From: Verrucomicrobiota bacterium
GTDB taxonomy: Bacteria; Verrucomicrobiota; Verrucomicrobiia; Limisphaerales; AAA164-E04
Reading direction: 5' to 3'
Length of the DNA: 64,000 nt
Assembly (NCBI GenBank): GCA_047947115.1
Contig: CP170459.1
Coordinates: 3,072,001-3,136,000, forward strand
A model generated the notes under the pieces. That model saw nothing but the letters and a program-made list of their open reading frames with translations, had not been told where the DNA came from and did no database searches. Both the position numbers and the translations under genes were made by a program. This document shows, piece by piece, positions 1 to 64,000 of the stretch (positions within the stretch are counted from its first letter, which is position 1; each line of letters begins with the position of its first letter).

Positions 1-1404
1 CTGGCCGCCCTCCTGAAAGGAGACGGGTTGTTGGCCGGAACCGGAACGAATCCTGGTCCGGAAACCTTCATGCGCTTTCGTCCCCGCGCCAAACGTGTCA
101 TTCAGTTGTTCATGGCAGGCGCAGCGAGTCATGTGGATACATTTGATTATAAGCCTTTGTTGATCAGGAAGGATGGGCAGCCCTGGGATCCGGGTGAATC
201 GGTGGAATTGTTTCAAAGCAAACCAGGCAGCACGTTCGCCGCGCCGTGGAATTGGCGGGCATTTGGCCAAACCGGAAAACGCCTGAGCGACATCGTTGCC
301 CCTCTGGGAAGTTGTGTGGATGACATGGCATTCATTCACAATCTGGTGGGCAAAACCGGAGTGCACAGTCAGGCGACCTATCTGCAGTCTACCGGATTTC
401 AACGCCCCGGATTTCCGGGGATGGGGGCCTGGATCAGTTATGGGCTGGGGAGTTTGAATGAAAATCTGCCGGCTTTTGTGGTTTTGCCTGATCACCGAGG
501 TTACGCCTCCAATGGGCCAAAGAACTGGGATGCTGCATTTTTGCCAACACACCATCAAGGGACCGAAATTTTTCCAAATCGTGAAAATCCCATCAACGAT
601 TTGTTTCCGGCGAAGAACGGTTACATCACCTCAAACAGCGAAAAGGACGGACTCGCCTTATTGCAGGCAGCCAATCGAGAGCATCAAAAGGAACGGGAAG
701 GGGACGAACGATTGGAAGCAAGGATTCGGGCTTACGAGTTGGCGGCGCGCATGCAGCTAAGTGCTCCGGAAGCCATGGACATATCGAAGGAGCCGGAATA
801 TATCCGAAAGATGTACGGGCTGGAACATGGCTTGCAAACCTTCCCCACCGAGATCAACGATGTCGAAGAAACCGACCATTGGGGGCGGAAATGTCTGGTG
901 GCTCGACGGCTGCTGGAGCGGGGGGTGCGTTTTGTGCAGATTTGGTCGGGTAATGACAATGGTTTTCCGCGTCGTAATTGGGATTCACACGAGGATATTC
1001 ACCGTGACCACGGACCTTTGGCTTTGGGAATGGCGCGCGGTACAGCCGCCTTGATCCAGGATTTGAAACAGCGTGGTATGCTGGAGGACACTCTTATTCT
1101 CTGGACCACCGAGTTTGGACGCATGCCATGCGCACAGGGTGGTAAAGGACGGGATCATAATCCGTTCTGTTTCACCAACTGGCTATGTGGTGGAGGTATC
1201 AAAGGTGGCACGACTTTCGGGGAAAGTGACGAGTGGGGTTTCAAGCCTGCTGATCGCAATCATCCCACCACGGTCTATGACATTCATGCCACCATGCTTC
1301 ACCTTCTTGGCATCGATCACGAAAAAATGACTTTCCGACACAACGGTCTGGACCGGCGGTTGACCGATGTGCACGGGGAAGTGATTCGGCCCTTGTTGGG
1401 GTAA
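1..1404 (+). CDS. DUF1501 domain-containing protein (5'-partial)
   Basis: Frame is open from base 1. Motifs AKRVIQLFMAGAASHVDTFDYKP, LVARRLLERGVRFVQ, WDSH, EFGRMP, GRDH and RLTDVHG are typical of PVC DUF1501 proteins. Confidence 0.9.
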   Translation: MAALLKGDGLLAGTGTNPGPETFMRFRPRAKRVIQLFMAGAASHVDTFDYKPLLIRKDGQPWDPGESVELFQSKPGSTFAAPWNWRAFGQTGKRLSDIVAPLGSCVDDMAFIHNLVGKTGVHSQATYLQSTGFQRPGFPGMGAWISYGLGSLNENLPAFVVLPDHRGYASNGPKNWDAAFLPTHHQGTEIFPNRENPINDLFPAKNGYITSNSEKDGLALLQAANREHQKEREGDERLEARIRAYELAARMQLSAPEAMDISKEPEYIRKMYGLEHGLQTFPTEINDVEETDHWGRKCLVARRLLERGVRFVQIWSGNDNGFPRRNWDSHEDIHRDHGPLALGMARGTAALIQDLKQRGMLEDTLILWTTEFGRMPCAQGGKGRDHNPFCFTNWLCGGGIKGGTTFGESDEWGFKPADRNHPTTVYDIHATMLHLLGIDHEKMTFRHNGLDRRLTDVHGEVIRPLLG

Positions 1405-1423
1405 CCTTTCGCCGTTTTATTTG

Positions 1424-1458
1424 TCACGCCCGCTTCGCTGGAGACGCGGTGGCGCAGG
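1424..1458. repeat. Dispersed intergenic repeat family A, copy 1
   Basis: TCACGCCCGCTTCGCTGGAGACGCGGTGGCGCAG closely matches the reverse complement of 59554-59589. Confidence 0.75.
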
Positions 1459-1489
1459 GGCGGGGTATCTTTAGGATGAGCTCAGTCAA

Positions 1490-2272
1490 TCAATGAGTGA
1501 AGTCGCGTCGATCTTTTAACGCGGGGAAGGTTTGCCGCCATTCATCGACTATTTGCATATTGATTTCGCTTTCGATGACACATTCTTCTGCATCTGCTTT
1601 CGCAATGGTGGCCCCATGGGGATCCATGATGGCGCTGGCGCCGTCGTAGCCCAGGTAGGGATCCGACCCGCATCGGTTTAAACCGACGACATAAGCCAGG
1701 TTTTCAATCGCGCGTGCTTCGAGCAGGCGTGACCAGTGCATGGTTCGTTTGTTGGGCCAGTTGGCGATGACGATGAATGCATGGGGAGCTTGTTCCCTCA
1801 GCATGGCTTTGCGGAAAATTTCGGGAAAACGCAGGTCATAGCAGATAAAAGGACAAATCCTCAACCCACCGGGCAGTTCAAAACATTGAATGCTCTCACC
1901 GGCAGCGTAGTGCTCGCCTTCTTTGCCCATGGAGAAAGGATGAATTTTCTGATAACTTCCGGCGATCTCACCATCAGGAGTCAGCAGCATGGCTTCATTG
2001 GTTGGTTTACCGGATGTTTGGGATTGAGTCAGACCTGCCAGTACGTGGCATTTAGTTTCACTCGCCCATTTCCTGAGGAATGCGTTGGTAGGACCATCCG
2101 GCTGCTCCTGGGTCAGGGGGGCATTCATGGAAAAACCGGTTGCAAACATTTCGGGAAGCACCAGAAGGCTGCCCTCAACTGGTGAGGTTTGGTCGGTTAA
2201 TTGCTCAATTTTTCGGAAGTTGGCTTCCTTGTCTTCCCAAAGGATGTCTGTTTGAAATGCGTAGGTTTTCAT
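1490..2272 (-). CDS. Carbon-nitrogen hydrolase, omega-amidase (Nit2/YafV-like)
   Basis: Nitrilase triad motifs LPEMF, YQKIHPF and ICYDLRFPE, plus ARAIEN. Start placed at the ATG at 2272. Confidence 0.88.
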   Translation of the reverse strand: MKTYAFQTDILWEDKEANFRKIEQLTDQTSPVEGSLLVLPEMFATGFSMNAPLTQEQPDGPTNAFLRKWASETKCHVLAGLTQSQTSGKPTNEAMLLTPDGEIAGSYQKIHPFSMGKEGEHYAAGESIQCFELPGGLRICPFICYDLRFPEIFRKAMLREQAPHAFIVIANWPNKRTMHWSRLLEARAIENLAYVVGLNRCGSDPYLGYDGASAIMDPHGATIAKADAEECVIESEINMQIVDEWRQTFPALKDRRDFTH

Positions 2273-2280
2273 TTGATTTA

Positions 2281-3462
2281 TCACATGCCTTCATCTCTGA
2301 GTTTTTTCAAACCCTTCAGCAATCGTTCGACCGCCTCATTGGCCGTCTCCTCTTTTAATGCTCCAAACGCTATGCGCAGATAACATCCATCATTCAGACC
2401 GAATGCTGTTCCGGGAATGATCGCCACTTGGTGTTCCCTGATCAATTTTTCCACGACGTGGAGCGGTTCCGCATCCATGTCCAGTTCGATCAGGATATAG
2501 AACGCTCCTTTTGCCGGAATGATGCGTACGAAAGGTGTCAGGTCTTCCAGTCCGTCCAGCAGATGGCGGCGTACGTGGTTCATGGACGGAAGATGTTGGG
2601 TGCAGTAGGATTTGCCGGCTGCCAGGGCCGAGACCGCCGCAAATTGGGAGATGGCCGGGGCACAGATCAGATTGGTGTCCTGAATCTTTTTAACCGAAGG
2701 CATCAAATCAGCCGGCATGACCATGTAACCAATCCGCCAACTTGCGAATCCAAAGGCCTTTGAAAGCGAGAACAACGAAAAAGTATGACCCTCACTGCCA
2801 GGCAGGCTTCCCGGAGAAAAATGAATGGCATCATCGAAGAGGAAATACTCGTATGCCTCGTCCGAAATATGGTAGATGCCGCGTTCTTTGCAGAGGTGGT
2901 TGATCTCGGTAAGAAGTGATTCCGGGAAAACCATGCCGCTTGGATTGTTTGGGGAAATGGTGACAACGGCGCGTGTTTTTGGCGTAATGGCTGCTTCGAT
3001 GCCTGAAAGAGTGGGCAACATCCGGGTGTCCGGCTCGATGCCCTTCGGGACGGCTCCCAGCATGGTGATGGCCATCTCATGGTTGAAATAATAGGGCTTG
3101 GGCAGAATGATCTCATCTCCGAAATCCGCAATGGCCATAATGGCGTTCATGAAAGCCATATTGCTGCCGGCAGTGATCATGAGTCGATCTGCTGGATTGA
3201 TCCGGATCTTGTTGTCGCTTTGAAGCTTGTCCCTTACAGCGGACAACAATTCCGGTATCCCTTGAACCAATTTGTATTTGTGATGAACTGGATCGGATTG
3301 AAATGTCTTGATGCCTTGCTGAACTTCAGGCGGCGGAGGGTAATGCACCACTCCCTGGCCAAGAGAAATGGTGCCAGGATGTGCTGCCACCCACTCTCCC
3401 ACGATGGGGATGACCGGTGATTGAACTTCTTTGATACGATTGGCAATTGGAAACGACATCAT
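2281..3462 (-). CDS. PLP-dependent class I/II aminotransferase
   Basis: ISLGQG, SPNNPSG, SDEAY and SLSKAFGFASWRIG (PLP lysine). Confidence 0.92.
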   Translation of the reverse strand: MMSFPIANRIKEVQSPVIPIVGEWVAAHPGTISLGQGVVHYPPPPEVQQGIKTFQSDPVHHKYKLVQGIPELLSAVRDKLQSDNKIRINPADRLMITAGSNMAFMNAIMAIADFGDEIILPKPYYFNHEMAITMLGAVPKGIEPDTRMLPTLSGIEAAITPKTRAVVTISPNNPSGMVFPESLLTEINHLCKERGIYHISDEAYEYFLFDDAIHFSPGSLPGSEGHTFSLFSLSKAFGFASWRIGYMVMPADLMPSVKKIQDTNLICAPAISQFAAVSALAAGKSYCTQHLPSMNHVRRHLLDGLEDLTPFVRIIPAKGAFYILIELDMDAEPLHVVEKLIREHQVAIIPGTAFGLNDGCYLRIAFGALKEETANEAVERLLKGLKKLRDEGM

Positions 3463-3708
3463 GTCATGACTCTAGGGAGCATGTCCCCATTTGAATTGAA
3501 TCCATCATCCAGATTTGCCCAAGGGAAGGCAAGGAAGAGTTGGTCGGGACACCCTATCGAGCCCTGCCATCGCAACGGTCTTAAATTGTCCGTTTTGTGA
3601 TTTGCGTCAGATATTTCGAAGCAAGCAGTCATCGCAGGCCCCGCTTTCGTGTGGCAGGAGCCAGCTCCGGGATCCTGTCAAACCCGGCTACCTGCTGATG
3701 GGCCGGAA

Positions 3709-4617
3709 TCAAGCGGTTATCCTGTTCGATCTGGTCAGGAACGCGGCTCTATCCCTGTTTGTCTTGCGTGCCTCATTCAAATGCTTATCGAGGAGATCCA
3801 GAAAATAGGCGACATCCAAAGGCTTTGATAAATAACCAAGCGCTCCCAATGCGATTAATCCCTCGCGTTTTTTAATCATGACATCGGCTGTCAGAATGTA
3901 GACCGGTATGTCTCGGCTAACATCGTTTCGCTTTAGCTGCATGAGGACTTCTTCACCATTGATGTCGGGAAGATTGAGATCCAGAATAATGAGGTCGGGG
4001 TGTTGAGTCTTTGCCATGGTTACCCCTTCTTGCCCCATGGCTGCGGAGATGCAATCGATACTCGGGCGGAGTGCTATGATTTCCCGGAGCAGGAGCAGAT
4101 TGTCCCTGTTGTCTTCCACGTAGAGCACTTTGAATTCCCGTTTTTTTTGGTTCGTTTCTGTGTCCTTTTCCTCGCTATGATACTCCAGTTGCTTCTTTGC
4201 CTGTTCCTTGATATTCTCGGTCGGATTCAATTCCACTGAAAAAACCGAACCCTCTCCCTCTTCAAAGGAGCCCGCACGTTAGTCGTTCACTGTCGACGCG
4301 AAGGAGTAGATGGCGGGAAGAAACACTTCCTCATTCTCTTTCCTGAACATGGCAGGATCGTGTGAGCCTGCCATACGGATGTGCTCAAGCCATTCATCTT
4401 TGAATGTTAAAAAACCATCCTTCAGGTTTTTCAGTATGGCTAATTCTTTCTCTTCTAGACCAACTTCTTCTTCTCGCTCGGTTGAATCCTCGATATAATT
4501 GTAAGATTTAATTGCAAAAATCCCGGTCGCAGCCGGCAAAAGGCACATGCTGAGAAAAGTGGCGAATAATTTACGGCGAATGGTCATATTACCGTATGAT
4601 TTGCTGAATTCTTCCAT
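3709..4617 (-). pseudogene. Collapsed hybrid sensor histidine kinase: TM/periplasmic N-terminus, TAA, HATPase tail and intact receiver domain
   Basis: ORFs 4279-4617 and 3709-4236 share one frame across the TAA at 4279-4281. The 14 codons between them read RAGSFEEGEGSVFS then VEL, like the end of an HATPase_c domain. The receiver has VLYVEDN, DLIILDLNLPDING and KPLD. Confidence 0.7.
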
Positions 4618-4719
4618 GAGAACTTCATCGCATTTAACCTTAGCGAGCGATTTGCAGTATAGGCTTTACAGGCGCTTGGAGAATTTATTTCAAATTCATG
4701 ACAATGTTCGATTGATTGC

Positions 4720-6354
4720 CTATGAATTCCTTCTTCTGCGTAGAGTGTCGAGGATCAGGCAGATGGAGAATAGGCAGCATACCATGCCAAAATAGTGGCC
4801 TCCTTGGCGGTAAACCGTTCTAGGCATCGTCCAGCCCAACGGGATTCGAAATGTTTTAAATCCCTTGCCGTAGATTTCCGTCTCGTCGCTTATGGATTCA
4901 ACCCCTTGCAGATGCCCTGCCGGATCAATCCAACAGGTCAAACCGTTGTTCCCACACCGGATCATCGGGAGACCGTTTTCAATGCAGCGAAAGGCTGCCA
5001 GTGAGCCGTGCTGCAACTGGGCTGCGCTGTTCTTGAACCAACCATCATTGGTGAGGTTGATTAATAGGTCTGTCTTTTTTTCGCCGGATGCCCGGGCCAG
5101 ATAAGGCATGACATCTTCGAAGCAGATAAGTGGGTAAAGTCTGGTTTCCGGTTTATTTAACTCGAACCACCGGGGAGCCGATCCGGGAGTGAAAAGGCTT
5201 TGGATGGGTGTCAGCATTTTCAGGAACGGGAACAGATCCGCCAAGGGGACATATTCCCCAAAAATCACCAGGTGCCGTTTGTGGTACGTTCCCTGAACTT
5301 TTCCAGCAGGATCCATGAGAAATGCCGTGTTGTAGAAAACCGGATGGTCTGTTTGGAGTGTTTTCTCTTCGGCGTCGGTTCCATTGAAGCACAACCAGAC
5401 TTCATATTTTGCCAACAAATCCCATACCGGGGCAAAGGAATCTATGTTGCCGGGGAATGCACCTTCGGGCCAGACGAGCAGATCAGGATCCGTTTGAACC
5501 GCTGCTTCGGACAATCTCAGCAGTTCCTCAAATCTGGTTTGATCTTCAGCATCATCCCAAATCAAGTCTTGCGGAAACGCCGGCTGAATCACAGCCACTT
5601 TCAATGTGTTTGCGGGTTTGGATGCCTCGATGCTGCCTACTCTCAACAAGCCAACATACGCCAGCAACAGGACTGCAATGACGGGAAGTATCATGTCGGG
5701 GATCCATTTCCATGGTTGGGGACGTTTCCAGTCAATCCGACTCAAGCCCACAACAGCCGCTATGGAAACCCATGCGATGAGGGTTGAAATAAACGGGATG
5801 CCTCCATAAGCCGCCCCTTGCGCAATGGGCGTCCATGGAAGTTGGGTGGCTCCCAGCAAGAGCCATGGGAATCCTGTCAGGAAATGGGATACAAAACATT
5901 CCAGACCACCCCATAGGACGGCTCCTCCCAAGGCAAACCGAAGCCCTCCCAGCAGCGTCAACTGTCGAATGCCAAAGATAGGATAGGGGGATTGCTCTGG
6001 TGGGGATGGTTCACCCAGGCGTTTGGCATATTTCCACATGATCCACGTCCATGCGGCGGGAAACAGGCCAAGATAAGCCGTCAAAGACAACCAGGCGGCC
6101 ACGGCGCCCGGGGGGTAGGGCATGTTCAACAGCCAGTAGAGGGTGGCTGCAGCATGTATCCAGGAGGTAAGGTAGCTCCATCCAAACGCGGCCTTTGACC
6201 GCGTGGTCAGGCCAAGAGCCAACAAGCCTCCGGGAGCCAGCCAGGCGAACCCGCTCATGCCCCACTTCGGATACGCCAACGCCCAAAGAATTCCCAGAGC
6301 GAAAGCGGCAACAAGGCGCAGCAAACAAGTCTTTCCGTTGGCGTTCGGCAACAT
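4720..6354 (-). CDS. lnt: Apolipoprotein N-acyltransferase
   Basis: Multi-TM N-terminus, TGFPW, VWPE, KRHLVIFGEYVP, ICFED, TNDGWF and QH..LA.FRCIENG. Confidence 0.95.
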   Translation of the reverse strand: MLPNANGKTCLLRLVAAFALGILWALAYPKWGMSGFAWLAPGGLLALGLTTRSKAAFGWSYLTSWIHAAATLYWLLNMPYPPGAVAAWLSLTAYLGLFPAAWTWIMWKYAKRLGEPSPPEQSPYPIFGIRQLTLLGGLRFALGGAVLWGGLECFVSHFLTGFPWLLLGATQLPWTPIAQGAAYGGIPFISTLIAWVSIAAVVGLSRIDWKRPQPWKWIPDMILPVIAVLLLAYVGLLRVGSIEASKPANTLKVAVIQPAFPQDLIWDDAEDQTRFEELLRLSEAAVQTDPDLLVWPEGAFPGNIDSFAPVWDLLAKYEVWLCFNGTDAEEKTLQTDHPVFYNTAFLMDPAGKVQGTYHKRHLVIFGEYVPLADLFPFLKMLTPIQSLFTPGSAPRWFELNKPETRLYPLICFEDVMPYLARASGEKKTDLLINLTNDGWFKNSAAQLQHGSLAAFRCIENGLPMIRCGNNGLTCWIDPAGHLQGVESISDETEIYGKGFKTFRIPLGWTMPRTVYRQGGHYFGMVCCLFSICLILDTLRRRRNS

Positions 6355-6383
6355 GGTGAGGGGTTCCCGAATCGAGTGTTGGA

Positions 6384-7736
6384 TCAGGCTTTTTCCTGAC
6401 GATAGGCTTCTGCGAGCAAGGAAATCGGGTGACGGATTTCCATGCGCAGTCCGCGCTCACGCGCTCCATTCAGGATCTGGAGCAGGCAGCCGGGATTGCC
6501 TGTTGCCAGAATGGATGCTCCGGTTGTTTCCACGTGATCGAGCTTTCTTTGAAGGAGCAGGTCGGCCGTTTCTGGTTGGACGATGTTGTAAATGCCTGCG
6601 CTGCCGCAGCACCAGTTGCTTTCCGGCAGTTCGCATAATTCGACACCCGGAATGGACTGCAGGATTTGACGTGGTTGCGCGGTGATTTTTTGTCCGTGCG
6701 CCAGGTGGCAGGCTTCATGGTAGGTCACCTTGGCTTGGGTCTCGGGAGTGATTTCCGGAACGTCCCAACCGATTACTCCCAGCCATTCGTGGATATCCTT
6801 TACCTTTTGATCCCATTCCCTTGCCTTGGCCGCATAGGCAGGGTCATCCTTTAGAAGTCCCGTATAATGTTTCAAATGGGAACCACAACCTGCGGCATTG
6901 GTGATGATGGCGTCATACTGGTCAGGCGGCAACAGGTCGATCATTTGTCTCGCCATGCCTTGAGCAAGTGTCCACTCACCATTGTGAGCGTGCAGGGAGC
7001 CGCAGCAATTCTGTTCGGGAGGAGTGATGACTTCACAGCCGTTTCTGGCCAACACTTCGGCAGTGTCGAGATTGACATCGCTGAAGATCAAGTCCTGTGC
7101 ACATCCTGTCAAAAGGGCCACTCGATACTTTTTCTCCTTTTTGGGTGGAGTCACCCTGTCCAGCAGTTCGTTGGAAAAACGAGCCTGGATGGTGGGGGTC
7201 ATTTTTTCGAGTTCCCGCAGACGCTTCGGCATGAGTCGCATGATGCCGCTGCCACGTATCAAGGATTGTAATCCGGACTGCTGATACAGGCGGATCAATG
7301 TGCCGAGGAATTGCAGGTTCCGTTGATCACTGAACAGCCAACCGATGGCGAACTGACGGATCAACGTCCGTTTGGGGGATTTGAGAACTTGTTTGGATTC
7401 GACTTCAGCTCGGGCGTGTTCGAAAAGTTCCGCATAATTCACCCCGGCCGGGCAGGCGGTCATGCAGGCCAGGCAGCCGAGGCAATAATACATCTCGTCG
7501 GCAAAACTCTTGGAAACCTCCAACTCGTCGTCCGCGATGGCGCGCATGAGTGAGATGCGGCCGCGTGGGCTGTGCTTTTCCAGTTTGGTCAACTCATAGG
7601 TCGGGCAAGTGGGCAGGCAGAGGCCGCAATGCATGCACTGCTGAACAACCGAGTAATCCAGATCCTTCAGATGTGATCCGGTGCTGGGGAGCGATTGGGC
7701 CGATGGCGATGGCGTGCAGCTGCTTAAATTCGACAT
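6384..7736 (-). CDS. glcF: Glycolate oxidase iron-sulfur subunit (Fe-S/CCG-domain protein)
   Basis: Two CxxCxxCxxxCP ferredoxin motifs, two CCG motifs and YHEACHLAHGQ; lies downstream of glcD. Confidence 0.88.
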   Translation of the reverse strand: MSNLSSCTPSPSAQSLPSTGSHLKDLDYSVVQQCMHCGLCLPTCPTYELTKLEKHSPRGRISLMRAIADDELEVSKSFADEMYYCLGCLACMTACPAGVNYAELFEHARAEVESKQVLKSPKRTLIRQFAIGWLFSDQRNLQFLGTLIRLYQQSGLQSLIRGSGIMRLMPKRLRELEKMTPTIQARFSNELLDRVTPPKKEKKYRVALLTGCAQDLIFSDVNLDTAEVLARNGCEVITPPEQNCCGSLHAHNGEWTLAQGMARQMIDLLPPDQYDAIITNAAGCGSHLKHYTGLLKDDPAYAAKAREWDQKVKDIHEWLGVIGWDVPEITPETQAKVTYHEACHLAHGQKITAQPRQILQSIPGVELCELPESNWCCGSAGIYNIVQPETADLLLQRKLDHVETTGASILATGNPGCLLQILNGARERGLRMEIRHPISLLAEAYRQEKA

Positions 7737-7772
7737 GTTAAATTCAATGGGAAAGGTTTCTTGGTGGGGGCT

Positions 7773-8240
7773 TCACTCATCGAGGGAATTGTTCTCTTCA
7801 TCCCGTTGCAGGAAACCGACGACTTTGAAAAAGAAAAAGAAGGAGATCGACATGAAAAAGACCGCGATGGCCACGCCAATGCCTACTTCCTTGAGTTTCT
7901 GGGGTGAGATGCCTTTCAACGCAAAACCCATGCAACAAAGAACAGCCACCATCATGGTAGCTCCGAAAAAAATGAGTGCTTTTTTGCGACGATTTGGATC
8001 TTGTTGATCCAGGTTCTCATTGAAGATCACCCTGTGAATCCACCAGGTCGCCACAAATCCCGTTACGAAGCAGACAAGAGTCAGGAGTCCGAAATGGAAC
8101 TCCAGAGTGGGGTTGATCTGTTTGAGTGAGGCTGCAAACGCTGTCGAGAGACCGACCGAGAATGAGGAGGCCAGGCCTGCCAGTTTCTCGAAAGAACCCG
8201 TATCGGGTGTTGCTTCCTTGGAAGTGGATAATGCACTCAT
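7773..8240 (-). CDS. Hypothetical membrane protein (about 4 TM)
   Basis: Hydrophobic segments; fills the gap between glcD and glcF on the same strand. Confidence 0.7.
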   Translation of the reverse strand: MSALSTSKEATPDTGSFEKLAGLASSFSVGLSTAFAASLKQINPTLEFHFGLLTLVCFVTGFVATWWIHRVIFNENLDQQDPNRRKKALIFFGATMMVAVLCCMGFALKGISPQKLKEVGIGVAIAVFFMSISFFFFFKVVGFLQRDEENNSLDE

Positions 8241-8244
8241 TGTT

Positions 8245-9636
8245 TTAACTTGGATCAAATATTTTTCCCGGATTCAGGATGCCCTTCGGATCGAGCGCTT
8301 TTCTGACCTCCCGTAAAACCCGCATCTGGGCCTGCCCTGCAAAGTCCGGAAGAAACCGTTTCTTGGCCACACCAATGCCGTGTTCTCCCGTAATGGTGCC
8401 TCCTACTCGAATGGCTTCTTTGAAGATTTCTTCAAACGCCTCCTCGATGCGGTGCATTTCTTCCTTGTTGCGTTCGTCTGTGAGAAAGGTCGGGTGAAGG
8501 TTGCCGTCTCCCATATGACCGAACGTGCCGACCCGAAGTTTGTACTTTTCTGCGGTGGAAGCCACATATCGGATCATGTGACCCAGTTCGCTGCGTGGTA
8601 CGGTGGCGTCTTCGAGGATGGTTGTGGGTGAGAGACGTGCCAGGGCTGAAAAAGCCGTGCGCCGTGCACTGGCTAGTTTGGTGGCCTCGGCGTCATCTTT
8701 TGCCACACGGATTTCTTTGCATCCGTTTTCCCGACAAATCGCCTCCATTTTCTCGGCTTCCTCGGTTACTACGGATGGGTGGCCGTCGGTTTCAATCAGC
8801 AACAAGGCATCGCAGTCCAGCGGAAGTCCGATCTTGGCAAAGTCCTCCACGCAGTGAATGGTGGTGCGGTCGAGGAATTCCAGGGTGCAGGGAATGATTT
8901 GTGCCGCGATGATGGCTGAGACCGCTTCGGCCGCTCGGTCCATCTGCTCAAAAGTGGCCACCATGGTTTTTTTGGCCTGGGGTTTCGGGATCAGGCGCAA
9001 TAACACTTTGGTGATAACCCCCAAGGTGCCTTCCGAACCGATGAATATATCTTTCAGGGAATACCCGGCCACGTCCTTGACGCATTTGTTACCCATCCAG
9101 CAGATTTCTCCGTCCGGCAAGACGACTTCCATGCCCATCACATAGTTGCGGGTGACTCCGTATTTGAGCCCGCGCAGTCCGCCGGAGTTTTCGGCAACAT
9201 TTCCGCCGATGGTGGAAATTTTCATGGAACCAGGGTCAGGCGGGTAAAAGAGCCCGGCCTTGTCGACGGCTTCGGAAACGGTCAAGGTGGTGACGCCGAC
9301 TTCTGTCAATAAAGTCAGGTTGGCCGCGTCCAGTTCAAGGATTTGATTCATCTTTACGGTGCACAGGACAATGCACTGGTCCGATGGCAGGCTGCCTCCG
9401 CTCAGGCCGGTTCCCGAACCGCGGGTGACCACCGGGATGTTTTCCTGGTTGGCCAGTTTCAGCACGCGGGACACCTGTTCGGTTGTCCGGGTTAATACCA
9501 CGCAGCCCGGGTATTGTTTCAGGGCGGCGGTGCCGTCGAAAGAGTAGGGGATCAGGTCCTCTTTGCGATCCAATACCTCTTTCTCACCCACGATTTCGCG
9601 TAACCGGGTAATGATTGATTTGTCTAGCTGCATCAT
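8245..9636 (-). CDS. glcD: FAD-linked oxidase, glycolate oxidase subunit GlcD-like
   Basis: RGSGTGLSGG, YPPDPGS, STIGGNVAENSGG, GSEGTLG, HMGDGNLH, GEHGIG and LNPGKIF. Confidence 0.9.
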   Translation of the reverse strand: MMQLDKSIITRLREIVGEKEVLDRKEDLIPYSFDGTAALKQYPGCVVLTRTTEQVSRVLKLANQENIPVVTRGSGTGLSGGSLPSDQCIVLCTVKMNQILELDAANLTLLTEVGVTTLTVSEAVDKAGLFYPPDPGSMKISTIGGNVAENSGGLRGLKYGVTRNYVMGMEVVLPDGEICWMGNKCVKDVAGYSLKDIFIGSEGTLGVITKVLLRLIPKPQAKKTMVATFEQMDRAAEAVSAIIAAQIIPCTLEFLDRTTIHCVEDFAKIGLPLDCDALLLIETDGHPSVVTEEAEKMEAICRENGCKEIRVAKDDAEATKLASARRTAFSALARLSPTTILEDATVPRSELGHMIRYVASTAEKYKLRVGTFGHMGDGNLHPTFLTDERNKEEMHRIEEAFEEIFKEAIRVGGTITGEHGIGVAKKRFLPDFAGQAQMRVLREVRKALDPKGILNPGKIFDPS

Positions 9637-9723
9637 GCGTCGGCATTGAGATTGGATAAACACGTCTTTCTGGTCAATGAACTTTCTTGAAAGGGGCCGG
9701 ATTGCATGCTGGAATATTCCGAC

Positions 9724-10329
9724 ATGACGGATCAACCCAATCAATCATCGTTAAACGTATTGCTCGTTGTTGGCAACCGAAGCGCCGAGTCCACCACCCG
9801 AGCGGTGATTCAACACCTGGGGCGCCTGTTGAAAGAACATGGCTGCACCGTGGATGTGTTTGATTATGCTCAGGAGGATCTTCCATTGTTTGATGTTCAA
9901 ACCGCTTTTTCTGGAGATGTTTATGCTTCCTTGAAAGCGCGTGTTCAAAAAGCCGATGCGATTGTGCTCGGCACGCCTGACTACCACGGGAGTATGAGCA
10001 GTGCCTTGAAAAACTTCCTGGATCATTTCTGGAAGGAGTTCGCCGGCAAGTTGTTTGGTGCCATCGTCGGTTCGTATGAAAAAGGTCTGACTGTCCATGA
10101 TCAAGTCCGTACCGTCATGCGACAATGCTATGCCTGGTCCTTGCCTTATGGGGTGAGTTTTCAGGAGAAAACGGATCTGGAGGATGGAAAAGTAGTATCC
10201 GACGGATTGAAAGCCCGTTTGGAATCCATGGCGCGTGATCTGCAAGTTTATGGATCCCTGCTGGCTGCACAACGCAATGACGACCTGGCGGGGCAGGAGC
10301 CCGGGTTCCTTGCACATTACCGTTCTTGA
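9724..10329 (+). CDS. NADPH-dependent FMN reductase
   Basis: Flavodoxin-like fold motif ADAIVLGTPDYHGSMSSALKNFLD. Confidence 0.88.
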   Translation: MTDQPNQSSLNVLLVVGNRSAESTTRAVIQHLGRLLKEHGCTVDVFDYAQEDLPLFDVQTAFSGDVYASLKARVQKADAIVLGTPDYHGSMSSALKNFLDHFWKEFAGKLFGAIVGSYEKGLTVHDQVRTVMRQCYAWSLPYGVSFQEKTDLEDGKVVSDGLKARLESMARDLQVYGSLLAAQRNDDLAGQEPGFLAHYRS

Positions 10330-10390
10330 GAAAGGGGATATTCTTCAGACTTTATTCAGCTAACAAAGATTTATTCAGGACAATCAACCT

Positions 10391-11257
10391 ATGAGTGAAA
10401 ATCCCTATGCCCAACTGGTGTCCGGTTACGCCAAAGCTTTCCGAGATGGAAAACAGTTTCAAAACGGCGGTTTTCCCGCTCCTTCGCGGCCAGCGCTGGC
10501 TCCCGATGCGCCTAAAGCATTGATCTTTTCTCCCCATCCGGACGACGAATGCATCATCGGCGGACTGGCCTTGAGGTTGCTCAAGGAATCCGGTGTGCGT
10601 GTGATCAATGTTGCCGTCACCCAGGGAAGCAATCGTGAACGTCAACAAGCCCGACTCGAAGAACTGAAAGGAGCCTGTGATTACATGGGCTTCGGATTGA
10701 TCACCACAGGTGAGAATGGTTTGGAGGGGATTCACACCAAACGACGTGAAAGTGATCCGGTAGGTTGGGCCAAGGATGTCGAGGTGATTCGAGGTATCCT
10801 GGATAAAGAAAAGCCAGCCGCGATCTTTGTGCCGCACGCCACTGATTGGAACTCCACTCACATTGGAGTGCATTGGTTGGTGATGGATGCATTGGAGAAA
10901 ATGCCTGCTGATTTTATAACCCTCTTCATCGGTACTGAATATTGGGGAGCCATGGACGATCCGAACCTGATGGTGGCGTCCAGCGAAGAAGATGTGACCG
11001 AAATGGTCAGTGGCACTTCGTTTCACGTCGGGGAAGTGACGCGTAATCCATTCCACCTCCTTCACCCAGCCTGGATGCAGGACAACGTGCGTCGTGGTAG
11101 TGAATTGGTCGGCGGGCAAGGGGAGGCCGCTCCGGATTTTTCATTTGCAACCCTCTACCGAGCCAGCCGTTGGCAGAACGGATCCATTCAACCCGCATGG
11201 GAAGGCGGACGGATGATTCGGCTGGAAGAGGACCCAAGCGTGAGCTTGGGAATTTAA
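10391..11257 (+). CDS. PIG-L/LmbE family deacetylase
   Basis: FSPHPDDE motif, VTQGS and R..E...A. Confidence 0.85.
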   Translation: MSENPYAQLVSGYAKAFRDGKQFQNGGFPAPSRPALAPDAPKALIFSPHPDDECIIGGLALRLLKESGVRVINVAVTQGSNRERQQARLEELKGACDYMGFGLITTGENGLEGIHTKRRESDPVGWAKDVEVIRGILDKEKPAAIFVPHATDWNSTHIGVHWLVMDALEKMPADFITLFIGTEYWGAMDDPNLMVASSEEDVTEMVSGTSFHVGEVTRNPFHLLHPAWMQDNVRRGSELVGGQGEAAPDFSFATLYRASRWQNGSIQPAWEGGRMIRLEEDPSVSLGI

Positions 11258-11405
11258 AATAGTGAATGGTGCGCCGAAGGGTGGCTGCAGGTAGATTCCT
11301 GATGATATCGGGATCTCGGTCCGCCCGCTAGCGTCAGCTATGCGGATGTGGGGTGATTGAATACCGGAGGCTTCCCCAAACGGATGGCAGTTTTGGTGAT
11401 GGAGG

Positions 11406-11443
11406 CCACAAGGAGACGCGCCGAGACACCACGTTCTACCTGG
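11406..11443. repeat. GTAG-type REP-like repeat family B, copy 1
   Basis: CCACAAGGAGACGCGCCGAGACACCACGTTCTACCTGG resembles the reverse complement of 29544-29580. Confidence 0.7.
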
Positions 11444-11458
11444 GGGAGACTGCTGCGT

Positions 11459-11671
11459 TTAATCTTTGTTATCCTGGTAATCGAGCAGGTCGCCCGGTTT
11501 GCAGTCGAGGTGTTTGCAGATGGCTTCGAGGGTCGAGAAGCGGATGGCTTTGGCTTTGCCTGTTTTCAGGATGGAGAGGTTTTGAGGAGCGATGCCGATG
11601 GCGGCAGCGAGTTCGTTCAACCTCACTTTTCGTTTCGCCATCATGACGTCCAGGTTAATAATGACTGGCAT
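11459..11671 (-). CDS. Cro/C1-type HTH transcriptional regulator (YozG-like)
   Basis: LDVMMAKRK...NLSILKTGKAKAIRFSTLEAIC..LDC.PGDLL. Confidence 0.92.
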   Translation of the reverse strand: MPVIINLDVMMAKRKVRLNELAAAIGIAPQNLSILKTGKAKAIRFSTLEAICKHLDCKPGDLLDYQDNKD

Positions 11672-11708
11672 GTCTGTTTTCTAATTTGAAACTTTCCGCG
11701 CAGCTTTC

Positions 11709-12329
11709 TTAAACCGTCAGTTCCTGTTCTTCCCGAACCTTTCTGCCTTCATCAATCACACCAATAGCGATGAAGATCATCAGGGCGACTGCGATGGGTT
11801 CGAGGTTGATGCCATTGAATTGGAGACCGAACATACCGAAGCCAATATAGGTGACATGCACCGCAAGAGACTCTGCCAATTCAGGCCCAGGCAAAGCGGG
11901 CACAGTTGATCCCATGATGAAGTGAGAGAGGATTTGATTGAACAGGCCGAATGCCGCAAAGAAGAGGAATAGTTTTCCAATCTTTTGCAGAAGACTCAGG
12001 GAAGATTCTGAAAAAACCATCCCGGTTTCACATAACTTGAACAAACGCGCCACTAGCCAATACCACCAGCATAGCAGAAGGGAGGATGCCGTATTTAAAG
12101 CCAGATATCCCAATGTTGAGAAGGAGTAGTCCATTGGGAATTGATATCCCATAAATCTTGGATTGAGTATCGACAGAACTCTGGAAGCAAAATTGTTGTC
12201 AGACACTGCCATGGTGTAGGCAGCGTATGCGAAATACCCTAAAAACAACAACCGACCAGCTCGGCTGAACCAGAACAGTCGTTCCTGGGAATTGCTGAGT
12301 GAAATACCGAAAAAGGACTTTGTTGTCAT
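11709..12329 (-). CDS. DUF2975 family membrane protein
   Basis: About 4 TM; C-terminus EGRKVREEQELTV; sits directly upstream of the YozG-like HTH, the usual pairing. Confidence 0.85.
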   Translation of the reverse strand: MTTKSFFGISLSNSQERLFWFSRAGRLLFLGYFAYAAYTMAVSDNNFASRVLSILNPRFMGYQFPMDYSFSTLGYLALNTASSLLLCWWYWLVARLFKLCETGMVFSESSLSLLQKIGKLFLFFAAFGLFNQILSHFIMGSTVPALPGPELAESLAVHVTYIGFGMFGLQFNGINLEPIAVALMIFIAIGVIDEGRKVREEQELTV

Positions 12330-12346
12330 AGGAGTATCTATATTCC

Positions 12347-12381
12347 GATAAATCTGATTATCAAGAAAAAATTAATGATAA
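12347..12381. promoter_or_regulatory. Candidate autoregulatory operator (GATAA/TTATC half-sites)
   Basis: GATAA-N6-TTATC and TTATCA-N12-TGATAA dyads in the AT-rich region upstream of the DUF2975-HTH operon. Confidence 0.4.
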
Positions 12382-12473
12382 ACATGAATTAAAGCATTTT
12401 AAACATGTGGTTTTGCTTGGTTGCTGTGTTCAGCTGATCTTGGTGAGCGGCCAGTTAAAGACAGCCAGGAGCT

Positions 12474-12659
12474 CTCTGGAGTGCGGTGAGCATCACCGCT
12501 TTGGATAAGGTCCGGCTTCACAAACAGTGATCAAATTTTTACAACGAGAACTTTCGCGTCGAGAGATCCCTTTTGGAGCGATGGTTTGGGTTGTGTCTTT
12601 AGGAAACCATCACGTTTCCCTGGTGTATCCAGAGCGGTGTTGATCACCGTATTCCAGAG
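12474..12659. repeat. REPIN/MITE-like element with ~34-bp imperfect inverted arms
   Basis: CTCTGGAGTGCGGTGAGCATCACCGCTTTGGATA (12474-12507) pairs with TATCCAGAGCGGTGTTGATCACCGTATTCCAGAG (12626-12659). Each arm is itself palindromic. Confidence 0.75.
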
Positions 12660-12745
12660 GGCGTTCGGGTTTTTGTTGTGAAAGTAATGGCTCGTCTCGA
12701 GTTTGGTTTCCGGTTACCGTTGATTTGAATCCAGACAGCAAGGTT

Positions 12746-14233
12746 ATGAAACGTTATCTCCGCATTTTGTGGTTGGGACTTTTGATCAGTGTGGCTGCGC
12801 AGACGGCCGATCGTCGTCCCAATGTTCTGTTCATTATTTCTGACGATCTCAATACGTCTTTGGGGTGTTATGATCATCCTTTGGTGAAAACGCCGAACAT
12901 CGATAAATTGGCGGCGCGCGGGATTCGGTTTGACAAGGCGTATTGTCAATTTCCGTTGTGTGGGCCCAGTCGAAATTCCATGTTGTGTGGACTATATCCC
13001 AACGCCACTGGCATTCATCGTAATTCCGAGATCTTTCGCCAGACCATCCCATCGCATCATAGTCTTTCACAAGCCTTCCGTCTTGAAGGATACTTCGCGG
13101 GGCGGATTGGAAAGCTCTATCATTATAATGTTCCCAAATCAGTTGGTACAAACGGTCATGACGACCCGGGTTCATGGGAGCTGGAACTGAATCCTGCCGG
13201 TTGCGATCGTCTGGAAGAGGAAGGAGAGATATTCAGTCTGAGGCCGGGGAATTTCGGGGGAACGCTCAGTTGGTACGCCTCTCCACAATCGGATGAAAAA
13301 CATACCGATGGCATGCTCGCCAACGACGCTGAATGGGTATTGGAACGTTGTGCGCGTGACCAGGATCGTCCCTTCTTCATTGCGGTGGGGTTTTATCGAC
13401 CGCATACACCTTACGTCGCTCCGGCCACTTATTTCGAGGGGTATCCTGAAGCCCGAATGCCGGTGGTTCAAGGTGTGGAAGAGGATGTTAAGGATCTCCC
13501 CTCAATGGCGCTGGGCAGTCATAAGAAGGAACACGATCTGTTGAACGATGATTTACGGCGCAAGGCGGTGCAGGCCTACTTTGCCAGTATTACCTTTATG
13601 GATGCCCAGGTCGGAAAGGTCCTGGATGCTTTGGAACGTCTGGGCTTGGCGGAGAATACCATTGTCGTTTTCACCAGTGATCATGGTTATCACCTGGGGG
13701 AACATGGTCTATGGCAGAAAATGAGTTTGTTTGAACAAAGCGCGCGCGTTCCCTTGATCATGGCAGGGCCGGGGATTCCGTCCAAAGGCGCCACAGCCGA
13801 AACACCGGTTGGTTTAGTGGATCTGTATCCTACCTTGACCGAAATGTGCGATGTTCAGGCTCCCGGAAATTTACAGGGGCAGAGCTTGGTGCCTATTCTT
13901 AGTAATCCTTCCGAAAAGGGACGTGGTTGGTCATTGACCCAGGTGACCAGAAGACGCACCGGCCCCAAAAAGGATTGGGTGTATGGCTATACCTTGCGAA
14001 CAGATCGATGGCGCTACACCGAGTGGGACAACGGAGACGAAGGTCGGGAACTCTATGATCACCATCAAGACCCTTTGGAGCAGTCCAATTTGATTGGATC
14101 CGGTGATCACGCTGAAACGATTGAAAGCCTCGAATCTCTCATGAAGGAGGCCATGGCGACCACTTTCCCTGCTTCCGGAGAGATTCCCGAACTCAAGACG
14201 CAGGTGTGGGCGCCCAATCTGACGCATCCTTAA
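12746..14233 (+). CDS. Sulfatase (iduronate-2-sulfatase/choline-sulfatase-like), secreted
   Basis: Signal peptide, PNVLFIISDD, CGPSR formylglycine motif, GKLYH and SDHG. Confidence 0.93.
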   Translation: MKRYLRILWLGLLISVAAQTADRRPNVLFIISDDLNTSLGCYDHPLVKTPNIDKLAARGIRFDKAYCQFPLCGPSRNSMLCGLYPNATGIHRNSEIFRQTIPSHHSLSQAFRLEGYFAGRIGKLYHYNVPKSVGTNGHDDPGSWELELNPAGCDRLEEEGEIFSLRPGNFGGTLSWYASPQSDEKHTDGMLANDAEWVLERCARDQDRPFFIAVGFYRPHTPYVAPATYFEGYPEARMPVVQGVEEDVKDLPSMALGSHKKEHDLLNDDLRRKAVQAYFASITFMDAQVGKVLDALERLGLAENTIVVFTSDHGYHLGEHGLWQKMSLFEQSARVPLIMAGPGIPSKGATAETPVGLVDLYPTLTEMCDVQAPGNLQGQSLVPILSNPSEKGRGWSLTQVTRRRTGPKKDWVYGYTLRTDRWRYTEWDNGDEGRELYDHHQDPLEQSNLIGSGDHAETIESLESLMKEAMATTFPASGEIPELKTQVWAPNLTHP

Positions 14234-14287
14234 GGGTATTTGTCCTTTTATCCGCAGATGGAATGAATTGAAAGGGATATTAAGTTT

Positions 14288-15931
14288 ATGAAACACGTTT
14301 TTTTGACTCGTTGTGGGCTCTTGGCTACTTGGGTGGCATTGGGGCTTGGTTTGTTGATAGTTCGATCGGAAGCCGCTGATCGGCCGAATATCATTGTCAT
14401 TCTGGTGGACGACATGGGGTATTCGGATATCGGATGTTATGGCGGTGAAATTCAAACGCCGAACATTGATCGCCTGGCCAGAGGAGGTCTGCAGTTTACC
14501 CAGTTCTATAATACGGGGCGTTGTTGTCCGACCCGGGCGAGTTTGATGACGGGTTTGCATCCGCATCAGGCTGGTATTGGTCATATGACGGAAACGCCCC
14601 AGGGACCCAGTCCGCTCAGTGATCACCCATACCAGGGATTTCTTAACGAGCAATGTAATACGATTGCAGAAGTGTTGAAAAAGGGGGGCTATCATACCTT
14701 GATGACCGGTAAATGGCATTTGGGATACCACGACAAGGGCAACTGGCCCCTGCAACGCGGGTTTGATAAATATTTCGGTATTATTTCAGGGGCCTCGCAT
14801 TTCATGAACCCTCAGCCACCGCGCGGATTGACCTTCATGAACGAGCCGTTTTCACCCGGCCCTGGATTTTATACGACTGACGCTTTCACCGATTACGCCA
14901 TGCAGTTCATTCGCGAATCACGTCAGAACAGTGAAGATCCCTTTTTCCTTTATCTGGCATACAACGCGCCTCACTGGCCCTTGCATGCCAAGTCTGGTGA
15001 CCTGGCCAAATACGAAGGGAAGTACCGGGGAGGGTGGCATGCCCTGATGGAACAGCGTTTGTCCAGGCAGCGTGAAATGGGGCTGATCGATCCTTCCTGG
15101 AATGCGGCTCCTCATGAGGGCCCTGAATGGGATTCACTGGATGAAGAAACCCGCCGATTGCTTGACCTGCGCATGGCGGCTTATGCGGCTTGTATTGATT
15201 CAGTGGATCAAAATGTTGGCAGATTGGTGGCATTCCTGAAACATCAGGGGTTGTATGAAAACACATTGATTTGTTTCATGTCCGATAATGGGGCCTGTCA
15301 GGAAGGGGGCATTCTGGGAAGTGGCACGGAAGAGCAAGTTCGGGATCCGTTGCTCAGTAAGGGAACGGCCGGACCTCGTTGCGGTCAAGCCTGGGCCAAT
15401 GCTTCAAACGCGCCTTTTCGATATTACAAACATTTCGTGCACGAAGGCGGGATGGCAACTCCGATGATTGCGCATTGGCCGGCCGGGATTCCATGGCAAT
15501 CCCGGGGTTCATTTGTGAGAGAGATCGGTTATCTTCCGGATTTCATGCCCACGTTCATCGAATTGGCCGGTGCGGAGTATCCTGAAGTCCGCAAGGGGCA
15601 AAAGGTGCACCCCATGGCAGGGACCTCCCTGTTGCCTCTTTTCAAAGGAGGCAATCAACCGGTTCATCGTCAACCTGTGTATTGGGAACATGAAGGTAAT
15701 CGTGCCATGCGGGACGGCAAATGGAAACTCTCCTGGTCGGGGAAAGGACCCTGGGAACTTTATGACATGGAAGCGGACCGCACAGAAATGCATGACCTGG
15801 CGCAATCCTTGCCGGACCGCCTAAATGCCATGGTTCAAAAATGGGAGACCTGGGCCAAAGGAGTGGGTGTGAGCTTTCCGGATCCAATCAGTTATTACAA
15901 AGTCTTCAACGATTCGAGGAAGCAGTATTAA
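14288..15931 (+). CDS. Arylsulfatase, secreted
   Basis: PNIIVILVDDMG, CCPTRASLMTG, GKWHLG and SDNG. Confidence 0.94.
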   Translation: MKHVFLTRCGLLATWVALGLGLLIVRSEAADRPNIIVILVDDMGYSDIGCYGGEIQTPNIDRLARGGLQFTQFYNTGRCCPTRASLMTGLHPHQAGIGHMTETPQGPSPLSDHPYQGFLNEQCNTIAEVLKKGGYHTLMTGKWHLGYHDKGNWPLQRGFDKYFGIISGASHFMNPQPPRGLTFMNEPFSPGPGFYTTDAFTDYAMQFIRESRQNSEDPFFLYLAYNAPHWPLHAKSGDLAKYEGKYRGGWHALMEQRLSRQREMGLIDPSWNAAPHEGPEWDSLDEETRRLLDLRMAAYAACIDSVDQNVGRLVAFLKHQGLYENTLICFMSDNGACQEGGILGSGTEEQVRDPLLSKGTAGPRCGQAWANASNAPFRYYKHFVHEGGMATPMIAHWPAGIPWQSRGSFVREIGYLPDFMPTFIELAGAEYPEVRKGQKVHPMAGTSLLPLFKGGNQPVHRQPVYWEHEGNRAMRDGKWKLSWSGKGPWELYDMEADRTEMHDLAQSLPDRLNAMVQKWETWAKGVGVSFPDPISYYKVFNDSRKQY

Positions 15932-16005
15932 GATCTCGCAACACATCATCCAATTCCGAAATGCATTGTCGATGGAGGCCTGTAGCCAGACCCCCTCGTC
16001 GGTCC

Positions 16006-16890
16006 TTACCTTTTTGCGCGTTTGGTCCACTCCGGAGCCAGTTCAACCAACAGCATGGATGCGAACATCAATGCACAGCCAAAATATCCCTTAACCCCCA
16101 TTCGCTCCCCCAGAAAAATTGCTCCAAACAAGGCCGCAAACAAAGCTTCTGAAGACAGGAAAATTGCCGCTTGGGATCCGGTGGTGAATCGTTGTGCCAC
16201 TGCCTGCAGTGTAAAGGCCACTCCACTTGAAAAAATGCCGGCATACAAAATCTCCTTCATGGCAGCTTGGATTGCTTCCCACTTCCAAGGTTCAAGGACC
16301 ATCGCCACCGTCAATCCCAAAAGGGCACACACGCCAAACTGAACGGCTGACAAGGTGAATGGACGTGCTGTGTCCCGACTGAACTTGCCAATCATGATCA
16401 CCTGCACTGCCCAGAAGCCAGCGCACAAAATCGTCAGCAGATCTCCTGTCCGCAACTTCGAAAAATCCCCTCCGCTCAACAAGTAAATTCCTCCCAAAGT
16501 CAGGGTGGCGGCAGGCCATACAATGAAATGCGGACGTTCTCTCAACAGCGCCACCGCCAGGAACGGCGTGACGATCACATACAAGCCGGTGAGAAATCCC
16601 GAGTTGGTTACGGTGGTGGTCAGTAGCCCTGTCTGTTGAGATGCCATACCTAGAAACAGCACCACACCAATGGCAGAAAGCCCAAACCAATCCTTACGTT
16701 GAAGTGTGCGCGGGGCGGCCTGGGATTCACGCCATGCCAGAGGCAGCAATATCAGCGTGGCGATCAAGAAACGTAAGCCAACGAACAGAAAAGGCCCCAG
16801 ATTATCCATGGCGCTGGACTGAGCCACAAAGCCCATCCCCCAAATGGCCCCGGCCAGCAGCAAAGACAGATTGGCTTGTTTTCTTGTCAT
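16006..16890 (-). CDS. DMT/EamA family transporter
   Basis: About 10 TM; IWGMGFVAQ, GDLLT and LGER duplicated EamA pattern. Confidence 0.9.
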   Translation of the reverse strand: MTRKQANLSLLLAGAIWGMGFVAQSSAMDNLGPFLFVGLRFLIATLILLPLAWRESQAAPRTLQRKDWFGLSAIGVVLFLGMASQQTGLLTTTVTNSGFLTGLYVIVTPFLAVALLRERPHFIVWPAATLTLGGIYLLSGGDFSKLRTGDLLTILCAGFWAVQVIMIGKFSRDTARPFTLSAVQFGVCALLGLTVAMVLEPWKWEAIQAAMKEILYAGIFSSGVAFTLQAVAQRFTTGSQAAIFLSSEALFAALFGAIFLGERMGVKGYFGCALMFASMLLVELAPEWTKRAKR

Positions 16891-17169
16891 GCGGATCGAG
16901 CAGCCATCTACCCTGGATGGACGCAGGACAAAAAAATAGATTCCTAACAACGGAGGGGCAAGCTCCGTCTTGAACCCACTTCAATCCTTGAGGCATAAGA
17001 ACCGCTGAAGAGACACCATGGAAACCCTAAAACATCACAAATACCTATACCTTCCAAACAAGCAATGTGCCGTGTCTTGGGAACCTTCGCGATAAAAGTT
17101 AGTGAAGCAGCCCTTTCCTCCACCAACTTCCAAGTCTTTATATGATTTTAAAACCTTCGCGTCCCTGGT

Positions 17170-17553
17170 TTAGGAAAGCCATTTGCGTAGCAGGTGGGCA
17201 AGTTCTTTGCGATTGATTTGCTGGTTGGCAATTTGAATCATTGCTTCGTGGAATTGCAACGTGATGTCTACAGATGTGTCTATACCATTTAGTTTCAGAA
17301 AAGTTAAACCTGCTGCGACGGCCGTTCTTTTATTCCCATCGAGGAAAGCTTGAGCTTGGGCAATATGGAAACAATAGGACGAGGCAATATCAAAAAGGTC
17401 TCCATTTTCGTAAAAATAGACTTGCAGTGATTGTGCGACAGCGCTTTAAAGTGCTCCTTCATCCCGAATGCCATCAGTGCCGCCAAAAAGGTCCAAGCCC
17501 TTTCTGTGAAAGAGAATTATTTGATCCAGTGTCAGAAACAATGGCGAACTCAT
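17170..17553 (-). pseudogene. doc: Doc/Fic family toxin interrupted by a nonsense codon
   Basis: Hand translation: MSSPLFLTLDQIILFHRKGLDLFGGTDGIRDEGAL*SAVAQ...HIAQAQAFLDGNKRTAVAAGLTFLKLNG... The TAA is at 17446-17448 (codon 36). The gene is missing from the ORF track. Confidence 0.88.
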
Positions 17554-17735
17554 TGAGCCAATTTCCGAAAGAGTGCCGAGTGTTCGGACATGATCTCATC
17601 CACCGCTTTATGAGCGGATGCATTTGTGGCATAAGTCGGGCCTGATTCCGGCTCCTGGCTCAGGAAATGGATTACCTTTTCCTGTTCGTTGACAGGCATG
17701 CGCTTGAATTCGCTGATGAGTTCTTCTGCTGTCAT
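17550..17735 (-). CDS. Putative antitoxin of the Doc module
   Basis: 61-aa ORF ending IMSEHSALFRKLAQ, like Doc-partner C-termini. Its stop overlaps the doc start (ATGA). Confidence 0.75.
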   Translation of the reverse strand: MTAEELISEFKRMPVNEQEKVIHFLSQEPESGPTYATNASAHKAVDEIMSEHSALFRKLAQ

Positions 17736-17817
17736 CACTTCCAAGTGTCCTATTCCTACATAGAAAATTCAATTTATTTGTGATCGTGATTTCAACGTTC
17801 CTGTAAGTATTGAATAT

Positions 17818-18336
17818 TTATTTATTTGTTGTTTTCCAGCGGGCGAGGGCTTTTTGCATGGAAGGGAAGGCGAGATCGGATTCGGATACCAGCCATGGAT
17901 CGAGCCAGTGGTATCCGGCGACTTCGGTTTGGTCCGGCTTGATCCGTGTGTCCTCGCAGGTTGCGGTGTAAAAGAAATCCAGAACAGGGTAGGTGATGTT
18001 CTTGTAGTTGTATTGGTTTGGAAAACAGGCAAGGTATTGAATGTTGCTTACGGTGAGGCCCACCTCTTCCCTGATTTCCCGTTCCAGCGCATCCTCTGCG
18101 ATTTCACCATTATCGATGAATCCACCCACAACTGCCAGTTTGCCCTTGGCGGGTTCTTTGGCACGTTCAATGAAGAGCATTTGGCCTTTCGTATTCAGAA
18201 TGAGTCCCGCCGCCGCGATGGTTGGATTGAAATAGTAGGTGTATTCGCAGACTTCACACTCGAAAGGGATCTTATCCTCTGGCGTTTTTGGGTGCCCGCA
18301 TTGGGGGCAATGCTTGAATGTGAGGTTTGGCTTCAT
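17818..18336 (-). CDS. NUDIX hydrolase with N-terminal zinc ribbon
   Basis: CPQCG...CEVC and Nudix box GGFIDNGEIAEDALEREIREEVG. Start placed at MKPNL. Confidence 0.9.
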   Translation of the reverse strand: MKPNLTFKHCPQCGHPKTPEDKIPFECEVCEYTYYFNPTIAAAGLILNTKGQMLFIERAKEPAKGKLAVVGGFIDNGEIAEDALEREIREEVGLTVSNIQYLACFPNQYNYKNITYPVLDFFYTATCEDTRIKPDQTEVAGYHWLDPWLVSESDLAFPSMQKALARWKTTNK

Positions 18337-18447
18337 GCTCGTGCGAACCTTCCTCAATGGGGAGGGGACTGGCAAGGGCGAAGTTGGAATTGGAAAACAT
18401 TGCCATTGATTTTGAATTTGGATCTTGCTTAGGTCGTCGTTTCTCAT

Positions 18448-20097
18448 ATGAGAAGTTTCAAGGCCATCCTGTTTCTTTTGCTGGGTGTGGTGCTGATTGT
18501 CGGCGCCATCCTCACTCCGGCGTATCTGCGCGCCGTTGATCGTGGCGTGTTGGAAACAGCCGGGGGTGAACCCGAGTTGGTCAGCGAGGCTTTTTCTTTG
18601 TTGAGTTTGGAAAAACCAGGTGTTGCCGAGTTGCTCTACCGCGCTGCGGTTGTCTCTCAATTGGCCGATTTGCCGAAAGTGGAAACGGCTCTTGGGAATG
18701 CTCGCGGTGAACAGGTCGCGGCCTTTCAACAAGGTGATACCGATCCTTTGATCCAAAACTGGATCCAGCTTCACCGCTTGCAGGGAACAAACGTGGTTTC
18801 TTGGTTTGTGTCCAGTGGGTTTCGTGGTTCTGTCGTGGAACATCTGGAGCAATCCAATCGCCCTGGCGTCCGTGAATTGATGCACAATCGATCCCTTCAG
18901 GCACTGGCGTTGTTTTTCCCGGTTTCAAGTGCTGGAGGGCAGGCTTTTGATTCGGCTATTTTGATGACAGGCCTGCTGTATCAAGAGGATCATCTGAATG
19001 CTTCATTTAGAAAAGAATTGGAAACCCTGGCTGCTGAAGCCAATCGGGGATTGGATACCCGTCCTTTGGAGTCGGTTTATCTGGATCTATTGTCGCTGTC
19101 CAAGCGGCTCAATTGGGGGCAGTTAACCGCCTTTATTCAAAAAGTGGACTCAGCTGCCACGCTTAGAACCCTGGTCCATCATGCTTCGCGGTCCGATGAG
19201 ATGCTGGCCACCGTCTTTTCCGGTGTTTGGTTTGCGGAATCAGGTTCTCAGGTGGCGACTTACCTGCGTCGCTATGCGGAGTCCGGTTCGAAGGACCTGC
19301 AAACTGCCGTTGGTTTCGGGCAAGGTTCGGTGCGGTATCTCATGGCGCGTCAGGAGCCGGTATACGTGAGTTCGATGCGTGAGAGTCTCAGAAGTTTAGG
19401 ACTGTTTCAGCCAGTTGCCCATGCGCTGACGGGTATGACGTTTCGATTGCCCATGATCGGGCTTTTAACCAAGTACCTGTTGTTTCTCTTCGGTAGTTTC
19501 TTTGTGTTTCGTTTGATTTATATGCTGAAACCTGGTCCCGATAAGGTGGAAGCTTCACTTCAGGTGGAGGGGATCGGTATTTTACGGCAGCAGATCATGG
19601 CCTTGGTGGCCTTGATCTTCCTGATCGCGTTTGGCGAACCTTTTCTTGCGCAGGATTCCAAAAAGATGGAAAATCCGATCAATTGGAGATTTCCCGTGGT
19701 CGAATCCGCTGTAACGGAGAAAATTGATAAAATTATGGATACAAAAATCACGCAAATTACCATTCTGGCACTGGTCGTTTTCTTTCTCGTCCAGGTGAGT
19801 ATTTATGCCTTGTGTCTGGTCAAGCTCAAGGAGATCAAAAAGCAGGAGGCAAAGAGCCGGCTCAAGCTCAGATTGCTCGACAACGAAGACAACATGTTCG
19901 ATGCCGGACTTTACGTAGGTTTGGGTGGTACCGTTCTGTCGCTGGTGATGCTGGCCTTGGGGATGGTGAATCCCGGTTTGATGTCCGCTTATGCATCGAC
20001 CTTGTTCGGGATCATCTTTGTTTCCGTGCTGAAGATCTTTCACGTGCGTCCCTATCGGCGCAAATTGATTGTTGAAAACGAGATGGAGTCCGCATGA
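18448..20097 (+). CDS. Membrane protein with C-terminal MotA/TolQ/ExbB-like helices
   Basis: N-terminal TM, ~300-aa soluble domain, then about 5 TM. The last two read YVGLGGTVLSL and AYASTLFG. Confidence 0.65.
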   Translation: MRSFKAILFLLLGVVLIVGAILTPAYLRAVDRGVLETAGGEPELVSEAFSLLSLEKPGVAELLYRAAVVSQLADLPKVETALGNARGEQVAAFQQGDTDPLIQNWIQLHRLQGTNVVSWFVSSGFRGSVVEHLEQSNRPGVRELMHNRSLQALALFFPVSSAGGQAFDSAILMTGLLYQEDHLNASFRKELETLAAEANRGLDTRPLESVYLDLLSLSKRLNWGQLTAFIQKVDSAATLRTLVHHASRSDEMLATVFSGVWFAESGSQVATYLRRYAESGSKDLQTAVGFGQGSVRYLMARQEPVYVSSMRESLRSLGLFQPVAHALTGMTFRLPMIGLLTKYLLFLFGSFFVFRLIYMLKPGPDKVEASLQVEGIGILRQQIMALVALIFLIAFGEPFLAQDSKKMENPINWRFPVVESAVTEKIDKIMDTKITQITILALVVFFLVQVSIYALCLVKLKEIKKQEAKSRLKLRLLDNEDNMFDAGLYVGLGGTVLSLVMLALGMVNPGLMSAYASTLFGIIFVSVLKIFHVRPYRRKLIVENEMESA

Positions 20098-21668
20098 ATC
20101 GACCCTTGCTTATCATTATCTGCGACTTTTTGCTGATCAGCCTGCTCTCGTTGGCGCGGTTTGATCAACAACCGCCCATTGAATCCGAGCAGCCCGAGAT
20201 GACTGAGGCGGAGGAAGCACAGGGGGCGCAGGACATGATGGAGGTACTGCAACTGGCCTTGGAGCAGGAACGTCAGTCGAAAGAGGATCTGGCGCGTGAG
20301 TTGCAGGATATGCAGGACAATCTGCAGAACAAGGAAACCGCACTTCAGGAAAAGGACACTCGGATCGAGGGCATTCAGGAAAACCTGGAAGACGTCGAGC
20401 AACGTGCCGCTCAGTTACAGCGGGAACGGGAGATGTTGCAGCGTCAGTATGACGACACCCAGAAGAATGTGGCGTTTCTGCAGGAGCAATACGTCAATGT
20501 GAAACAGGAAGCCAGGCAGCTTCAGGAGGATTTGACCACGACTTCCGTAACGGCGACCGATTCCAGGGCGCGTCTGGAAACCATTGAATCCGAACTTCAG
20601 GTGCGGCGTCAGGAAGCCCAGCGCATGCAGGATAAGATGGATGAGCTGGAAAAGGAGCGTCAGGAAGCGGAAGAACAAAAATTTCAATTGGCGTTGGAGT
20701 TGAAGCAATCTCAGACCACCGAGATCATCATTCGCGAGCAATTTGATGCCGCCAAAGATGAGATCAAGACCGCCCGGGCCGATGTGGAATATTCTCGTGA
20801 TCAGGTGGATCTGGCTCGTAAGGAAGTGGATCTTGCCAGGGACGAGGTCATGATTGTGCGTCAGGAGAAGGAGCGTATTCAAGAACACGCCGAAGAATTG
20901 GCTGAAGGAGTCGATCAATTGGCGCAGAAATCGGAAGCCATTCGTCAGGACATCAAGGATAACACCCCTCTGGCCGCAAACACCATTTACAATGATTTCG
21001 TGGAGAATCGCATTCGCACGCGATTTTTCGCCGCGCGCAGCGGACTCTTTGGTCAGACCATTGACAAGGAATCTGAAACCAACAGTGTTTTGGTGTCCGA
21101 CGGGACCAATGTCTACGCTCTCTATCACGTGGAAGGCACTCCTTTTCAATTGTGGCAAGCCGAATCGGATTGGGAGCAACTGACGGGAGTGGTGAATCGT
21201 GGGCAGAAGGCTTACAGCATTGCTTTGATGTCCTTCATCAAAGCTGATCCGCGGTTGCTGGTTGTACCGGTGGGAGCGCAGCAGGCAGAGACCTTGGGTG
21301 CCAAGATTTACACCTTGGCGGCTGATCCATTCAAATTCCAGGAAGCGGTCCTGGTCGGGGCGCAGGAGGGTTACTACGGAGAAGCGGAATTCAAGCTGGA
21401 CCCGGCCAATCCCAATTATGTCAAAATGGAAAAGAGGGCCTTTCGCAAACTTGTTGGCAAATTTTCCCCGTCCAAAGGGGATCTGGTCTTCAGTAAGACG
21501 GGTGAGCTGTTGGGGATGATGGTGAACAATGACTACTGTGCAGTGTTGAGTTCCATCGAAACCACACAGAAATTTCGTTTTGGCATGAGCGTCCTTTCGG
21601 AAGGCACCGGACGGATCATGGCCCGGCAGGCTGTGTCTGTGAGTGCGCTACCCTTGCATTTTCAATAA
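20094..21668 (+). CDS. Single-TM protein: MotB/ExbD-like Asp helix, long coiled coil, degenerate trypsin-like C-terminal domain
   Basis: MNRPLLIIICDFLLISLLSL (Asp11 inside the TM); E/Q/L heptad region at about aa 45-288; ALYHV and SPSKGDLVFSKTGELLGM; ATGA overlap with the upstream gene. Confidence 0.6.
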   Translation: MNRPLLIIICDFLLISLLSLARFDQQPPIESEQPEMTEAEEAQGAQDMMEVLQLALEQERQSKEDLARELQDMQDNLQNKETALQEKDTRIEGIQENLEDVEQRAAQLQREREMLQRQYDDTQKNVAFLQEQYVNVKQEARQLQEDLTTTSVTATDSRARLETIESELQVRRQEAQRMQDKMDELEKERQEAEEQKFQLALELKQSQTTEIIIREQFDAAKDEIKTARADVEYSRDQVDLARKEVDLARDEVMIVRQEKERIQEHAEELAEGVDQLAQKSEAIRQDIKDNTPLAANTIYNDFVENRIRTRFFAARSGLFGQTIDKESETNSVLVSDGTNVYALYHVEGTPFQLWQAESDWEQLTGVVNRGQKAYSIALMSFIKADPRLLVVPVGAQQAETLGAKIYTLAADPFKFQEAVLVGAQEGYYGEAEFKLDPANPNYVKMEKRAFRKLVGKFSPSKGDLVFSKTGELLGMMVNNDYCAVLSSIETTQKFRFGMSVLSEGTGRIMARQAVSVSALPLHFQ

Positions 21669-21745
21669 CATTTCCACGGAGAATTTTCCGCATCCTGATG
21701 AGATGTCTTGATCTTCTCGTCTAATGCGTGAAGGGTTCCTGTGTG

Positions 21746-23203
21746 ATGGATCTCCAAGCATATCTTCTGCCTGGGTGGCAAATCTTTCTGATTTTCCTTG
21801 GTTTGCTCCTGGCTGGGCTGACCTCTTCCCACGCGGTGATGTACAAGCGGGATGCCCGGTCTGCCCTGCTTTGGGTGGCATTCATCTGGTTTCTTCCCAT
21901 TGCCGGTTCCCTGCTTTATGGCGTTCTGGGTGTGAATCGTGTCCGACGTCGCGCCTTGATTCTCCGCGGGGACATGGAACAATTCACTTCATGCCCGGCG
22001 GTGACTCCGGGGGATCCTGAAAACCTTCAATCGGCTTTTGGAGAAGAACTCGATCAATGGAGACCGCACTTTCATGCGCTCAGGCAAATCACCTCGCGAC
22101 CGCTACTGCCAGGTAATTCCATGGACGTTCTTGTCAATGGTGAAGAGGCCTATCCGGCCATGGTGCATGCCATAGATCAAGCACAAGAAACAGTTGGATT
22201 CGCTTCCTACATTTTTGATCATTGTCCGGCGGGAATCGAATTTGTGGAAGCATTTCGCCGAGCCAAAAACAGGGGAGTGGAGGTGCGTGTTCTGGTGGAT
22301 TCAACAGGATCCTTGTATTCCTGGCCGACCATATTCAAAGCGCTGCATGAGGCCGCGATACCTTGTGCCAAATTTCTTTCGTTCAGCGCCATCAAGCGTC
22401 CCTTGACTTTGAACCTGCATAATCACCGCAAGTTGTTGGTTGTTGACGGCAGGATAGGATTCACGGGTGGGATGAATATTCGCCAGGGGCATATGACCAA
22501 AAGTGCGGAAAAGAACCAGGTGCAGGATCTTCAGTTCAAATTCACCGGCCCGGTGGTGGCGCACATGCAAGAAGCCTTCGTGAATGATTGGTATTTCAGC
22601 TCCGATGAAAGATTGAGTGAAGATTTGTGGTTTCCTTCTTTGGGGCAAACAGGTGAGGTTTACGCGCGTGGCATTACGGATGGACCAGATGAAGATCTGG
22701 ATAAACTTCTCTGGACACTTTTGAGCGCCTGCCACACGGCACGTAAATCAATACACATCATGACACCTTACTTTTTGCCCGACGCTTCCCTTATTTCGGC
22801 GCTGTGTCTGGCTGCCATGCGCGGGGTGGAGGTTCATATATTGCTGCCAGCCAAGAACAACCTGCCGTTTGTTCAATGGGCCACACATGCGATGCTTTGG
22901 CAGGTGTTGGTGAAAGGTTGCCGTGTATGGGAATCTCCTCCTCCCTTCGAACATGGTAAGCTCATGCTCGTGGATGGCCACTGGGCTCTGGTTGGTTCCT
23001 CCAACTGGGATGCGCGTAGTTTGCGCTTAAATTTCGAGTTCAACGTGGAATGCTATCACCCTGGAACCGTGCGTCATCTCGAGCGTATCCTGGACTCGAA
23101 GATCGCGCAGTCAAAGGAAGTCACCTTGGAGGATATGGACGCCAGATCTGTTCCAGTCAGGATCCGTGATGGTGTGATGCGATTGGCGACTCCTTACCTC
23201 TGA
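21746..23203 (+). CDS. cls: Cardiolipin synthase (PLD family)
   Basis: N-terminal TMs and two HKD motifs (HRKLLVVD, HGKLMLVD); SSNWDARSLRLNFE. Confidence 0.93.
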   Translation: MDLQAYLLPGWQIFLIFLGLLLAGLTSSHAVMYKRDARSALLWVAFIWFLPIAGSLLYGVLGVNRVRRRALILRGDMEQFTSCPAVTPGDPENLQSAFGEELDQWRPHFHALRQITSRPLLPGNSMDVLVNGEEAYPAMVHAIDQAQETVGFASYIFDHCPAGIEFVEAFRRAKNRGVEVRVLVDSTGSLYSWPTIFKALHEAAIPCAKFLSFSAIKRPLTLNLHNHRKLLVVDGRIGFTGGMNIRQGHMTKSAEKNQVQDLQFKFTGPVVAHMQEAFVNDWYFSSDERLSEDLWFPSLGQTGEVYARGITDGPDEDLDKLLWTLLSACHTARKSIHIMTPYFLPDASLISALCLAAMRGVEVHILLPAKNNLPFVQWATHAMLWQVLVKGCRVWESPPPFEHGKLMLVDGHWALVGSSNWDARSLRLNFEFNVECYHPGTVRHLERILDSKIAQSKEVTLEDMDARSVPVRIRDGVMRLATPYL

Positions 23204-23348
23204 GTTTGATTCAATTATTTTTCCCCGGATTTGCACAGCTGAAAGCAGATATATCGATAAAAGAATTTCTGAGCGAATGTGCGATTGATTCACTTTTTTT
23301 GGCGATCGCCAATTTCAATGTTTTTTTCGTTCAGTTCCTGCGGATAAA

Positions 23349-23387
23349 CAAAAAGCCCGACAGGAGAGAGTCCTGCCGGGTGTTTTT
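23349..23387 (-). terminator. Intrinsic terminator of flagellin (possibly bidirectional)
   Basis: CCCGGCAGGA-CTCTC-TCCTGTCGGG followed by a T-run; T-runs flank it on both strands. Confidence 0.8.
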
Positions 23388-23413
23388 ATGCCGTTGATTC
23401 AGGTGGAAATCAC

Positions 23414-24223
23414 CTAACCGATCAAGCGCAGCGCCGATTGTGGAATGGCGTTGGCTTGCGCGAGCATGGCTGTTCCGGATTGAACCAGGATGTTTTGACT
23501 TGCAAAATTCGCGCTTTCCTCGGCAACGTCCACATCCTTGATGCGGCTGTTTGCTGCGGAAATGTTGTCTTTCAACACGGCCAGCTGTGAACTGGTACTT
23601 TCCAGACGCGAGATGTTTGCTCCCACAGATGCACGATCCGTGGCCAGCTGATTGATGGCAGTTTTCACCGCCGTCAGAGCAGACGAAGCCCCGGCGGTTG
23701 TTCCGACCGCCAGTGAATTCAATGCGGTATAACTGCCTCCTGCGGCCAGATCGACGCCTGAAGCAGCAAACTTGGTTCCGTCACTGTCAATGGTCACATT
23801 CAGACCGGAACCATTGAACAAACTGACACCGTTGAAATCTTTTTTTGTGATATCAACGATATAGCTATCCAAGGTCTGGAATTCCTTGTCGTACAAACCG
23901 CGATCCGTATCGGATTTGGTTTCGTCCTGCGCCAGCATGGCCAGCTCACTCATGCGATCCAGCGCCTTGCCGACTTTGTTGAGGAAACCGTCCTGCGTCT
24001 GGGAGAACGAAACGGCGTTTCCGACATTGTCCTTTGCTGCCTGGATGCGGCTGACTTGGGCGTCGAACTTCAGCGATACCGCAGTACCTGCCGCATCGTC
24101 TGCGGGTGAGTTCAGCTTTGACCCTGAAGATAATCGTGCCAGTGATTTCTGCAATGATGTGGTCGATTCGCTGAGAATACGAGAGGCCATTGCAGCCGAT
24201 GGGTTGGTGTTGATGACTACCAT
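23414..24223 (-). CDS. fliC: Flagellin (minimal, 269 aa)
   Basis: MVVINTN...LARLSSGSKLNSPADDAAG; SRIKDVDVAEESANFASQNILVQSGTAMLAQAN; Shine-Dalgarno AAGGAG. Confidence 0.96.
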   Translation of the reverse strand: MVVINTNPSAAMASRILSESTTSLQKSLARLSSGSKLNSPADDAAGTAVSLKFDAQVSRIQAAKDNVGNAVSFSQTQDGFLNKVGKALDRMSELAMLAQDETKSDTDRGLYDKEFQTLDSYIVDITKKDFNGVSLFNGSGLNVTIDSDGTKFAASGVDLAAGGSYTALNSLAVGTTAGASSALTAVKTAINQLATDRASVGANISRLESTSSQLAVLKDNISAANSRIKDVDVAEESANFASQNILVQSGTAMLAQANAIPQSALRLIG

Positions 24224-24252
24224 TTTTAACTCCTTCCTATGAGTTATCGTTT

Positions 24253-24272
24253 GCGCGACATCCATGCCGCGC
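24253..24272 (-). promoter_or_regulatory. CsrA-type binding hairpin in flagellin 5' UTR
   Basis: GCGCGGCA-UGGA-UGUCGCGC stem with GGA in the loop; further GGA motifs overlap the Shine-Dalgarno. Confidence 0.72.
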
Positions 24273-24336
24273 GGAATTTTTAATGAGGATGATTCCGAAC
24301 CTTTGTTCTAATGCGGTTGAACCGCCTTCATCACGT

Positions 24337-24363
24337 GTATCGGAAGAATGGAGTTAAACTTAA
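24337..24363 (-). promoter_or_regulatory. Sigma28 (FliA) promoter of flagellin
   Basis: TTAAGTTT-N11-TCCGATAC versus consensus TAAAGTTT-N11-GCCGATAA; AT-rich UP-like tract at 24364-24423. Confidence 0.82.
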
Positions 24364-24983
24364 GTGTTAATTAAAAATAAATATATATTGCAAAAAATAC
24401 GTATATAACAATATAAAAAAAAAGCAGGTCGATAAAAGTTGAGTTAAATCGATCCGCGCTCAAGAAAGGTTCGGGAATGAATCTTTGACCTTGCTTGATT
24501 TCTTTTTGATTTGTTGGGTGGATGTCCTGATATCTTGGTCTGTTTTCCGGCTGTCCAATATGATTTTGTTCGTTTGAAATTTCCATTCCAAATCAATGAT
24601 GCAGTTTTGCTTTAGTTTGGGGGTGGTCGGCAGAAGGCCAAAGTTGGGGAAGTGCCATCGAGGTGCCATGCCAGTGCAGTGATTTCGTATGGCGTTCTCG
24701 ATCAGGCCTGCTTCATGTTGGTCCATTTTCCTCATCTAAAACGTGGAGAAATTCTGCCGTCACCAAGTCTCAATCGGGAGGCCTGTCCAGATGTGGTAAT
24801 TTCGAAACAGCGACAGGACCAGGCGGATGCAGGTGACTGCATGGCTGATCTTCGGGTAGTACGTTGATGATCACGATGACTCCTTCCATTGAGTTTAGCT
24901 CCAAAGAGATGACTTCCTTGTCAAAGAGGTTCAGGGAACCTCCGCCATTCATCCTGCTGAAATCATGTCTTCCAGCACTCCAT

Positions 24984-25010
24984 TGATCGGCATGCCTGCC
25001 CGATTCTTTA
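24984..25010 (-). promoter_or_regulatory. Second sigma28-type promoter
   Basis: TAAA-N15-GCCGATCA with exact consensus spacing, intergenic, same orientation as flagellin. Confidence 0.7.
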
Positions 25011-25079
25011 GAGGTAATTTGGGAAATACCGTGAATTTGGTGTGTCACCAAAACCTGTTTGCGTCGCTCACAGGCTCAT

Positions 25080-26339
25080 TCAGGTCTTTTTGGCTGCGCC
25101 TGTTACCGGATCAATGGGCCATGCCTTGATGATGGAATTAACCAGTGTGGCCAAGGGGATGGCAAAGAAAACGCCCCAGAATCCCCAAAGTCCTCCAAAC
25201 AACAGAATCGCTGCGATGATGGCGATTGGATGCAGGCTGGTGGCTTCGGAAAGCAACACAGGAGCCAGCACGTTGCCGTCAAGAGCTTGAATAATGGAAT
25301 AAGCAATGAGCAACCAAACGAAGGTGGAGGTCATGCCGAACTGGTAGTATCCGATCACAATAATGGGGATGTACATCAATGTCGCTCCCACATAAGGGAC
25401 CAACACGGAAAGTCCGACGAACAGTGACACCAACAGAGTGGCTCGTAATCCAAACAACATCAGAGTCAGGTAGGTGACGCCCCACACGATGATGACTTCC
25501 CAGAATTTTCCACGCACGTAGTTGCTGGTCTGGATGTTGACTTCTTCCCACACTTGACTGGTCAGAGTGCGATCATGTGGCAGGAATTTTGAAAACCATT
25601 TCAGAATTGCTTCCTTGTCTTTGAGGATGAAAAAGACCAGCACGGGAACCAACACCAGGTAAAGCATCCAGACGACGACATTTTTCAGAGATGAAATAGA
25701 CAGGGTGATGGCCTGTTTGCCGATTTCAGTCAATTCCTGTTCGACGGTTCGAGTCAATCGTTCATAACTGGATCCATCTGAGGTCGAATCGGCCGGAGGC
25801 ATAAGACCTCCGGTGAAACGCGTATCGTCGAAAAACTGTTGTGGCCCGTGCAGTTCATTGGTGGATGCAAGAGATGTGTTGACATCGTTCGACGCAATGT
25901 CGGTTTCGTTCGTTTGTGAGAGGCTCGTCGGAGAGTTGTTGAAAAAGGCTGGCAGACGGCGGTTTCTAAAGTCTTCGTATCTTTGGTAAGTACTGCGCAT
26001 GTTGTTGGAGACATCCTTCACAATGCCCGGAACATCGTTCCGGACAAACTTGTCCAGCTCGGAAACCAAACTGGGAAGCACCACGAAAAACAAGAGGAAT
26101 ACCGACAGTAGAAATAGCACGAATACCCCACAAACAGCGACAAGTCTGGGCACGCCATGCTTCTGAACCCGCATGATAATACCGTCCAAAAGATAGGCGA
26201 CCACCACCGAAGCGAGGATGGGCGCCAGGAAATCTCCGAAGAAGAAAATGGTCAAGAATACTGTCAGCAATAATGATGCTAACAGAACTATCTGTGGATT
26301 AGATAGTTGGCGTTTCAGCCAGTCCTTGATAAGATCCAT
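25080..26339 (-). CDS. AI-2E family transporter (PerM-like)
   Basis: LAPILASVVVAYLL, YVRGK, VPYVGA, IQALDGNVLAP and LHPIAII..ILLFGGLWGFWGVFFAIP. Confidence 0.92.
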   Translation of the reverse strand: MDLIKDWLKRQLSNPQIVLLASLLLTVFLTIFFFGDFLAPILASVVVAYLLDGIIMRVQKHGVPRLVAVCGVFVLFLLSVFLLFFVVLPSLVSELDKFVRNDVPGIVKDVSNNMRSTYQRYEDFRNRRLPAFFNNSPTSLSQTNETDIASNDVNTSLASTNELHGPQQFFDDTRFTGGLMPPADSTSDGSSYERLTRTVEQELTEIGKQAITLSISSLKNVVVWMLYLVLVPVLVFFILKDKEAILKWFSKFLPHDRTLTSQVWEEVNIQTSNYVRGKFWEVIIVWGVTYLTLMLFGLRATLLVSLFVGLSVLVPYVGATLMYIPIIVIGYYQFGMTSTFVWLLIAYSIIQALDGNVLAPVLLSEATSLHPIAIIAAILLFGGLWGFWGVFFAIPLATLVNSIIKAWPIDPVTGAAKKT

Positions 26340-26545
26340 GGTTCCAACATAGGGCGTCCACGGTCCATCAGCAAGTCTTTAGGAAATATACGCTCAGGAT
26401 TTTTCTTATCACTTTGCTACTTGACCGGATCGGAGAATGGATGCATGGATTTCTGAACTGAATCGCCCGGACCTTATGCTGAAGAAGACACTTAATGTCT
26501 ATTTTCTCCAGCGGTTGTGGCGTCATCTCAAGAATGCCAAAGGAT

Positions 26546-29467
26546 ATGAAAAAACTGTTTCGCATTGGTTGCTGTCTGTTGCTGGTATTGACAGCTTTCA
26601 CACACGACGTTCAGTCACAGGAGGGTGGTGGTGCGTCTTCGCCTTCCGGGAAACCGGCGCCCAAACCGGAGTTTCCACCTTACAACGAGGTGTTTGAAGG
26701 TTATGAGCAGGTGATCTCCACGATTGACAAGAGTCCGACCTTGTTCGGTTTGTTCGTCAATCGGAAAGACAATCAGATCCTTGCTGCATTCCCCAAAAAG
26801 TATCAGTCCAAGAAATTTTTCATTGCCCTGACCGTTGCCAGTGGTGAGTTGTATGCAGGATTGCAACAAGCGGACATGTATGTTTACTGGAAACAGATTG
26901 GTAAACGCATGGTGCTGATTCAACCCAATGTGGAAGTGCGGAGTACTGGTGACAGTGAATCCCGTTCTTCGGTTGAACGTTTGTTCACGGATCGTGTGCT
27001 GGCAGACATCCCTATTGTCACCATGCATCCCCAATGGGGGCCTGTTGTGGATCTGGATGGGTTTCTCTTGGGCGAAGGGGCCAGCTTTTTTGGTTCCAGC
27101 GCAAGGGGATTGAAACGTCAATTGGCTGTTATTAAAAACGCCAAGGCTTTTCCGGAGAACATCGAAATCGCGTTCGAGGTGCCTGTCTCAAGTGGCTTGC
27201 TGAAAACTTTCCACTACTCCATAAGCGAAATCAAACCCAATCCATCTTATCGCCCCCGCAAGGCTGATGAACGCGTTGGTTATTTCACTACCGGATACGA
27301 TGACCTGGGCAAATTCCAACAGGACGATGTCCGGACCCGATTCATCAACCGCTGGCACTTGGAAAAAGCAGCCCCAGAACTGAAAACGAGCCCGGTTAAA
27401 AATCCCATCGTGTTCTACGTCGAACATACCACACCGATTCGTTACCGCCGCTGGGTGCGCGAAGGAGTCATGATGTGGAACAAGGCATTTGAGGAAATCG
27501 GGTTGTTGAACGCCATTGAGGTGCGCTATCAGGATCAAAGCACAAACGCTCACATGGAATATGATCCGGAAGACGTCCGTTACAATTTTATCCGTTGGCT
27601 GAACAACAACGTCGGCACCGCCATCGGTCCCAGCAGAGCCAATCCGATTACCGGTGAGATTTTGGATGCGGATATCATTTTGACCGATGGATGGATCCGG
27701 CATTTCTGGCGTAAATTCAACGAAGAGTTGCCGAAGTTGGCGATGGAAGGATATTCTCCTGAGACCCTGGCATGGCTGCAAAAGCATCCCGAATGGGATC
27801 CTCGCGTGCGTCTGGCTCATCCTTCGAATCGTGAAACCGTTGCCGAAGAAATAGCCCATCACTCACATCAGTCCTACGGAGGACATCCTTTGGCTCACAG
27901 CGATCCTTCCATGATTGGAGATGATGAATTCGATGGTTTGGTGGGGCGCACCAGCCAGGTGAATGGATTCTGTCAGGCCGCCGATTTTCGTGCGCTGGAT
28001 ATGGCCGTGATGCGCTTTGCATTCGAGCTGATGTCTCAGAGTGAAAACGAAACAGGCGAAGGTGCTGAAGGAACTGATCCTGCGGATGACAAAAAAGACT
28101 CTGAAGAGCCCAAGAAGGAGGAAGATCTTCTGGACGGAATTCCGGATTGGTTCGTCGGGCCATTGATTGCTGATCTTGTGGCCCACGAAGTCGGTCACAC
28201 ATTGGGATTGCGCCACAATTTCAAGGCTTCCAGCATTTACAGTCTGGAAGAAATCAACAGCAGTGAAGTTAAAGGTAAAAAACCTTTTGCCGGTTCCGTG
28301 ATGGATTATCTGCCGGTGAACATGAACATCGAAGGATTCGGTGAAGAGCAGGGCGACTATGGCATGATCGAAGTGGGACCTTACGACCTGTGGGCCATTG
28401 AATACGGATATTCCATTGTCAAGAAGGACGACGAGTTGAAAAAAGTGTTGGCGCGTGTGAATGATCCTTTGCTCGCTTATGCTACGGACGAAGATACCTA
28501 CGGACCGGATCCATATGCCCGACGCTATGACTTCGCGCAGGATCCAATCAGCTACGCCAAAAGCCAGATGAAACTGGCCAATGATCATCGCAAGAACATC
28601 CTCGATAAATTCGTGAAAGATGGAGACAGCTGGGCCAAGGCACGTTATGGCTACGGGCTGACCTTGAGCATTCAGATGCGTTCTCTGAGCATGATGGCCA
28701 ACTGGCTGGGTGGGGCACAAATCAATCGGGCCAAGAAAGGGGATCCTGATTCCACGGCTCCTATCCAGGTTGTGGATGCTTCCAAACAGCGCGAAGCTCT
28801 GCGTTTTGTCATGAAAAACGCGTTTTACGACAAAGCCTTTGGTCTCACTCCGGAATTGCTACGCCACATGTCCATGGATAAATGGATCGACGATTTCAGC
28901 TCGGCCATTCAGGACAGTACCTGGCCAATTCATGATCGGATCATGGGTATACAATCCTCGGCACTCACCATGCTGATGAATCCCACCACCATGGGACGCG
29001 TTTACGACAACGAATTCCTGACACCGGAGGACGAAGACATGATCACCCTGCCGGAGATTCTCGGTGAAATCCGTGAAGCCATCTGGACCGAACTGGAAGA
29101 TCCCGACGAGGGCAAATTCACCGCGCGTCGTCCGATGATCTCCAGTCTGCGCCGTAATCTCCAGCGTGAACATCTGGAGCGCCTCATCGACCTCAGCATG
29201 GGACAGAGCTTCTCCAGTGTCTCCTATAAACCCATCTCGAACCTGGCAACAGCCCAACTGAGAGATCTGAAGAAGCAGATCGACCTCGTGTTGAGCGACA
29301 AGGAATTGAATGCGGATCCATACAGTGCGGCACACTTGTCCGAGGCATCCGTTCGTATTGAAAAAGCCCTGGACGCTGGCTTCATTTACAATACATCGGA
29401 CATTGGCGGCGGTGGAGCTTCCGTTCGCCTGATCCTTGGAGATGAACTCAAACGATCTGCGAATTAG
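26546..29467 (+). CDS. Secreted zinc-dependent metalloprotease (DUF5117/DUF4953, EcxA-like)
   Basis: Signal peptide, ADERVGYF, INRWHLEK, HEVGHTLGLRHNF metzincin motif and SVMDY Met-turn. Confidence 0.9.
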   Translation: MKKLFRIGCCLLLVLTAFTHDVQSQEGGGASSPSGKPAPKPEFPPYNEVFEGYEQVISTIDKSPTLFGLFVNRKDNQILAAFPKKYQSKKFFIALTVASGELYAGLQQADMYVYWKQIGKRMVLIQPNVEVRSTGDSESRSSVERLFTDRVLADIPIVTMHPQWGPVVDLDGFLLGEGASFFGSSARGLKRQLAVIKNAKAFPENIEIAFEVPVSSGLLKTFHYSISEIKPNPSYRPRKADERVGYFTTGYDDLGKFQQDDVRTRFINRWHLEKAAPELKTSPVKNPIVFYVEHTTPIRYRRWVREGVMMWNKAFEEIGLLNAIEVRYQDQSTNAHMEYDPEDVRYNFIRWLNNNVGTAIGPSRANPITGEILDADIILTDGWIRHFWRKFNEELPKLAMEGYSPETLAWLQKHPEWDPRVRLAHPSNRETVAEEIAHHSHQSYGGHPLAHSDPSMIGDDEFDGLVGRTSQVNGFCQAADFRALDMAVMRFAFELMSQSENETGEGAEGTDPADDKKDSEEPKKEEDLLDGIPDWFVGPLIADLVAHEVGHTLGLRHNFKASSIYSLEEINSSEVKGKKPFAGSVMDYLPVNMNIEGFGEEQGDYGMIEVGPYDLWAIEYGYSIVKKDDELKKVLARVNDPLLAYATDEDTYGPDPYARRYDFAQDPISYAKSQMKLANDHRKNILDKFVKDGDSWAKARYGYGLTLSIQMRSLSMMANWLGGAQINRAKKGDPDSTAPIQVVDASKQREALRFVMKNAFYDKAFGLTPELLRHMSMDKWIDDFSSAIQDSTWPIHDRIMGIQSSALTMLMNPTTMGRVYDNEFLTPEDEDMITLPEILGEIREAIWTELEDPDEGKFTARRPMISSLRRNLQREHLERLIDLSMGQSFSSVSYKPISNLATAQLRDLKKQIDLVLSDKELNADPYSAAHLSEASVRIEKALDAGFIYNTSDIGGGGASVRLILGDELKRSAN

Positions 29468-29495
29468 TCTTCATTCAAACTAAATTTGCCATTTC

Positions 29496-29529
29496 AAGTC
29501 CCGTCGTTTTTCAAACGACGGGACTTTTT
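29496..29529 (+). terminator. Intrinsic terminator
   Basis: AAGTCCCGTCGTTT-TTC-AAACGACGGGACTT perfect stem followed by a T-run. Confidence 0.88.
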
Positions 29530-29543
29530 CATGAGCCCTTGCG

Positions 29544-29580
29544 CCAGGTAGAACGTGCCGTCCCCGGCGCGTCCTTGTGG
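29544..29580. repeat. GTAG-type REP-like repeat family B, copy 2
   Basis: GGTAG followed by palindrome ACGTGCCG-TCCC-CGGCGCGT; related to 11406-11443. Confidence 0.7.
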
Positions 29581-29718
29581 TGTTCGAATTGAGATCACCT
29601 ATCGTTTGGGAAACCTGTGGATTTGATGCCCCCCGTCATCCGTTTGATCAAACATGAGGGGTTATTACTTTTCGGATACCCAAGGATTTCCATTTGGGGG
29701 GGGCATGCCACTTCAATT

Positions 29719-30699
29719 TCAGGGGAACTGTTCCAGAAACTTTTCAAGATGTTCCATCACTTCCTTCTGCGTGACGCCTGTCATGCAGTGAGGTGTGTCG
29801 AATTGGCAGCTGTCGAAGCAGGGTTTCTGGGGGCAGTCTTTGCCTTCTACCACCATGCCGAGCGGGTGTGCGGGGCGGAACCACTCGGTGCGTTGGGGGC
29901 CGAATATGGTGAACGTAGGTTTCTTTAATGCCGCAGCCAAATGTCCGGGGCCCGAGTCGTTGCCGATGAATGCTTCTCCTTCCGATAATCTTTGGATCAA
30001 TTCGGAAACGGTGCTGGGAACAGAAGGTTTTCGCCCCTTTTCTTCCCAAAATGAAGTTTGGCTGGCGTCGCAAATGAGGCTGACTTCCATCCGGCGTTTT
30101 TCCAGGTGTTCCAGCAGGGACGCGTAACCTTCCAGTGACCAGACACGGACCGGTTGGGCAGCTCCGGTGTGCATGACGACGTGTTCAATGGGGGATCGTT
30201 CGGCCTTGGTTGAATCGTTCTGTTTCCAATCAGGAATATCCAGATCGAGCGCCTTTCCCAATGTACGCCATTGATCATAGCGATGACAGAGGTCCCCCGG
30301 AATGGTCAGGGATCGGGTCAGTAACAGATTGCTTCCGGAACGAGGAAATCCAATGCGCTTTCGTGCACCCGTCAGTCGCATCCAGGCATGATCCCGCGGG
30401 TCCCAGCGGCCCGATGCCGCTATGTCGAACTTTTCCTTTCGAAGCTGCCTCAGGGTTGCCAGCACTCTGCGCCAGGGCCAACGATGCAGTTGGTATTTGC
30501 CCTTGAAAGCAGTCCAGGGGGCGATGAAATCAATGACCTTTACCTGTGGCCAGAGCTTTTGTTGAAGGTCATGGGCATACGGTTTTGCAAGCAGGGTGAC
30601 GTCATACTTTTCCGATGCTTTCTCCAGGAAACGGGAAGCGATGGCCAAGTCTCCCAAGCCCCAGAGTTCCAGGATCAGCAACTTGGGCCGTGAGCTCAT
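29719..30699 (-). CDS. Glycosyltransferase family 9 (heptosyltransferase-like)
   Basis: GLGDL, FIGNDSGPGHLAAAL, IFGP and a C-terminal Cys cluster. Confidence 0.9.
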   Translation of the reverse strand: MSSRPKLLILELWGLGDLAIASRFLEKASEKYDVTLLAKPYAHDLQQKLWPQVKVIDFIAPWTAFKGKYQLHRWPWRRVLATLRQLRKEKFDIAASGRWDPRDHAWMRLTGARKRIGFPRSGSNLLLTRSLTIPGDLCHRYDQWRTLGKALDLDIPDWKQNDSTKAERSPIEHVVMHTGAAQPVRVWSLEGYASLLEHLEKRRMEVSLICDASQTSFWEEKGRKPSVPSTVSELIQRLSEGEAFIGNDSGPGHLAAALKKPTFTIFGPQRTEWFRPAHPLGMVVEGKDCPQKPCFDSCQFDTPHCMTGVTQKEVMEHLEKFLEQFP

Positions 30700-31349
30700 G
30701 GTTTGCGCGCGATGAGGTAGGCCGACCAACCGATCCAGTGAATTTGTGAGGTGAACTTTTGACGGCTCGCCGGCATCCATTTGTAAAGGGGCCAGGCGGC
30801 GGCAAACATCCAGTTACGGGAAGTGCCCGAGCGGTCAATTTCAAACCCGGCCAGGCGACAACGTTTGGCCAGGGCCCCCATGCTGACAATGTGCGTATGG
30901 GTCAGGTCATCCCAGAAGTTCATGGTGAAGGTGCCCGTAGCGGAGCCTGAGACGCTGCCCAATGCGACTGTTTTGGGGTGTGGAGTTTCCACATAAAAAC
31001 ATCCTCCTGGTTTCAGGAGGCGAAAAGCTTCGGCGATGAGCAGTTCCAGGTCCTCCAAATGTTCGACCAGGTGCATGCAGGATATGGCGTCCAGTGTGCC
31101 CGGTTCCCAGGGCAGGGCTTCTTTGTTCAGGTCGCCTCGGTGAAATTGGCACCCCTTGGGATAACGATCCGGTTTGCCCTCGATGTCGGTCGCATAGAAT
31201 TGAAGGTCGGGTCGCATTTCATGAAAATGCCCAAGGGTTTCACCGTCGGAGGAGCCGACATCCAGCAGCGCACCACCTTGCGGCACGCGGGCGAGGAACG
31301 ATGACCGGGTGTCCACCCAGGGTATGTTGCGCAACAGTTTCCAATTCAT
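30696..31349 (-). CDS. Class I SAM-dependent methyltransferase
   Basis: LLDVGSSDG, HLVEHL and LKPGG; ATGA overlap with the GT9 gene. Confidence 0.88.
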   Translation of the reverse strand: MNWKLLRNIPWVDTRSSFLARVPQGGALLDVGSSDGETLGHFHEMRPDLQFYATDIEGKPDRYPKGCQFHRGDLNKEALPWEPGTLDAISCMHLVEHLEDLELLIAEAFRLLKPGGCFYVETPHPKTVALGSVSGSATGTFTMNFWDDLTHTHIVSMGALAKRCRLAGFEIDRSGTSRNWMFAAAWPLYKWMPASRQKFTSQIHWIGWSAYLIARKP

Positions 31350-31365
31350 GACAGGCGTCCAAGTA

Positions 31366-32511
31366 TCACGATTTCAGCCGATGCGTCAAATCCGGGTTCA
31401 GTTTTTGATACAGGTCCTTGTATTGACCATACACTACCGATGCGGCCCGCATGGCGACCGAAGCACGGATTTGTTCGGGGGTGAGCGGACAAAAGGAACC
31501 GTTCAGGATGGCTCGCAGCTGCTCGGCAAGTGAGGCGGGATCGTCGGGTTGAAAGTGCAAGCCGCAACCGGTTTGAACCAGGTCGATGTTGCCGCCGCTT
31601 TCGCTGACCAGAGCAGGTAATCCCAGTGAAAGCGCTTCCATCAGGGCCACCGAACAGGGTTCGTTGGTGGAAGGAAGCACGAACCAGTCGGATGCATGGA
31701 GTTTGGATTTGACGTCTGTGGTGGCGCCTTTGAGGTGGAATTGTGAACTGACTCCTGCGGATTTGATGAGCTGACGGAGTGATTTGTCGAAAAATTGGGC
31801 TTCGGGCAATTCCGGAGTCGGACCCCAGACTTCACACTGAATGCGTGCTTGTTCCTCGGGGGAGAGTTGACCGATGGCCTTGACGATCAAATCCCATTTT
31901 TTCCACCCGATGACGTTGCCGACGCCCACCAATCGGACCGGATCATTTCCTTCAATAGATCGTCGGGAGACGAGTGGTTCGGTGAGGAGTGATTCGCTGA
32001 AACAGGCGGAGATGATGTTCAGTCGTGGAGCCCCTTCCGTTAAACTGTAGTGCCTGGCCATATTTGGGGTCAACACGACCGTGTGCATGTTCGGCTGTTT
32101 CGCCGCCCATTGATAGAGGCCCAAACGCCGCGCGTAATTGTGGTTGGTAAAGAGAACCGGTCGTTTCAAAAAGCGGGCTGCAAGGATGCCCACCAACAGA
32201 GTGCCACGTGAGTGGGCGTGAATGATGTCGAACGGTTCCTTCTCCAACAGACGTTTCAAATCTCCATAGGCAGGTAATGCCTGGGCGAAAAGGTTGAAGT
32301 GGTTGGTCGATTCGGCGACCACCGAGCGACTGTGCCGGTATTCCAGTGCGGGTTGTCGGGTTTCTTTGTAGCCTTCTTTCACCCAGACACAATGCTGCAT
32401 TTCACCTTCGGGAGTGACCGATTGGAGGTTGCGCAATACGGATAGCACCCCGCCGGCGTCTTCATGATCACCGACCAGATGGAGGACTTTGCATGGGGTG
32501 TTGGGTTGCAT
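31366..32511 (-). CDS. Glycosyltransferase family 4
   Basis: DIIHAHS and FVLPSTNEPCSVALMEALSLGLP. Confidence 0.9.
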   Translation of the reverse strand: MQPNTPCKVLHLVGDHEDAGGVLSVLRNLQSVTPEGEMQHCVWVKEGYKETRQPALEYRHSRSVVAESTNHFNLFAQALPAYGDLKRLLEKEPFDIIHAHSRGTLLVGILAARFLKRPVLFTNHNYARRLGLYQWAAKQPNMHTVVLTPNMARHYSLTEGAPRLNIISACFSESLLTEPLVSRRSIEGNDPVRLVGVGNVIGWKKWDLIVKAIGQLSPEEQARIQCEVWGPTPELPEAQFFDKSLRQLIKSAGVSSQFHLKGATTDVKSKLHASDWFVLPSTNEPCSVALMEALSLGLPALVSESGGNIDLVQTGCGLHFQPDDPASLAEQLRAILNGSFCPLTPEQIRASVAMRAASVVYGQYKDLYQKLNPDLTHRLKS

Positions 32512-32596
32512 TGGGGTTACTTTGCCCCAATCGATTCGGGTTGTGCAACAGCGAATGCTTGGGGTAGTTTTTGTTTGTTCCTGTTAGGATGATGAA

Positions 32597-33670
32597 ATGA
32601 CTTTTTTGGACGTATATCGTAAATCGGCTGAGCTGATCGAAAACAAGATGCCCTTCGTGTTGGCGACCTTGGTGCGATCCATTGGCTCCACCCCTCAGAA
32701 AACCGGCGCGCATGCCATTTTCGAGCCCACTGGCAAAGTCTTTGGGACACTCGGTGGAGGTTGCCTGGAAGCCGAGGCCAGGAAGCGTGCGCTGGATGCA
32801 TTGGATGACGGGGTGCCCCGGTTGTTTCATGTCAAGCTTGACGATATCAGTGGTTGGGATGACGGGCTGATCTGTGGGGGACAGGCCACGATTTTGGTGC
32901 AACCCAATCCTTCGAATGCTTTGCCAGCCTTGCAATCCTTGATCAAGGCTGCGGATCAGGGTGCCTTCGGTGCCCTGCAGACCACCATATCGAGAGGAGA
33001 ACAGATTCAATGCCAATCCAAATGGCTTCCCGAATCCTTTTCTCCGGATGATGAAGGAGAACATTTATCAGAAGCAATCCAGAGTTTACTTCGAAAGGAG
33101 ACAGCCGCGTTGCTGGGGGATCCTGGCAGAGATGATGAAGCACTGCATTTTATCGAGCCATATATCCCTCAGCCGGAATTACTGATTGCGGGGGCAGGGC
33201 ACGTGGGTAAAGCCGTGGCGCAATTGGCGTCGATGATGGGGTTCCGGGTGACGGTAGTAGACGATCGAGCCGAATTTGCCAGCCTTGAGAACATTCCCTG
33301 GGCGGATCAGGTGATCTGTGACGACATCCCCGGGACCATCAAAAAGCATCCAATCAAGCATCGCACATATGTCGTGATCGTTACACGCGGACATCAACAT
33401 GATGGGGCCTCCCTCGCTGCATGTGTTCGTCAGCCTGCGGCGTTCATAGGCATGATCGGGAGTCGACGCAAGAGTCTGTTGATCCGGAAAAGTCTCCTCG
33501 AAAAGAAGCTTGCCTCTCAGGATGAAGTGGACCGGGTGATCTGTCCGATCGGACTGGATATCGGTTCGGTCACGGTGAATGAAATTGCCCTGAGCATCGT
33601 ATCGCAAATGGTAACCCACCGCCGCAAGGGCAAGGTGGACGCGGGAGCCATGACTTTCTCCAGATCATGA
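32597..33670 (+). CDS. xdhC: XdhC/CoxI family molybdoenzyme accessory protein
   Basis: GSTPQKTGA, GTLGGGCLE, GLICGG, GAGHV, TRGH and YIGM-like FIGMIGSRRK. Confidence 0.9.
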   Translation: MTFLDVYRKSAELIENKMPFVLATLVRSIGSTPQKTGAHAIFEPTGKVFGTLGGGCLEAEARKRALDALDDGVPRLFHVKLDDISGWDDGLICGGQATILVQPNPSNALPALQSLIKAADQGAFGALQTTISRGEQIQCQSKWLPESFSPDDEGEHLSEAIQSLLRKETAALLGDPGRDDEALHFIEPYIPQPELLIAGAGHVGKAVAQLASMMGFRVTVVDDRAEFASLENIPWADQVICDDIPGTIKKHPIKHRTYVVIVTRGHQHDGASLAACVRQPAAFIGMIGSRRKSLLIRKSLLEKKLASQDEVDRVICPIGLDIGSVTVNEIALSIVSQMVTHRRKGKVDAGAMTFSRS

Positions 33671-34269
33671 TCACCGCGATCATTCTTGCTGCTGGTTCTG
33701 CCCGGCGCATGGGGCGGCAGAAACTATTGCTGCCCTATCGTGGAGCCACTCTCATTGAACATATCGTCGGGGAAGTGTTGCAGAGTGGCGTGGGGGCGTG
33801 TCTGGTGGTGACCGGTTGTGACAGCGAGTGCGTAGGCCCTTTGGTGTCGGTGAAAGGCGCTCGCCAGGTGCACAATCCGCATCACCTGACAGGAGGGATG
33901 CTTTCATCCGTGCGTCAAGGTTTGACAGAGGCTTCGGATGCGACCACGGCGTTTATGGTGTTTCTTGGCGATCAACCCGGCATATCCTCAGGATTCATCC
34001 GGGTATTCCTGGACTTTGTCGAATCACATTCAACCAGGATATGTGTTCCGATGTTCCAGGGGAAACGTGGGCATCCATTGTATTTTAAATCGGACTACAA
34101 AGCCGACGTGATGCAACGCTATGATGACATTGGGCTCAAAGGTCTTCTTAGAGACCACGAACAGGATGTTACCCAATGGTCATGTGAGGACCCGAACATC
34201 CTGGTGGATCTTGACACTCCCGAAGATTACACCAAATGGATGTCGAAGCATTCAAATTTAGGACAGTAA
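33667..34269 (+). CDS. Molybdenum cofactor cytidylyltransferase (MocA/MobA-like NTP transferase)
   Basis: ILAAGSARRMGRQKLLL, LGDQP, GHP and DLDTPEDY; coupled to xdhC. Confidence 0.88.
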   Translation: MITAIILAAGSARRMGRQKLLLPYRGATLIEHIVGEVLQSGVGACLVVTGCDSECVGPLVSVKGARQVHNPHHLTGGMLSSVRQGLTEASDATTAFMVFLGDQPGISSGFIRVFLDFVESHSTRICVPMFQGKRGHPLYFKSDYKADVMQRYDDIGLKGLLRDHEQDVTQWSCEDPNILVDLDTPEDYTKWMSKHSNLGQ

Positions 34270-34285
34270 ACAGTGAATAGAGAAT

Positions 34286-35362
34286 TTATTCGGGCCACTG
34301 GCCATTTGTCATGGGTTTGGTTTTGAATTGGGCAGGGTCCATGACGACGTGTTTGATACGTTGGCGTTTCCAGGTGTAGGTGATGTGAACTTTGCCGTTG
34401 GGGGCCTGGATGACGGCCGGGTAGGAGTATTCGCCGGGATCTGTTTCGAGTTGGGCGAGGGCTTCCCAGTTTTTACCGTCCCGGGTGATGGCAACATTGA
34501 TCGGAGTGCGTCCTTTGGGGGTGTGGTTGTAAACCAGGAGGTGCCGTCCGTCTTGCAAGGTAACACCATCCGCCCCGGCACTTGGGTTGGGGAGCACGCT
34601 TGCTTTCATCGGAGACCATGTGATGCCTCCATCTGTTGACCAGCTTTCGGTCAGAACCTTTTGTCGGCTGCGGCAGAGGATTTGCAGACGGCCGTCTTTG
34701 TGTTGGAAGATGGTGGGCTGAATGGCTCCGAATTCCTTGCCGTCGTTCAATGCCTGGGTTTTGCTCCAGGAAATGCCCAGGTCACGGGTGTGTTCCATGT
34801 GCACACGCCAGCCATCGTGTTCCGAACTGGCCGGGCAGAGCAGGACTCCGTTGTCCAGCATCACCGGCTTGTTTTTAATGGGGCCAAGAATGCCGTCCGG
34901 CAGGCGGGTGGGTTTGCTCCAGGTTTTGCCCTGGTCATGGGATTCCATGCGCATGCCCCACCAGCTTGATGGACTCGGGCCGTCTTTGTAGAACAAGACC
35001 AGCGTGTCGCTTTTCGGATCCTGAAAGAGCACAGGGTTCCAGGTCGGATGTCGGGTGACGCCGTCTGGCTGCACTCCATTGGCCACCTCGACCGGTACGG
35101 TCCAGTCTCCATCGATGTGACGGGAAACCCATATGCCCACGTCCGGATGTTTCTCATGCGTGCCGCCAAACCAGGCGGCAACCAATTGCCCTCCCGATGA
35201 TTCGATCGTCGAAGCATGGCACTGGGGGAATGGGGCTTCGTTGTAAATCAGTTCGGCTTTGATGATGGATGGACTGTGGTGATATTGCGCCTGCACAGAG
35301 GTGCCGTTGAGTCCGAGAGTCACCGCTGCAAGGGCGGACCAGAGAGAAATTGTTCGATTCAT
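34286..35362 (-). CDS. Secreted BNR/Asp-box beta-propeller protein (sialidase family)
   Basis: Asp boxes SHDQGKTW, TRDLGISW, STDGGITW and TRDGKNW; YSYP; signal peptide. Confidence 0.85.
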   Translation of the reverse strand: MNRTISLWSALAAVTLGLNGTSVQAQYHHSPSIIKAELIYNEAPFPQCHASTIESSGGQLVAAWFGGTHEKHPDVGIWVSRHIDGDWTVPVEVANGVQPDGVTRHPTWNPVLFQDPKSDTLVLFYKDGPSPSSWWGMRMESHDQGKTWSKPTRLPDGILGPIKNKPVMLDNGVLLCPASSEHDGWRVHMEHTRDLGISWSKTQALNDGKEFGAIQPTIFQHKDGRLQILCRSRQKVLTESWSTDGGITWSPMKASVLPNPSAGADGVTLQDGRHLLVYNHTPKGRTPINVAITRDGKNWEALAQLETDPGEYSYPAVIQAPNGKVHITYTWKRQRIKHVVMDPAQFKTKPMTNGQWPE

Positions 35363-35382
35363 GATGGTGCTTTGATTCAAAT

Positions 35383-36609
35383 TCACATGCCTTTATTGGC
35401 TCTCCAAAACAGGACACACCCCACCGCCTGGAAGAGGAAATTGGGAAACCACATAATCAGATGAGGGGCCCATTCTCCATGGTTTTCCAGAGCATTGGCC
35501 AGCACCACGAATCCGTAGTAAACGGCGACCAGCATCAATGCGATGGCGATTCCGATACTGGTTTCACGGCGATGGGCCCGTATGCCAAGTGGAATGCCGA
35601 TGAGTGTAAAGGCAAAGCAGGCGTATGAGAAGGCAATTTGACGGTGCATTTGCACTTTGACAGGGGTGATGGGATCAAAGGGTTTGCGGACGTTGGCTGC
35701 CAGTTCGGTGCGCATGTTCTCAACGTCGAAAGAAGGGAGAGCCCGCAGGTCGTCAGCCAGTTCTTGCCGTTCCTTCATTTCCTGCTGAAGTTGGCGAAAG
35801 CTCATGTGGTGTAGCTTGGGTTTGCGAAAGACGGTGGAATCTCGGTCAATGGTGAATACGGAGGGCGAGTATTCCGACATTTTTGTGAGGAACCAATTGG
35901 ATTCATCTAATTCGCTTTTGCCGGGCTCAAAATCCTTACTGTCACTTAAGTTACGCTGAAAGACAGTGCAATTGGTCATGGAGAGAAAAAGTTGGTTGTT
36001 TGATTCGTTGGCTTCAAGTGTTCCTCCTTCAGCTAGAATATCATACACAGGTATGTCCTTCTCGAATTTGACGTATCGGATACCCCGTAACAAGACCATC
36101 TCGCCCACTTCCTTGCGTTCCTCAATTTGAATGAATTGGTCGGGGATGTCGGTCATAGGGACGCCAGGCTGCAGCAGATCCGTCAGTCTCCCCACATCCA
36201 CGGATCGAATCAACTGCTTATAGGTGGATCGGCAATAGGGCGCGATGTCCAGATTGATCCAGGCGCAGAGCATACTCATCAGCATGCTGAGCGCCAGGAC
36301 GGGGGCGGTGAGTGAAAAAAGGCTGATCCCACCCGAACGCATTGCGGTGAGCTCCTGGTCTGCGCTCAAACGTCCGAACAACAACAAAGTGGCGGTGAGC
36401 ATTCCCATCGGAAGCGCAAACACCAGCACAAACGGCACCAGCAGCAAAAAAGCTTTTCCGACCAGCAGGAAGGAGGCCTGGCCATTGACCAGCAGGGCCA
36501 GGATTTCCTTCATGATGTTTCCCAACAAGAGCACAAATGCGAAAACGGCCACGGTCATCACCGTGGTCGCCAGAATCTGTTTGGTCAGGTAAACGTAAAG
36601 GGTTCGCAT
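35383..36609 (-). CDS. lptF: LPS export ABC permease LptF
   Basis: ALPMGMLTATLLLFGRLSADQELTAMRSGGISL; LIGIPLG; 3+3 TM layout. The F versus G assignment is inferred. Confidence 0.82.
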   Translation of the reverse strand: MRTLYVYLTKQILATTVMTVAVFAFVLLLGNIMKEILALLVNGQASFLLVGKAFLLLVPFVLVFALPMGMLTATLLLFGRLSADQELTAMRSGGISLFSLTAPVLALSMLMSMLCAWINLDIAPYCRSTYKQLIRSVDVGRLTDLLQPGVPMTDIPDQFIQIEERKEVGEMVLLRGIRYVKFEKDIPVYDILAEGGTLEANESNNQLFLSMTNCTVFQRNLSDSKDFEPGKSELDESNWFLTKMSEYSPSVFTIDRDSTVFRKPKLHHMSFRQLQQEMKERQELADDLRALPSFDVENMRTELAANVRKPFDPITPVKVQMHRQIAFSYACFAFTLIGIPLGIRAHRRETSIGIAIALMLVAVYYGFVVLANALENHGEWAPHLIMWFPNFLFQAVGCVLFWRANKGM

Positions 36610-36748
36610 TGTTCAGGTGCTTTTTAATTCCGTCCAGATATCTATGTGCGCACAGCTTGCTGGCATACGGGCAAAAGATCAAATTGAAATCCCTTAATTC
36701 ACCGATTGCCAAAAGACGGTTTGGCAGGGCATGCTGTCCGGCAAAGAG

Positions 36749-37669
36749 ATGGATGCTCTCATTGATGATTTTCTGCAATACCTGCGACAAGAACGCGGCC
36801 AGTCGGAACGCACCCAGCAGACCTATGCGGGGGTGCTGAACCGCTTTGCCAAGTGGGCGGAGAGTCAGCAGGGGGTGGGTGATTGGGCCGCGGTCGATCT
36901 CGGGGTCTTGACGCATTTTCTCAAAAACGAACAGGTTCGCAAGGTGCCTGATCATACTGGGGGAACGAAGCGGTTGAGTGTGGAGACTGTTTATCTGGAA
37001 ATAGCAGCCTTGCGGGCTTTTTTCAATTTTTGCGAGCGGGAACATTATCTGGAAGCAAATCCCGCCGAGCACATCAGCTTGCCGCGCCGCTGGAAACGGT
37101 TGCCCAAGAGTCTGAGTTCCGATGAGATTGACCAATTGCTTCGTCCGGAAGAACCCTCCTCGCCGTCGAGGCTTTGTGATCAGGCGGTGCTTGAGCTGGC
37201 TTATGCGTCCGGGTTGCGTATTTCGGAATTGTGTGGATTGCGTCTGGAGCAGTTGCATCTGGATGCCGGTTTTGTTCAGGTGATTGGGAAAGGAAACAAG
37301 GAACGGGTTGTGCCGGTTGGGAGCACTGCGGTGGATGCTTTGAATCATTACCTGCAGTCGGGGCGTCCGGCTCTAGTCACCTCAAAAACCCCGGGTAATG
37401 TCTTCCTGACCCGACGCGGTACGGGTTTTGCCCGGGTGACGATGTGGCTGCGTATTCGAAATCGAGCGCGTCGGACGGGGATCGAACGAACATTGACGCC
37501 TCACATGTTGCGCCATAGTTTTGCGACGCATTTGTTGGACCATGGCGCGGATTTGCGGGTGATTCAGGAAATGCTCGGTCATGCGAGCATCGCGACTACT
37601 GAAATCTACACGCATGTGGCTCGTGAAAAATTGAAGGAAATACACCGGCAGTTCCATCCGAGGGCGTAG
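36749..37669 (+). CDS. xerD: Site-specific tyrosine recombinase XerD
   Basis: YASGLRISEL, GKGNKERVVP, HMLRHSFATH, LGHASIATTEIYTH and HPRA terminus. Confidence 0.9.
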   Translation: MDALIDDFLQYLRQERGQSERTQQTYAGVLNRFAKWAESQQGVGDWAAVDLGVLTHFLKNEQVRKVPDHTGGTKRLSVETVYLEIAALRAFFNFCEREHYLEANPAEHISLPRRWKRLPKSLSSDEIDQLLRPEEPSSPSRLCDQAVLELAYASGLRISELCGLRLEQLHLDAGFVQVIGKGNKERVVPVGSTAVDALNHYLQSGRPALVTSKTPGNVFLTRRGTGFARVTMWLRIRNRARRTGIERTLTPHMLRHSFATHLLDHGADLRVIQEMLGHASIATTEIYTHVAREKLKEIHRQFHPRA

Positions 37670-37699
37670 GGGGGGGACGGTTCGTGGGATTGGGGTTAA

Positions 37700-37766
37700 G
37701 ATTAGGAATAAGCAATAAGCAATTAGGAATTAGGAATTAGGAATTAGGAATTAGGAATTAGGAATT
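37700..37766. repeat. Heptamer tandem repeat (AATTAGG)6 plus 3 variant units
   Basis: GATTAGG, AATAAGC x2, then AATTAGG x6 (37721-37762). Confidence 0.95.
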
Positions 37767-37800
37767 TTGTGCCCGTGAAGTTGTGGTTTATTCTCGCATC

Positions 37801-39042
37801 ATGAAGAAGCAGCAGCAAAGCATCGTTGTCTCAGGACAAAGGAACCATACAGGGTTGCCTGTCCGCCGGGTCATGATGCTTGCAGGAGAGACCAGTGGTG
37901 ATGGCATGGCGGCTGGTTTGGTGGAGGCTTTGAAGAAACATACGGCGAATCAATTTGAATTGATCTGTTTTGGTGCCGGTGGAGAACGGATGAAGGCTGC
38001 TGGTGTTGAGATTCTGGAGGACATGACGCGCCACACGGTTTTTGGTCTGAGCGAAGTGGTTCGACATTACTTTGAGTTCAAAAAGATCTTTCAACGTCTG
38101 CTGGATGAAGTGTTTGAGCGGAAACCTGATCTGATTATTTTAACGGATTATGCCGGATTCAATCTTCGTTTTGCCAAGGCTGTTCGCAAACGATTAGCCC
38201 GATCAGGCGGCAGGAAAAACGATTTATCCTGGAATCCAAGGATCCTATATTACGTGTCTCCCCAGGTTTGGGCTTCCCGGGCATCACGCGTGTTTACCTT
38301 ATCCCAGTGTGTGGATTGCGTCCTGTCCTTGTTTCCCTTTGAAAAGCCCTGGTACGCCATGCGGGCGCCCTTGTTGAGAGTGGAGTTTGTGGGCGATCCA
38401 ATGGCGGACAAATACCGCAGTTTGTTCAAAGCAACCGAAGACACCACCGAACCTTTGCCGCAGCTTCTGTTGCTGCCTGGGAGTCGGCGTCAGGAATTAA
38501 GACGTCATGTTCCGATCATGGCGGAAGCAGTTGCGCGGATTCATCAGGCGCATCCCTGCCGAATGTTGATGGTGCTGTCCAATCAAGAGCAACTTGAACT
38601 TGCCCAATCACTTTTACCTGAGAAACACGGGATTCAAATGCAGATCGGCGGTCTTTCCGAAGCGTTGACCCACACGACTCTCACACTGGCCTGTTCCGGG
38701 ACGGTGACGCGTGAATGCGGCTATCATGGCGTGCCGACCATTGTCTTTTATCGATTGGCCTGGTTGACCTATTGGATTGCCAGACGCATCATCAAAGTGA
38801 AATACATCGCGATGCCCAACCTGTTGCTGGGGCGTTTGGTATATCCCGAATTGATCCAATCCGATGCAACTCCCCAACGCATTGCGGATAAAGCCCTCCA
38901 ATTTCTTGAGCATCCCAGGATCCGCCAGCAATCCAGGCACTCACTTGAGCGTTTGATGGATGCGATGGGCGAGCCGGGAGCGTTTGATCGGGCGGCGCGA
39001 ACGGTGATCGAATATTTGCCTGACGAAAAACACCTTCCGTAG
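37801..39042 (+). CDS. lpxB: Lipid-A-disaccharide synthase
   Basis: AGETSGD, DYAGFN, YVSPQVWASR, FPFE, LLPGSR, SGTVT.E, PNLL and PELIQ. Confidence 0.93.
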   Translation: MKKQQQSIVVSGQRNHTGLPVRRVMMLAGETSGDGMAAGLVEALKKHTANQFELICFGAGGERMKAAGVEILEDMTRHTVFGLSEVVRHYFEFKKIFQRLLDEVFERKPDLIILTDYAGFNLRFAKAVRKRLARSGGRKNDLSWNPRILYYVSPQVWASRASRVFTLSQCVDCVLSLFPFEKPWYAMRAPLLRVEFVGDPMADKYRSLFKATEDTTEPLPQLLLLPGSRRQELRRHVPIMAEAVARIHQAHPCRMLMVLSNQEQLELAQSLLPEKHGIQMQIGGLSEALTHTTLTLACSGTVTRECGYHGVPTIVFYRLAWLTYWIARRIIKVKYIAMPNLLLGRLVYPELIQSDATPQRIADKALQFLEHPRIRQQSRHSLERLMDAMGEPGAFDRAARTVIEYLPDEKHLP

Positions 39043-39060
39043 AAGAGTGACGAAAATGCG

Positions 39061-39918
39061 CTACCCTTTGTTTTGCGGATGTGCGCCTGTTAGCGAATGG
39101 CCGCACCGGTAGCAGAACTCGGCGCCGTCCTGGTGGGCTTCGGCCGAGCAGTTTCGACAGCTGCGTGTTGTGGTGGAGCGATCGCTGCGGGTCAGTTCGG
39201 CTGTTACAATACCCGTCGGGACAGCTATAATGGCATATCCAATGATCATGACCATGGCGGCAAGGGTTTTACCCAGAGGCGTCTGGGGAGCGATGTCTCC
39301 ATAACCGACCGTTGTCAAGGTCACCACTGCCCAATAGATGCTCATGGGGATGCTGGTGAAGCCGTGTTCCGCTCCTTCGATGATGTACATTAAAGATCCG
39401 ATGATCACCACCAAAACAATCACTGCGATGATGAAGACGGTGATTTTGGGGCGGCTGGCTCGCAGCGCTTTCATGATCACGCGTGACCCTTCCAGATATT
39501 GAATCAGTTTCAGGATTCGAAACACCCGCATGACGCGCAACATCCGTACGACGATGAGATATTCGGCATCGAGGATGAAAAAGCTGAGATACGTTGGCAG
39601 AATGGCCAGAAGGTCAACGATTCCGTAAAAGCTCCTAACGTAATACCATGGTTGACGAACCACCCAGATTCTCAGGAAATACTCCAGGGAAAAAGCGATG
39701 GTGAACACCCATTCGAGCGTGGTTAGAATGGGGCCGTATCGCTGCATGACCGACTCGATGCTGGCCAGCATCACGGAAGCCACGCTGAGAAGAATGCAGG
39801 CGATCAAACCCACATCGAATGCCTTTCCGGCCGGGGTATCCGCCTCAAAGATGATCAGACGAAACCATTCCTTGAGGGTTGGTTTTCGCGCGGAAAATAT
39901 GGGGTCGTCCTTGTCCAT
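39061..39918 (-). CDS. Voltage-gated potassium channel (ion transporter)
   Basis: S4-like RMLRVMRVFRILK, TTVGYGD filter and C-terminal CxxC..CxxC. Confidence 0.93.
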   Translation of the reverse strand: MDKDDPIFSARKPTLKEWFRLIIFEADTPAGKAFDVGLIACILLSVASVMLASIESVMQRYGPILTTLEWVFTIAFSLEYFLRIWVVRQPWYYVRSFYGIVDLLAILPTYLSFFILDAEYLIVVRMLRVMRVFRILKLIQYLEGSRVIMKALRASRPKITVFIIAVIVLVVIIGSLMYIIEGAEHGFTSIPMSIYWAVVTLTTVGYGDIAPQTPLGKTLAAMVMIIGYAIIAVPTGIVTAELTRSDRSTTTRSCRNCSAEAHQDGAEFCYRCGHSLTGAHPQNKG

Positions 39919-39984
39919 CACCGCAAGTCTGGATCCGCATCAGGAAGCGGCCTGGAAGGCGGATGTACGACGTCCTGTCGAGAA

Positions 39985-40431
39985 CTAAAGCTGAATCAGA
40001 GCCAGCCCCAAAAGGGCAAAACCGATCGAAGTGCGTCGCAAGTAGGCGGTATTCACTTTGAAAGCCAATCCCGTTCGATGGGCCAACAGAGCCGCTATGA
40101 GGGTGCAGGCTCCGGCGATCCATAAACCGACTGTGGCAGTCCAGAGCATACCCGACGGGGAACCGTGGAGGAGGCTGGTTATCAGGGCCGGAGTCATGAG
40201 GGCTCCCAATAGGGATGTCCAGCTATCCAATTGACGCTTTGAAGCGAGCAGCAGACCGGCCAGGGCCGCGGTCAGGATATGATCCCAACCAGTAAAGAAA
40301 TGCACGACGCCGGAACCAAACGAGTTCACTTCACCGTGACCGGGGTGGGCCATCAGCAGGGTAGGAATCAAAAAAAGTGCTGCGAAGGTGAAAGCCTTCC
40401 CGCGTTGAGTGTGTTTTGGAGCGAAATTCAT
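39985..40431 (-). CDS. HupE/UreJ family Ni/Co transporter-like protein
   Basis: AHPGHG...GVVHFFTGWDH motif. The C-terminal half is short and divergent. Confidence 0.75.
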   Translation of the reverse strand: MNFAPKHTQRGKAFTFAALFLIPTLLMAHPGHGEVNSFGSGVVHFFTGWDHILTAALAGLLLASKRQLDSWTSLLGALMTPALITSLLHGSPSGMLWTATVGLWIAGACTLIAALLAHRTGLAFKVNTAYLRRTSIGFALLGLALIQL

Positions 40432-40517
40432 GGTATATCGTCGTTTGCTGCACAAAGATTACATGAACTCCATCCCTTTTGGCAACTGGGATATTTTTCG
40501 ATTATGAACTGAATAAA

Positions 40518-40603
40518 GGGGGGACGAGTTTCACATCGCTCCATTTTTTTACATAAGACGCTGTGAGGTGAAAACAGGCGAACGAGGCGGAACGCGTCCC
40601 TGC
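40518..40603. repeat. Degenerate REPIN-like inverted pair (GGAGGGAC-type)
   Basis: GGGGGGACGAGTTTCACATCGCTCC versus the reverse complement of the right arm, GCAGGGACGCGTTCCGCCTCGTTC. Weaker relatives lie near 16951 and 48424. Confidence 0.45.
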
Positions 40604-40713
40604 GGTCCAAAGCATTGAAATGGTCCTGCCTTGTATGCTGCGTTCCTGGTGGCACCATGAGAATGTTTTTCGGTTGCCTATCACAGGGGCTTTTGGCGAT
40701 GATCGGTTGCATC

Positions 40714-41853
40714 ATGTCACGTATTCACTCATCAGTTGCGGCAGGACTCAGTCTCTTTTGCATATCTTTTCACGTGCAGGCAGCCGAACTTTCCCCACAA
40801 GCGGATCAATGGATTGAAACCATTCGCATGGTTGGCAAGGAAGGGCAGGGGAATGCCGAAGCCAAGGAGGCCATGCAACAGCTGATGGGTCAGTCAGTTG
40901 ATGCCGTGGTCCCTATTTTGAAAGGCATGCAGGGAAGCTCTCCTTTGGTCAAGAACTGGCTGAGATCAGCTGTTGAGACCATCGTGGATCGTTCCAGTCA
41001 GGATTCGATTCAGTTGCCATTGATGCCTTTGACTGATTTTCTTTTGGATGAATCGAACGATGCGCGTGCTCGGGCGATGGCATTTGAGTTGATTGAACAG
41101 CATGATCCGCATGCTGGTGAAATGCTGCTTCGGGGGATGCTGAATGATCCTTCCAATGATTTAAGGAGATTGGCGGTGCGGCAGTGGATTGATGCCGGCA
41201 CCAAGGCTTTGTCCGGCGAACCTGTTACTGCCAAGGTTGTTTTTCGTCAAGCGTTACAATATGCCAGGGATATCGAACAGATCAGATTGTTGGCCGATGA
41301 ACTGGAAAAAATGGATCAACCGGTCCATATCCCGCACTTATTGGGTTTTATTACCGATTGGCGCGTCATCGGGCCGTTTCATAATCTGGATCGAACAGGT
41401 TTCGATACAGTGTTTCCCCCTGAGAAGTCGCTGGATTTCAAGGCCACCTATCCGGGTAAATCGGGAGATGTCTCCTGGAGTGTGCTGGAGAGCGAAGACC
41501 GGTTCGGGATGGTGGACGTGAACAAGGCTTACCCTGGGTTGCTCAAGGAAGTCACTGCTTACGCACATCACGCATTCTATTCAGATACGGACAGGACGGC
41601 TCAATTGCGCCTAGGTACCAAAAATGCCTGGAAGGTCTGGTTCAATGGTGAACTGTTGTTCGGGCGCGACGAATACCATCGCATGGCAAAAGTGGATCAG
41701 TATATCCTGGACGTTCAGTTGAAAGCCGGGAAAAACGACATCCTGATCAAGCTATGCCAGAACGAGCAGCTCGAAAACTGGACGGTTGAATGGGAATTCC
41801 AACTACGCGTCAGTGACGAAACAGGCAAAGCCATCCACTCGTTGGCGAGGTGA
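40714..41853 (+). CDS. Secreted hypothetical protein (HEAT-like N-terminus, beta-rich C-terminus)
   Basis: Signal peptide; LNDPSNDLRRLAV HEAT-like repeat; DWRVIGPF...KVWFNG...LKAGKNDILIK. Confidence 0.75.
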   Translation: MSRIHSSVAAGLSLFCISFHVQAAELSPQADQWIETIRMVGKEGQGNAEAKEAMQQLMGQSVDAVVPILKGMQGSSPLVKNWLRSAVETIVDRSSQDSIQLPLMPLTDFLLDESNDARARAMAFELIEQHDPHAGEMLLRGMLNDPSNDLRRLAVRQWIDAGTKALSGEPVTAKVVFRQALQYARDIEQIRLLADELEKMDQPVHIPHLLGFITDWRVIGPFHNLDRTGFDTVFPPEKSLDFKATYPGKSGDVSWSVLESEDRFGMVDVNKAYPGLLKEVTAYAHHAFYSDTDRTAQLRLGTKNAWKVWFNGELLFGRDEYHRMAKVDQYILDVQLKAGKNDILIKLCQNEQLENWTVEWEFQLRVSDETGKAIHSLAR

Positions 41854-41868
41854 AACCGCTAGGCGAGA

Positions 41869-42810
41869 TTAGTGTCCTGCTCTGGGATCGCCTTTGAAGT
41901 GGAAACGTGTTCCACCCAGTATTTGGTCCGACGTGACGGTGGGGCACACAAATTTTTCGATGTGTTCCACGATGAGTTCTGTCCCTTTGAAATGATCGAC
42001 ATATGGCCACATCTTGGGGTTATACATCGTGTCGGTCATATCACGCATTAAAACCACGTTTTTGCCGTTTTTGGCCATTTGCCTCAGTCCGAAGGGACGT
42101 CCTAAAACACACATGTTGGTGTGGACCCCGAGCAGGATGACGTTTTGAATGCCATGTTGTTCGAGTAGGTTCCATACCTCAATGCCATCATCGGTGATGG
42201 CGTCTTTTTCATCGATCTTCAGGGCGTCCACCTGACGGACCCATGGGGCTCCCGGGTTGCGTCCAATGCTTTCAAGATATGTTGCCCATTCTGCGTGCTC
42301 GACCAGATCATCGTCTTCGCCTCCATCGGATTGATCGATCGGATAGACACCTTGTTCTTCGCTGGGGATGATGTAGCACCAGGATTCAATCTGTTCGGGC
42401 AGGTTGGCGGCTTTGGGGGCGGATGCTGCCTTCAATCGTCCTGGGTGGCCTTTGTAGAAATCCATGCAACTGCTCGGTGCGTGGATGATCAATGCTCCGG
42501 CGTCACGTGCCTTGATCAGTACATCGTTCATGCGGGGGGCCATTTCGCCCACACGGGTGACGGCGTTTTTGCAGTGATGAAGATCCCACATATCGCACAC
42601 TATGACCGCAGTTTGCTTTGGATTCCATGATTCCCTTGTTTCTTTAACGACATAGTCAAGGCCCGAGGTGGGTGCTTTCTGTCGGTCTCGCAGGGTCATT
42701 TCAAAATTGCCTGCTGCCTGTGTCATGGTGGATAAGGAGAGCCAAAGTGTCAGTGCCAGGGTGCCAGGGCGCACGCCTTCTTTGCGAAAAGGAACGAAGG
42801 TGGAGTTCAT
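41869..42810 (-). CDS. Isochorismatase/cysteine hydrolase family protein, likely exported
   Basis: TAVIVCDMW and GVHTNMCV (catalytic Cys); hydrophobic leader. Confidence 0.8.
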   Translation of the reverse strand: MNSTFVPFRKEGVRPGTLALTLWLSLSTMTQAAGNFEMTLRDRQKAPTSGLDYVVKETRESWNPKQTAVIVCDMWDLHHCKNAVTRVGEMAPRMNDVLIKARDAGALIIHAPSSCMDFYKGHPGRLKAASAPKAANLPEQIESWCYIIPSEEQGVYPIDQSDGGEDDDLVEHAEWATYLESIGRNPGAPWVRQVDALKIDEKDAITDDGIEVWNLLEQHGIQNVILLGVHTNMCVLGRPFGLRQMAKNGKNVVLMRDMTDTMYNPKMWPYVDHFKGTELIVEHIEKFVCPTVTSDQILGGTRFHFKGDPRAGH

Positions 42811-42865
42811 GAGATGGATTCATAATGCAGATGCACAGTGCGTGCAATGTGAAAGTGAGGTCCGT

Positions 42866-42914
42866 ACAAAGAAGATCCGGCAGCTGAGTGGATCTATAAG
42901 ATTCAGCTGCCGGA
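42866..42914 (-). terminator. Intrinsic terminator hairpin
   Basis: 12-bp perfect stem TCCGGCAGCTGA/TCAGCTGCCGGA followed by TCTTCTTTGT on the minus strand. Confidence 0.7.
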
Positions 42915-43055
42915 CGATGATTAAATCCCTCATCTCAAGCAGGACACCGTGTAAACCCGGTGCGTTGTAAGCCTAAGTGGTCGGGTTTCTTCCGTTCCGA
43001 TACGGAAGAGGCTGGGCATGTGAGCGAACCTGTTGTCTCTCACATGTGATCCACG
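42866..43055 (-). ncRNA. Candidate sigma54-dependent structured RNA (sRNA or attenuator leader)
   Basis: Bounded by a -24/-12 promoter and a terminator; four internal hairpins; no convincing ORF. Confidence 0.55.
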
Positions 43056-43065
43056 CTCCTATTAC

Positions 43066-43081
43066 AGCATGATTTGTGCCA
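43066..43081 (-). promoter_or_regulatory. Sigma54 (RpoN) -24/-12 promoter
   Basis: TGGCAC-AAATC-ATGCT with GG-N10-GC spacing. A TGTCA-N8-TGACA dyad at 43142-43159 is a candidate activator site. Confidence 0.7.
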
Positions 43082-43240
43082 TGCGCAAATTCTTGTTTAA
43101 AACTCATTAAAATCGCGAAAAAACGGGTTTTTACGAAGAGTTGTCACAGAAAGATGACATATGTTATCGGCAAATCCTTCCTCGATATGAGGAAAAAGTT
43201 TCAAAAAGGGACAATATGGCCTATCTGAGACAATGACGCC

Positions 43241-43276
43241 AAAAAAACGCCGTGATGGGAGTTATCATCACGGCGT
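43241..43276 (-). terminator. Intrinsic terminator of the prepilin-like gene
   Basis: ACGCCGTGATG/CATCACGGCGT stem followed by a T-run on the minus strand. Confidence 0.85.
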
Positions 43277-43342
43277 CGTGGTAAAAGATGATTTTATGTT
43301 GAATCGCAGGGGGCTACAGTATGCTGGACATCACGTCCTCAA

Positions 43343-44212
43343 CTATCTCACCGCACTGATCTGTCGCGTGCTTCTTTCCTGCATCCAGAACACGTCTGCA
43401 TTATTTGGAGAAGGCACATTCAATGGGATATTGCTTTTGGACAGCGTTGGCACGGTACGGGGATCGGTCCAGCGATGGATTTCAGAATGTCCGTCGGCAA
43501 AGGCGAAGGTAGCTGCTCCGTTATGGTAACTGGCGGGGTAATCGACTATTTTCCAACTTCCACCGCTGTCCGGATATCCCTGCATGGGAACCACGAAGTA
43601 TCCATCATTGATGCTGTCCTCGCGTTCATCCAAAAGGACAAAGGTTTGGGACGGGCCAGGAACGTTCATGTCTGCATCTTTGGCGTAAACCTTCCAGCCT
43701 GGTCCTGATTCTCCCCAACCCGGTCCGCCTACCCAGTTGTTCATGGACATGCTTCGAATTCTAGGGACTCGCTGACCTTGCGCATTGATGCCGAAAGTTT
43801 TATCGGCAGGGCATTTCCAGATTTTTTCACTTCCTCCGGTGTAAGGCCATAACACGCTTTTGTGGGTGTATAGTTCATGGTTCCAGTTATTTGCGTCTCG
43901 TTGATTGCCTAAAGTCAACCAACTGCCCCCGGTCCAGTTGGGGATATTACGCCCCTGGTTTGACCAGCTGGCAGCCCCAACCAATTTGCCTTCGTTGTCA
44001 TCGCTGTAGAAGCGCCAGGCCAGCATCATCTGTTTGTTGTTGTTCATACAGAGGATGCCCTGGGCTTTGGTTTTGGCCTTACTGAGTGCCGGGAGAAGCA
44101 TGCCTGCCAGGATGGCGATAATGGCAATGACGACCAGGAGTTCAATCAGCGTGAAGCCGTTGTTTAAGCCAAGGCGTGGTGAACGCTTCCATTGAGAATG
44201 CTTGAGTTGCAT
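43343..44212 (-). CDS. Prepilin-type N-terminal cleavage/methylation protein with H-X9-DG motif
   Basis: [25 protein letters not shown] and [14 protein letters not shown]. Confidence 0.93.
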
Positions 44213-44379
44213 AGGTGTTTGTTTGTTATTCGGTGTTTCGGATGTGGTATGTTTATGACATCAGCACCCAAATGGCAAGTACAGCATTAGCGTTAAAGGT
44301 GTGCATTTACAGTCACACGATCGACTTGCTCGCGCTGTGAAATGGATGTTGACCAGACGCTTTCGAAAACAGTGAAAGC

Positions 44380-45612
44380 TTAGAACCTCTGAGTGTAGGT
44401 TAATGAAAACAGGTGCACATCAATATCGTAAGAACCATCGAAAAGACCGCCCTGGTTGATGACTCGATCTTGATACAACACCAGCCCATATCCCAAATCG
44501 ATGGAATAGCTGTCCGTGCCGTAGCCCACACCACAGGTCAGCACATTTTGGTCCGAATCCGGAGTGGTCAAAGAGTAGGTTGAGTTCGGTACGGGGCTTT
44601 CAAAGTATTGGTAACCGGCACGAAAGATCCAATTTTCGGCAAATTTCCAATCACCACCGATCCCGATGGTCATGGTGTCCTTCCAATTTTGTGGCAGGGA
44701 AGTTGGCAGTCCGGGAATAGGGAATCCTGTTTGAGTGGGGAGTGTGTCGAAATTGGAGAATTGCAGGTATTCGATATCAGCTTCCAGGCGGACGGTATCG
44801 GTCAGTTGGATACCGTATCCAAAGTGTAATTGAGTGGGGAATTCGATTTCAGAGTTGAAAGAGGTGCTCAAGTTGACGCCTCCGGCGGGTACGGACATTT
44901 GGAAATCACCGTCATAGTCCACCGTGATTGGCGAGCGGGCTGCCAATGCCAGGCGGTGGCGCGTACCGATTTTCCACGTAACCCCCACATTGGCTCCGGC
45001 GCCGACACCGTCACCTTCCGCCCGGAATCCCCCGTCCGGGAAAACATGTTGTCTGAAAGTGAGTTGAGACCATTGAACATCCACGCCTACCCCCACGGAA
45101 ATGTCTTCGTTCAAATTGAACGCAAAGGTTGGATTGACAAGGATCGTTTGCAATTCGCTGTAATTGGGTGATGTGTAACGGAGGGATGCAGGATTGGCGA
45201 CATCCGCAAATCCCCCTGAATTTTTCCATTCATTGGATAAACCATAAGGACTCGAAACCCCCAGCCCCACCCGATATTTACCGTCCATGATGGGAATTGA
45301 TGTGTAGGCCGAAGGCAGGAGTTTCCACCGGTTTTCGGTGGTGGCGGTGGCTCCGGAAACATTGGTGTGATCCACTCCAATGTAAAGCGGATCGAAACTT
45401 ATGTTCACTTCCGGGGTTTCCAGATCCATTAGATTGGCTGGATTATGGGTGATGGCGCTGGCATTTTCGACATGAGCGATTCTTCCCCCGGATCTCCCCA
45501 AGTTGGTTGCTCCGGATGTTGGATTGCGAATTCCTTCTCCGAGTGCAGGCAGGATGGTTGTGGTGGCCAGAATCGCTGTGGCGAAGCAGCTGATATGTGT
45601 TTGATTGGTCAT
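44380..45612 (-). CDS. OmpP1/FadL/TodX family outer-membrane transporter
   Basis: Signal peptide, NPA motif, PYGL, RAGY, PD and C-terminal Phe. Confidence 0.88.
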   Translation of the reverse strand: MTNQTHISCFATAILATTTILPALGEGIRNPTSGATNLGRSGGRIAHVENASAITHNPANLMDLETPEVNISFDPLYIGVDHTNVSGATATTENRWKLLPSAYTSIPIMDGKYRVGLGVSSPYGLSNEWKNSGGFADVANPASLRYTSPNYSELQTILVNPTFAFNLNEDISVGVGVDVQWSQLTFRQHVFPDGGFRAEGDGVGAGANVGVTWKIGTRHRLALAARSPITVDYDGDFQMSVPAGGVNLSTSFNSEIEFPTQLHFGYGIQLTDTVRLEADIEYLQFSNFDTLPTQTGFPIPGLPTSLPQNWKDTMTIGIGGDWKFAENWIFRAGYQYFESPVPNSTYSLTTPDSDQNVLTCGVGYGTDSYSIDLGYGLVLYQDRVINQGGLFDGSYDIDVHLFSLTYTQRF

Positions 45613-45832
45613 TTCAGGGTGCAATGGTTGATCTGTTGAGGCACTCTGTCCATTACGCGATCGGCTTCATGTCGGGTAATTTGAGGGTGCCGTTTTGATT
45701 TGCCCACATCGGGGCATTCTTGGCAACATTCTTTTCGGCATTTGAAGCGAGTGGGTTGAGTTCCTTGATGGATAATTTAAGAAATCATCGGCTGTTTGGA
45801 GTGTCTTTCAAACTTTTTGATTTATTGATAGT

Positions 45833-46714
45833 ATGAATATGAAACCGGTTTTCGTCATTGCCATCATATTGGTTGGCATTTTTGCATTTATGGGAGGACG
45901 CATGGTCGTGTCCCCTAAACTGGAGACAGCTCAGGGCATCGTTGTCCAACTGGAAAAGGACAAGAAAACCCTTGAGGACCAGTTGGAAAACATGAAAGAC
46001 GGTCTAATGACCGATGCGGAAAAGCGTCGTATTGAACGTGAGCGCAAGGAGCTGGCCAGCTTGAGAGGGGAGGTTTCCCAACTGAGGAAAAAGGTAGCCG
46101 AGTTGGAAACCGCCCAGAAGACCGCCGCCAAGGCTTCCGGCAAGGCTGAACCTGCAGAGGAAGAGGATACATTCACACCAGCCGACTATTATGCTGCATC
46201 CGTCAATGTTGAGGTGGAACCCGGCATGACTCTGGTGACTGGCGGGTGGCAAACCTCCAAAGGGCGGCGTACTTATGTATTCCTGACGCCGAAAAAGGGA
46301 GATTCACCCGATGGTTCAGCATATGTGCAGATTTCGACCCGTGTGGCCAATATAGCCGATGCTGATCTGGGCTTGTTTCAATTGCAGGGCATGAAAGCCA
46401 GTGGAAATGAAACTGAAAACGCCGGTGGTTTTGGCGAGGATGACATCAAAGCACTTTACGAGAACCTTCAACAAAATCCAAACGCGACCATCATGTCTTC
46501 ACCTTCCCTGGTGACCGCATCCGGTCGAGAAGGTGTGGTTCAAACCATATACGCTCATCAAGTGGACGGTGAACTGGAGCGTCGTCAGTTGGAAATTGGT
46601 GTGCTTCCGGTGGTGAATGATGAAGGAATCATCGAACTCAATCTGGCTGCTACCATCAATGAAGCGCCAACAGCTGCCGCTGCGGGTGGTGCGGTTGTGG
46701 CTCCTGCACAGTGA
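45833..46714 (+). CDS. Hypothetical protein: N-terminal TM, coiled coil, secretin-like C-terminal segment
   Basis: Hydrophobic N-terminus; ELASLRGEVSQLRK; SSPSLVTASGREG and LEIGVLPVVNDEGIIELNL. Confidence 0.7.
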   Translation: MNMKPVFVIAIILVGIFAFMGGRMVVSPKLETAQGIVVQLEKDKKTLEDQLENMKDGLMTDAEKRRIERERKELASLRGEVSQLRKKVAELETAQKTAAKASGKAEPAEEEDTFTPADYYAASVNVEVEPGMTLVTGGWQTSKGRRTYVFLTPKKGDSPDGSAYVQISTRVANIADADLGLFQLQGMKASGNETENAGGFGEDDIKALYENLQQNPNATIMSSPSLVTASGREGVVQTIYAHQVDGELERRQLEIGVLPVVNDEGIIELNLAATINEAPTAAAAGGAVVAPAQ

Positions 46715-46806
46715 TTTCGTTCCGGTGATTGCTTCTGAATGAGAGGGTGTGCTTATCGGAGAATGCGCATAAGTGAATGCAGAGGTGTGGATTCAAAACC
46801 GAACCG

Positions 46807-48126
46807 CTACGGCTCTGCGGTTTCTTCTGATACAATGGAAGGTTCGGCGATGTAATCCGCGAATTTGGATTGGTGGACCGCCAGTTTGACTTTCAGGTGA
46901 GTGGCATCATCTTCCAGTTCCACATCATAGCGATAATGCCCGCCGCCCCAGCTTTTGCCGCCGGTGTTGATCGTGCGGCCGTGATTGTTCACAACTTCGA
47001 AAAGGTCGAGCCGTAATTCTTCGGGCATGTCGTCCACGCGAATTTCAAAGGTGTGTTCCTTGGGGTTCCTGCGGCTTTATGAATCCGCTTTTGAGCCGTC
47101 CAGAAGCAGCCCGTTTTGATCGGCTATACCCTGCACTTTGACGGTTCGTTCGTGCATCACGCGGCTGACGAGATTTGTTCGATAATCAGGCGCATTGGGG
47201 AGGGGGATCTCGACCGACCAGATATCTTCAGGGAGAAAGTTTTGTTTGCGGGCAAATTGCGTTCTTACCTTCCATGCTTCACCCGGAAACAGTCCCGAGT
47301 CAAAGGTGATGGTTACTTTTCCGTCCTTTTCCCGATTGCTCCATGAGTGATTTTTGGCTCTGTTGCCCATGCCGTCTTCAAGCCAGATGTTTACCGCCTG
47401 CCAGTCTTCGGTGATTTCCCCATCTTGGTGCACCTGGAATGTGGCTCGCGCATCATGGGAGCCAAATCGCTTTTCCGGGCGTTTAGGTGGGTTTTCAGGA
47501 TCAGGCAATTCCAGGCCGATCATAGTGAATTGCATGTTGTCGATCTCGAAGGAGCTTGGCAGGTGATTTCCCTCAAATGGTTTCGCCTTTGAAATCATTG
47601 GATTCTGTATGACCAACTCAGCTTCGATATTTTGATTCCAATTTTCGAGGCGAAGTTTGAAAAAGGGAGATCGGCGGGGGTAAATGTCTACTTCAAATCC
47701 TGCCCAATGTATGTTTCCATTGGCGGTGATTTTGTTTCCCCTGTTTCCCCAGTGGCTCAGTTCGCTTGCGTAACCATCTGTGACCACAACCATTTTCCTT
47801 CCATTCCAATCTGAGGACCTACCTTTCCACTGTAACCAGATCATGAGTGTCTCAGTTTTTGTTTGTCTCAAATTGGGAGTGCGAATGCCGAATCTCTGCT
47901 GAAGGGAAGGGGGCACTATTTGGAGCAGGCGTGTCCAGGGGCCGGTGATGGGGTTGTGATGCACTTTTCCGTAAGTGACTCCCACTAGTTCCACGACAGA
48001 ACCGTCCGGACAGACTACGGATTGTTTGGGCTGATGGATCGTCTGAAACAGAAACAAGCCAATCACCAAAACCGCCATCAGGCAGAGGATCATCGGAATG
48101 ATGATAAATATCCTTCGTATTGCCAT
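46807..48126 (-). pseudogene. Membrane-anchored hypothetical protein split by an in-frame TAA
   Basis: ORFs 47077-48126 and 46807-47037 share one frame: ...SKADS*SRRNPKEHTFEIRVDDMP... Confidence 0.65.
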
Positions 48127-48486
48127 GGGCGTTAGTCAATCATGAACATGTGTATCGTGCACTTACAAATCCGAGTTGATATTTGAATGCAGCATTTGGG
48201 AGAGTCTCGTAACAACTTACGTGCTTGTGAGATGGGGAGCAGTTCAATATTTGACCATGGAGGTGTGATCCCGAACGCGGGACTCACATCCAAACTTTCC
48301 CTCCTCGAAAGCGTTACTGAGCAAACGAGGTGGAGCGTCGGGAGACTTGGGTCCATCGAAGGACTGTGGCGTTTCCTTGGCAGCGTGAAAATGGTTCCAA
48401 ATTTCCGAGGTTTGGAATGGGTGCAAGACCGAGTTTACCCTTTCCGGAGATAATGGGTTTCCATTTTTTGGTCTGCACCCCTTTCC

Positions 48487-49512
48487 TCAGGCCATTTCGA
48501 TGATGGCCTTGATGACGCCTGTTTCGGGGCGGGTGAATCCTTCAAAATCGTTCGGCACGTCTTCGAATGAAGTCCGGTGAGTGATCCAGGGGTTGGTGTT
48601 GATGGTGCCGTTTTCGATAAGTCCAATGATGCGTCCGAAGTCCTTGGGCAGCGCGTTGCGGCTTGCTTTGAGCGTGATTTCAGGTTTGTGCAGCACCGGG
48701 TGTTTGAATGAGACAGCTTCGGTTGTGATGCCCACATAGACGAGTGATCCGGTGTGTGCCACGTATTGGAGCGCGTTGGACATGGAGTGCTGGTTGCCTG
48801 TGGCATCGGTCACGACGGCGTATTTATCTCCACCGGTGCATTCCATGATTTGGTCCATTTCGGTTCCGTCGCCTTTGAACTGGATGGTGTGCGCCACACC
48901 GTAAGTTGATTTGCAGAATTCCAATCGGCTGGGGACCATGTCCATGACGGTGACGGTGGCATCTGTCAGGCGAGTAAATTCGAGCGTGGCCAATCCGATC
49001 GGGCCTGCGCCAATGATGAGGACGTGGTCTCCTTTGCCAGGGGCGCCTCGATCGGTTGCGTGGCATCCAATGGCCAAGGTTTCCACCAGCGCGAGTTGAT
49101 CGAAGCTGAGTTTTGTGCTGGGATGCAGCTTTTCCGCGCGCACCAGAAATTGTTCGCGCATGCCTCCGTCTTCCATGACGCCAATGACCTTGAGCGTTTC
49201 GCAGCAATTGGATGCCCCTTTGCGGCATGGATAGCAATGTCCGCAGTTCATGTAAGGTTCGATGGAGCAGTGATCGCCGGCTTTGATGTTGGTAACGCCT
49301 TCACCCACCTCAAGTACTTCGACGCCAAGTTCGTGGCCGGGAATACGCGGATAGCTGAAAAAAGGCATTTTGCCGAGGTAACCGGAGTAATCGGTACCGC
49401 AGATACCGATACGATGGACTTTGACCAGGGCCTGCCCTGGGGCTGGGGAGCCGGGCTCATCCATTTGGATGTGTTTGAAGGATTTGGGTTCGGTTAATTG
49501 TAACGCTTTCAT
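48487..49512 (-). CDS. Zinc-binding alcohol dehydrogenase (L-galactonate dehydrogenase-like)
   Basis: GICGTD, GHE, CGHCYPCRKG..NCC, GAGPIG and SRNA. Confidence 0.9.
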   Translation of the reverse strand: MKALQLTEPKSFKHIQMDEPGSPAPGQALVKVHRIGICGTDYSGYLGKMPFFSYPRIPGHELGVEVLEVGEGVTNIKAGDHCSIEPYMNCGHCYPCRKGASNCCETLKVIGVMEDGGMREQFLVRAEKLHPSTKLSFDQLALVETLAIGCHATDRGAPGKGDHVLIIGAGPIGLATLEFTRLTDATVTVMDMVPSRLEFCKSTYGVAHTIQFKGDGTEMDQIMECTGGDKYAVVTDATGNQHSMSNALQYVAHTGSLVYVGITTEAVSFKHPVLHKPEITLKASRNALPKDFGRIIGLIENGTINTNPWITHRTSFEDVPNDFEGFTRPETGVIKAIIEMA

Positions 49513-49552
49513 GGGTTATTGCCTGGATGGGAAAGGGGGGTGTTTTTATTTT

Positions 49553-49709
49553 TTTAACCGCAGATTTCACTGATTATCGCAGATAGATATAGGGAAAAGC
49601 AGGGTCCTGGTTTTTGGGTTGCTGCATTCAGTTTCCTAAATATTTTTAAAGTGGAATGACACAGTTTTGTGGTTGCAATCTGCGTAAATCTGCGAAATCT
49701 GCGGTTAAA
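49553..49709. repeat. Inverted-repeat element built from 9-bp CGCAGATTT-like units
   Basis: TTTAACCGCAGATTTCACTGATTATCGCAGAT ... ATCTGCGTAAATCTGCGAAATCTGCGGTTAAA. Confidence 0.8.
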
Positions 49710-49726
49710 CCTGTTTAATGAGTTTC

Positions 49727-50659
49727 CTAATTGTTTTCGGGTAAGCCTTCGGCGTGACCGATATTTTTGACGGGTTCGAAGATGGCCTGGACTTCTTTCA
49801 GGAGTTCCCGGTCGATCGGTTCCGCTGCCCATTCGGCCCATTTGCGGATGTTGTTGGGATTGGCGCTGCCGGCGATGGTGGTGGTCATGTCCGGGTTCTC
49901 GATAGAGAACTGCAAGGCCAACTTGGCAATGTCGACTCCTTTGGCTTCACAGACCGCGGCGGCTTTGCGTGCAGCTTGTTTGACGGATTCAGGTTCTTTT
50001 AACCAGTCTGGCAACGGAGCGTTGGTCAGGAGACGTGCTGAAAACGGTCCTGCGTTCATGATGCCCACGCCTTTCTCTTTCAGGTAAGGGACCGTTTCAT
50101 CGGCGAAACGTGTGTTCTGAAGGGTGTATTGATTGTAGCTTAACACGCAGTCCACATCGATTTGATCAATGATGAATTTGAAAATTTTCTGAGGATAACC
50201 GCTGAAACCGATGTAGCGCACTTTGCCTTCTTGTTGGGCTTTCTTCAGCGCGGGGATGGTTTCGTCGACGATTTGCTGCATGGGGACAAATTCGATGTCA
50301 TGGCACAGAGCAATGTCCAGGTGATCGATGCCTAGACGGTGCAGGCTGACGTCAACGCTTTCCGCGACGCGCTTTGCGGAAAAGTCGAAATGTTGAAGAT
50401 GATACCGTCCCAGTTTGGTGCAAAGGATATAGTTCTCTCGCGGCACATCGCGAAGAGCCATGCCGAGCAACACCTCACTCATACCTCTTCCGTAAAAAGG
50501 GGAGGTGTCAATCAGGTTCATGCCACATTCGAGGGATACGTGAACACTTTTCATCGCCTCGTCCAGTTGAATCGGTCTGAATTCCTGTCCCAGCGATGAA
50601 GCCCCGAATCCCACGACAGGTAGTTGAAGGTCTGTATTACCCAATTTCCTCGTTTCCAT
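49727..50659 (-). CDS. Aldo/keto reductase (L-galactose dehydrogenase-like)
   Basis: GFGASSLG, IDTSPFYG, TKLGRY, FDFSA and CHDIEF. Confidence 0.9.
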   Translation of the reverse strand: METRKLGNTDLQLPVVGFGASSLGQEFRPIQLDEAMKSVHVSLECGMNLIDTSPFYGRGMSEVLLGMALRDVPRENYILCTKLGRYHLQHFDFSAKRVAESVDVSLHRLGIDHLDIALCHDIEFVPMQQIVDETIPALKKAQQEGKVRYIGFSGYPQKIFKFIIDQIDVDCVLSYNQYTLQNTRFADETVPYLKEKGVGIMNAGPFSARLLTNAPLPDWLKEPESVKQAARKAAAVCEAKGVDIAKLALQFSIENPDMTTTIAGSANPNNIRKWAEWAAEPIDRELLKEVQAIFEPVKNIGHAEGLPENN

Positions 50660-50691
50660 GATTTGATTATGCGGATGTCAATGTCACATGC

Positions 50692-50725
50692 AAACACCCG
50701 TCTGAGAAAAATTCCCGGACGGGTG
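50692..50725 (-). terminator. Hairpin downstream of clpC
   Basis: CACCCGTCCGGGAA/TTCTCAGACGGGTG stem with a short T tail. Confidence 0.55.
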
Positions 50726-50750
50726 CGCTTGCTTTCAAATGGTTATGTAT

Positions 50751-53249
50751 TTAACTCGAAACGGCTTCGCCTTCGATGTTGGCTTCCTGGGTGAATGCCA
50801 GATGATCGTCTTCGACGACAACCTGAATGGGCTGGTTGTCGCAAAGAGAGCCTTTGAGGATCTCTTCGGCCAGCGGATCTTCGAGATACCGTTCCACAGC
50901 GCGCCGCATGGGGCGAGCGCCGTAAGCCGGATCATATCCTTTTTCGACGAGGAAATCTTTGGCTTCGTCCGATAGAATCAGTTCGATATTTTTCTTTTTC
51001 AGTCGGGTTAAAACTTTCTCGGTTTCGAGGGTCAGGATGGTGATTAAATCCTCGCGTCCCAGCGAGCGGAAAACGATCACGTCATCCAGGCGGTTGAGGA
51101 ATTCCGGTTTGAACGAGCGTTTGGCTTCCTCCATGATCTTGTCCTTCATGACCTGGTAGTCGCCTTCTGCCGAAGGTGAACCGAATCCGATACCTCCTTG
51201 CTGGCTCGCCTGCTGTGCGCCGACGTTTGAGGTCAACAGTATGACCGTGTTGCGGAAATCAACGGTCCGGCCCACGTTGTCGGTCAGTTTGCCTTCTTCC
51301 AGAATCTGAAGGAGCATGTTCATGACGTCCGGGTGAGCCTTTTCGATCTCATCGAACAATACCACCGAGTAGGGCTTGCGGCGCACTTGTTCGGTGAGTT
51401 GACCGCCCTCTTCGTAACCGACGTATCCGGGAGGTGACCCTACCAGTCTTGAGACAGTGAACTTCTCCATGTATTCGCTCATGTCGAGCTGGATTAGACA
51501 CTTCTCATCGCCAAACATATGTTCTGCAACGGTCTTGGCCAAGAGTGTTTTTCCAACACCGGTGGGACCCAGCAATGCAAAGGTTCCAATGGGGCGCCTG
51601 GGGTCCTTCAAGTCCGCTCGCGAGCGTCGCAGGGCCTTGCATAGGGCTGAAACGGCTTCGCTTTGGGCAATGACAATGTCGGACAATTCGCTTTCCATGT
51701 CCAGCAAGCGCTGGATCTCTCCGGCTTCCATGCGTTTCAATGGAACACCTGTCCACTTAGAAACTACCTGCAGCATGTCATCTTCGTTGACTTCCACCCG
51801 TTTTTCGTCACGTGAGGATTTCCATGCGGTCAGGATGGATTCGAGTTTCTCCTTGGCTTGCTTTTCCTTGTCCCGCATCGAGGCCGCCTGCTCGAAATCC
51901 TGTTCCTTGATGGCTTTTTCTTTCTCAATGCGGATGGATTCGATTTCCTCCTCGAGATTCTTAACATCGGGCGGTCGGGTCATGGAGGCGATACGGGCGC
52001 GGGCGCCTGCTTCATCCATCACGTCGATCGCCTTGTCTGGGAGAAAACGTCCGGTGACGTAGCGTTCGGACAGCTTGACAGCCGCTTCGATCGCTTCATC
52101 GGTCAGGATAATGTTATGATGCTCTTCATATTTGCCTTTGAGTCCCTGCAAAATGAGGATGGCATCTTCTTGTGATGGTGCTTCGACTTTGACGCTTTGG
52201 AAACGACGTTCCAATGCGGCGTCTTTTTCGATATATTTGCGGTATTCATTCAGCGTGGTGGCGCCGATGCACTGCATTTCACCCCGACTGAGAGCGGGTT
52301 TGATGATGTTGGACGCGTCCATCGTTCCTTCGGCGGAGCCGGCGCCGACGATGGTGTGTAATTCGTCGATGAATAGAATCACATTCTTGGTGCGCCGTAT
52401 CTCATCCATGATGGCCTTGATGCGTTCTTCGAATTGACCACGGTATTTGGTGCCGGCAACCATCAATGCGAGATCAAGGGTAATGACCCGTTTTTCTCTT
52501 AAAATTTCAGGGACGTTGCCTCGGGCAATTTCCTGGGCAAGCCCTTCCACAATCGCTGTTTTGCCCACGCCTGCTTCACCCAGCAATACCGGATTATTTT
52601 TGGTGCGCCGGCACAGCACTTGAATGACGCGTTCAATTTCATCCTGACGCCCAATGACAGGATCCATGTCGCCTCTACGTGCGATTTCTGTCAGGTCGCG
52701 ACCGAAGGCCTTCAGAGCAGGGGTTTTGACTTCGCCCTTTTTCTCTCCTTTGGGGCCGGCGCCTTCTTCCATGCCCACAAATTCGTCCCCTCCTTGGAAA
52801 TTAGGATCGACTTCGCGCAGGATTTCGGTGCGGGTTTGCTCCAGATCAATGTCCAGGCCTCTCAGGACCTTGGCGGCCACTCCGTTGCCTTCACGCAGGA
52901 GACCCAGCAAAATGTGCTCGGTGCCGACGTAGGTGTGGGCGAGTTGCTTGGCTTCTTTGGCTGCCAAATCAAGCACTTTCTTCACTCTCGGCGTATAAGG
53001 GATGGTGCCGGCGACTTTATGATCAGGTCCGGGTGGGACGTGTTTTTCGACCTCCAGCTGAACGGTTTCCAGATCGAGTCCCATCTTTTTGAGCACATTG
53101 ACGGCGACTCCCTGGTCCAGCTTGATCAAACCCAGAAGCAGGTGTTCGGTTCCCACATAGTTGTGGTTGAAACGGTCTGCTTCTTTTCTCGCCAGTGCCA
53201 GGACTTGCTGGGCTCTGGGAGTAAAGTTGTTGAAAGCGTCTTCACTCAT
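50751..53249 (-). CDS. clpC: ATP-dependent Clp protease ATP-binding subunit ClpC
   Basis: Two Clp-N repeats; Walker A motifs GEAGVGKT and [11 protein letters not shown]-type linker [14 protein letters not shown] ClpP-binding loop. Confidence 0.95.
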
Positions 53250-53521
53250 AGTTCTCTTTAACCAATGCTACGAAAATATCGTGTTGTCCAGTCTTTCGCT
53301 GGAACGTTCTTGCGTAAATGTTCACCGAGTTGTTCAACCCTCGGTGGACCACTGCTGATAGATGCCTCTATGAATACGACTTGAATGGGATGAATACCAC
53401 CCGGGGCACTTCTCGACTCACGGACGAACTATAGGCAAATTCGGGCTGAAAACCAGCTTTTTCACGGAATAAATCGCTACACCACTCAACAGATCGGCAT
53501 TCTCAGCCCGGACTTGTAGTA

Positions 53522-54775
53522 TCAATCAATTGCTTTTGATTCTTTTCGGAGCCAATCAGAACAAACCAACAGGCTCCTTGGGTGATGAAAAAAGCTCTTC
53601 CAGAGGTTGCCTTTGGCGGTGTTTGCGATGGAACCGTCTCGGTGTAGGTATCCATACCATTCACCATGAACAGGATCAGTAAAATGTTTAAAAGACCAGT
53701 CGTGCACTGCCTGGTGGATGGATGCATATTTGGCTTCGCCGGTAAGCTGATAGGCCATGATTGAGGCAATCATAGTTTCGTCGTGAGGCCACCAGAACTT
53801 CATATCGTGCCAGTATTCCTGAACCGGCTTGTTGTAGATGTCTGTGAAGTATAGAAGTCCACCATGCTCGGTATCCCAGGAGCGTTTCCAGGTCATTTCC
53901 AGCATCTGGCACCCACCTTTGATCCAGTCCTTGCGCCCCTCTCGGGTCCCAGCCTCCATCACGAACCAGGCGGCTTCTATGGCGTGTCCGGGGTTAAGAG
54001 TGCGACCTTCCAGGTGATCCGACACGGTACCATCAGTGTGAGCGGTTTCCAGCACGCAGCCGAGCTCGGGTTTTACGAACCATTCAAGGATTTCGGTCAC
54101 CATTTGTTCGATCACTGATTCCCGATGCGGATTTGAACCAAGTTGGTGGTTGAGTTCCAAGGCGGTAACCAAAGTGATCATGCGTGGCGTGAGTCCGATC
54201 AGAGGTCTCTCATCCGTGAACTTGGGACTGAATTCTGCGGGGGATTCAAAATTCCACCGAATGAAATGTGCCAACAGCTTTTCAGCACGATCGGCGGATG
54301 CTGAATTTCCTGTTGTGCGGGCGTGGGCTGCGTACGCGATGGCCGCAAAGGCTTCGCTGTAAGCGTAACGGCGTTTCCGGATCGGTTTGCCTTCGTGTGT
54401 CAGTTGGAAGAACATCCGGCCATCGGTATCGAATCCGTGTTTATTCAGGAAACCGAGACCGCTTTCCGCCCATTCCAACCAAGCTGGATGTGCTTCCAGA
54501 TCCTGATAACACCGGAGCAGCATCCAGACCATTCGACCTTGGATCCAGACGGACTTATCCGTCTCGAAGATCGAACCATCCCTGTCCAGGCAGGAGAAAA
54601 ACCCACCGTGCTCCTGATCCAGGCATCGTGGAAACCAAAAGGGAAGGATGTCCTCCAGCAGACTTTCCTGGTAGAGGTCCGCCATCATGATCCGGTAACC
54701 GGGATCTTTGATGGACACGTCTCCGAGTTCTTTGGAAATGCGTTGTTGAATAGGCTGATCGGATGATTTGGCCAT
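53522..54775 (-). CDS. AGE family epimerase (N-acylglucosamine 2-epimerase-like)
   Basis: ILPFW, DKSVWIQGR, NPGHAIEAAWF, KFWWP, EWYGYLHRDG and FHHPR. Confidence 0.9.
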   Translation of the reverse strand: MAKSSDQPIQQRISKELGDVSIKDPGYRIMMADLYQESLLEDILPFWFPRCLDQEHGGFFSCLDRDGSIFETDKSVWIQGRMVWMLLRCYQDLEAHPAWLEWAESGLGFLNKHGFDTDGRMFFQLTHEGKPIRKRRYAYSEAFAAIAYAAHARTTGNSASADRAEKLLAHFIRWNFESPAEFSPKFTDERPLIGLTPRMITLVTALELNHQLGSNPHRESVIEQMVTEILEWFVKPELGCVLETAHTDGTVSDHLEGRTLNPGHAIEAAWFVMEAGTREGRKDWIKGGCQMLEMTWKRSWDTEHGGLLYFTDIYNKPVQEYWHDMKFWWPHDETMIASIMAYQLTGEAKYASIHQAVHDWSFKHFTDPVHGEWYGYLHRDGSIANTAKGNLWKSFFHHPRSLLVCSDWLRKESKAID

Positions 54776-54813
54776 GTTGGGCAGGTTCTTTCGAATGCTT
54801 GTTTTGTTTGTTC

Positions 54814-56220
54814 CTACTCAACGACCAAGGCTGGTTCGGGCAGAGTTCTCTGTATTTCTTGCATGCGATAGCCAAACCCGTGGCCTTGAATGGTCGATGT
54901 GTCCAGCATCCCGTGTTGACGTCTGTAAATTCCGGGGTGAACGATGCGTTCCGGAGCGCTGGCCTCCGGGTAAAACTGCATGGCATTGGTTTCGACACCC
55001 ATAATGGTCCCGGTGTGGGAGGCGAGTTGAACGTGCGGGATTTGTGCCAGCATGGGATTGGTCAGGTCCTGCACCATCAATGTCATGCCGTGTGCTTTTG
55101 CCCAGCATGCGCTCAGAATGGCGCCGCTTTGGGTTTTGCAGGTTTTCAGGGCCACTCCTGTCCAGCCCAGTTCGCGGCCCAGGCGCACCAGCTTCCAGTC
55201 GTGTGCACTTTCATCAAGGAACAGAGGTTTGCGGGATGAAACGGAATGGACGTCGATCGGGTGTTCTTCCAGTTCGTAAGGAAAGGGTTGTTCGACATAC
55301 AACAACATCCCGTAGATCCGGGGAGAAGTGTCCCTGAGTCGGTCCAGAATATCATCCACATAGGCCGGATCAGTCACCGTGCAGTTGAAATCTGCGGTCA
55401 ACCATTCTACGTCTTCTTCGATGCTGATGGTGCCTACCTGACAAAGTCGGTTGAAATCCCAATCGGCATCGTTGCCTCGCAGTTTGATTTTGAGACATTT
55501 GAGGCCGTCCTTTCTGATCCAGTCTCTCAGCAGGACAGGATATCCATCCTCCGGTTCATGTCCGGTCAGATCATCTTCGCTAATCGGGTCCACTCCGCCC
55601 ACCAGGTGCCAGGCCTTTAACTGATGAGGCGGATTTGGGATCAGGTAATCGGACGGAAACTTGCCGCAAAAGTCGATTTGCATGCCGTGGGCCGGTGTTA
55701 AATATCGGGACAAATCATGGGCAAGGCATTCGGGAGCATAGCATTCATAGACAGGACGCTGATTGGCTTTGCCCCATGCGTCATGGATGGCGATGTCGAA
55801 CAAGGACATGCAGACCAGTGATGCCAGCCACGGCATGGGGTCCTTTCCTTGGCGGTGTTCGGTGTTGAACGCGTTCCAAAGATCGTGCAGCCGGGTTTCC
55901 TGAAATTGCCAGCCCCATTCCAGCGCGTCCGCCTTCAGTTCAAAATGCACCATGGCTTTTGCCAATTGTTCGCAGAACCGCTGCATGCATTCAAGTCGTT
56001 CAACGTAAGGCAGGCTGCCTGGCCAGACCCATTGAACACTCAAGGGGGTTTCTCCCCATCCTTCGTGGAGAGAGCCGTCGTTTGTCTCCACCTGCACACA
56101 CGTCCGTGCCACCATGACGTTCGTCAACGTTTCGATGCCGAATTTCAATGGCATGCGCGTTTCTACCGGGAGATAATATAACCGGACACTTTTGGTTCGG
56201 ACCTGGGCAATGGTTGACAT
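54814..56220 (-). CDS. Mandelate racemase/muconate lactonizing (enolase superfamily) protein
   Basis: GWGE, LKIKL, ADFN, VEQP, LDES and ALK. Confidence 0.85.
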   Translation of the reverse strand: MSTIAQVRTKSVRLYYLPVETRMPLKFGIETLTNVMVARTCVQVETNDGSLHEGWGETPLSVQWVWPGSLPYVERLECMQRFCEQLAKAMVHFELKADALEWGWQFQETRLHDLWNAFNTEHRQGKDPMPWLASLVCMSLFDIAIHDAWGKANQRPVYECYAPECLAHDLSRYLTPAHGMQIDFCGKFPSDYLIPNPPHQLKAWHLVGGVDPISEDDLTGHEPEDGYPVLLRDWIRKDGLKCLKIKLRGNDADWDFNRLCQVGTISIEEDVEWLTADFNCTVTDPAYVDDILDRLRDTSPRIYGMLLYVEQPFPYELEEHPIDVHSVSSRKPLFLDESAHDWKLVRLGRELGWTGVALKTCKTQSGAILSACWAKAHGMTLMVQDLTNPMLAQIPHVQLASHTGTIMGVETNAMQFYPEASAPERIVHPGIYRRQHGMLDTSTIQGHGFGYRMQEIQRTLPEPALVVE

Positions 56221-56289
56221 ACCGAGAGCATGACTTATTCAGGTTGCCGGCTTCAAGTTTCCGTTGCGAATTCGTTCATGGAACCCGGG

Positions 56290-57156
56290 CTAGCGTTTGC
56301 CTACAGGGATGAAGGGAGCACGCAGTTTCCGGTAGATCCAGGCTTCCAAGGGGCGAAAATAAAGCATGTAGGGGAGTAAAGGTGAATAGACCAGTCGCAG
56401 GCGTATGACGGACAGGAGCATCGTCAGAGAGGATCTGAAAAGTGTCTGGGTTACCTTGGAACCCAATTTGTCGGTCCATTCCGTGGGAACTTCCACGACG
56501 TCAAATCCGCCGCGTTTCAGCAGGTAGAGAAGGTTCACATCAAAGGCCAGATCCGCTATCATGAGGTTTTGATGGATCTCAACAATGGGTGTTTTGCGGA
56601 AAACCTTGGCGGGGCATTGGGTATCCAGATAGCCGAGGTCAAACAGCCAATGTACAATACGGTGAAAGACCCGACTGACAAATTGTCGTGTCAGTGTCTG
56701 GCTTTGATGAAGTTTTGCGCCCGGCAGCCAGCGTGATCCGATGACACCGTCGTGATGGTAACATTTTCGGAGCAAGGCGAGCATGGCGGACGGAGGGGTG
56801 GCTCCATCGGCGTCTGTGTATCCGATGATGTCCGTGTCCGGCGCCAGTTTGAGTCCCTCGATCAATGCGCCTCCCTTGCCGATCGCCGCCTGAAACTCGA
56901 TGGCCTCAATTTCTGGAAACGTTTTGGAACAGTCCTCCACCACATGCAGGGTGGCATCCCGGCATCCGTTCAACACCACCATGAGTCGAATGTCTCCCGA
57001 GAAGTGTTCCCTGAAGTAGGTTGCGTATTCGTGCAAGGTGCCGGCAATGCGTTCTTCCTCGTTGTAAGCTGGAATGAGCAGGGTGAAGTGGAGGTCCGTT
57101 TCCTTGGGGAGGGCCTTTTTCTCTGCTCTGTTTGTGTTGTTGGTTGATGCCGGCAT
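56290..57156 (-). CDS. Glycosyltransferase family 2 (dolichyl-phosphate glucosyltransferase-like)
   Basis: IPAYNEE, GKGGA, DADGAT, IGSR and DTQC. Confidence 0.9.
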   Translation of the reverse strand: MPASTNNTNRAEKKALPKETDLHFTLLIPAYNEEERIAGTLHEYATYFREHFSGDIRLMVVLNGCRDATLHVVEDCSKTFPEIEAIEFQAAIGKGGALIEGLKLAPDTDIIGYTDADGATPPSAMLALLRKCYHHDGVIGSRWLPGAKLHQSQTLTRQFVSRVFHRIVHWLFDLGYLDTQCPAKVFRKTPIVEIHQNLMIADLAFDVNLLYLLKRGGFDVVEVPTEWTDKLGSKVTQTLFRSSLTMLLSVIRLRLVYSPLLPYMLYFRPLEAWIYRKLRAPFIPVGKR

Positions 57157-57162
57157 GAGGGG

Positions 57163-58242
57163 TTAACGGTGGGCTCCTGCCAGGACGTCCTTGGGTTTCA
57201 TGGGAATGTCAAAGGGTTCCAGAGGCATGGGGTCCCGGTGGTTCAAATGGGTTTTGCAAATGGTCATGAACTCCTTTTTGGACGTGGTTCGGCGGATGCT
57301 GTTCAGGAAATCTCCCTCCGGTTCGATGCCCAGTGCGATGAAGTTGATGTATTTTTTCAGGCGCATGACGTGTGCTTTTTCCTCGTAGGGTTCGATTGCA
57401 AGGGTTTCGAACAATGTCTCAATATAGGTCAACACGTCCAATCCGGTCGGAACCGGAATGGGAACTCCTTTCATGGCCGCACGGATCTGATCAAAGATCC
57501 AGGGATTTCTAATGGCTCCGCGGCCAATCATCCAGCCGGCGCTTTCACTGGTCTTGAGCACTTCCAGAGCGTGGGTTGCCGAGTGAACGTTTCCATTTGC
57601 CAGGACCGGGCATCTGACGGATCGGGAAGCCTGGCGAATGGCGTCATAGTCGACCGCGGAACGGTACATTTGTTTCACTGTTCGACCATGCACCGTGAGG
57701 AGATCGATATCGTGGTTGGCAAAGACTTCCAGCAATGATTCGTATTGGTCCGTGTTTTCAAAACCGATGCGGGTTTTCACGGTAAAGGGAATATCGAGCG
57801 CGTCCCGCAATGCGCTGATGATTCGATTCACCCGTTCCGGCTCGCGCAACAGACCGCCGCCCGCGCATTTTTTGTAAACGATGGGGGCGGGGCATCCCAG
57901 ATTCAGGTCGATGCCAGCGATGGGGTGTTGTTCCAGTTCCTTCGCCATACGGATCAGGGATGGAATGTCGTTGCCGATCATCTGTGCCACCACCGGGCGT
58001 CCGGTTTCGTTTTGATCGATTGATCGAAGGATGAATTTGCCGGGGCGGCTCGTGGAATGAACACGGAAATATTCGGTGAAGTAGACATCCGGTCCACCGA
58101 ATTGATGCATCACCTTCCAGAATTCAAGGGACGAAATGGCCTGCATCGGCGCCAGCGCTGAAAAAGGCTGGTCCGATTTCAGAAGACGGCGGAAATCAGC
58201 GACCGGAGATTCTGAGGTGGATGGAAGGGTTTTATCCAGCAT
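57163..58242 (-). CDS. tRNA-dihydrouridine synthase family protein
   Basis: LAPM, IDLNLGCP, VKTRIG, VHGRT, ANGNV and MIGRGA. Confidence 0.92.
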   Translation of the reverse strand: MLDKTLPSTSESPVADFRRLLKSDQPFSALAPMQAISSLEFWKVMHQFGGPDVYFTEYFRVHSTSRPGKFILRSIDQNETGRPVVAQMIGNDIPSLIRMAKELEQHPIAGIDLNLGCPAPIVYKKCAGGGLLREPERVNRIISALRDALDIPFTVKTRIGFENTDQYESLLEVFANHDIDLLTVHGRTVKQMYRSAVDYDAIRQASRSVRCPVLANGNVHSATHALEVLKTSESAGWMIGRGAIRNPWIFDQIRAAMKGVPIPVPTGLDVLTYIETLFETLAIEPYEEKAHVMRLKKYINFIALGIEPEGDFLNSIRRTTSKKEFMTICKTHLNHRDPMPLEPFDIPMKPKDVLAGAHR

Positions 58243-58257
58243 GACGGCCTTGGTTCC

Positions 58258-59382
58258 TTAACGTATTTTTCGGATAAACCATATGGAGGTTCCGCCAAAA
58301 ATGACATTGGGAAACCACGCGGCCAACCAGGGTGAAAAGGTGCCTCTTGTGCCCAGCGCCAAACCCAGGCGCATTAAAATAAAGTAGGTGAAGCAAAAGA
58401 AAATACTCATCGACACACCGGCAAACACATTGCGGCGTCCGGATGGAGCCCCGAACGGAATCGCAATCAGGACCACCACCAGACAGGTCCAGGGCCAGGC
58501 GATGCGGCCGTGGTATTGGGTCGCCAGTTTGGGACGCATCTCTTTGGGGATCTCGGGGTGTAATGCGTAGTAGTGGCTGATTTCGGACAGTGACAGTTGG
58601 GCTTGTTTGGCCATCTTGACGCTGCTGAGCATGGAGATTTTCAGTTCGCTTTTGAACTGTTCGGGTGTTTCGGTGTATTCAGGTTTCTCAAGAATTTTCG
58701 AAGTTCTGTTTTCGATGCCGTCATCGTCGTTGGTGGGTTCCACATAGATTTCGTTCACATCGTGGAACACCCACATGGAGTTGGTCCAAATGGCAGATTT
58801 GGCTTCGATTTTGTATTGTTGCAGATCGGAACTGTTGTCCGTCACATAAACTCCACGCATCTCGGACGTCTCGGTATTGTAACGTTTGGCAATCCAAGTG
58901 CGGCCATCGCGAAGATTTCTAAAAGTGGCTTGATCATGCCAGGCATAATCATAGGCGTTGGCGCCACCTTCCTGGTGCCTTTGCATCAGGGCAGCCGATG
59001 CATTGGCGCTTTGAGTGCCCCAGGTTTCATTGATCAAAAAGAGAAGCAGGCTCAGGAGGATTCCCACCGTGAAATAAGGGGCGCATAGACGAAACCAACT
59101 CACTCCGGCCGCCCGCATGGCGATCAGTTCGTTGTAACGGGCCAGCTGGGTGAGGGCATACAGCATGGCCAACAGGAGAGTGATGGGCAGGATGGTCGAC
59201 AAGAACTCGGGAATCTTGATCCAGTAATAGCTCAGGATGTCACCGAAGCCCATGTTGGCGTCTTGAAAGTCTTCCGCCGTGCCGAGCCAGTCGAACGCGA
59301 TCCAAAAGATCAGAAAGCCCACCAGGCAGTAGCTTAGTGGGATCAATAATTCTTTGGTGAGGTATCTGTCCAGTAATCGCAT
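58258..59382 (-). CDS. lptG: LPS export ABC permease LptG
   Basis: MRLLDRYL, LPITLLLA...LARYNELIAMRAAGVS, IAIPFG and PWLAAWFPN. The F versus G assignment is inferred. Confidence 0.82.
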   Translation of the reverse strand: MRLLDRYLTKELLIPLSYCLVGFLIFWIAFDWLGTAEDFQDANMGFGDILSYYWIKIPEFLSTILPITLLLAMLYALTQLARYNELIAMRAAGVSWFRLCAPYFTVGILLSLLLFLINETWGTQSANASAALMQRHQEGGANAYDYAWHDQATFRNLRDGRTWIAKRYNTETSEMRGVYVTDNSSDLQQYKIEAKSAIWTNSMWVFHDVNEIYVEPTNDDDGIENRTSKILEKPEYTETPEQFKSELKISMLSSVKMAKQAQLSLSEISHYYALHPEIPKEMRPKLATQYHGRIAWPWTCLVVVLIAIPFGAPSGRRNVFAGVSMSIFFCFTYFILMRLGLALGTRGTFSPWLAAWFPNVIFGGTSIWFIRKIR

Positions 59383-59553
59383 GATCGTTCGAACCGGATT
59401 GGAGCACAAAGCCTTCAATGACTCAAGGCTTCTTGATGGGGAGGCGGATAAATAAACCGATTCATTTCTGACAAGTTGGATGCCTTGACCGCGGTGGTTG
59501 TTCCGATGTTTGGTTTGATTTATAACGTTTGCCAAAAGTAATTTCAGAAAAAA

Positions 59554-59589
59554 CTCTGCGCCACTGCGTCTCTAGCGCAGCGGGCGTGA
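59554..59589. repeat. Dispersed intergenic repeat family A, copy 2
   Basis: Reverse complement TCACGCCCGCTGCGCTAGAGACGCAGTGGCGCAGAG matches 1424-1458. Confidence 0.75.
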
Positions 59590-59810
59590 GAATAAGAAGC
59601 ATCAGCGAGCCCTTATGCGCAAATACTTTTGGCAATCAGTATAACAGGCGTCGCGGACATGCGGCGGCAAGTCACTACCGGTAGATCCTAAGCTGGGCAC
59701 CGTTACTGAGGGGCCGCGAACGCGTTCAAGGTGTTCGATCTCCTTGTGCGCCGTTCGAATTCCAAACCTGATGCGCAGCAACAAGTCCCTGCTGGTTGGG
59801 GGTGTTCCGG

Positions 59811-61199
59811 TTATTTCTCGGAATAGTTCGCTCCGTTGTCGGGTGGCATGGAACGGTGCCAGTCGAGGAGTTGGACGGTCAGATTGCGGGCAATTTCAAG
59901 GTGTTGCCGTGCCACGTTGGTGGTTTCACCACGATCTGTTTCCATATCATACAATTCCACATGGCTGCCATCGTACTCACACAGCAGCTTCCATTTTCCG
60001 CTTCGGACGGCCAGGTCGGGCAAATCATCCACGCCGTAAAAGGAGTCCCGGTCGGGAGGTCTGCGGAAAAAAATGGGAGCTTGACGGGATGCTTCAGATT
60101 GGCCAGTCAGTACTTTTGGCAGGGATTCACCATCGTAGATCACTCCTTGAGGTGGTTTTGCTCCAGCGATGTCCAGCAGGGTTGGAACCAAATCGATGGC
60201 GGAAAAAACGGAGTTACGATTCACCACGTTGGTCTTTTCAATCAAGGACGGGCCCCAGGCGATCAGAGAGGAACGTATACCGCCTTCGTAGAGGTGTGTC
60301 TTGTATCCCCGGAAGGGTCCCGCGACGCCGGCGCCCTGTTCCGGGCCGTTGTCCGAGCAGATGAGGATGAGTGTGTTGTCCCGGAGTTTGGGATTGTTTC
60401 TGACAAAATTAAATAGCCGACCGAACTGTCGATCCATCTCCTGGAGTACCGACAGGTACAGCTCCCGTTTTCCGCTGCCCCATTTATCTACCGGGGGCCA
60501 GAAGGGGCTGTGCACATCGTCCGGCCAGACATTGACGTAAAAGGGTTTGTTCTCTGACATCGCCTGTTCCATGAAAGGGAGGGCTTCATCGATGAAGCCG
60601 CTGGTGATCTTTGATCGTTGCATCCATCGAAATCCTTCGCCCAACCGTTCTGCATTGCCCCAGATTTTTCCGGGCTCCTTGTCGCCCGGTTTCAGAGTCA
60701 GTGGCAGGATTTTGGGCCCCATGCCTTCAAAGTTGGTCAATGAGGCGTCAAATCCATACTCTGTGATGGCGGGTGCTTCGTCCACATCACGTTGTCCTCC
60801 CATGTGCCACTTGCCGAAGTGTCCGGTCGCGTATCCTGCTTGGTTAAGTGAGCGCGCCAACATGGGCGCGGATGGATCGAGCCATTGCGCCATGCCCCGC
60901 TTTTCATTCATGGCGCGATGCGCGAGATAGGAGGTGATCTTCCATCGTTGGGGGTATTGACCGGTGGAAATGGCGGTGCGCGAAGGTGAACAGATGGGGG
61001 AGTTGACGTAGAACTGTTCAAAACGAATCCCTTCGCTTGCCATTTTGTCCACGTTGGGGGTTTGCGCCGCCTGGTTGCCAAAACAGGAAAAGTCGCCCCA
61101 GCCCATGTCGTCAATAAACACGAGGATGATGTTCGGTTTGGCGGCCTGGAGCGGTCCCAAGGTGAAAAGCAACGTTAGAATAAGGCTGAATCGCTTCAT
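59811..61199 (-). CDS. Sulfatase, secreted
   Basis: PNIILVFIDDMG, CSPSR, GKWH, SDNG and LYEGGIR. Confidence 0.93.
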   Translation of the reverse strand: MKRFSLILTLLFTLGPLQAAKPNIILVFIDDMGWGDFSCFGNQAAQTPNVDKMASEGIRFEQFYVNSPICSPSRTAISTGQYPQRWKITSYLAHRAMNEKRGMAQWLDPSAPMLARSLNQAGYATGHFGKWHMGGQRDVDEAPAITEYGFDASLTNFEGMGPKILPLTLKPGDKEPGKIWGNAERLGEGFRWMQRSKITSGFIDEALPFMEQAMSENKPFYVNVWPDDVHSPFWPPVDKWGSGKRELYLSVLQEMDRQFGRLFNFVRNNPKLRDNTLILICSDNGPEQGAGVAGPFRGYKTHLYEGGIRSSLIAWGPSLIEKTNVVNRNSVFSAIDLVPTLLDIAGAKPPQGVIYDGESLPKVLTGQSEASRQAPIFFRRPPDRDSFYGVDDLPDLAVRSGKWKLLCEYDGSHVELYDMETDRGETTNVARQHLEIARNLTVQLLDWHRSMPPDNGANYSEK

Positions 61200-61258
61200 G
61201 ATGTGAATGGTGGTTTTGATATGGATGATTCAGGTTTTGCCTTGAAATGCTTGAAGGG

Positions 61259-62149
61259 TCAACCCGCATTCAATTCCTTGAGATACGCCTGATACAATGT
61301 CCTTTCCAATGGGTGCAGGGGAATGGATCGGTTGTCAACGCGCTGAATGTGCACCAATCCATAGGAACATAAGGTGACAAACACCGAATCCGCACTTACG
61401 AGTTGCGCCAGATCGCAGGGCACCTCCGAGCATTCCAGTCCGAGGGATCTGGCCAATCTCAACATGAGTTGGCGTGTGGTGCCGTTCAGTATGCCGCATT
61501 CTGTTGTCGGGGTGAAAAGTTGGTTGCTCCGAATCAGAAACAGGTTGGCGGAACTGGTTTCCGTGAGATGATCATTCTCGTTGAGGACGATTCCATCGTC
61601 AAAGCCCGCGTCCATGGCTTCTTTTTTGATCAGGATTTGAAACAGTTTGTTCCCTGTTTTCCATTTGGGGATGGCCGAAAAGGACGGGGTGCGAATACGT
61701 GATGTATGGAGACTCCAACTGACAGGTTTATCCTCCGGCAGAGTCGGGGCTCGGTGCAGCGTGATCAAGCGGGTGGGGGTGGCCGAGTTGGAAGGCGCAT
61801 ACCCTCGAGGTCCCGGGCCGCGGGATACGTGGATGCGGGCCAGGCCTTGTTCGGTTTGGTTCTTCTTCAGTAATGCCTGAAGGTGTTCCACCCATTCACC
61901 CTTTTTTGCGAAGAGCGGCATGTTCAGAGCATCACATCCGGTCTGCAGTCGGGTCCAGTGTTGATCCCATTGAAACAGTTTGCCTTGATGGATGCGAATG
62001 GTCTCGAAAAGCCCATCCCCGTAGAGGAATCCGCGATCCATGACAGACACCGAAGCGGATGATGTTTCCACGATCTCGCCTTGCAGCCAGCACCATGGGT
62101 AGGTGCCGTCCATCCAGGTCAGGCTTGCTTTTTGGACTTGTGCCATCAT
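61259..62149 (-). CDS. Class IV aminotransferase (PabC/IlvE-like)
   Basis: DRGFLYGDGLFET, KT, E.SSANLF and GILNGTTR. Confidence 0.9.
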   Translation of the reverse strand: MMAQVQKASLTWMDGTYPWCWLQGEIVETSSASVSVMDRGFLYGDGLFETIRIHQGKLFQWDQHWTRLQTGCDALNMPLFAKKGEWVEHLQALLKKNQTEQGLARIHVSRGPGPRGYAPSNSATPTRLITLHRAPTLPEDKPVSWSLHTSRIRTPSFSAIPKWKTGNKLFQILIKKEAMDAGFDDGIVLNENDHLTETSSANLFLIRSNQLFTPTTECGILNGTTRQLMLRLARSLGLECSEVPCDLAQLVSADSVFVTLCSYGLVHIQRVDNRSIPLHPLERTLYQAYLKELNAG

Positions 62150-62459
62150 GTTGCGTCGGGTTTCCGAGTAAGTGTGGGTTTGAGCCTAGTTAAATGAACG
62201 CTGAGAGGGAAGCCTGTCTTTTCCATTGAATCCGAATAATCTTGCCTCGCTCTACTGGGTGAGCGTTCAATGGGATAACGTTTGAACGATTTGAATACCC
62301 AATGAGGACCGTGAACGATCTCCAGATCATTGATTTCAATGTAAAGTCCCTTCCAGAGGGAGTTGTTGCCGAAACAGGCGGAATGCTTCCATGCGATTTC
62401 TGCTGGATTCCGCGGTCCGCACGGGCAGGTTCTTGTATCAATATCCCATTCTGACTTAT

Positions 62460-63557
62460 ATGGCTTTAGATCCTAAAAGTATTCGACTTTTTGAAGACCT
62501 GTCGGAGGAGCAACTGGCCGGTTTGGATTCCAGTTGGCAATCGCGTCACTTTCAGGTGGAGACAGCCATTTTCAAGGAAGGGGATCCGGGGGATGGGATT
62601 TATCTGATTGCCGAAGGAGAAGTCAGTATTTCGGTCAAAATGCCCAACCAGCAGACCTGTCTGTTGGCCACCATTGAGACGGGTGATTTCTTCGGGGAGA
62701 TGGCCGTACTGGACCAGGGCCCGAGATCGGCAACGGTTACCGCCCTGAAACCCACTGAAGTCGTGTTCATTCCCAGGCAGGTCATTCTGGATCTTTTTCA
62801 TGCTTCATCGGAATTTGCCCTTAGACTGTTCAATGAAACCAGCGCCCGGCTGCGTGAGTTCAATCGTAAATATGTGGAAGAATTGCTCCAGGCAGAACGC
62901 CTGTCACTGGTCGGGAGATTTGCCCGGTCGATCGTTCATGATTTTAAAAACCCCCTGAATGTCATCCGGCTTGCGTCTGAGTTCGGTATTCATTCCGGAG
63001 CAGACGAAACGGCTCGACGCGAGATCCATGAGCGTATCTCGCTTCAGGTGGATCGCCTGAGTGACATGATCAATGAACTCCTTGAATTTACCCGGGGTGA
63101 TCGAGCCGAAGTTGTTTTGTCTCCCTCCAACTACGGGCATTTCATCAAAAACGTCGTGGCAGAGTTGGGCGCTGAAGCCATCGGCAAAGGAGTTGAGTTG
63201 GAGCTTGGCTCAGACTTGCCCGATCTCGAACTGAGCTTTGATCCCCGGCGATTGAAGCATGTCTTCCACAACCTGATCGCAAATGCCCTTGACGCCATGG
63301 ATGGAGGAGGGAAGGTCACCATCACCGTTCGCAAAAAGGACAATCACCTCGAAACGGACATCGAAGACACCGGCCCTGGTGTTCATCCTGATATCGCCAC
63401 CAGATTGTTTGACGCCTTTGCCACTTACGGCAAAAAGCAGGGGACGGGGCTTGGTTTGTCAATTTGTCAGAAAATCGTCCACGACCACCATGGAGAAATT
63501 GCCGCCTTACCCAATCCCGGCAAAGGAGCGCTCTTCCGCATCCTCCTCCCGCTCTGA
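62460..63557 (+). CDS. Cyclic-nucleotide-binding sensor histidine kinase
   Basis: cNMP domain FFGEMA...PRSAT; H-box HDFKNPL; NALDAM, DTGPG and GTGLGL. Confidence 0.9.
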   Translation: MALDPKSIRLFEDLSEEQLAGLDSSWQSRHFQVETAIFKEGDPGDGIYLIAEGEVSISVKMPNQQTCLLATIETGDFFGEMAVLDQGPRSATVTALKPTEVVFIPRQVILDLFHASSEFALRLFNETSARLREFNRKYVEELLQAERLSLVGRFARSIVHDFKNPLNVIRLASEFGIHSGADETARREIHERISLQVDRLSDMINELLEFTRGDRAEVVLSPSNYGHFIKNVVAELGAEAIGKGVELELGSDLPDLELSFDPRRLKHVFHNLIANALDAMDGGGKVTITVRKKDNHLETDIEDTGPGVHPDIATRLFDAFATYGKKQGTGLGLSICQKIVHDHHGEIAALPNPGKGALFRILLPL

Positions 63558-63580
63558 TCCTTTAATTCCCGTCCAAACAA

Positions 63581-64000
63581 TCAGCGTGCAGCAAGGAAGG
63601 CTTTTAGTTTTTCCGCTGTTTTGCCGCCGAAGCCAGGAACGATGGCGATTTCTTCCAGGGTGGCTGTTTTGAGGCGTTGGACCGAGCCGAATTTTTTGAG
63701 CAGGGCCGCCTTGCGATGTCGGCCAATGCCGGGGAATTCATCCAGGAGGCTTTCTGAGATTTTCTTCAGGCGAAGCTGAGCGTTGAATGTGTTGGCGAAT
63801 CGATGGGATTCGTCGCGAACCCTTTGAAGCAGTTTTAGGGCGCCGGATCGATGGTCCAGCCGGATGGGATCCGATTCGCCCGGACGGTAGATCTCTTCGA
63901 ATTCCTTCGCCAGGCCGATGATGGGAATGTGGGATAATCCCAGTTTGTCCAGTTCCTCACAGGCCATGCCGAGTTGTCCCTTTCCTCCGTCGATCAGGAT
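63581..64000 (-). CDS. uvrC: Excinuclease ABC subunit C, C-terminal part (5'-partial)
   Basis: ILIDGGKGQL, GLAK, RVRDESHRFA and HhH motifs PGIG and PGFG. Confidence 0.95.
   Translation of the reverse strand: MLIDGGKGQLGMACEELDKLGLSHIPIIGLAKEFEEIYRPGESDPIRLDHRSGALKLLQRVRDESHRFANTFNAQLRLKKISESLLDEFPGIGRHRKAALLKKFGSVQRLKTATLEEIAIVPGFGGKTAEKLKAFLAAR

Follow-up and report, generated by a model that had tools for sequence, protein, structure and literature searches.

Two overlapping, unannotated genes of a Verrucomicrobiota bacterium raise the question of whether a motor of the bacterial envelope has escaped current protein families, and, if so, how its work would leave the membrane. The pair lies in a window of 64,000 nucleotides (contig CP170459.1 of assembly GCA_047947115.1, positions 3,072,001 to 3,136,000), which is the whole stretch of DNA analysed here; genes A and B and all their parts are on its forward (+) strand. 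MotAB, ExbBD, TolQR and ZorAB are 5:2 ion motors in which the threonines of GLxGT and AxxTTxxG motifs surround an aspartate of the B subunit. Each known motor of this type drives a major process of the envelope: rotation of the flagellum, import of nutrients, constriction of the outer membrane, gliding and secretion, or phage defence. The initial annotation of this locus proposed an atypical member of the group, with a long coiled-coil arm and a pseudo-protease at its tip. Our analysis finds that the pair is a real, conserved and unannotated system.

Organization of the gene pair

Gene A (18448..20097), for the putative pentamer ('A') subunit, encodes a six-TM membrane protein of 549 aa, as judged from its open reading frame, its hydropathy profile with six hydrophobic segments, and an AlphaFold2 model with a mean pLDDT of 88.3. 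In the model, an N-terminal TM helix precedes an all-helical soluble domain (about aa 23-334, 18514..19449), two further TM helices and a conserved core (aa 436-549, 19753..20094) composed of a TM helix, a basic helix and a TM hairpin; the protein ends 16 residues past its last TM. Because of the charge distribution, the basic helix and the C-terminus would be cytoplasmic and the large domain periplasmic. The core is common to long and short forms of A. Of 20 loci read from other classes, 17 have an A of no more than about 170-190 aa, with four TM helices. These short forms (~180 aa) lack two extra TMs and the extra domain of ~310 aa, and the domain is therefore dispensable. Sequence searches with aa 23-334 found no named relatives. 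A resemblance of this domain to a proteobacterial hypothetical family was considered and found unsupported: the 19 matches are all 345-557 aa long, and the sole organism-named one is a Verrucomicrobia bacterium.

Gene B (20094..21668) starts inside an ATGA overlap with gene A and encodes a single-TM protein of 524 aa, the putative axle ('B') subunit. Rereading the sequence reproduced this overlap and every motif quoted in the initial annotation (those around T495, T518 and D11, and those of the B head) at the residues given there. No Pfam or NCBIfam family exceeds its cut-off on either gene, coiled-coil or hydrophobic noise being all that was returned, and a sequence search of the PDB gave no match for A and coiled coils only for B. 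A promoter scan was at or below chance, with 1 found against 3.6 expected. RNA contigs were placed for 4 of the 20 runs listed, and each spans the A/B junction; this shows neither transcription nor a single transcript and is not counted as evidence.

Distribution, linkage and neighbourhood

The A profile matches 113 of 301 Verrucomicrobiota genomes, the window's own included (44/100 genomes of the same class and 68/200 of other classes), and there is one A locus per genome, two double matches being pieces of a single frame. Presence varies by family, from near-complete (23/26, 46/48) to no match at all (0/23, 0/15). The named relatives are Verrucomicrobiota, including Limisphaerales, Pedosphaera and Opitutales; one Atlas cluster carries the label Lentisphaerota. 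The B profile matches 112 of the 301 genomes and places B within 2 kb downstream of A in 102 of the 112 other A-positive genomes. The ten exceptions were read individually: in nine, B lies directly behind A (contig ends truncate two of these), and the tenth lacks an A core. B thus follows A in 111/111 other genomes having an A core, and the gene order to which the initial annotation pointed is kept in several Verrucomicrobiota classes. Seven genomes have B without A, six through weak matches to the coiled coil only and one through a B fragment at a contig end. Pairwise identities of A and B correlate with a rho of 0.76 over 41 loci, a correlation that is expected because of shared descent.

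Among 33 loci whose flanks extend for a few kb, the classes share no further gene beside the pair. Lineage-limited neighbours include a PLD-family gene (4 loci) and a NUDIX gene (4 loci), and a kinase-sulfatase-modifying-factor gene, of which one member was scanned, stands beside the pair in 10/33 loci. TolB_N, looked at for a replacement of Tol-Pal, occurs in only 8 of 151 genomes, both with and without the pair.

In the window, a flagellin gene at 23414-24265 lies 1.7 kb downstream of the pair, and the genome has no MotB plug match over the cut-off, as might be expected if the pair were a divergent flagellar stator. That reading is almost certainly wrong: the genome has no FliG or FlhA match, FliG is found in 11/151 genomes and in 0/24 of the family where A reaches 46/48, and flagellin does not recur beside the pair at the 33 loci.

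Conserved sites in the membrane

The last two TM helices of A hold a GLGGT motif (G491, T495; 19918..19932) and an AYASTLFG motif (A514, S517, T518, G521; 19987..20010), which align with GLLGT and ALxTTxxG of ExbB/TolQ and repeat the spacings of G154/T158 and A182/T185/T186 of PomA. Among 211 core sequences, G491 is kept in 210, T495 in 208 (the other 3 have Ser), A514 in 205, S517 in 200, T518 in 189 and G521 in 211, and conservation mapping places T495 and T518 on the conserved face of their helices. In B, the N-terminal TM helix (aa 5-22, 20106..20159) contains a lone Asp11 (20124-20126) that is invariant in 80/80 sequences collected by their C-terminal domain; it is also present in 61/61 of a second set, but this set was picked with a pattern requiring Asp. 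The initial annotation had singled out D11, T495 and T518. Conservation of the first two is borne out, whereas for T518 it holds only in part, Asn replacing it in 20/211 sequences and the neighbouring S517 being better kept.

Both A motifs in a hydrophobic context occur in 4 of the 16,217 open frames of the genome (837 of which have two or more TM windows), namely gene A and three of the five ordinary PF01618 genes that the genome has besides A. The pattern was written after both A and ExbB had been viewed, so the count shows specificity and is no independent discovery. Three marks of a 5:2 motor are found here: a conserved pair of Thr/Ser motifs in A's final two TM helices, a single-TM B with an invariant intramembrane Asp, and adjacent genes with A first.

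The arm and head of gene B

Residues 35 to 291 of B contain no proline. The heptads keep a single register between about aa 46 and aa 185, and shift after that. The arm itself (aa 46-291, 20229..20966) gives only generic coiled-coil matches and would be about 37 nm long if it formed one unbroken helix, at 0.15 nm per residue. Across relatives, the arm has about 190 to 390 proline-free residues, which would correspond to about 28-59 nm of unbroken coiled coil.

The head (aa 292-524, 20967..21665) carries NSVLVSDG at 330, ALYHV (H345), DPRLLVV (D385) and SPSKGDLVFSKTGELLGM at 458-475. A fold search matches its predicted fold to the trypsin-type, HtrA-like fold, and the GxSGG serine motif is missing, so the initial description of a trypsin fold stripped of this motif agrees with both the fold search and the alignment. 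The position in register with the serine of HtrA GNSGGP is K461, with Arg in 70/80 sequences and Ser in 3/80. The head lacks the His-Asp-Ser triad with GxSGG of active S1 serine proteases, and Pfam trypsin matched none of 100 B sequences. Nor did B match any family for an ExbD or OmpA-like periplasmic domain or for a MotB plug with OmpA, in keeping with the earlier statement that no OmpA or ExbD domain is present.

An active serine protease with its nucleophile shifted to S460, making the pair a motor-coupled periplasmic protease, would suit the HtrA-like fold and the close group (n = 80), in which H345 is kept in 80/80, D385 in 79/80 and S460 in 69/80. We regard it as very unlikely, as S460 sits one place before the nucleophile position, which is basic in most of the group, and as 20 heads of other classes mostly have Glu at position 460 and have His in 3/20, although at 13-17% identity the alignment may misplace the His column. 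The head is predicted to be protease-shaped but is probably inactive.

Tests of motor kinship

The window's A does not reach the gathering cut-off of PF01618; of 49 A cores, one matches this family at E 0.003, and one short form reaches 14.4 bits, where 22.9 would be needed. The similarity of the A profile to ExbB/TolQ is weak, with a probability of 14%, yet lies above 40 shuffles, and the TM of B has no profile similarity to those of ExbD/TolR. Foldseek with full-length A, a search that barely tested the extra N-terminal domain, gave no match at E <= 0.001. Among the best 50 VIA rows of the fold search for A, the only motor proteins are ZorA chains, whose structural match ranks level with that of generic helix bundles; the VIA matches listed for A include no ExbB or TolQ chain.

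The want of a family-level match for A and its ambiguous fold match would be expected if the pair were no motor at all, but a membrane-anchored sensor or scaffold. Its head would then bind unfolded proteins or a ligand, and its coiled coil would relay the signal or tension to A, with the Asp and Thr as packing or signalling residues. The same reading would accommodate Q449, D485, Y489 and Y515 of A, family-specific invariants with no counterpart in the ExbB/TolQ alignment, and the Ser/Thr kinase gene found downstream in one lineage (10/33 loci). It is nevertheless distinctly unlikely: A has no signalling domain, and a lone invariant TM Asp in B with two correctly spaced Thr/Ser motifs next door is a motor signature that is rare in the genome. 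We consider that the pair is probably a motor of some kind.

The prominence of ZorA in the fold search, and the matches of the PADLOC KwaA model to 7/49 A cores (best E 4e-7), could instead indicate an anti-phage system akin to Zorya or Kiwa. This appears extremely doubtful in view of the single locus per genome and its near-complete presence in some families (23/26, 46/48). Furthermore, no nuclease or helicase gene recurs nearby at the 33 loci, the pair has no match in plasmid or phage collections, and neither ZorA nor ZorB models match it. The KwaA lead was dropped, as the model finds 1/151 genomes, at a separate, true Kiwa-like locus unrelated to A, and the KwaA protein of that locus fails to align with the A core, its score of 14 being within shuffle noise. 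A role in envelope housekeeping, not defence, is likely.

Proposed mechanism and significance

Taken as a motor, the pair would work like a 5:2 system while standing outside PF01618, ExbD/TolR, MotB, Zorya and Kiwa. Two B helices would be encircled by five A subunits; H+ or Na+ would bind at Asp11 and a ring of T495, S517 and T518, and binding would turn A relative to B. The arm of the B dimer would then reach across the periplasm with a binding head of predicted trypsin fold, probably devoid of catalytic activity, and would twist or pull a cell-wall or outer-membrane target held by that head. The minimal A offers hardly any output domain in the cytoplasm or the periplasm, and TonB- or TolA-like genes do not accompany the pair, so work would most likely leave via the B arm. 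An ion-driven 5:2-type membrane motor with the B dimer as a direct-drive periplasmic arm has, in our estimation, an even chance of being correct.

B might alternatively be a fixed anchor, as in MotB or ZorB. Its head would then replace an OmpA domain in binding a glycan of the cell wall, and the turning A ring would act either on a partner whose gene lies elsewhere or by way of A's own periplasmic domain. This version of a 5:2 ion motor seems unlikely, given that short A forms have no periplasmic domain and little outside the membrane, that no transducer gene co-localises with the pair, and that proline-free arms of ~190-390 residues look longer than a wall anchor would need. What tips the inference towards direct drive is that the minimal A lacks an output domain, that transducer genes do not accompany the pair, and that the arm is of sufficient length to span a periplasm.

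The fullest form of the direct-drive proposal, for which we would claim slightly less than even standing, is an undescribed 5:2 motor family beyond current profiles, encoded at one locus across several Verrucomicrobiota classes, whose axle is a 30-60 nm coiled-coil shaft ending in a repurposed HtrA-fold clamp, and which drives the wall or outer membrane without TonB, TolA or a Gld ring, possibly with Na+ at a PomA-type T/S/T site. The three threonines of the PomA site recur in the ExbB/TolQ alignment, so the PomA-like spacing of A leaves the ion unfixed.

No description of the pair was found in open-access full text; such proteins could be listed in the supplements of PMC12505986 and PMC12204202. 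If the motor reading is true, a lineage-wide motor has been missed by Pfam, NCBIfam and PADLOC, which would point to an unrecognised process of the envelope that depends on energy, in Verrucomicrobiota that are abundant in soil, in the sea and in association with the gut, and the pair may represent an undescribed route for sending membrane energy across the cell envelope. The short A form of ~180 aa would also rank with the smallest motor cores. Rotation would be easier to test here than in ExbBD or TolQR, since the long axle would end in a head that can be bound. Should the motor reading fail, what is left is an envelope complex that is conserved, lacks annotation and includes a pseudo-protease.

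Comparison with known systems

The pair shares with ExbB-ExbD/TolQ-TolR (PF01618 + PF02472) its A-then-B order, the GLxGT and AxxxTxxG motifs in register, and a B whose only TM bears a lone Asp close to the N-terminus. Unlike these systems, it falls below the PF01618 cut-off, lacks an ExbD domain, and has a B TM without profile similarity to ExbD/TolR; it also has a shorter TM hairpin, no adjacent TonB or TolA gene, a long coiled coil and a trypsin-fold head. According to PMC10374538, the flagellar stator subunit PomA coordinates Na+ by G154, T158, A182, T185 and T186 beside D24 of PomB, and A repeats both the G/T and the A/S/T spacings, whereas it lacks the PomA zipper's third glycine. The short A form has the four-TM topology of MotAB/PomAB, but the pair has no torque-generating cytoplasmic domain, OmpA domain or MotB plug match, and is present in FliG-free genomes.

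In the comparison with ZorAB, the three-helix A core aligns over 98/99 residues with the type II ZorA core (PDB 8VVI), and PMC11890865 describes a Ser/Thr ring around the B-subunit Asp, as is proposed for the pair. The ZorA tail, the OmpA domain of ZorB and the effector genes ZorC/D/E that mark Zorya are absent from the pair, as are the KwaA similarity and KwaB partner of Kiwa, for which the comparison drew on the preprint 10.1101/2023.02.26.530102. The head of B is predicted to share the trypsin-type fold of HtrA/Deg (S1C) proteases and of the RsgI9 S1C domain (PDB 7SJY), and the close group retains its His and Asp positions. It differs in having Arg/Lys or a small or hydrophobic residue at the nucleophile position, in lacking a PDZ domain, and in being mounted on a coiled coil.

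In two further systems, the B-type subunit itself is proposed to deliver the work. As described in PMC12204202 (section 8), TPH-vWA motors combine a TolQ-like gene with a non-ExbD partner whose Asp-bearing helix is predicted to lie in the pentamer and to exert force directly, and they are reported from Verrucomicrobia too. Compared with these motors, the pair has a trypsin-fold instead of a vWA head, one B gene instead of a heterologous pair, an A too divergent for PF01618, and a long coiled-coil arm. In GldLM/PorLM, the B-type subunit is a long, dimeric periplasmic shaft with a proposed role in torque delivery, the GldM shaft comprising four domains over 18 nm (PMC9389320), against about 28-59 nm for the pair's coiled coil if unbroken. 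No sequence relation to GldLM was seen, there are no GldK/N-like genes nearby, and the ion-site residues of the pair are MotA/ExbB-like. Reading the B arm as a direct drive thus follows the logic proposed for TPH-vWA motors (PMC12204202) and the precedent of the GldM shaft (PMC9389320).

Genes flanking the pair

The putative motor pair, formed by the six-TM gene A and the single-TM gene B, is flanked on both sides by lineage-limited neighbors. A PLD gene, cardiolipin-synthase-like, lies immediately 3' of B on the forward strand (window 21728-23203), and this neighbor also stands beside the pair in three further loci, all from close relatives. A NUDIX hydrolase gene with a zinc-ribbon-like N-terminus (window 17818-18339, reverse strand) is divergent from A, and this neighbor is common to loci L006-L008. 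Near the pair, the forward strand also encodes a 990-aa zincin metalloprotease with DUF4953/DUF5117 (window 26495-29467). In one lineage, the pair is adjoined by a Ser/Thr kinase-FGE-sulfatase domain fusion (L049 6457-9048 and nine other loci).

The window's genome, a single contig that is 95.8% complete, carries two flagellin genes: a short one on the reverse strand (window 23414-24265), at least part of which is covered by RNA-run contigs, a coverage that does not by itself show transcription, and a second copy at G000:C1:1672001-1672408. Searches of this same genome returned no match to FliG, FlhA, or MotB-plug; its flagellins appear to be orphans lacking an export apparatus.

At window 16950-17450, an intergenic repeat or a strain-variable element is suggested by the RNA-run contigs, which leave out 223-232 bases at about 17178-17441 and have numerous loose ends around 16952-16990.

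Variation among relatives of A and B

Within the soluble domain, some Opitutales-labelled A proteins (P0106, P0110, and similar relatives of 760-790 aa) contain an insertion of about 200 aa. In the C-terminal conserved core of A, T518 is replaced by Asn and V496 by Ala in one group (a subset of L015-L043; 9 of the 29 close sequences), whose ion handling, judging from these substitutions, could possibly be altered. At L032 3150-3581, a 119-aa ORF separates A from B, and the A-B gap of 427 bases is the longest among the loci read.

In another genome (G139), a two-gene, Kiwa-like locus (L110 605-2019) adjoins a gene that we take to resemble a restriction-modification specificity subunit.

Follow-up and report, generated by a model that had tools for sequence, protein, structure and literature searches.

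We identified a stand-alone RNA gene of ~190 nt, folded into four hairpins, which is common to most of the genomes searched in one Verrucomicrobiota order, taken here to be Limisphaerales, and which apparently represents an undescribed, order-wide family of small RNAs (sRNAs). In the 64,000-nt stretch of DNA analysed (the window), from a 6.08-Mb Verrucomicrobiota genome, the RNA unit occupies ~189 nt of the minus strand (43054-42866). A preliminary description of the window had proposed a new, isolated sRNA with a sigma54-type promoter at this site, and a check of the sequence found every element it listed in place, including the upstream gene's own terminator, which isolates the unit. The proposal has held up: promoter and stems are conserved, rpoN is present, and contigs from RNA sequencing runs fit the ends of the unit. 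The features of the locus are as follows.

43240-43277, minus strand: terminator that closes the upstream prepilin-type gene and isolates the RNA unit
43142-43159, no strand assigned: TGTC-N10-GACA dyad, a possible local enhancer, not conserved as such
43066-43081, minus strand: predicted sigma54 -24/-12 promoter box (sequence and conservation)
42866-43054, minus strand: small RNA of ~189 nt, 5' end predicted to +/-3 nt, folding z -4.68
43040-43054, minus strand: leaderless GUG start and 4-codon mini-ORF (VDHM-stop), translation predicted
43017-43046, minus strand: hairpin P1, -11.3 kcal/mol, variable in sequence, its base covarying
43010-43016, minus strand: linker L1, C-rich, with a near-invariant CC (conservation)
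42988-43009, minus strand: hairpin P2, 8 bp, -10.3 kcal/mol, loop with a conserved UC(A), compensatory changes in 8/8 pairs
42964-42987, minus strand: linker L2, an A-run and then YCYRCY-type C-rich repeats, predicted to pair partly with the core here
42944-42963, minus strand: hairpin P3, compensatory changes in 7/9 pairs (as first described, 42962-42945, -7.0 kcal/mol)
42932-42947, minus strand: 16-nt core, invariant in its own family, candidate seed or protein site
42934-42916, minus strand: fourth, 'GGA' hairpin of the preliminary description, -2.8 kcal/mol, weak
42868-42915, minus strand: intrinsic terminator hairpin with an unusually conserved GGCG/CGCC stem and a U-tail (covariation and conservation)
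42888-42894, minus strand: terminator loop GAUCCAC, complementary to the 5' GUGGAUC (43054-43048); the pairing would cover the start codon

By themselves, neither the dyad nor the promoter word is commoner in this genome than chance predicts (three promoter words against 3.0 expected; nine copies of the dyad, like other spacings), so the case rests on comparison between genomes. A BLAST search with 361 nt against 61 genomes gave nine strong non-self matches (79-86% identity), eight of which span promoter to terminator only, and eight weak 3' matches, picked from the weak ones, proved full-length once aligned. Conservation around the RNA stops at the promoter on one side and at the terminator on the other. 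A covariance model free of the promoter found three further families among 151 genomes of the order. A second model, built from 20 sequences and including the promoter, found the RNA in 91 of the 151 genomes at E<=0.01 and in 89 at E<1e-6 (seven of these 89 being training genomes), nearly always as a single copy (weak second matches in three genomes only), and in none of 150 genomes from other orders. A third model (R3) recovered it from 48 of 80 further genomes of the order; outside the order, R3 matched 11 of 131 genomes, all at <=25.5 bits and many as short, terminator-only matches. The RNA was not found in about 40% of the order genomes searched, and these misses may reflect incomplete assemblies or filter losses. 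One genome of the order has two strong copies (G196:C1:3198-3396 and C35:137916-138113).

Several looser matches were set aside. A weak second match in this genome (E 0.075), having neither promoter nor terminator, was rejected, and of a promoter-plus-core pattern that hit 28 of 401 genomes, several chance matches were dropped on inspection. Among the matches listed for the exact 16-nt core in GTDB contigs, most were chance, and the titled records with the full RNA were Verrucomicrobiota, including Pedosphaera sp. and Limisphaerales. One 3' pattern had no match in viral contigs. In keeping with the claim of a new sRNA, the covariance-model search of Rfam 15 matched no known family: there was no match at E<=10 in the window region, and none over the RNA at 12/12 diverse homolog loci. 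The portions of the literature consulted describe no regulatory RNA of Limisphaerales/Pedosphaerales, the supplement of a 50-genome ncRNA survey (PMC11109978) aside; in that survey, the main text as consulted has no occurrence of 'Verrucomicrobia'.

The genomic setting of the RNA varies. An hscB-like J-domain gene lies directly upstream, on the same strand, in 46 of 100 aligned loci (for example L195 and L212), and the site behind this gene is probably the ancestral location; in this genome the RNA sits behind the prepilin-type gene instead. In one other genome a tRNA lies 100 nt downstream of the RNA (L191:1811-1882).

The fold is both stable and conserved. A 201-nt stretch containing the RNA folds at -76.4 kcal/mol, and none of 200 shuffles folds as well; in 20 sampled homologs the mean folding z is -4.6, and homologs have a median length of 185 nt. 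When 20 sequences are aligned with plain MAFFT, compensatory change is seen in 28 of the 33 pairs of the four hairpins, a figure matched by 0 of 500 shuffles, the structure having been derived from the same 20 sequences on which covariation was counted. Sliding the structure along this alignment lowers the paired share from 94% to 33-39%. All 33 pairs covary in 100 model-aligned homologs (an alignment fitted to the model), and the top mutual-information pairs all fall within the four hairpins. The covariation check on homologous intergenic regions thus finds the stems conserved and covarying.

Three of the hairpins first described, together with the terminator, are borne out, and the fourth, with GGA in its loop, is weak and limited to the family: its pair probability is 0.14, against about 0.99 for an extension of hairpin 3 that competes with it, it is compatible with 18 aligned family members (94% of cells paired), and it is absent from the helices that covary across the order. 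Besides the stems, conservation extends to the CC before P2, the C-rich linkers and the GGCG/CGCC terminator stem; the P2 loop has UC in 96 of 100 homologs and UCA in 69, and a G/U-rich word precedes the terminator in about half. The 16-nt core has one variable column among 18 family sequences and drifts across the order, and the prediction for this genome has L2 paired with it, which would hide the repeats. A tRNA-like or pseudoknot fold and a pairing of the P2 loop with the core were also considered and found no order-wide support.

Contigs from the locus appear in public RNA data. A 1-kb stretch is partly covered by 20 metatranscriptome runs from 16 studies; of the four runs examined among the 21 listed, one has a 197-nt contig covering 43057-42866 and a second a 167-nt contig covering 43037-42871, at a depth of 12, the other two contigs of that run being at 2-3, while the remaining two (X16 and X17) have no cover over the RNA. 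Both RNA contigs end at the terminator. They fit a discrete RNA with its own terminator, a weak hint given that assembled contigs give neither strand nor true ends.

The sigma54 box is found in 18/18 family homologs located by BLAST and directly upstream in 3/3 distant matches of the promoter-free model, which constitutes an independent test of the promoter because that model lacks the box. TGCT is kept in 94 of 100 homologs found with the promoter-containing model, as part of a conserved GG-N10-GC box that lies about 12 nt upstream of the 5' end. The preliminary description had made its promoter claim hinge on rpoN, which is present in this genome and in 147 of the 151 order genomes; this genome also has eight full-length activator domains. 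With the box conserved and rpoN present, transcription of the RNA is very probably driven by sigma54. Elsewhere in this genome, three high-scoring sigma54 boxes have no long ORF starting within 260 nt (C1:2550671+, 501221- and 1453532-), and could possibly precede further small RNAs or long leaders.

The enhancer is less uniform. As a conserved element, the TGTCA-N8-TGACA dyad did not survive comparison, being present in 1 of 100 upstream regions; a variant with an N9 spacer occurs in 32 of 100, against 9 in downstream controls, the order as a whole is enriched in related dyads with spacers of 8-9 bp, and a 17-bp dyad matrix holds out of sample (10/26 vs 0.7). This palindromic matrix does not fit glnK promoters (27% vs 36% in the control), and the link to glnK appeared only with a matrix trained on glnK promoters. 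That motif, trained solely on glnK-type sigma54 upstream regions (20/21), reaches 10 bits or more in front of 30 of 100 RNAs, against 1.2 in shuffles, and of 10 of 26 new RNAs, against 0.1; its background in this genome is 89 of 4080 gene-upstream windows (2.2%). The other 70 homologs have no site of at least 10 bits, and the region upstream of the RNA in this genome reaches 3.1 bits only; here the motif marks the PII and amtB promoters, not the RNA. With the enhancer at about a third of the RNAs and not at this one, induction by nitrogen is on balance probable for the family, and less so in this genome, where it is uncertain because a strong glnK-type site is missing. The closest protein in a search for NtrC scored 496 bits, under the 559-bit cut-off.

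The 18-bp enhancer itself, CTG.tCAAAA...aCAg, stands at 20 of 21 glnK-type sigma54 promoters across the order (L331-L360). Its sites in this genome are C1:3480627-, 5457812+, 4022594+, 5953189- and 4359811-, and three further genes behind it presumably encode an ATP-grasp protein, a sugar-phosphate phosphatase and a phosphofructokinase.

An isochorismatase-family gene starts at 42810, 56 nt past the RNA terminator, and the preliminary description, calling it a cysteine hydrolase, had offered attenuation of this gene as an alternative. More generally, the RNA might be a cis-acting leader-peptide attenuator or a riboswitch controlling the gene downstream. Such a reading could draw on the co-directional downstream gene in this genome, on the possible pairing of the C-rich motifs with the GGCGG arm of the terminator, and on a likeness of the leaderless short ORF plus terminator to mycobacterial leaderless attenuators, as described in the part of 10.1101/834739 consulted. 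The comparison between genomes points the other way. Only 3 of 100 aligned loci have this gene behind the RNA (5 of 18 in its own family), and under a crude longest-ORF rule the downstream ORFs are convergent in 61 of 98 loci. Of the 83 of these 98 ORFs that were sent to Pfam, 15 that looked redundant being left out, 57 matched about 40 unrelated families. Antiterminator pairings show no covariation (L1-arm z -1.2, L2-arm z +1.8), and the RNA contigs end at the terminator rather than running on. As the downstream genes vary and are often convergent, the RNA is not an attenuator: that reading is largely refuted, keeps only a very low probability, and action in trans is very likely.

The preliminary description missed what lies at the very start of the transcript, a leaderless start codon and ORF. 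ATG (83) or GTG (11) stands 8-16 nt past TGCT in 94 of 100 homologs, against 21% of shuffles, with 75 homologs having it at 11-12 nt, and the frame stays open for a median of 39 codons. Codons 3-30 hold 22 stops in frame, against 98 and 57 in the other two frames. In 33 disjoint pairs, leaving out ORFs under 25 codons and the 10 genomes of the RNA's own clade, dN/dS is 0.63 in frame, against 0.94 and 0.84 in the other frames. Translation of the ORF is likely outside this genus. In all 10 genomes of this and its sister genus, a GUG 10-11 nt past the box opens 4-7 codons only; in three of these 10, a start 2 nt further upstream opens a frame of 35-41 codons.

These counts bear on whether the locus is mainly a small-protein gene, that is, a sigma54-dependent leaderless mRNA for a peptide of ~39 aa with hairpins that stabilise the message. 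A start codon in 129/136 sequences, a modal length of 39 codons, the lower dN/dS in frame and a set of recurring residues all speak for it. The details of the frame speak against it: 23 of 35 ORF indels are of 1 nt, 9 of 33 pairs have fallen out of frame by nt 90, the third-position excess is slight and invariant bases sit at codon third positions. The one peptide tested had no family or Atlas match, and in the 10 genomes just described the GUG at 10-11 nt opens no more than 4-7 codons. From these codon patterns the peptide appears weakly constrained, and we consider a small-protein gene quite unlikely; the shrinkage of the ORF in this genus argues that the RNA function is primary.

Leaderless starts are seen elsewhere in this genome. 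Four long ORFs begin with ATG or GTG exactly 11 nt behind sigma54 boxes (C1:4175937+, 4311334-, 1041135- and 390631-), and genome-wide there is a peak of -10 boxes 6 nt ahead of ATG (131 vs about 38), from which leaderless translation looks common here. Some 95-130 nt upstream of the sigma54 leaderless gene at C1:4311334 (-) is a perfect inverted repeat whose 17-bp arms are separated by 4 nt. At L187, a sigma54 box is followed by the near-leaderless ATG of a protein ORF, which we take to be FliW.

The preliminary description had also pointed out that the 5' GUGGAUC is complementary to GAUCCAC in the terminator loop; this complementarity is present, and the pairing covaries. In 69 representatives under 70% identity, the 5' end pairs with the apex of its own terminator at -3.86, against -3.19 for permuted partners (z -3.7, p 0.0005), the best long-range result of 36 tests. 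Five core pairs of the contact are kept in 87 of 90 cells, with one compensatory change, and of the 23 RNAs with a RUGGA 5' end, 20 have a UCC loop, 10 of these 20 being one family, against 3 of the other 77; 58 of the others have GNRA-type loops. Column-wise covariation in 100 homologs gave no long-range pair. Two further candidates, the P2 loop with the terminator arm (p 0.0075) and the 5' end with L2 (p 0.006), fail correction for the 36 tests.

The linkers are marked by a C-rich motif. YCYRCY occurs 1.71 times per RNA in the linkers, against 0.43 in shuffles, with at least two copies in 56 of 100 RNAs, and UCCY 1.73 times against 0.81; the counts come from related sequences, so the enrichment overstates independence. 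Anti-Shine-Dalgarno words are barely enriched (0.36 vs 0.24), and GGA is depleted (0.29 per RNA vs 0.43 shuffled). With GGA depleted and no match to CsrA in this genome, a GGA/Csr role is not supported. CsrA is found in 80 of the 151 order genomes and is missing from 36 of the 89 RNA-positive ones, this one included; the RNA is no Csr antagonist. Hfq was found in none of the 151 genomes, and ProQ was not found in this one. This genome encodes KhpA/B-type KH proteins, a single RRM protein and two proteins of the Rho family, the genes with a Rho RNA-binding domain lying at C1:4133449 (609-codon open frame) and 5683554 (419 codons). Among 2831 ATG-started ORFs of this genome, Shine-Dalgarno cores are barely enriched (10% vs 7%). 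The 16S rRNA has a normal anti-Shine-Dalgarno tail despite this little use, and glnK start regions across the order (L331-L360) are A/C-rich.

The RNA could also be a base-pairing sRNA that works independently of Hfq, in the manner of RsaE, its C-rich repeats and 16-nt core pairing with G-rich sites of several mRNAs; it would perhaps be chaperoned by KhpA/B and be a nitrogen-regulated, dual-function RNA like sRNA154 or NrsZ. The family-invariant core looks like a seed, UCCY is enriched as given above, RsaE works through unpaired UCCC without Hfq (in the part of PMC2790875 consulted), and NrsZ, induced by NtrC and RpoN, acts post-transcriptionally (PMC4253122, likewise in part). Other results speak against it. 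Shine-Dalgarno motifs are scarce here, and start sites show no enrichment of sequences complementary to the repeat. The 9-mer complement of the core occurs in only 10 of 4080 start regions, none compelling, and mRNA target prediction in this genome was uninformative, with no target emerging. A comparison over 29 genomes gave the RNAs no advantage with their cognate glnK start regions, so that glnK is not supported as a target, and pairing of the G/U-rich word with A/C-rich start regions found no support either. We regard base-pairing as somewhat unlikely. With Hfq and ProQ missing, Shine-Dalgarno use scarce, no target emerging and KH, RRM and Rho-family proteins present, titration of a protein is favoured over base-pairing, at a little under even chances.

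A further reading takes the RNA as a partner of the ribosome or of RNA polymerase (ribosome-parking or 6S-like) rather than a specific regulator, which would suit its single copy, order-wide occurrence, fixed length and 5'-end start codon, as well as its contig being the deepest of three in one run (12 vs 2-3). Its shape does not suit it: 6S RNA (RF00013) is a long duplex with a central bubble, whereas this RNA has four local hairpins and no such rod. In addition, about 40% of the order genomes searched lack a detected copy, and a separate 6S candidate scores 44.3 bits in this genome (L188; C1:1157649-1157830, minus strand), just under the cut-off of 46.4. This reading is very unlikely.

Ranked by probability, titration of a protein comes first, followed by base-pairing, a small-protein gene, a ribosome or polymerase partner and, last, attenuation. 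Our tentative model is thus of a trans-acting, sigma54-dependent and probably nitrogen-responsive RNA that titrates an RNA-binding protein and is gated by translation, its functional steps being inferred. An activated enhancer protein would drive a burst of RNA from the sigma54 promoter. A ribosome would load at the 5' AUG and cross P1, P2 and the C-rich linkers, with the peptide mattering little. Once made, the terminator would close over the start codon with its loop, or make the contact through a GNRA-type loop. This would shut off ribosome loading, and the compact RNA that results would bind a protein through its YCYRCY copies; KhpA/B-type KH, RRM and Rho-family proteins are candidates. 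Put differently, a throw-away ORF would be read over the C-rich sites until capture of the start codon turned a mini-mRNA into a protein-titrating regulator. Such a ribosome-gated switch, of undescribed design and reporting translation capacity under nitrogen starvation, order-wide and without Hfq, is a speculative idea to which we give a low probability.

Known sRNAs share parts of this design, the closest in presumed action being the sigma54 decoys GlmY and CrcZ and the nitrogen-linked sRNAs NrsZ and sRNA154. CrcZ is a sigma54-driven decoy RNA that titrates a protein, and CANAANAA repeats and Hfq are features of CrcZ/CrcY; in contrast, our RNA has 0 CANAANAA repeats per RNA, and there is no Hfq in the 151 genomes. 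GlmY resembles the proposed RNA in being driven by an enhancer protein and sigma54 and in titrating a protein, and the GlrR consensus, TGTC-N10-GACA, is the dyad first described here (PMC3045617, in the part consulted). Our RNA differs from both in that the N10 dyad is not conserved and in having a 5' ORF, none being described for GlmY or CrcZ in the portions of the sources consulted. NrsZ of Pseudomonas is likewise stand-alone, with an RpoN promoter under a nitrogen activator and repeated motifs, but comprises three similar, processed modules with a purine-rich loop motif (PMC4253122, in part), whereas our RNA has no Rfam match, its four hairpins are unlike one another, its linkers are C-rich and it carries a leaderless ORF. 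RsaE-type sRNAs are Hfq-independent, with unpaired C-rich repeats (PMC2790875, in part); here the motif is YCYRCY rather than UCCC, the host barely uses Shine-Dalgarno sequences, the promoter is of sigma54 type and Rfam gives no match. From the part of PMC12612679 consulted, sRNA154 of Methanosarcina mazei is also multi-hairpin and nitrogen-linked, with a leaderless short ORF, but it is archaeal and not sigma54-dependent, its 20-aa ORF is highly conserved and its mRNA targets are known. PhrS of Pseudomonas aeruginosa is similar as an sRNA of ~200 nt with a conserved ~37-codon ORF of unknown role, and differs in being ANR-controlled and from another phylum, while our RNA has no Rfam match (PMC12612679, in part).

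Which function of a dual-function RNA came first is an open question, according to the part of a review consulted (PMC12612679). Here, an open frame has been kept without a well-conserved peptide and lost in one clade, and the terminator loop covaries with the start, making the family a natural experiment on dual-function RNA. As an order-wide, single-copy sigma54 RNA in bacteria with no Hfq match and little Shine-Dalgarno use, it offers a handle on their post-transcriptional regulation and nitrogen response.
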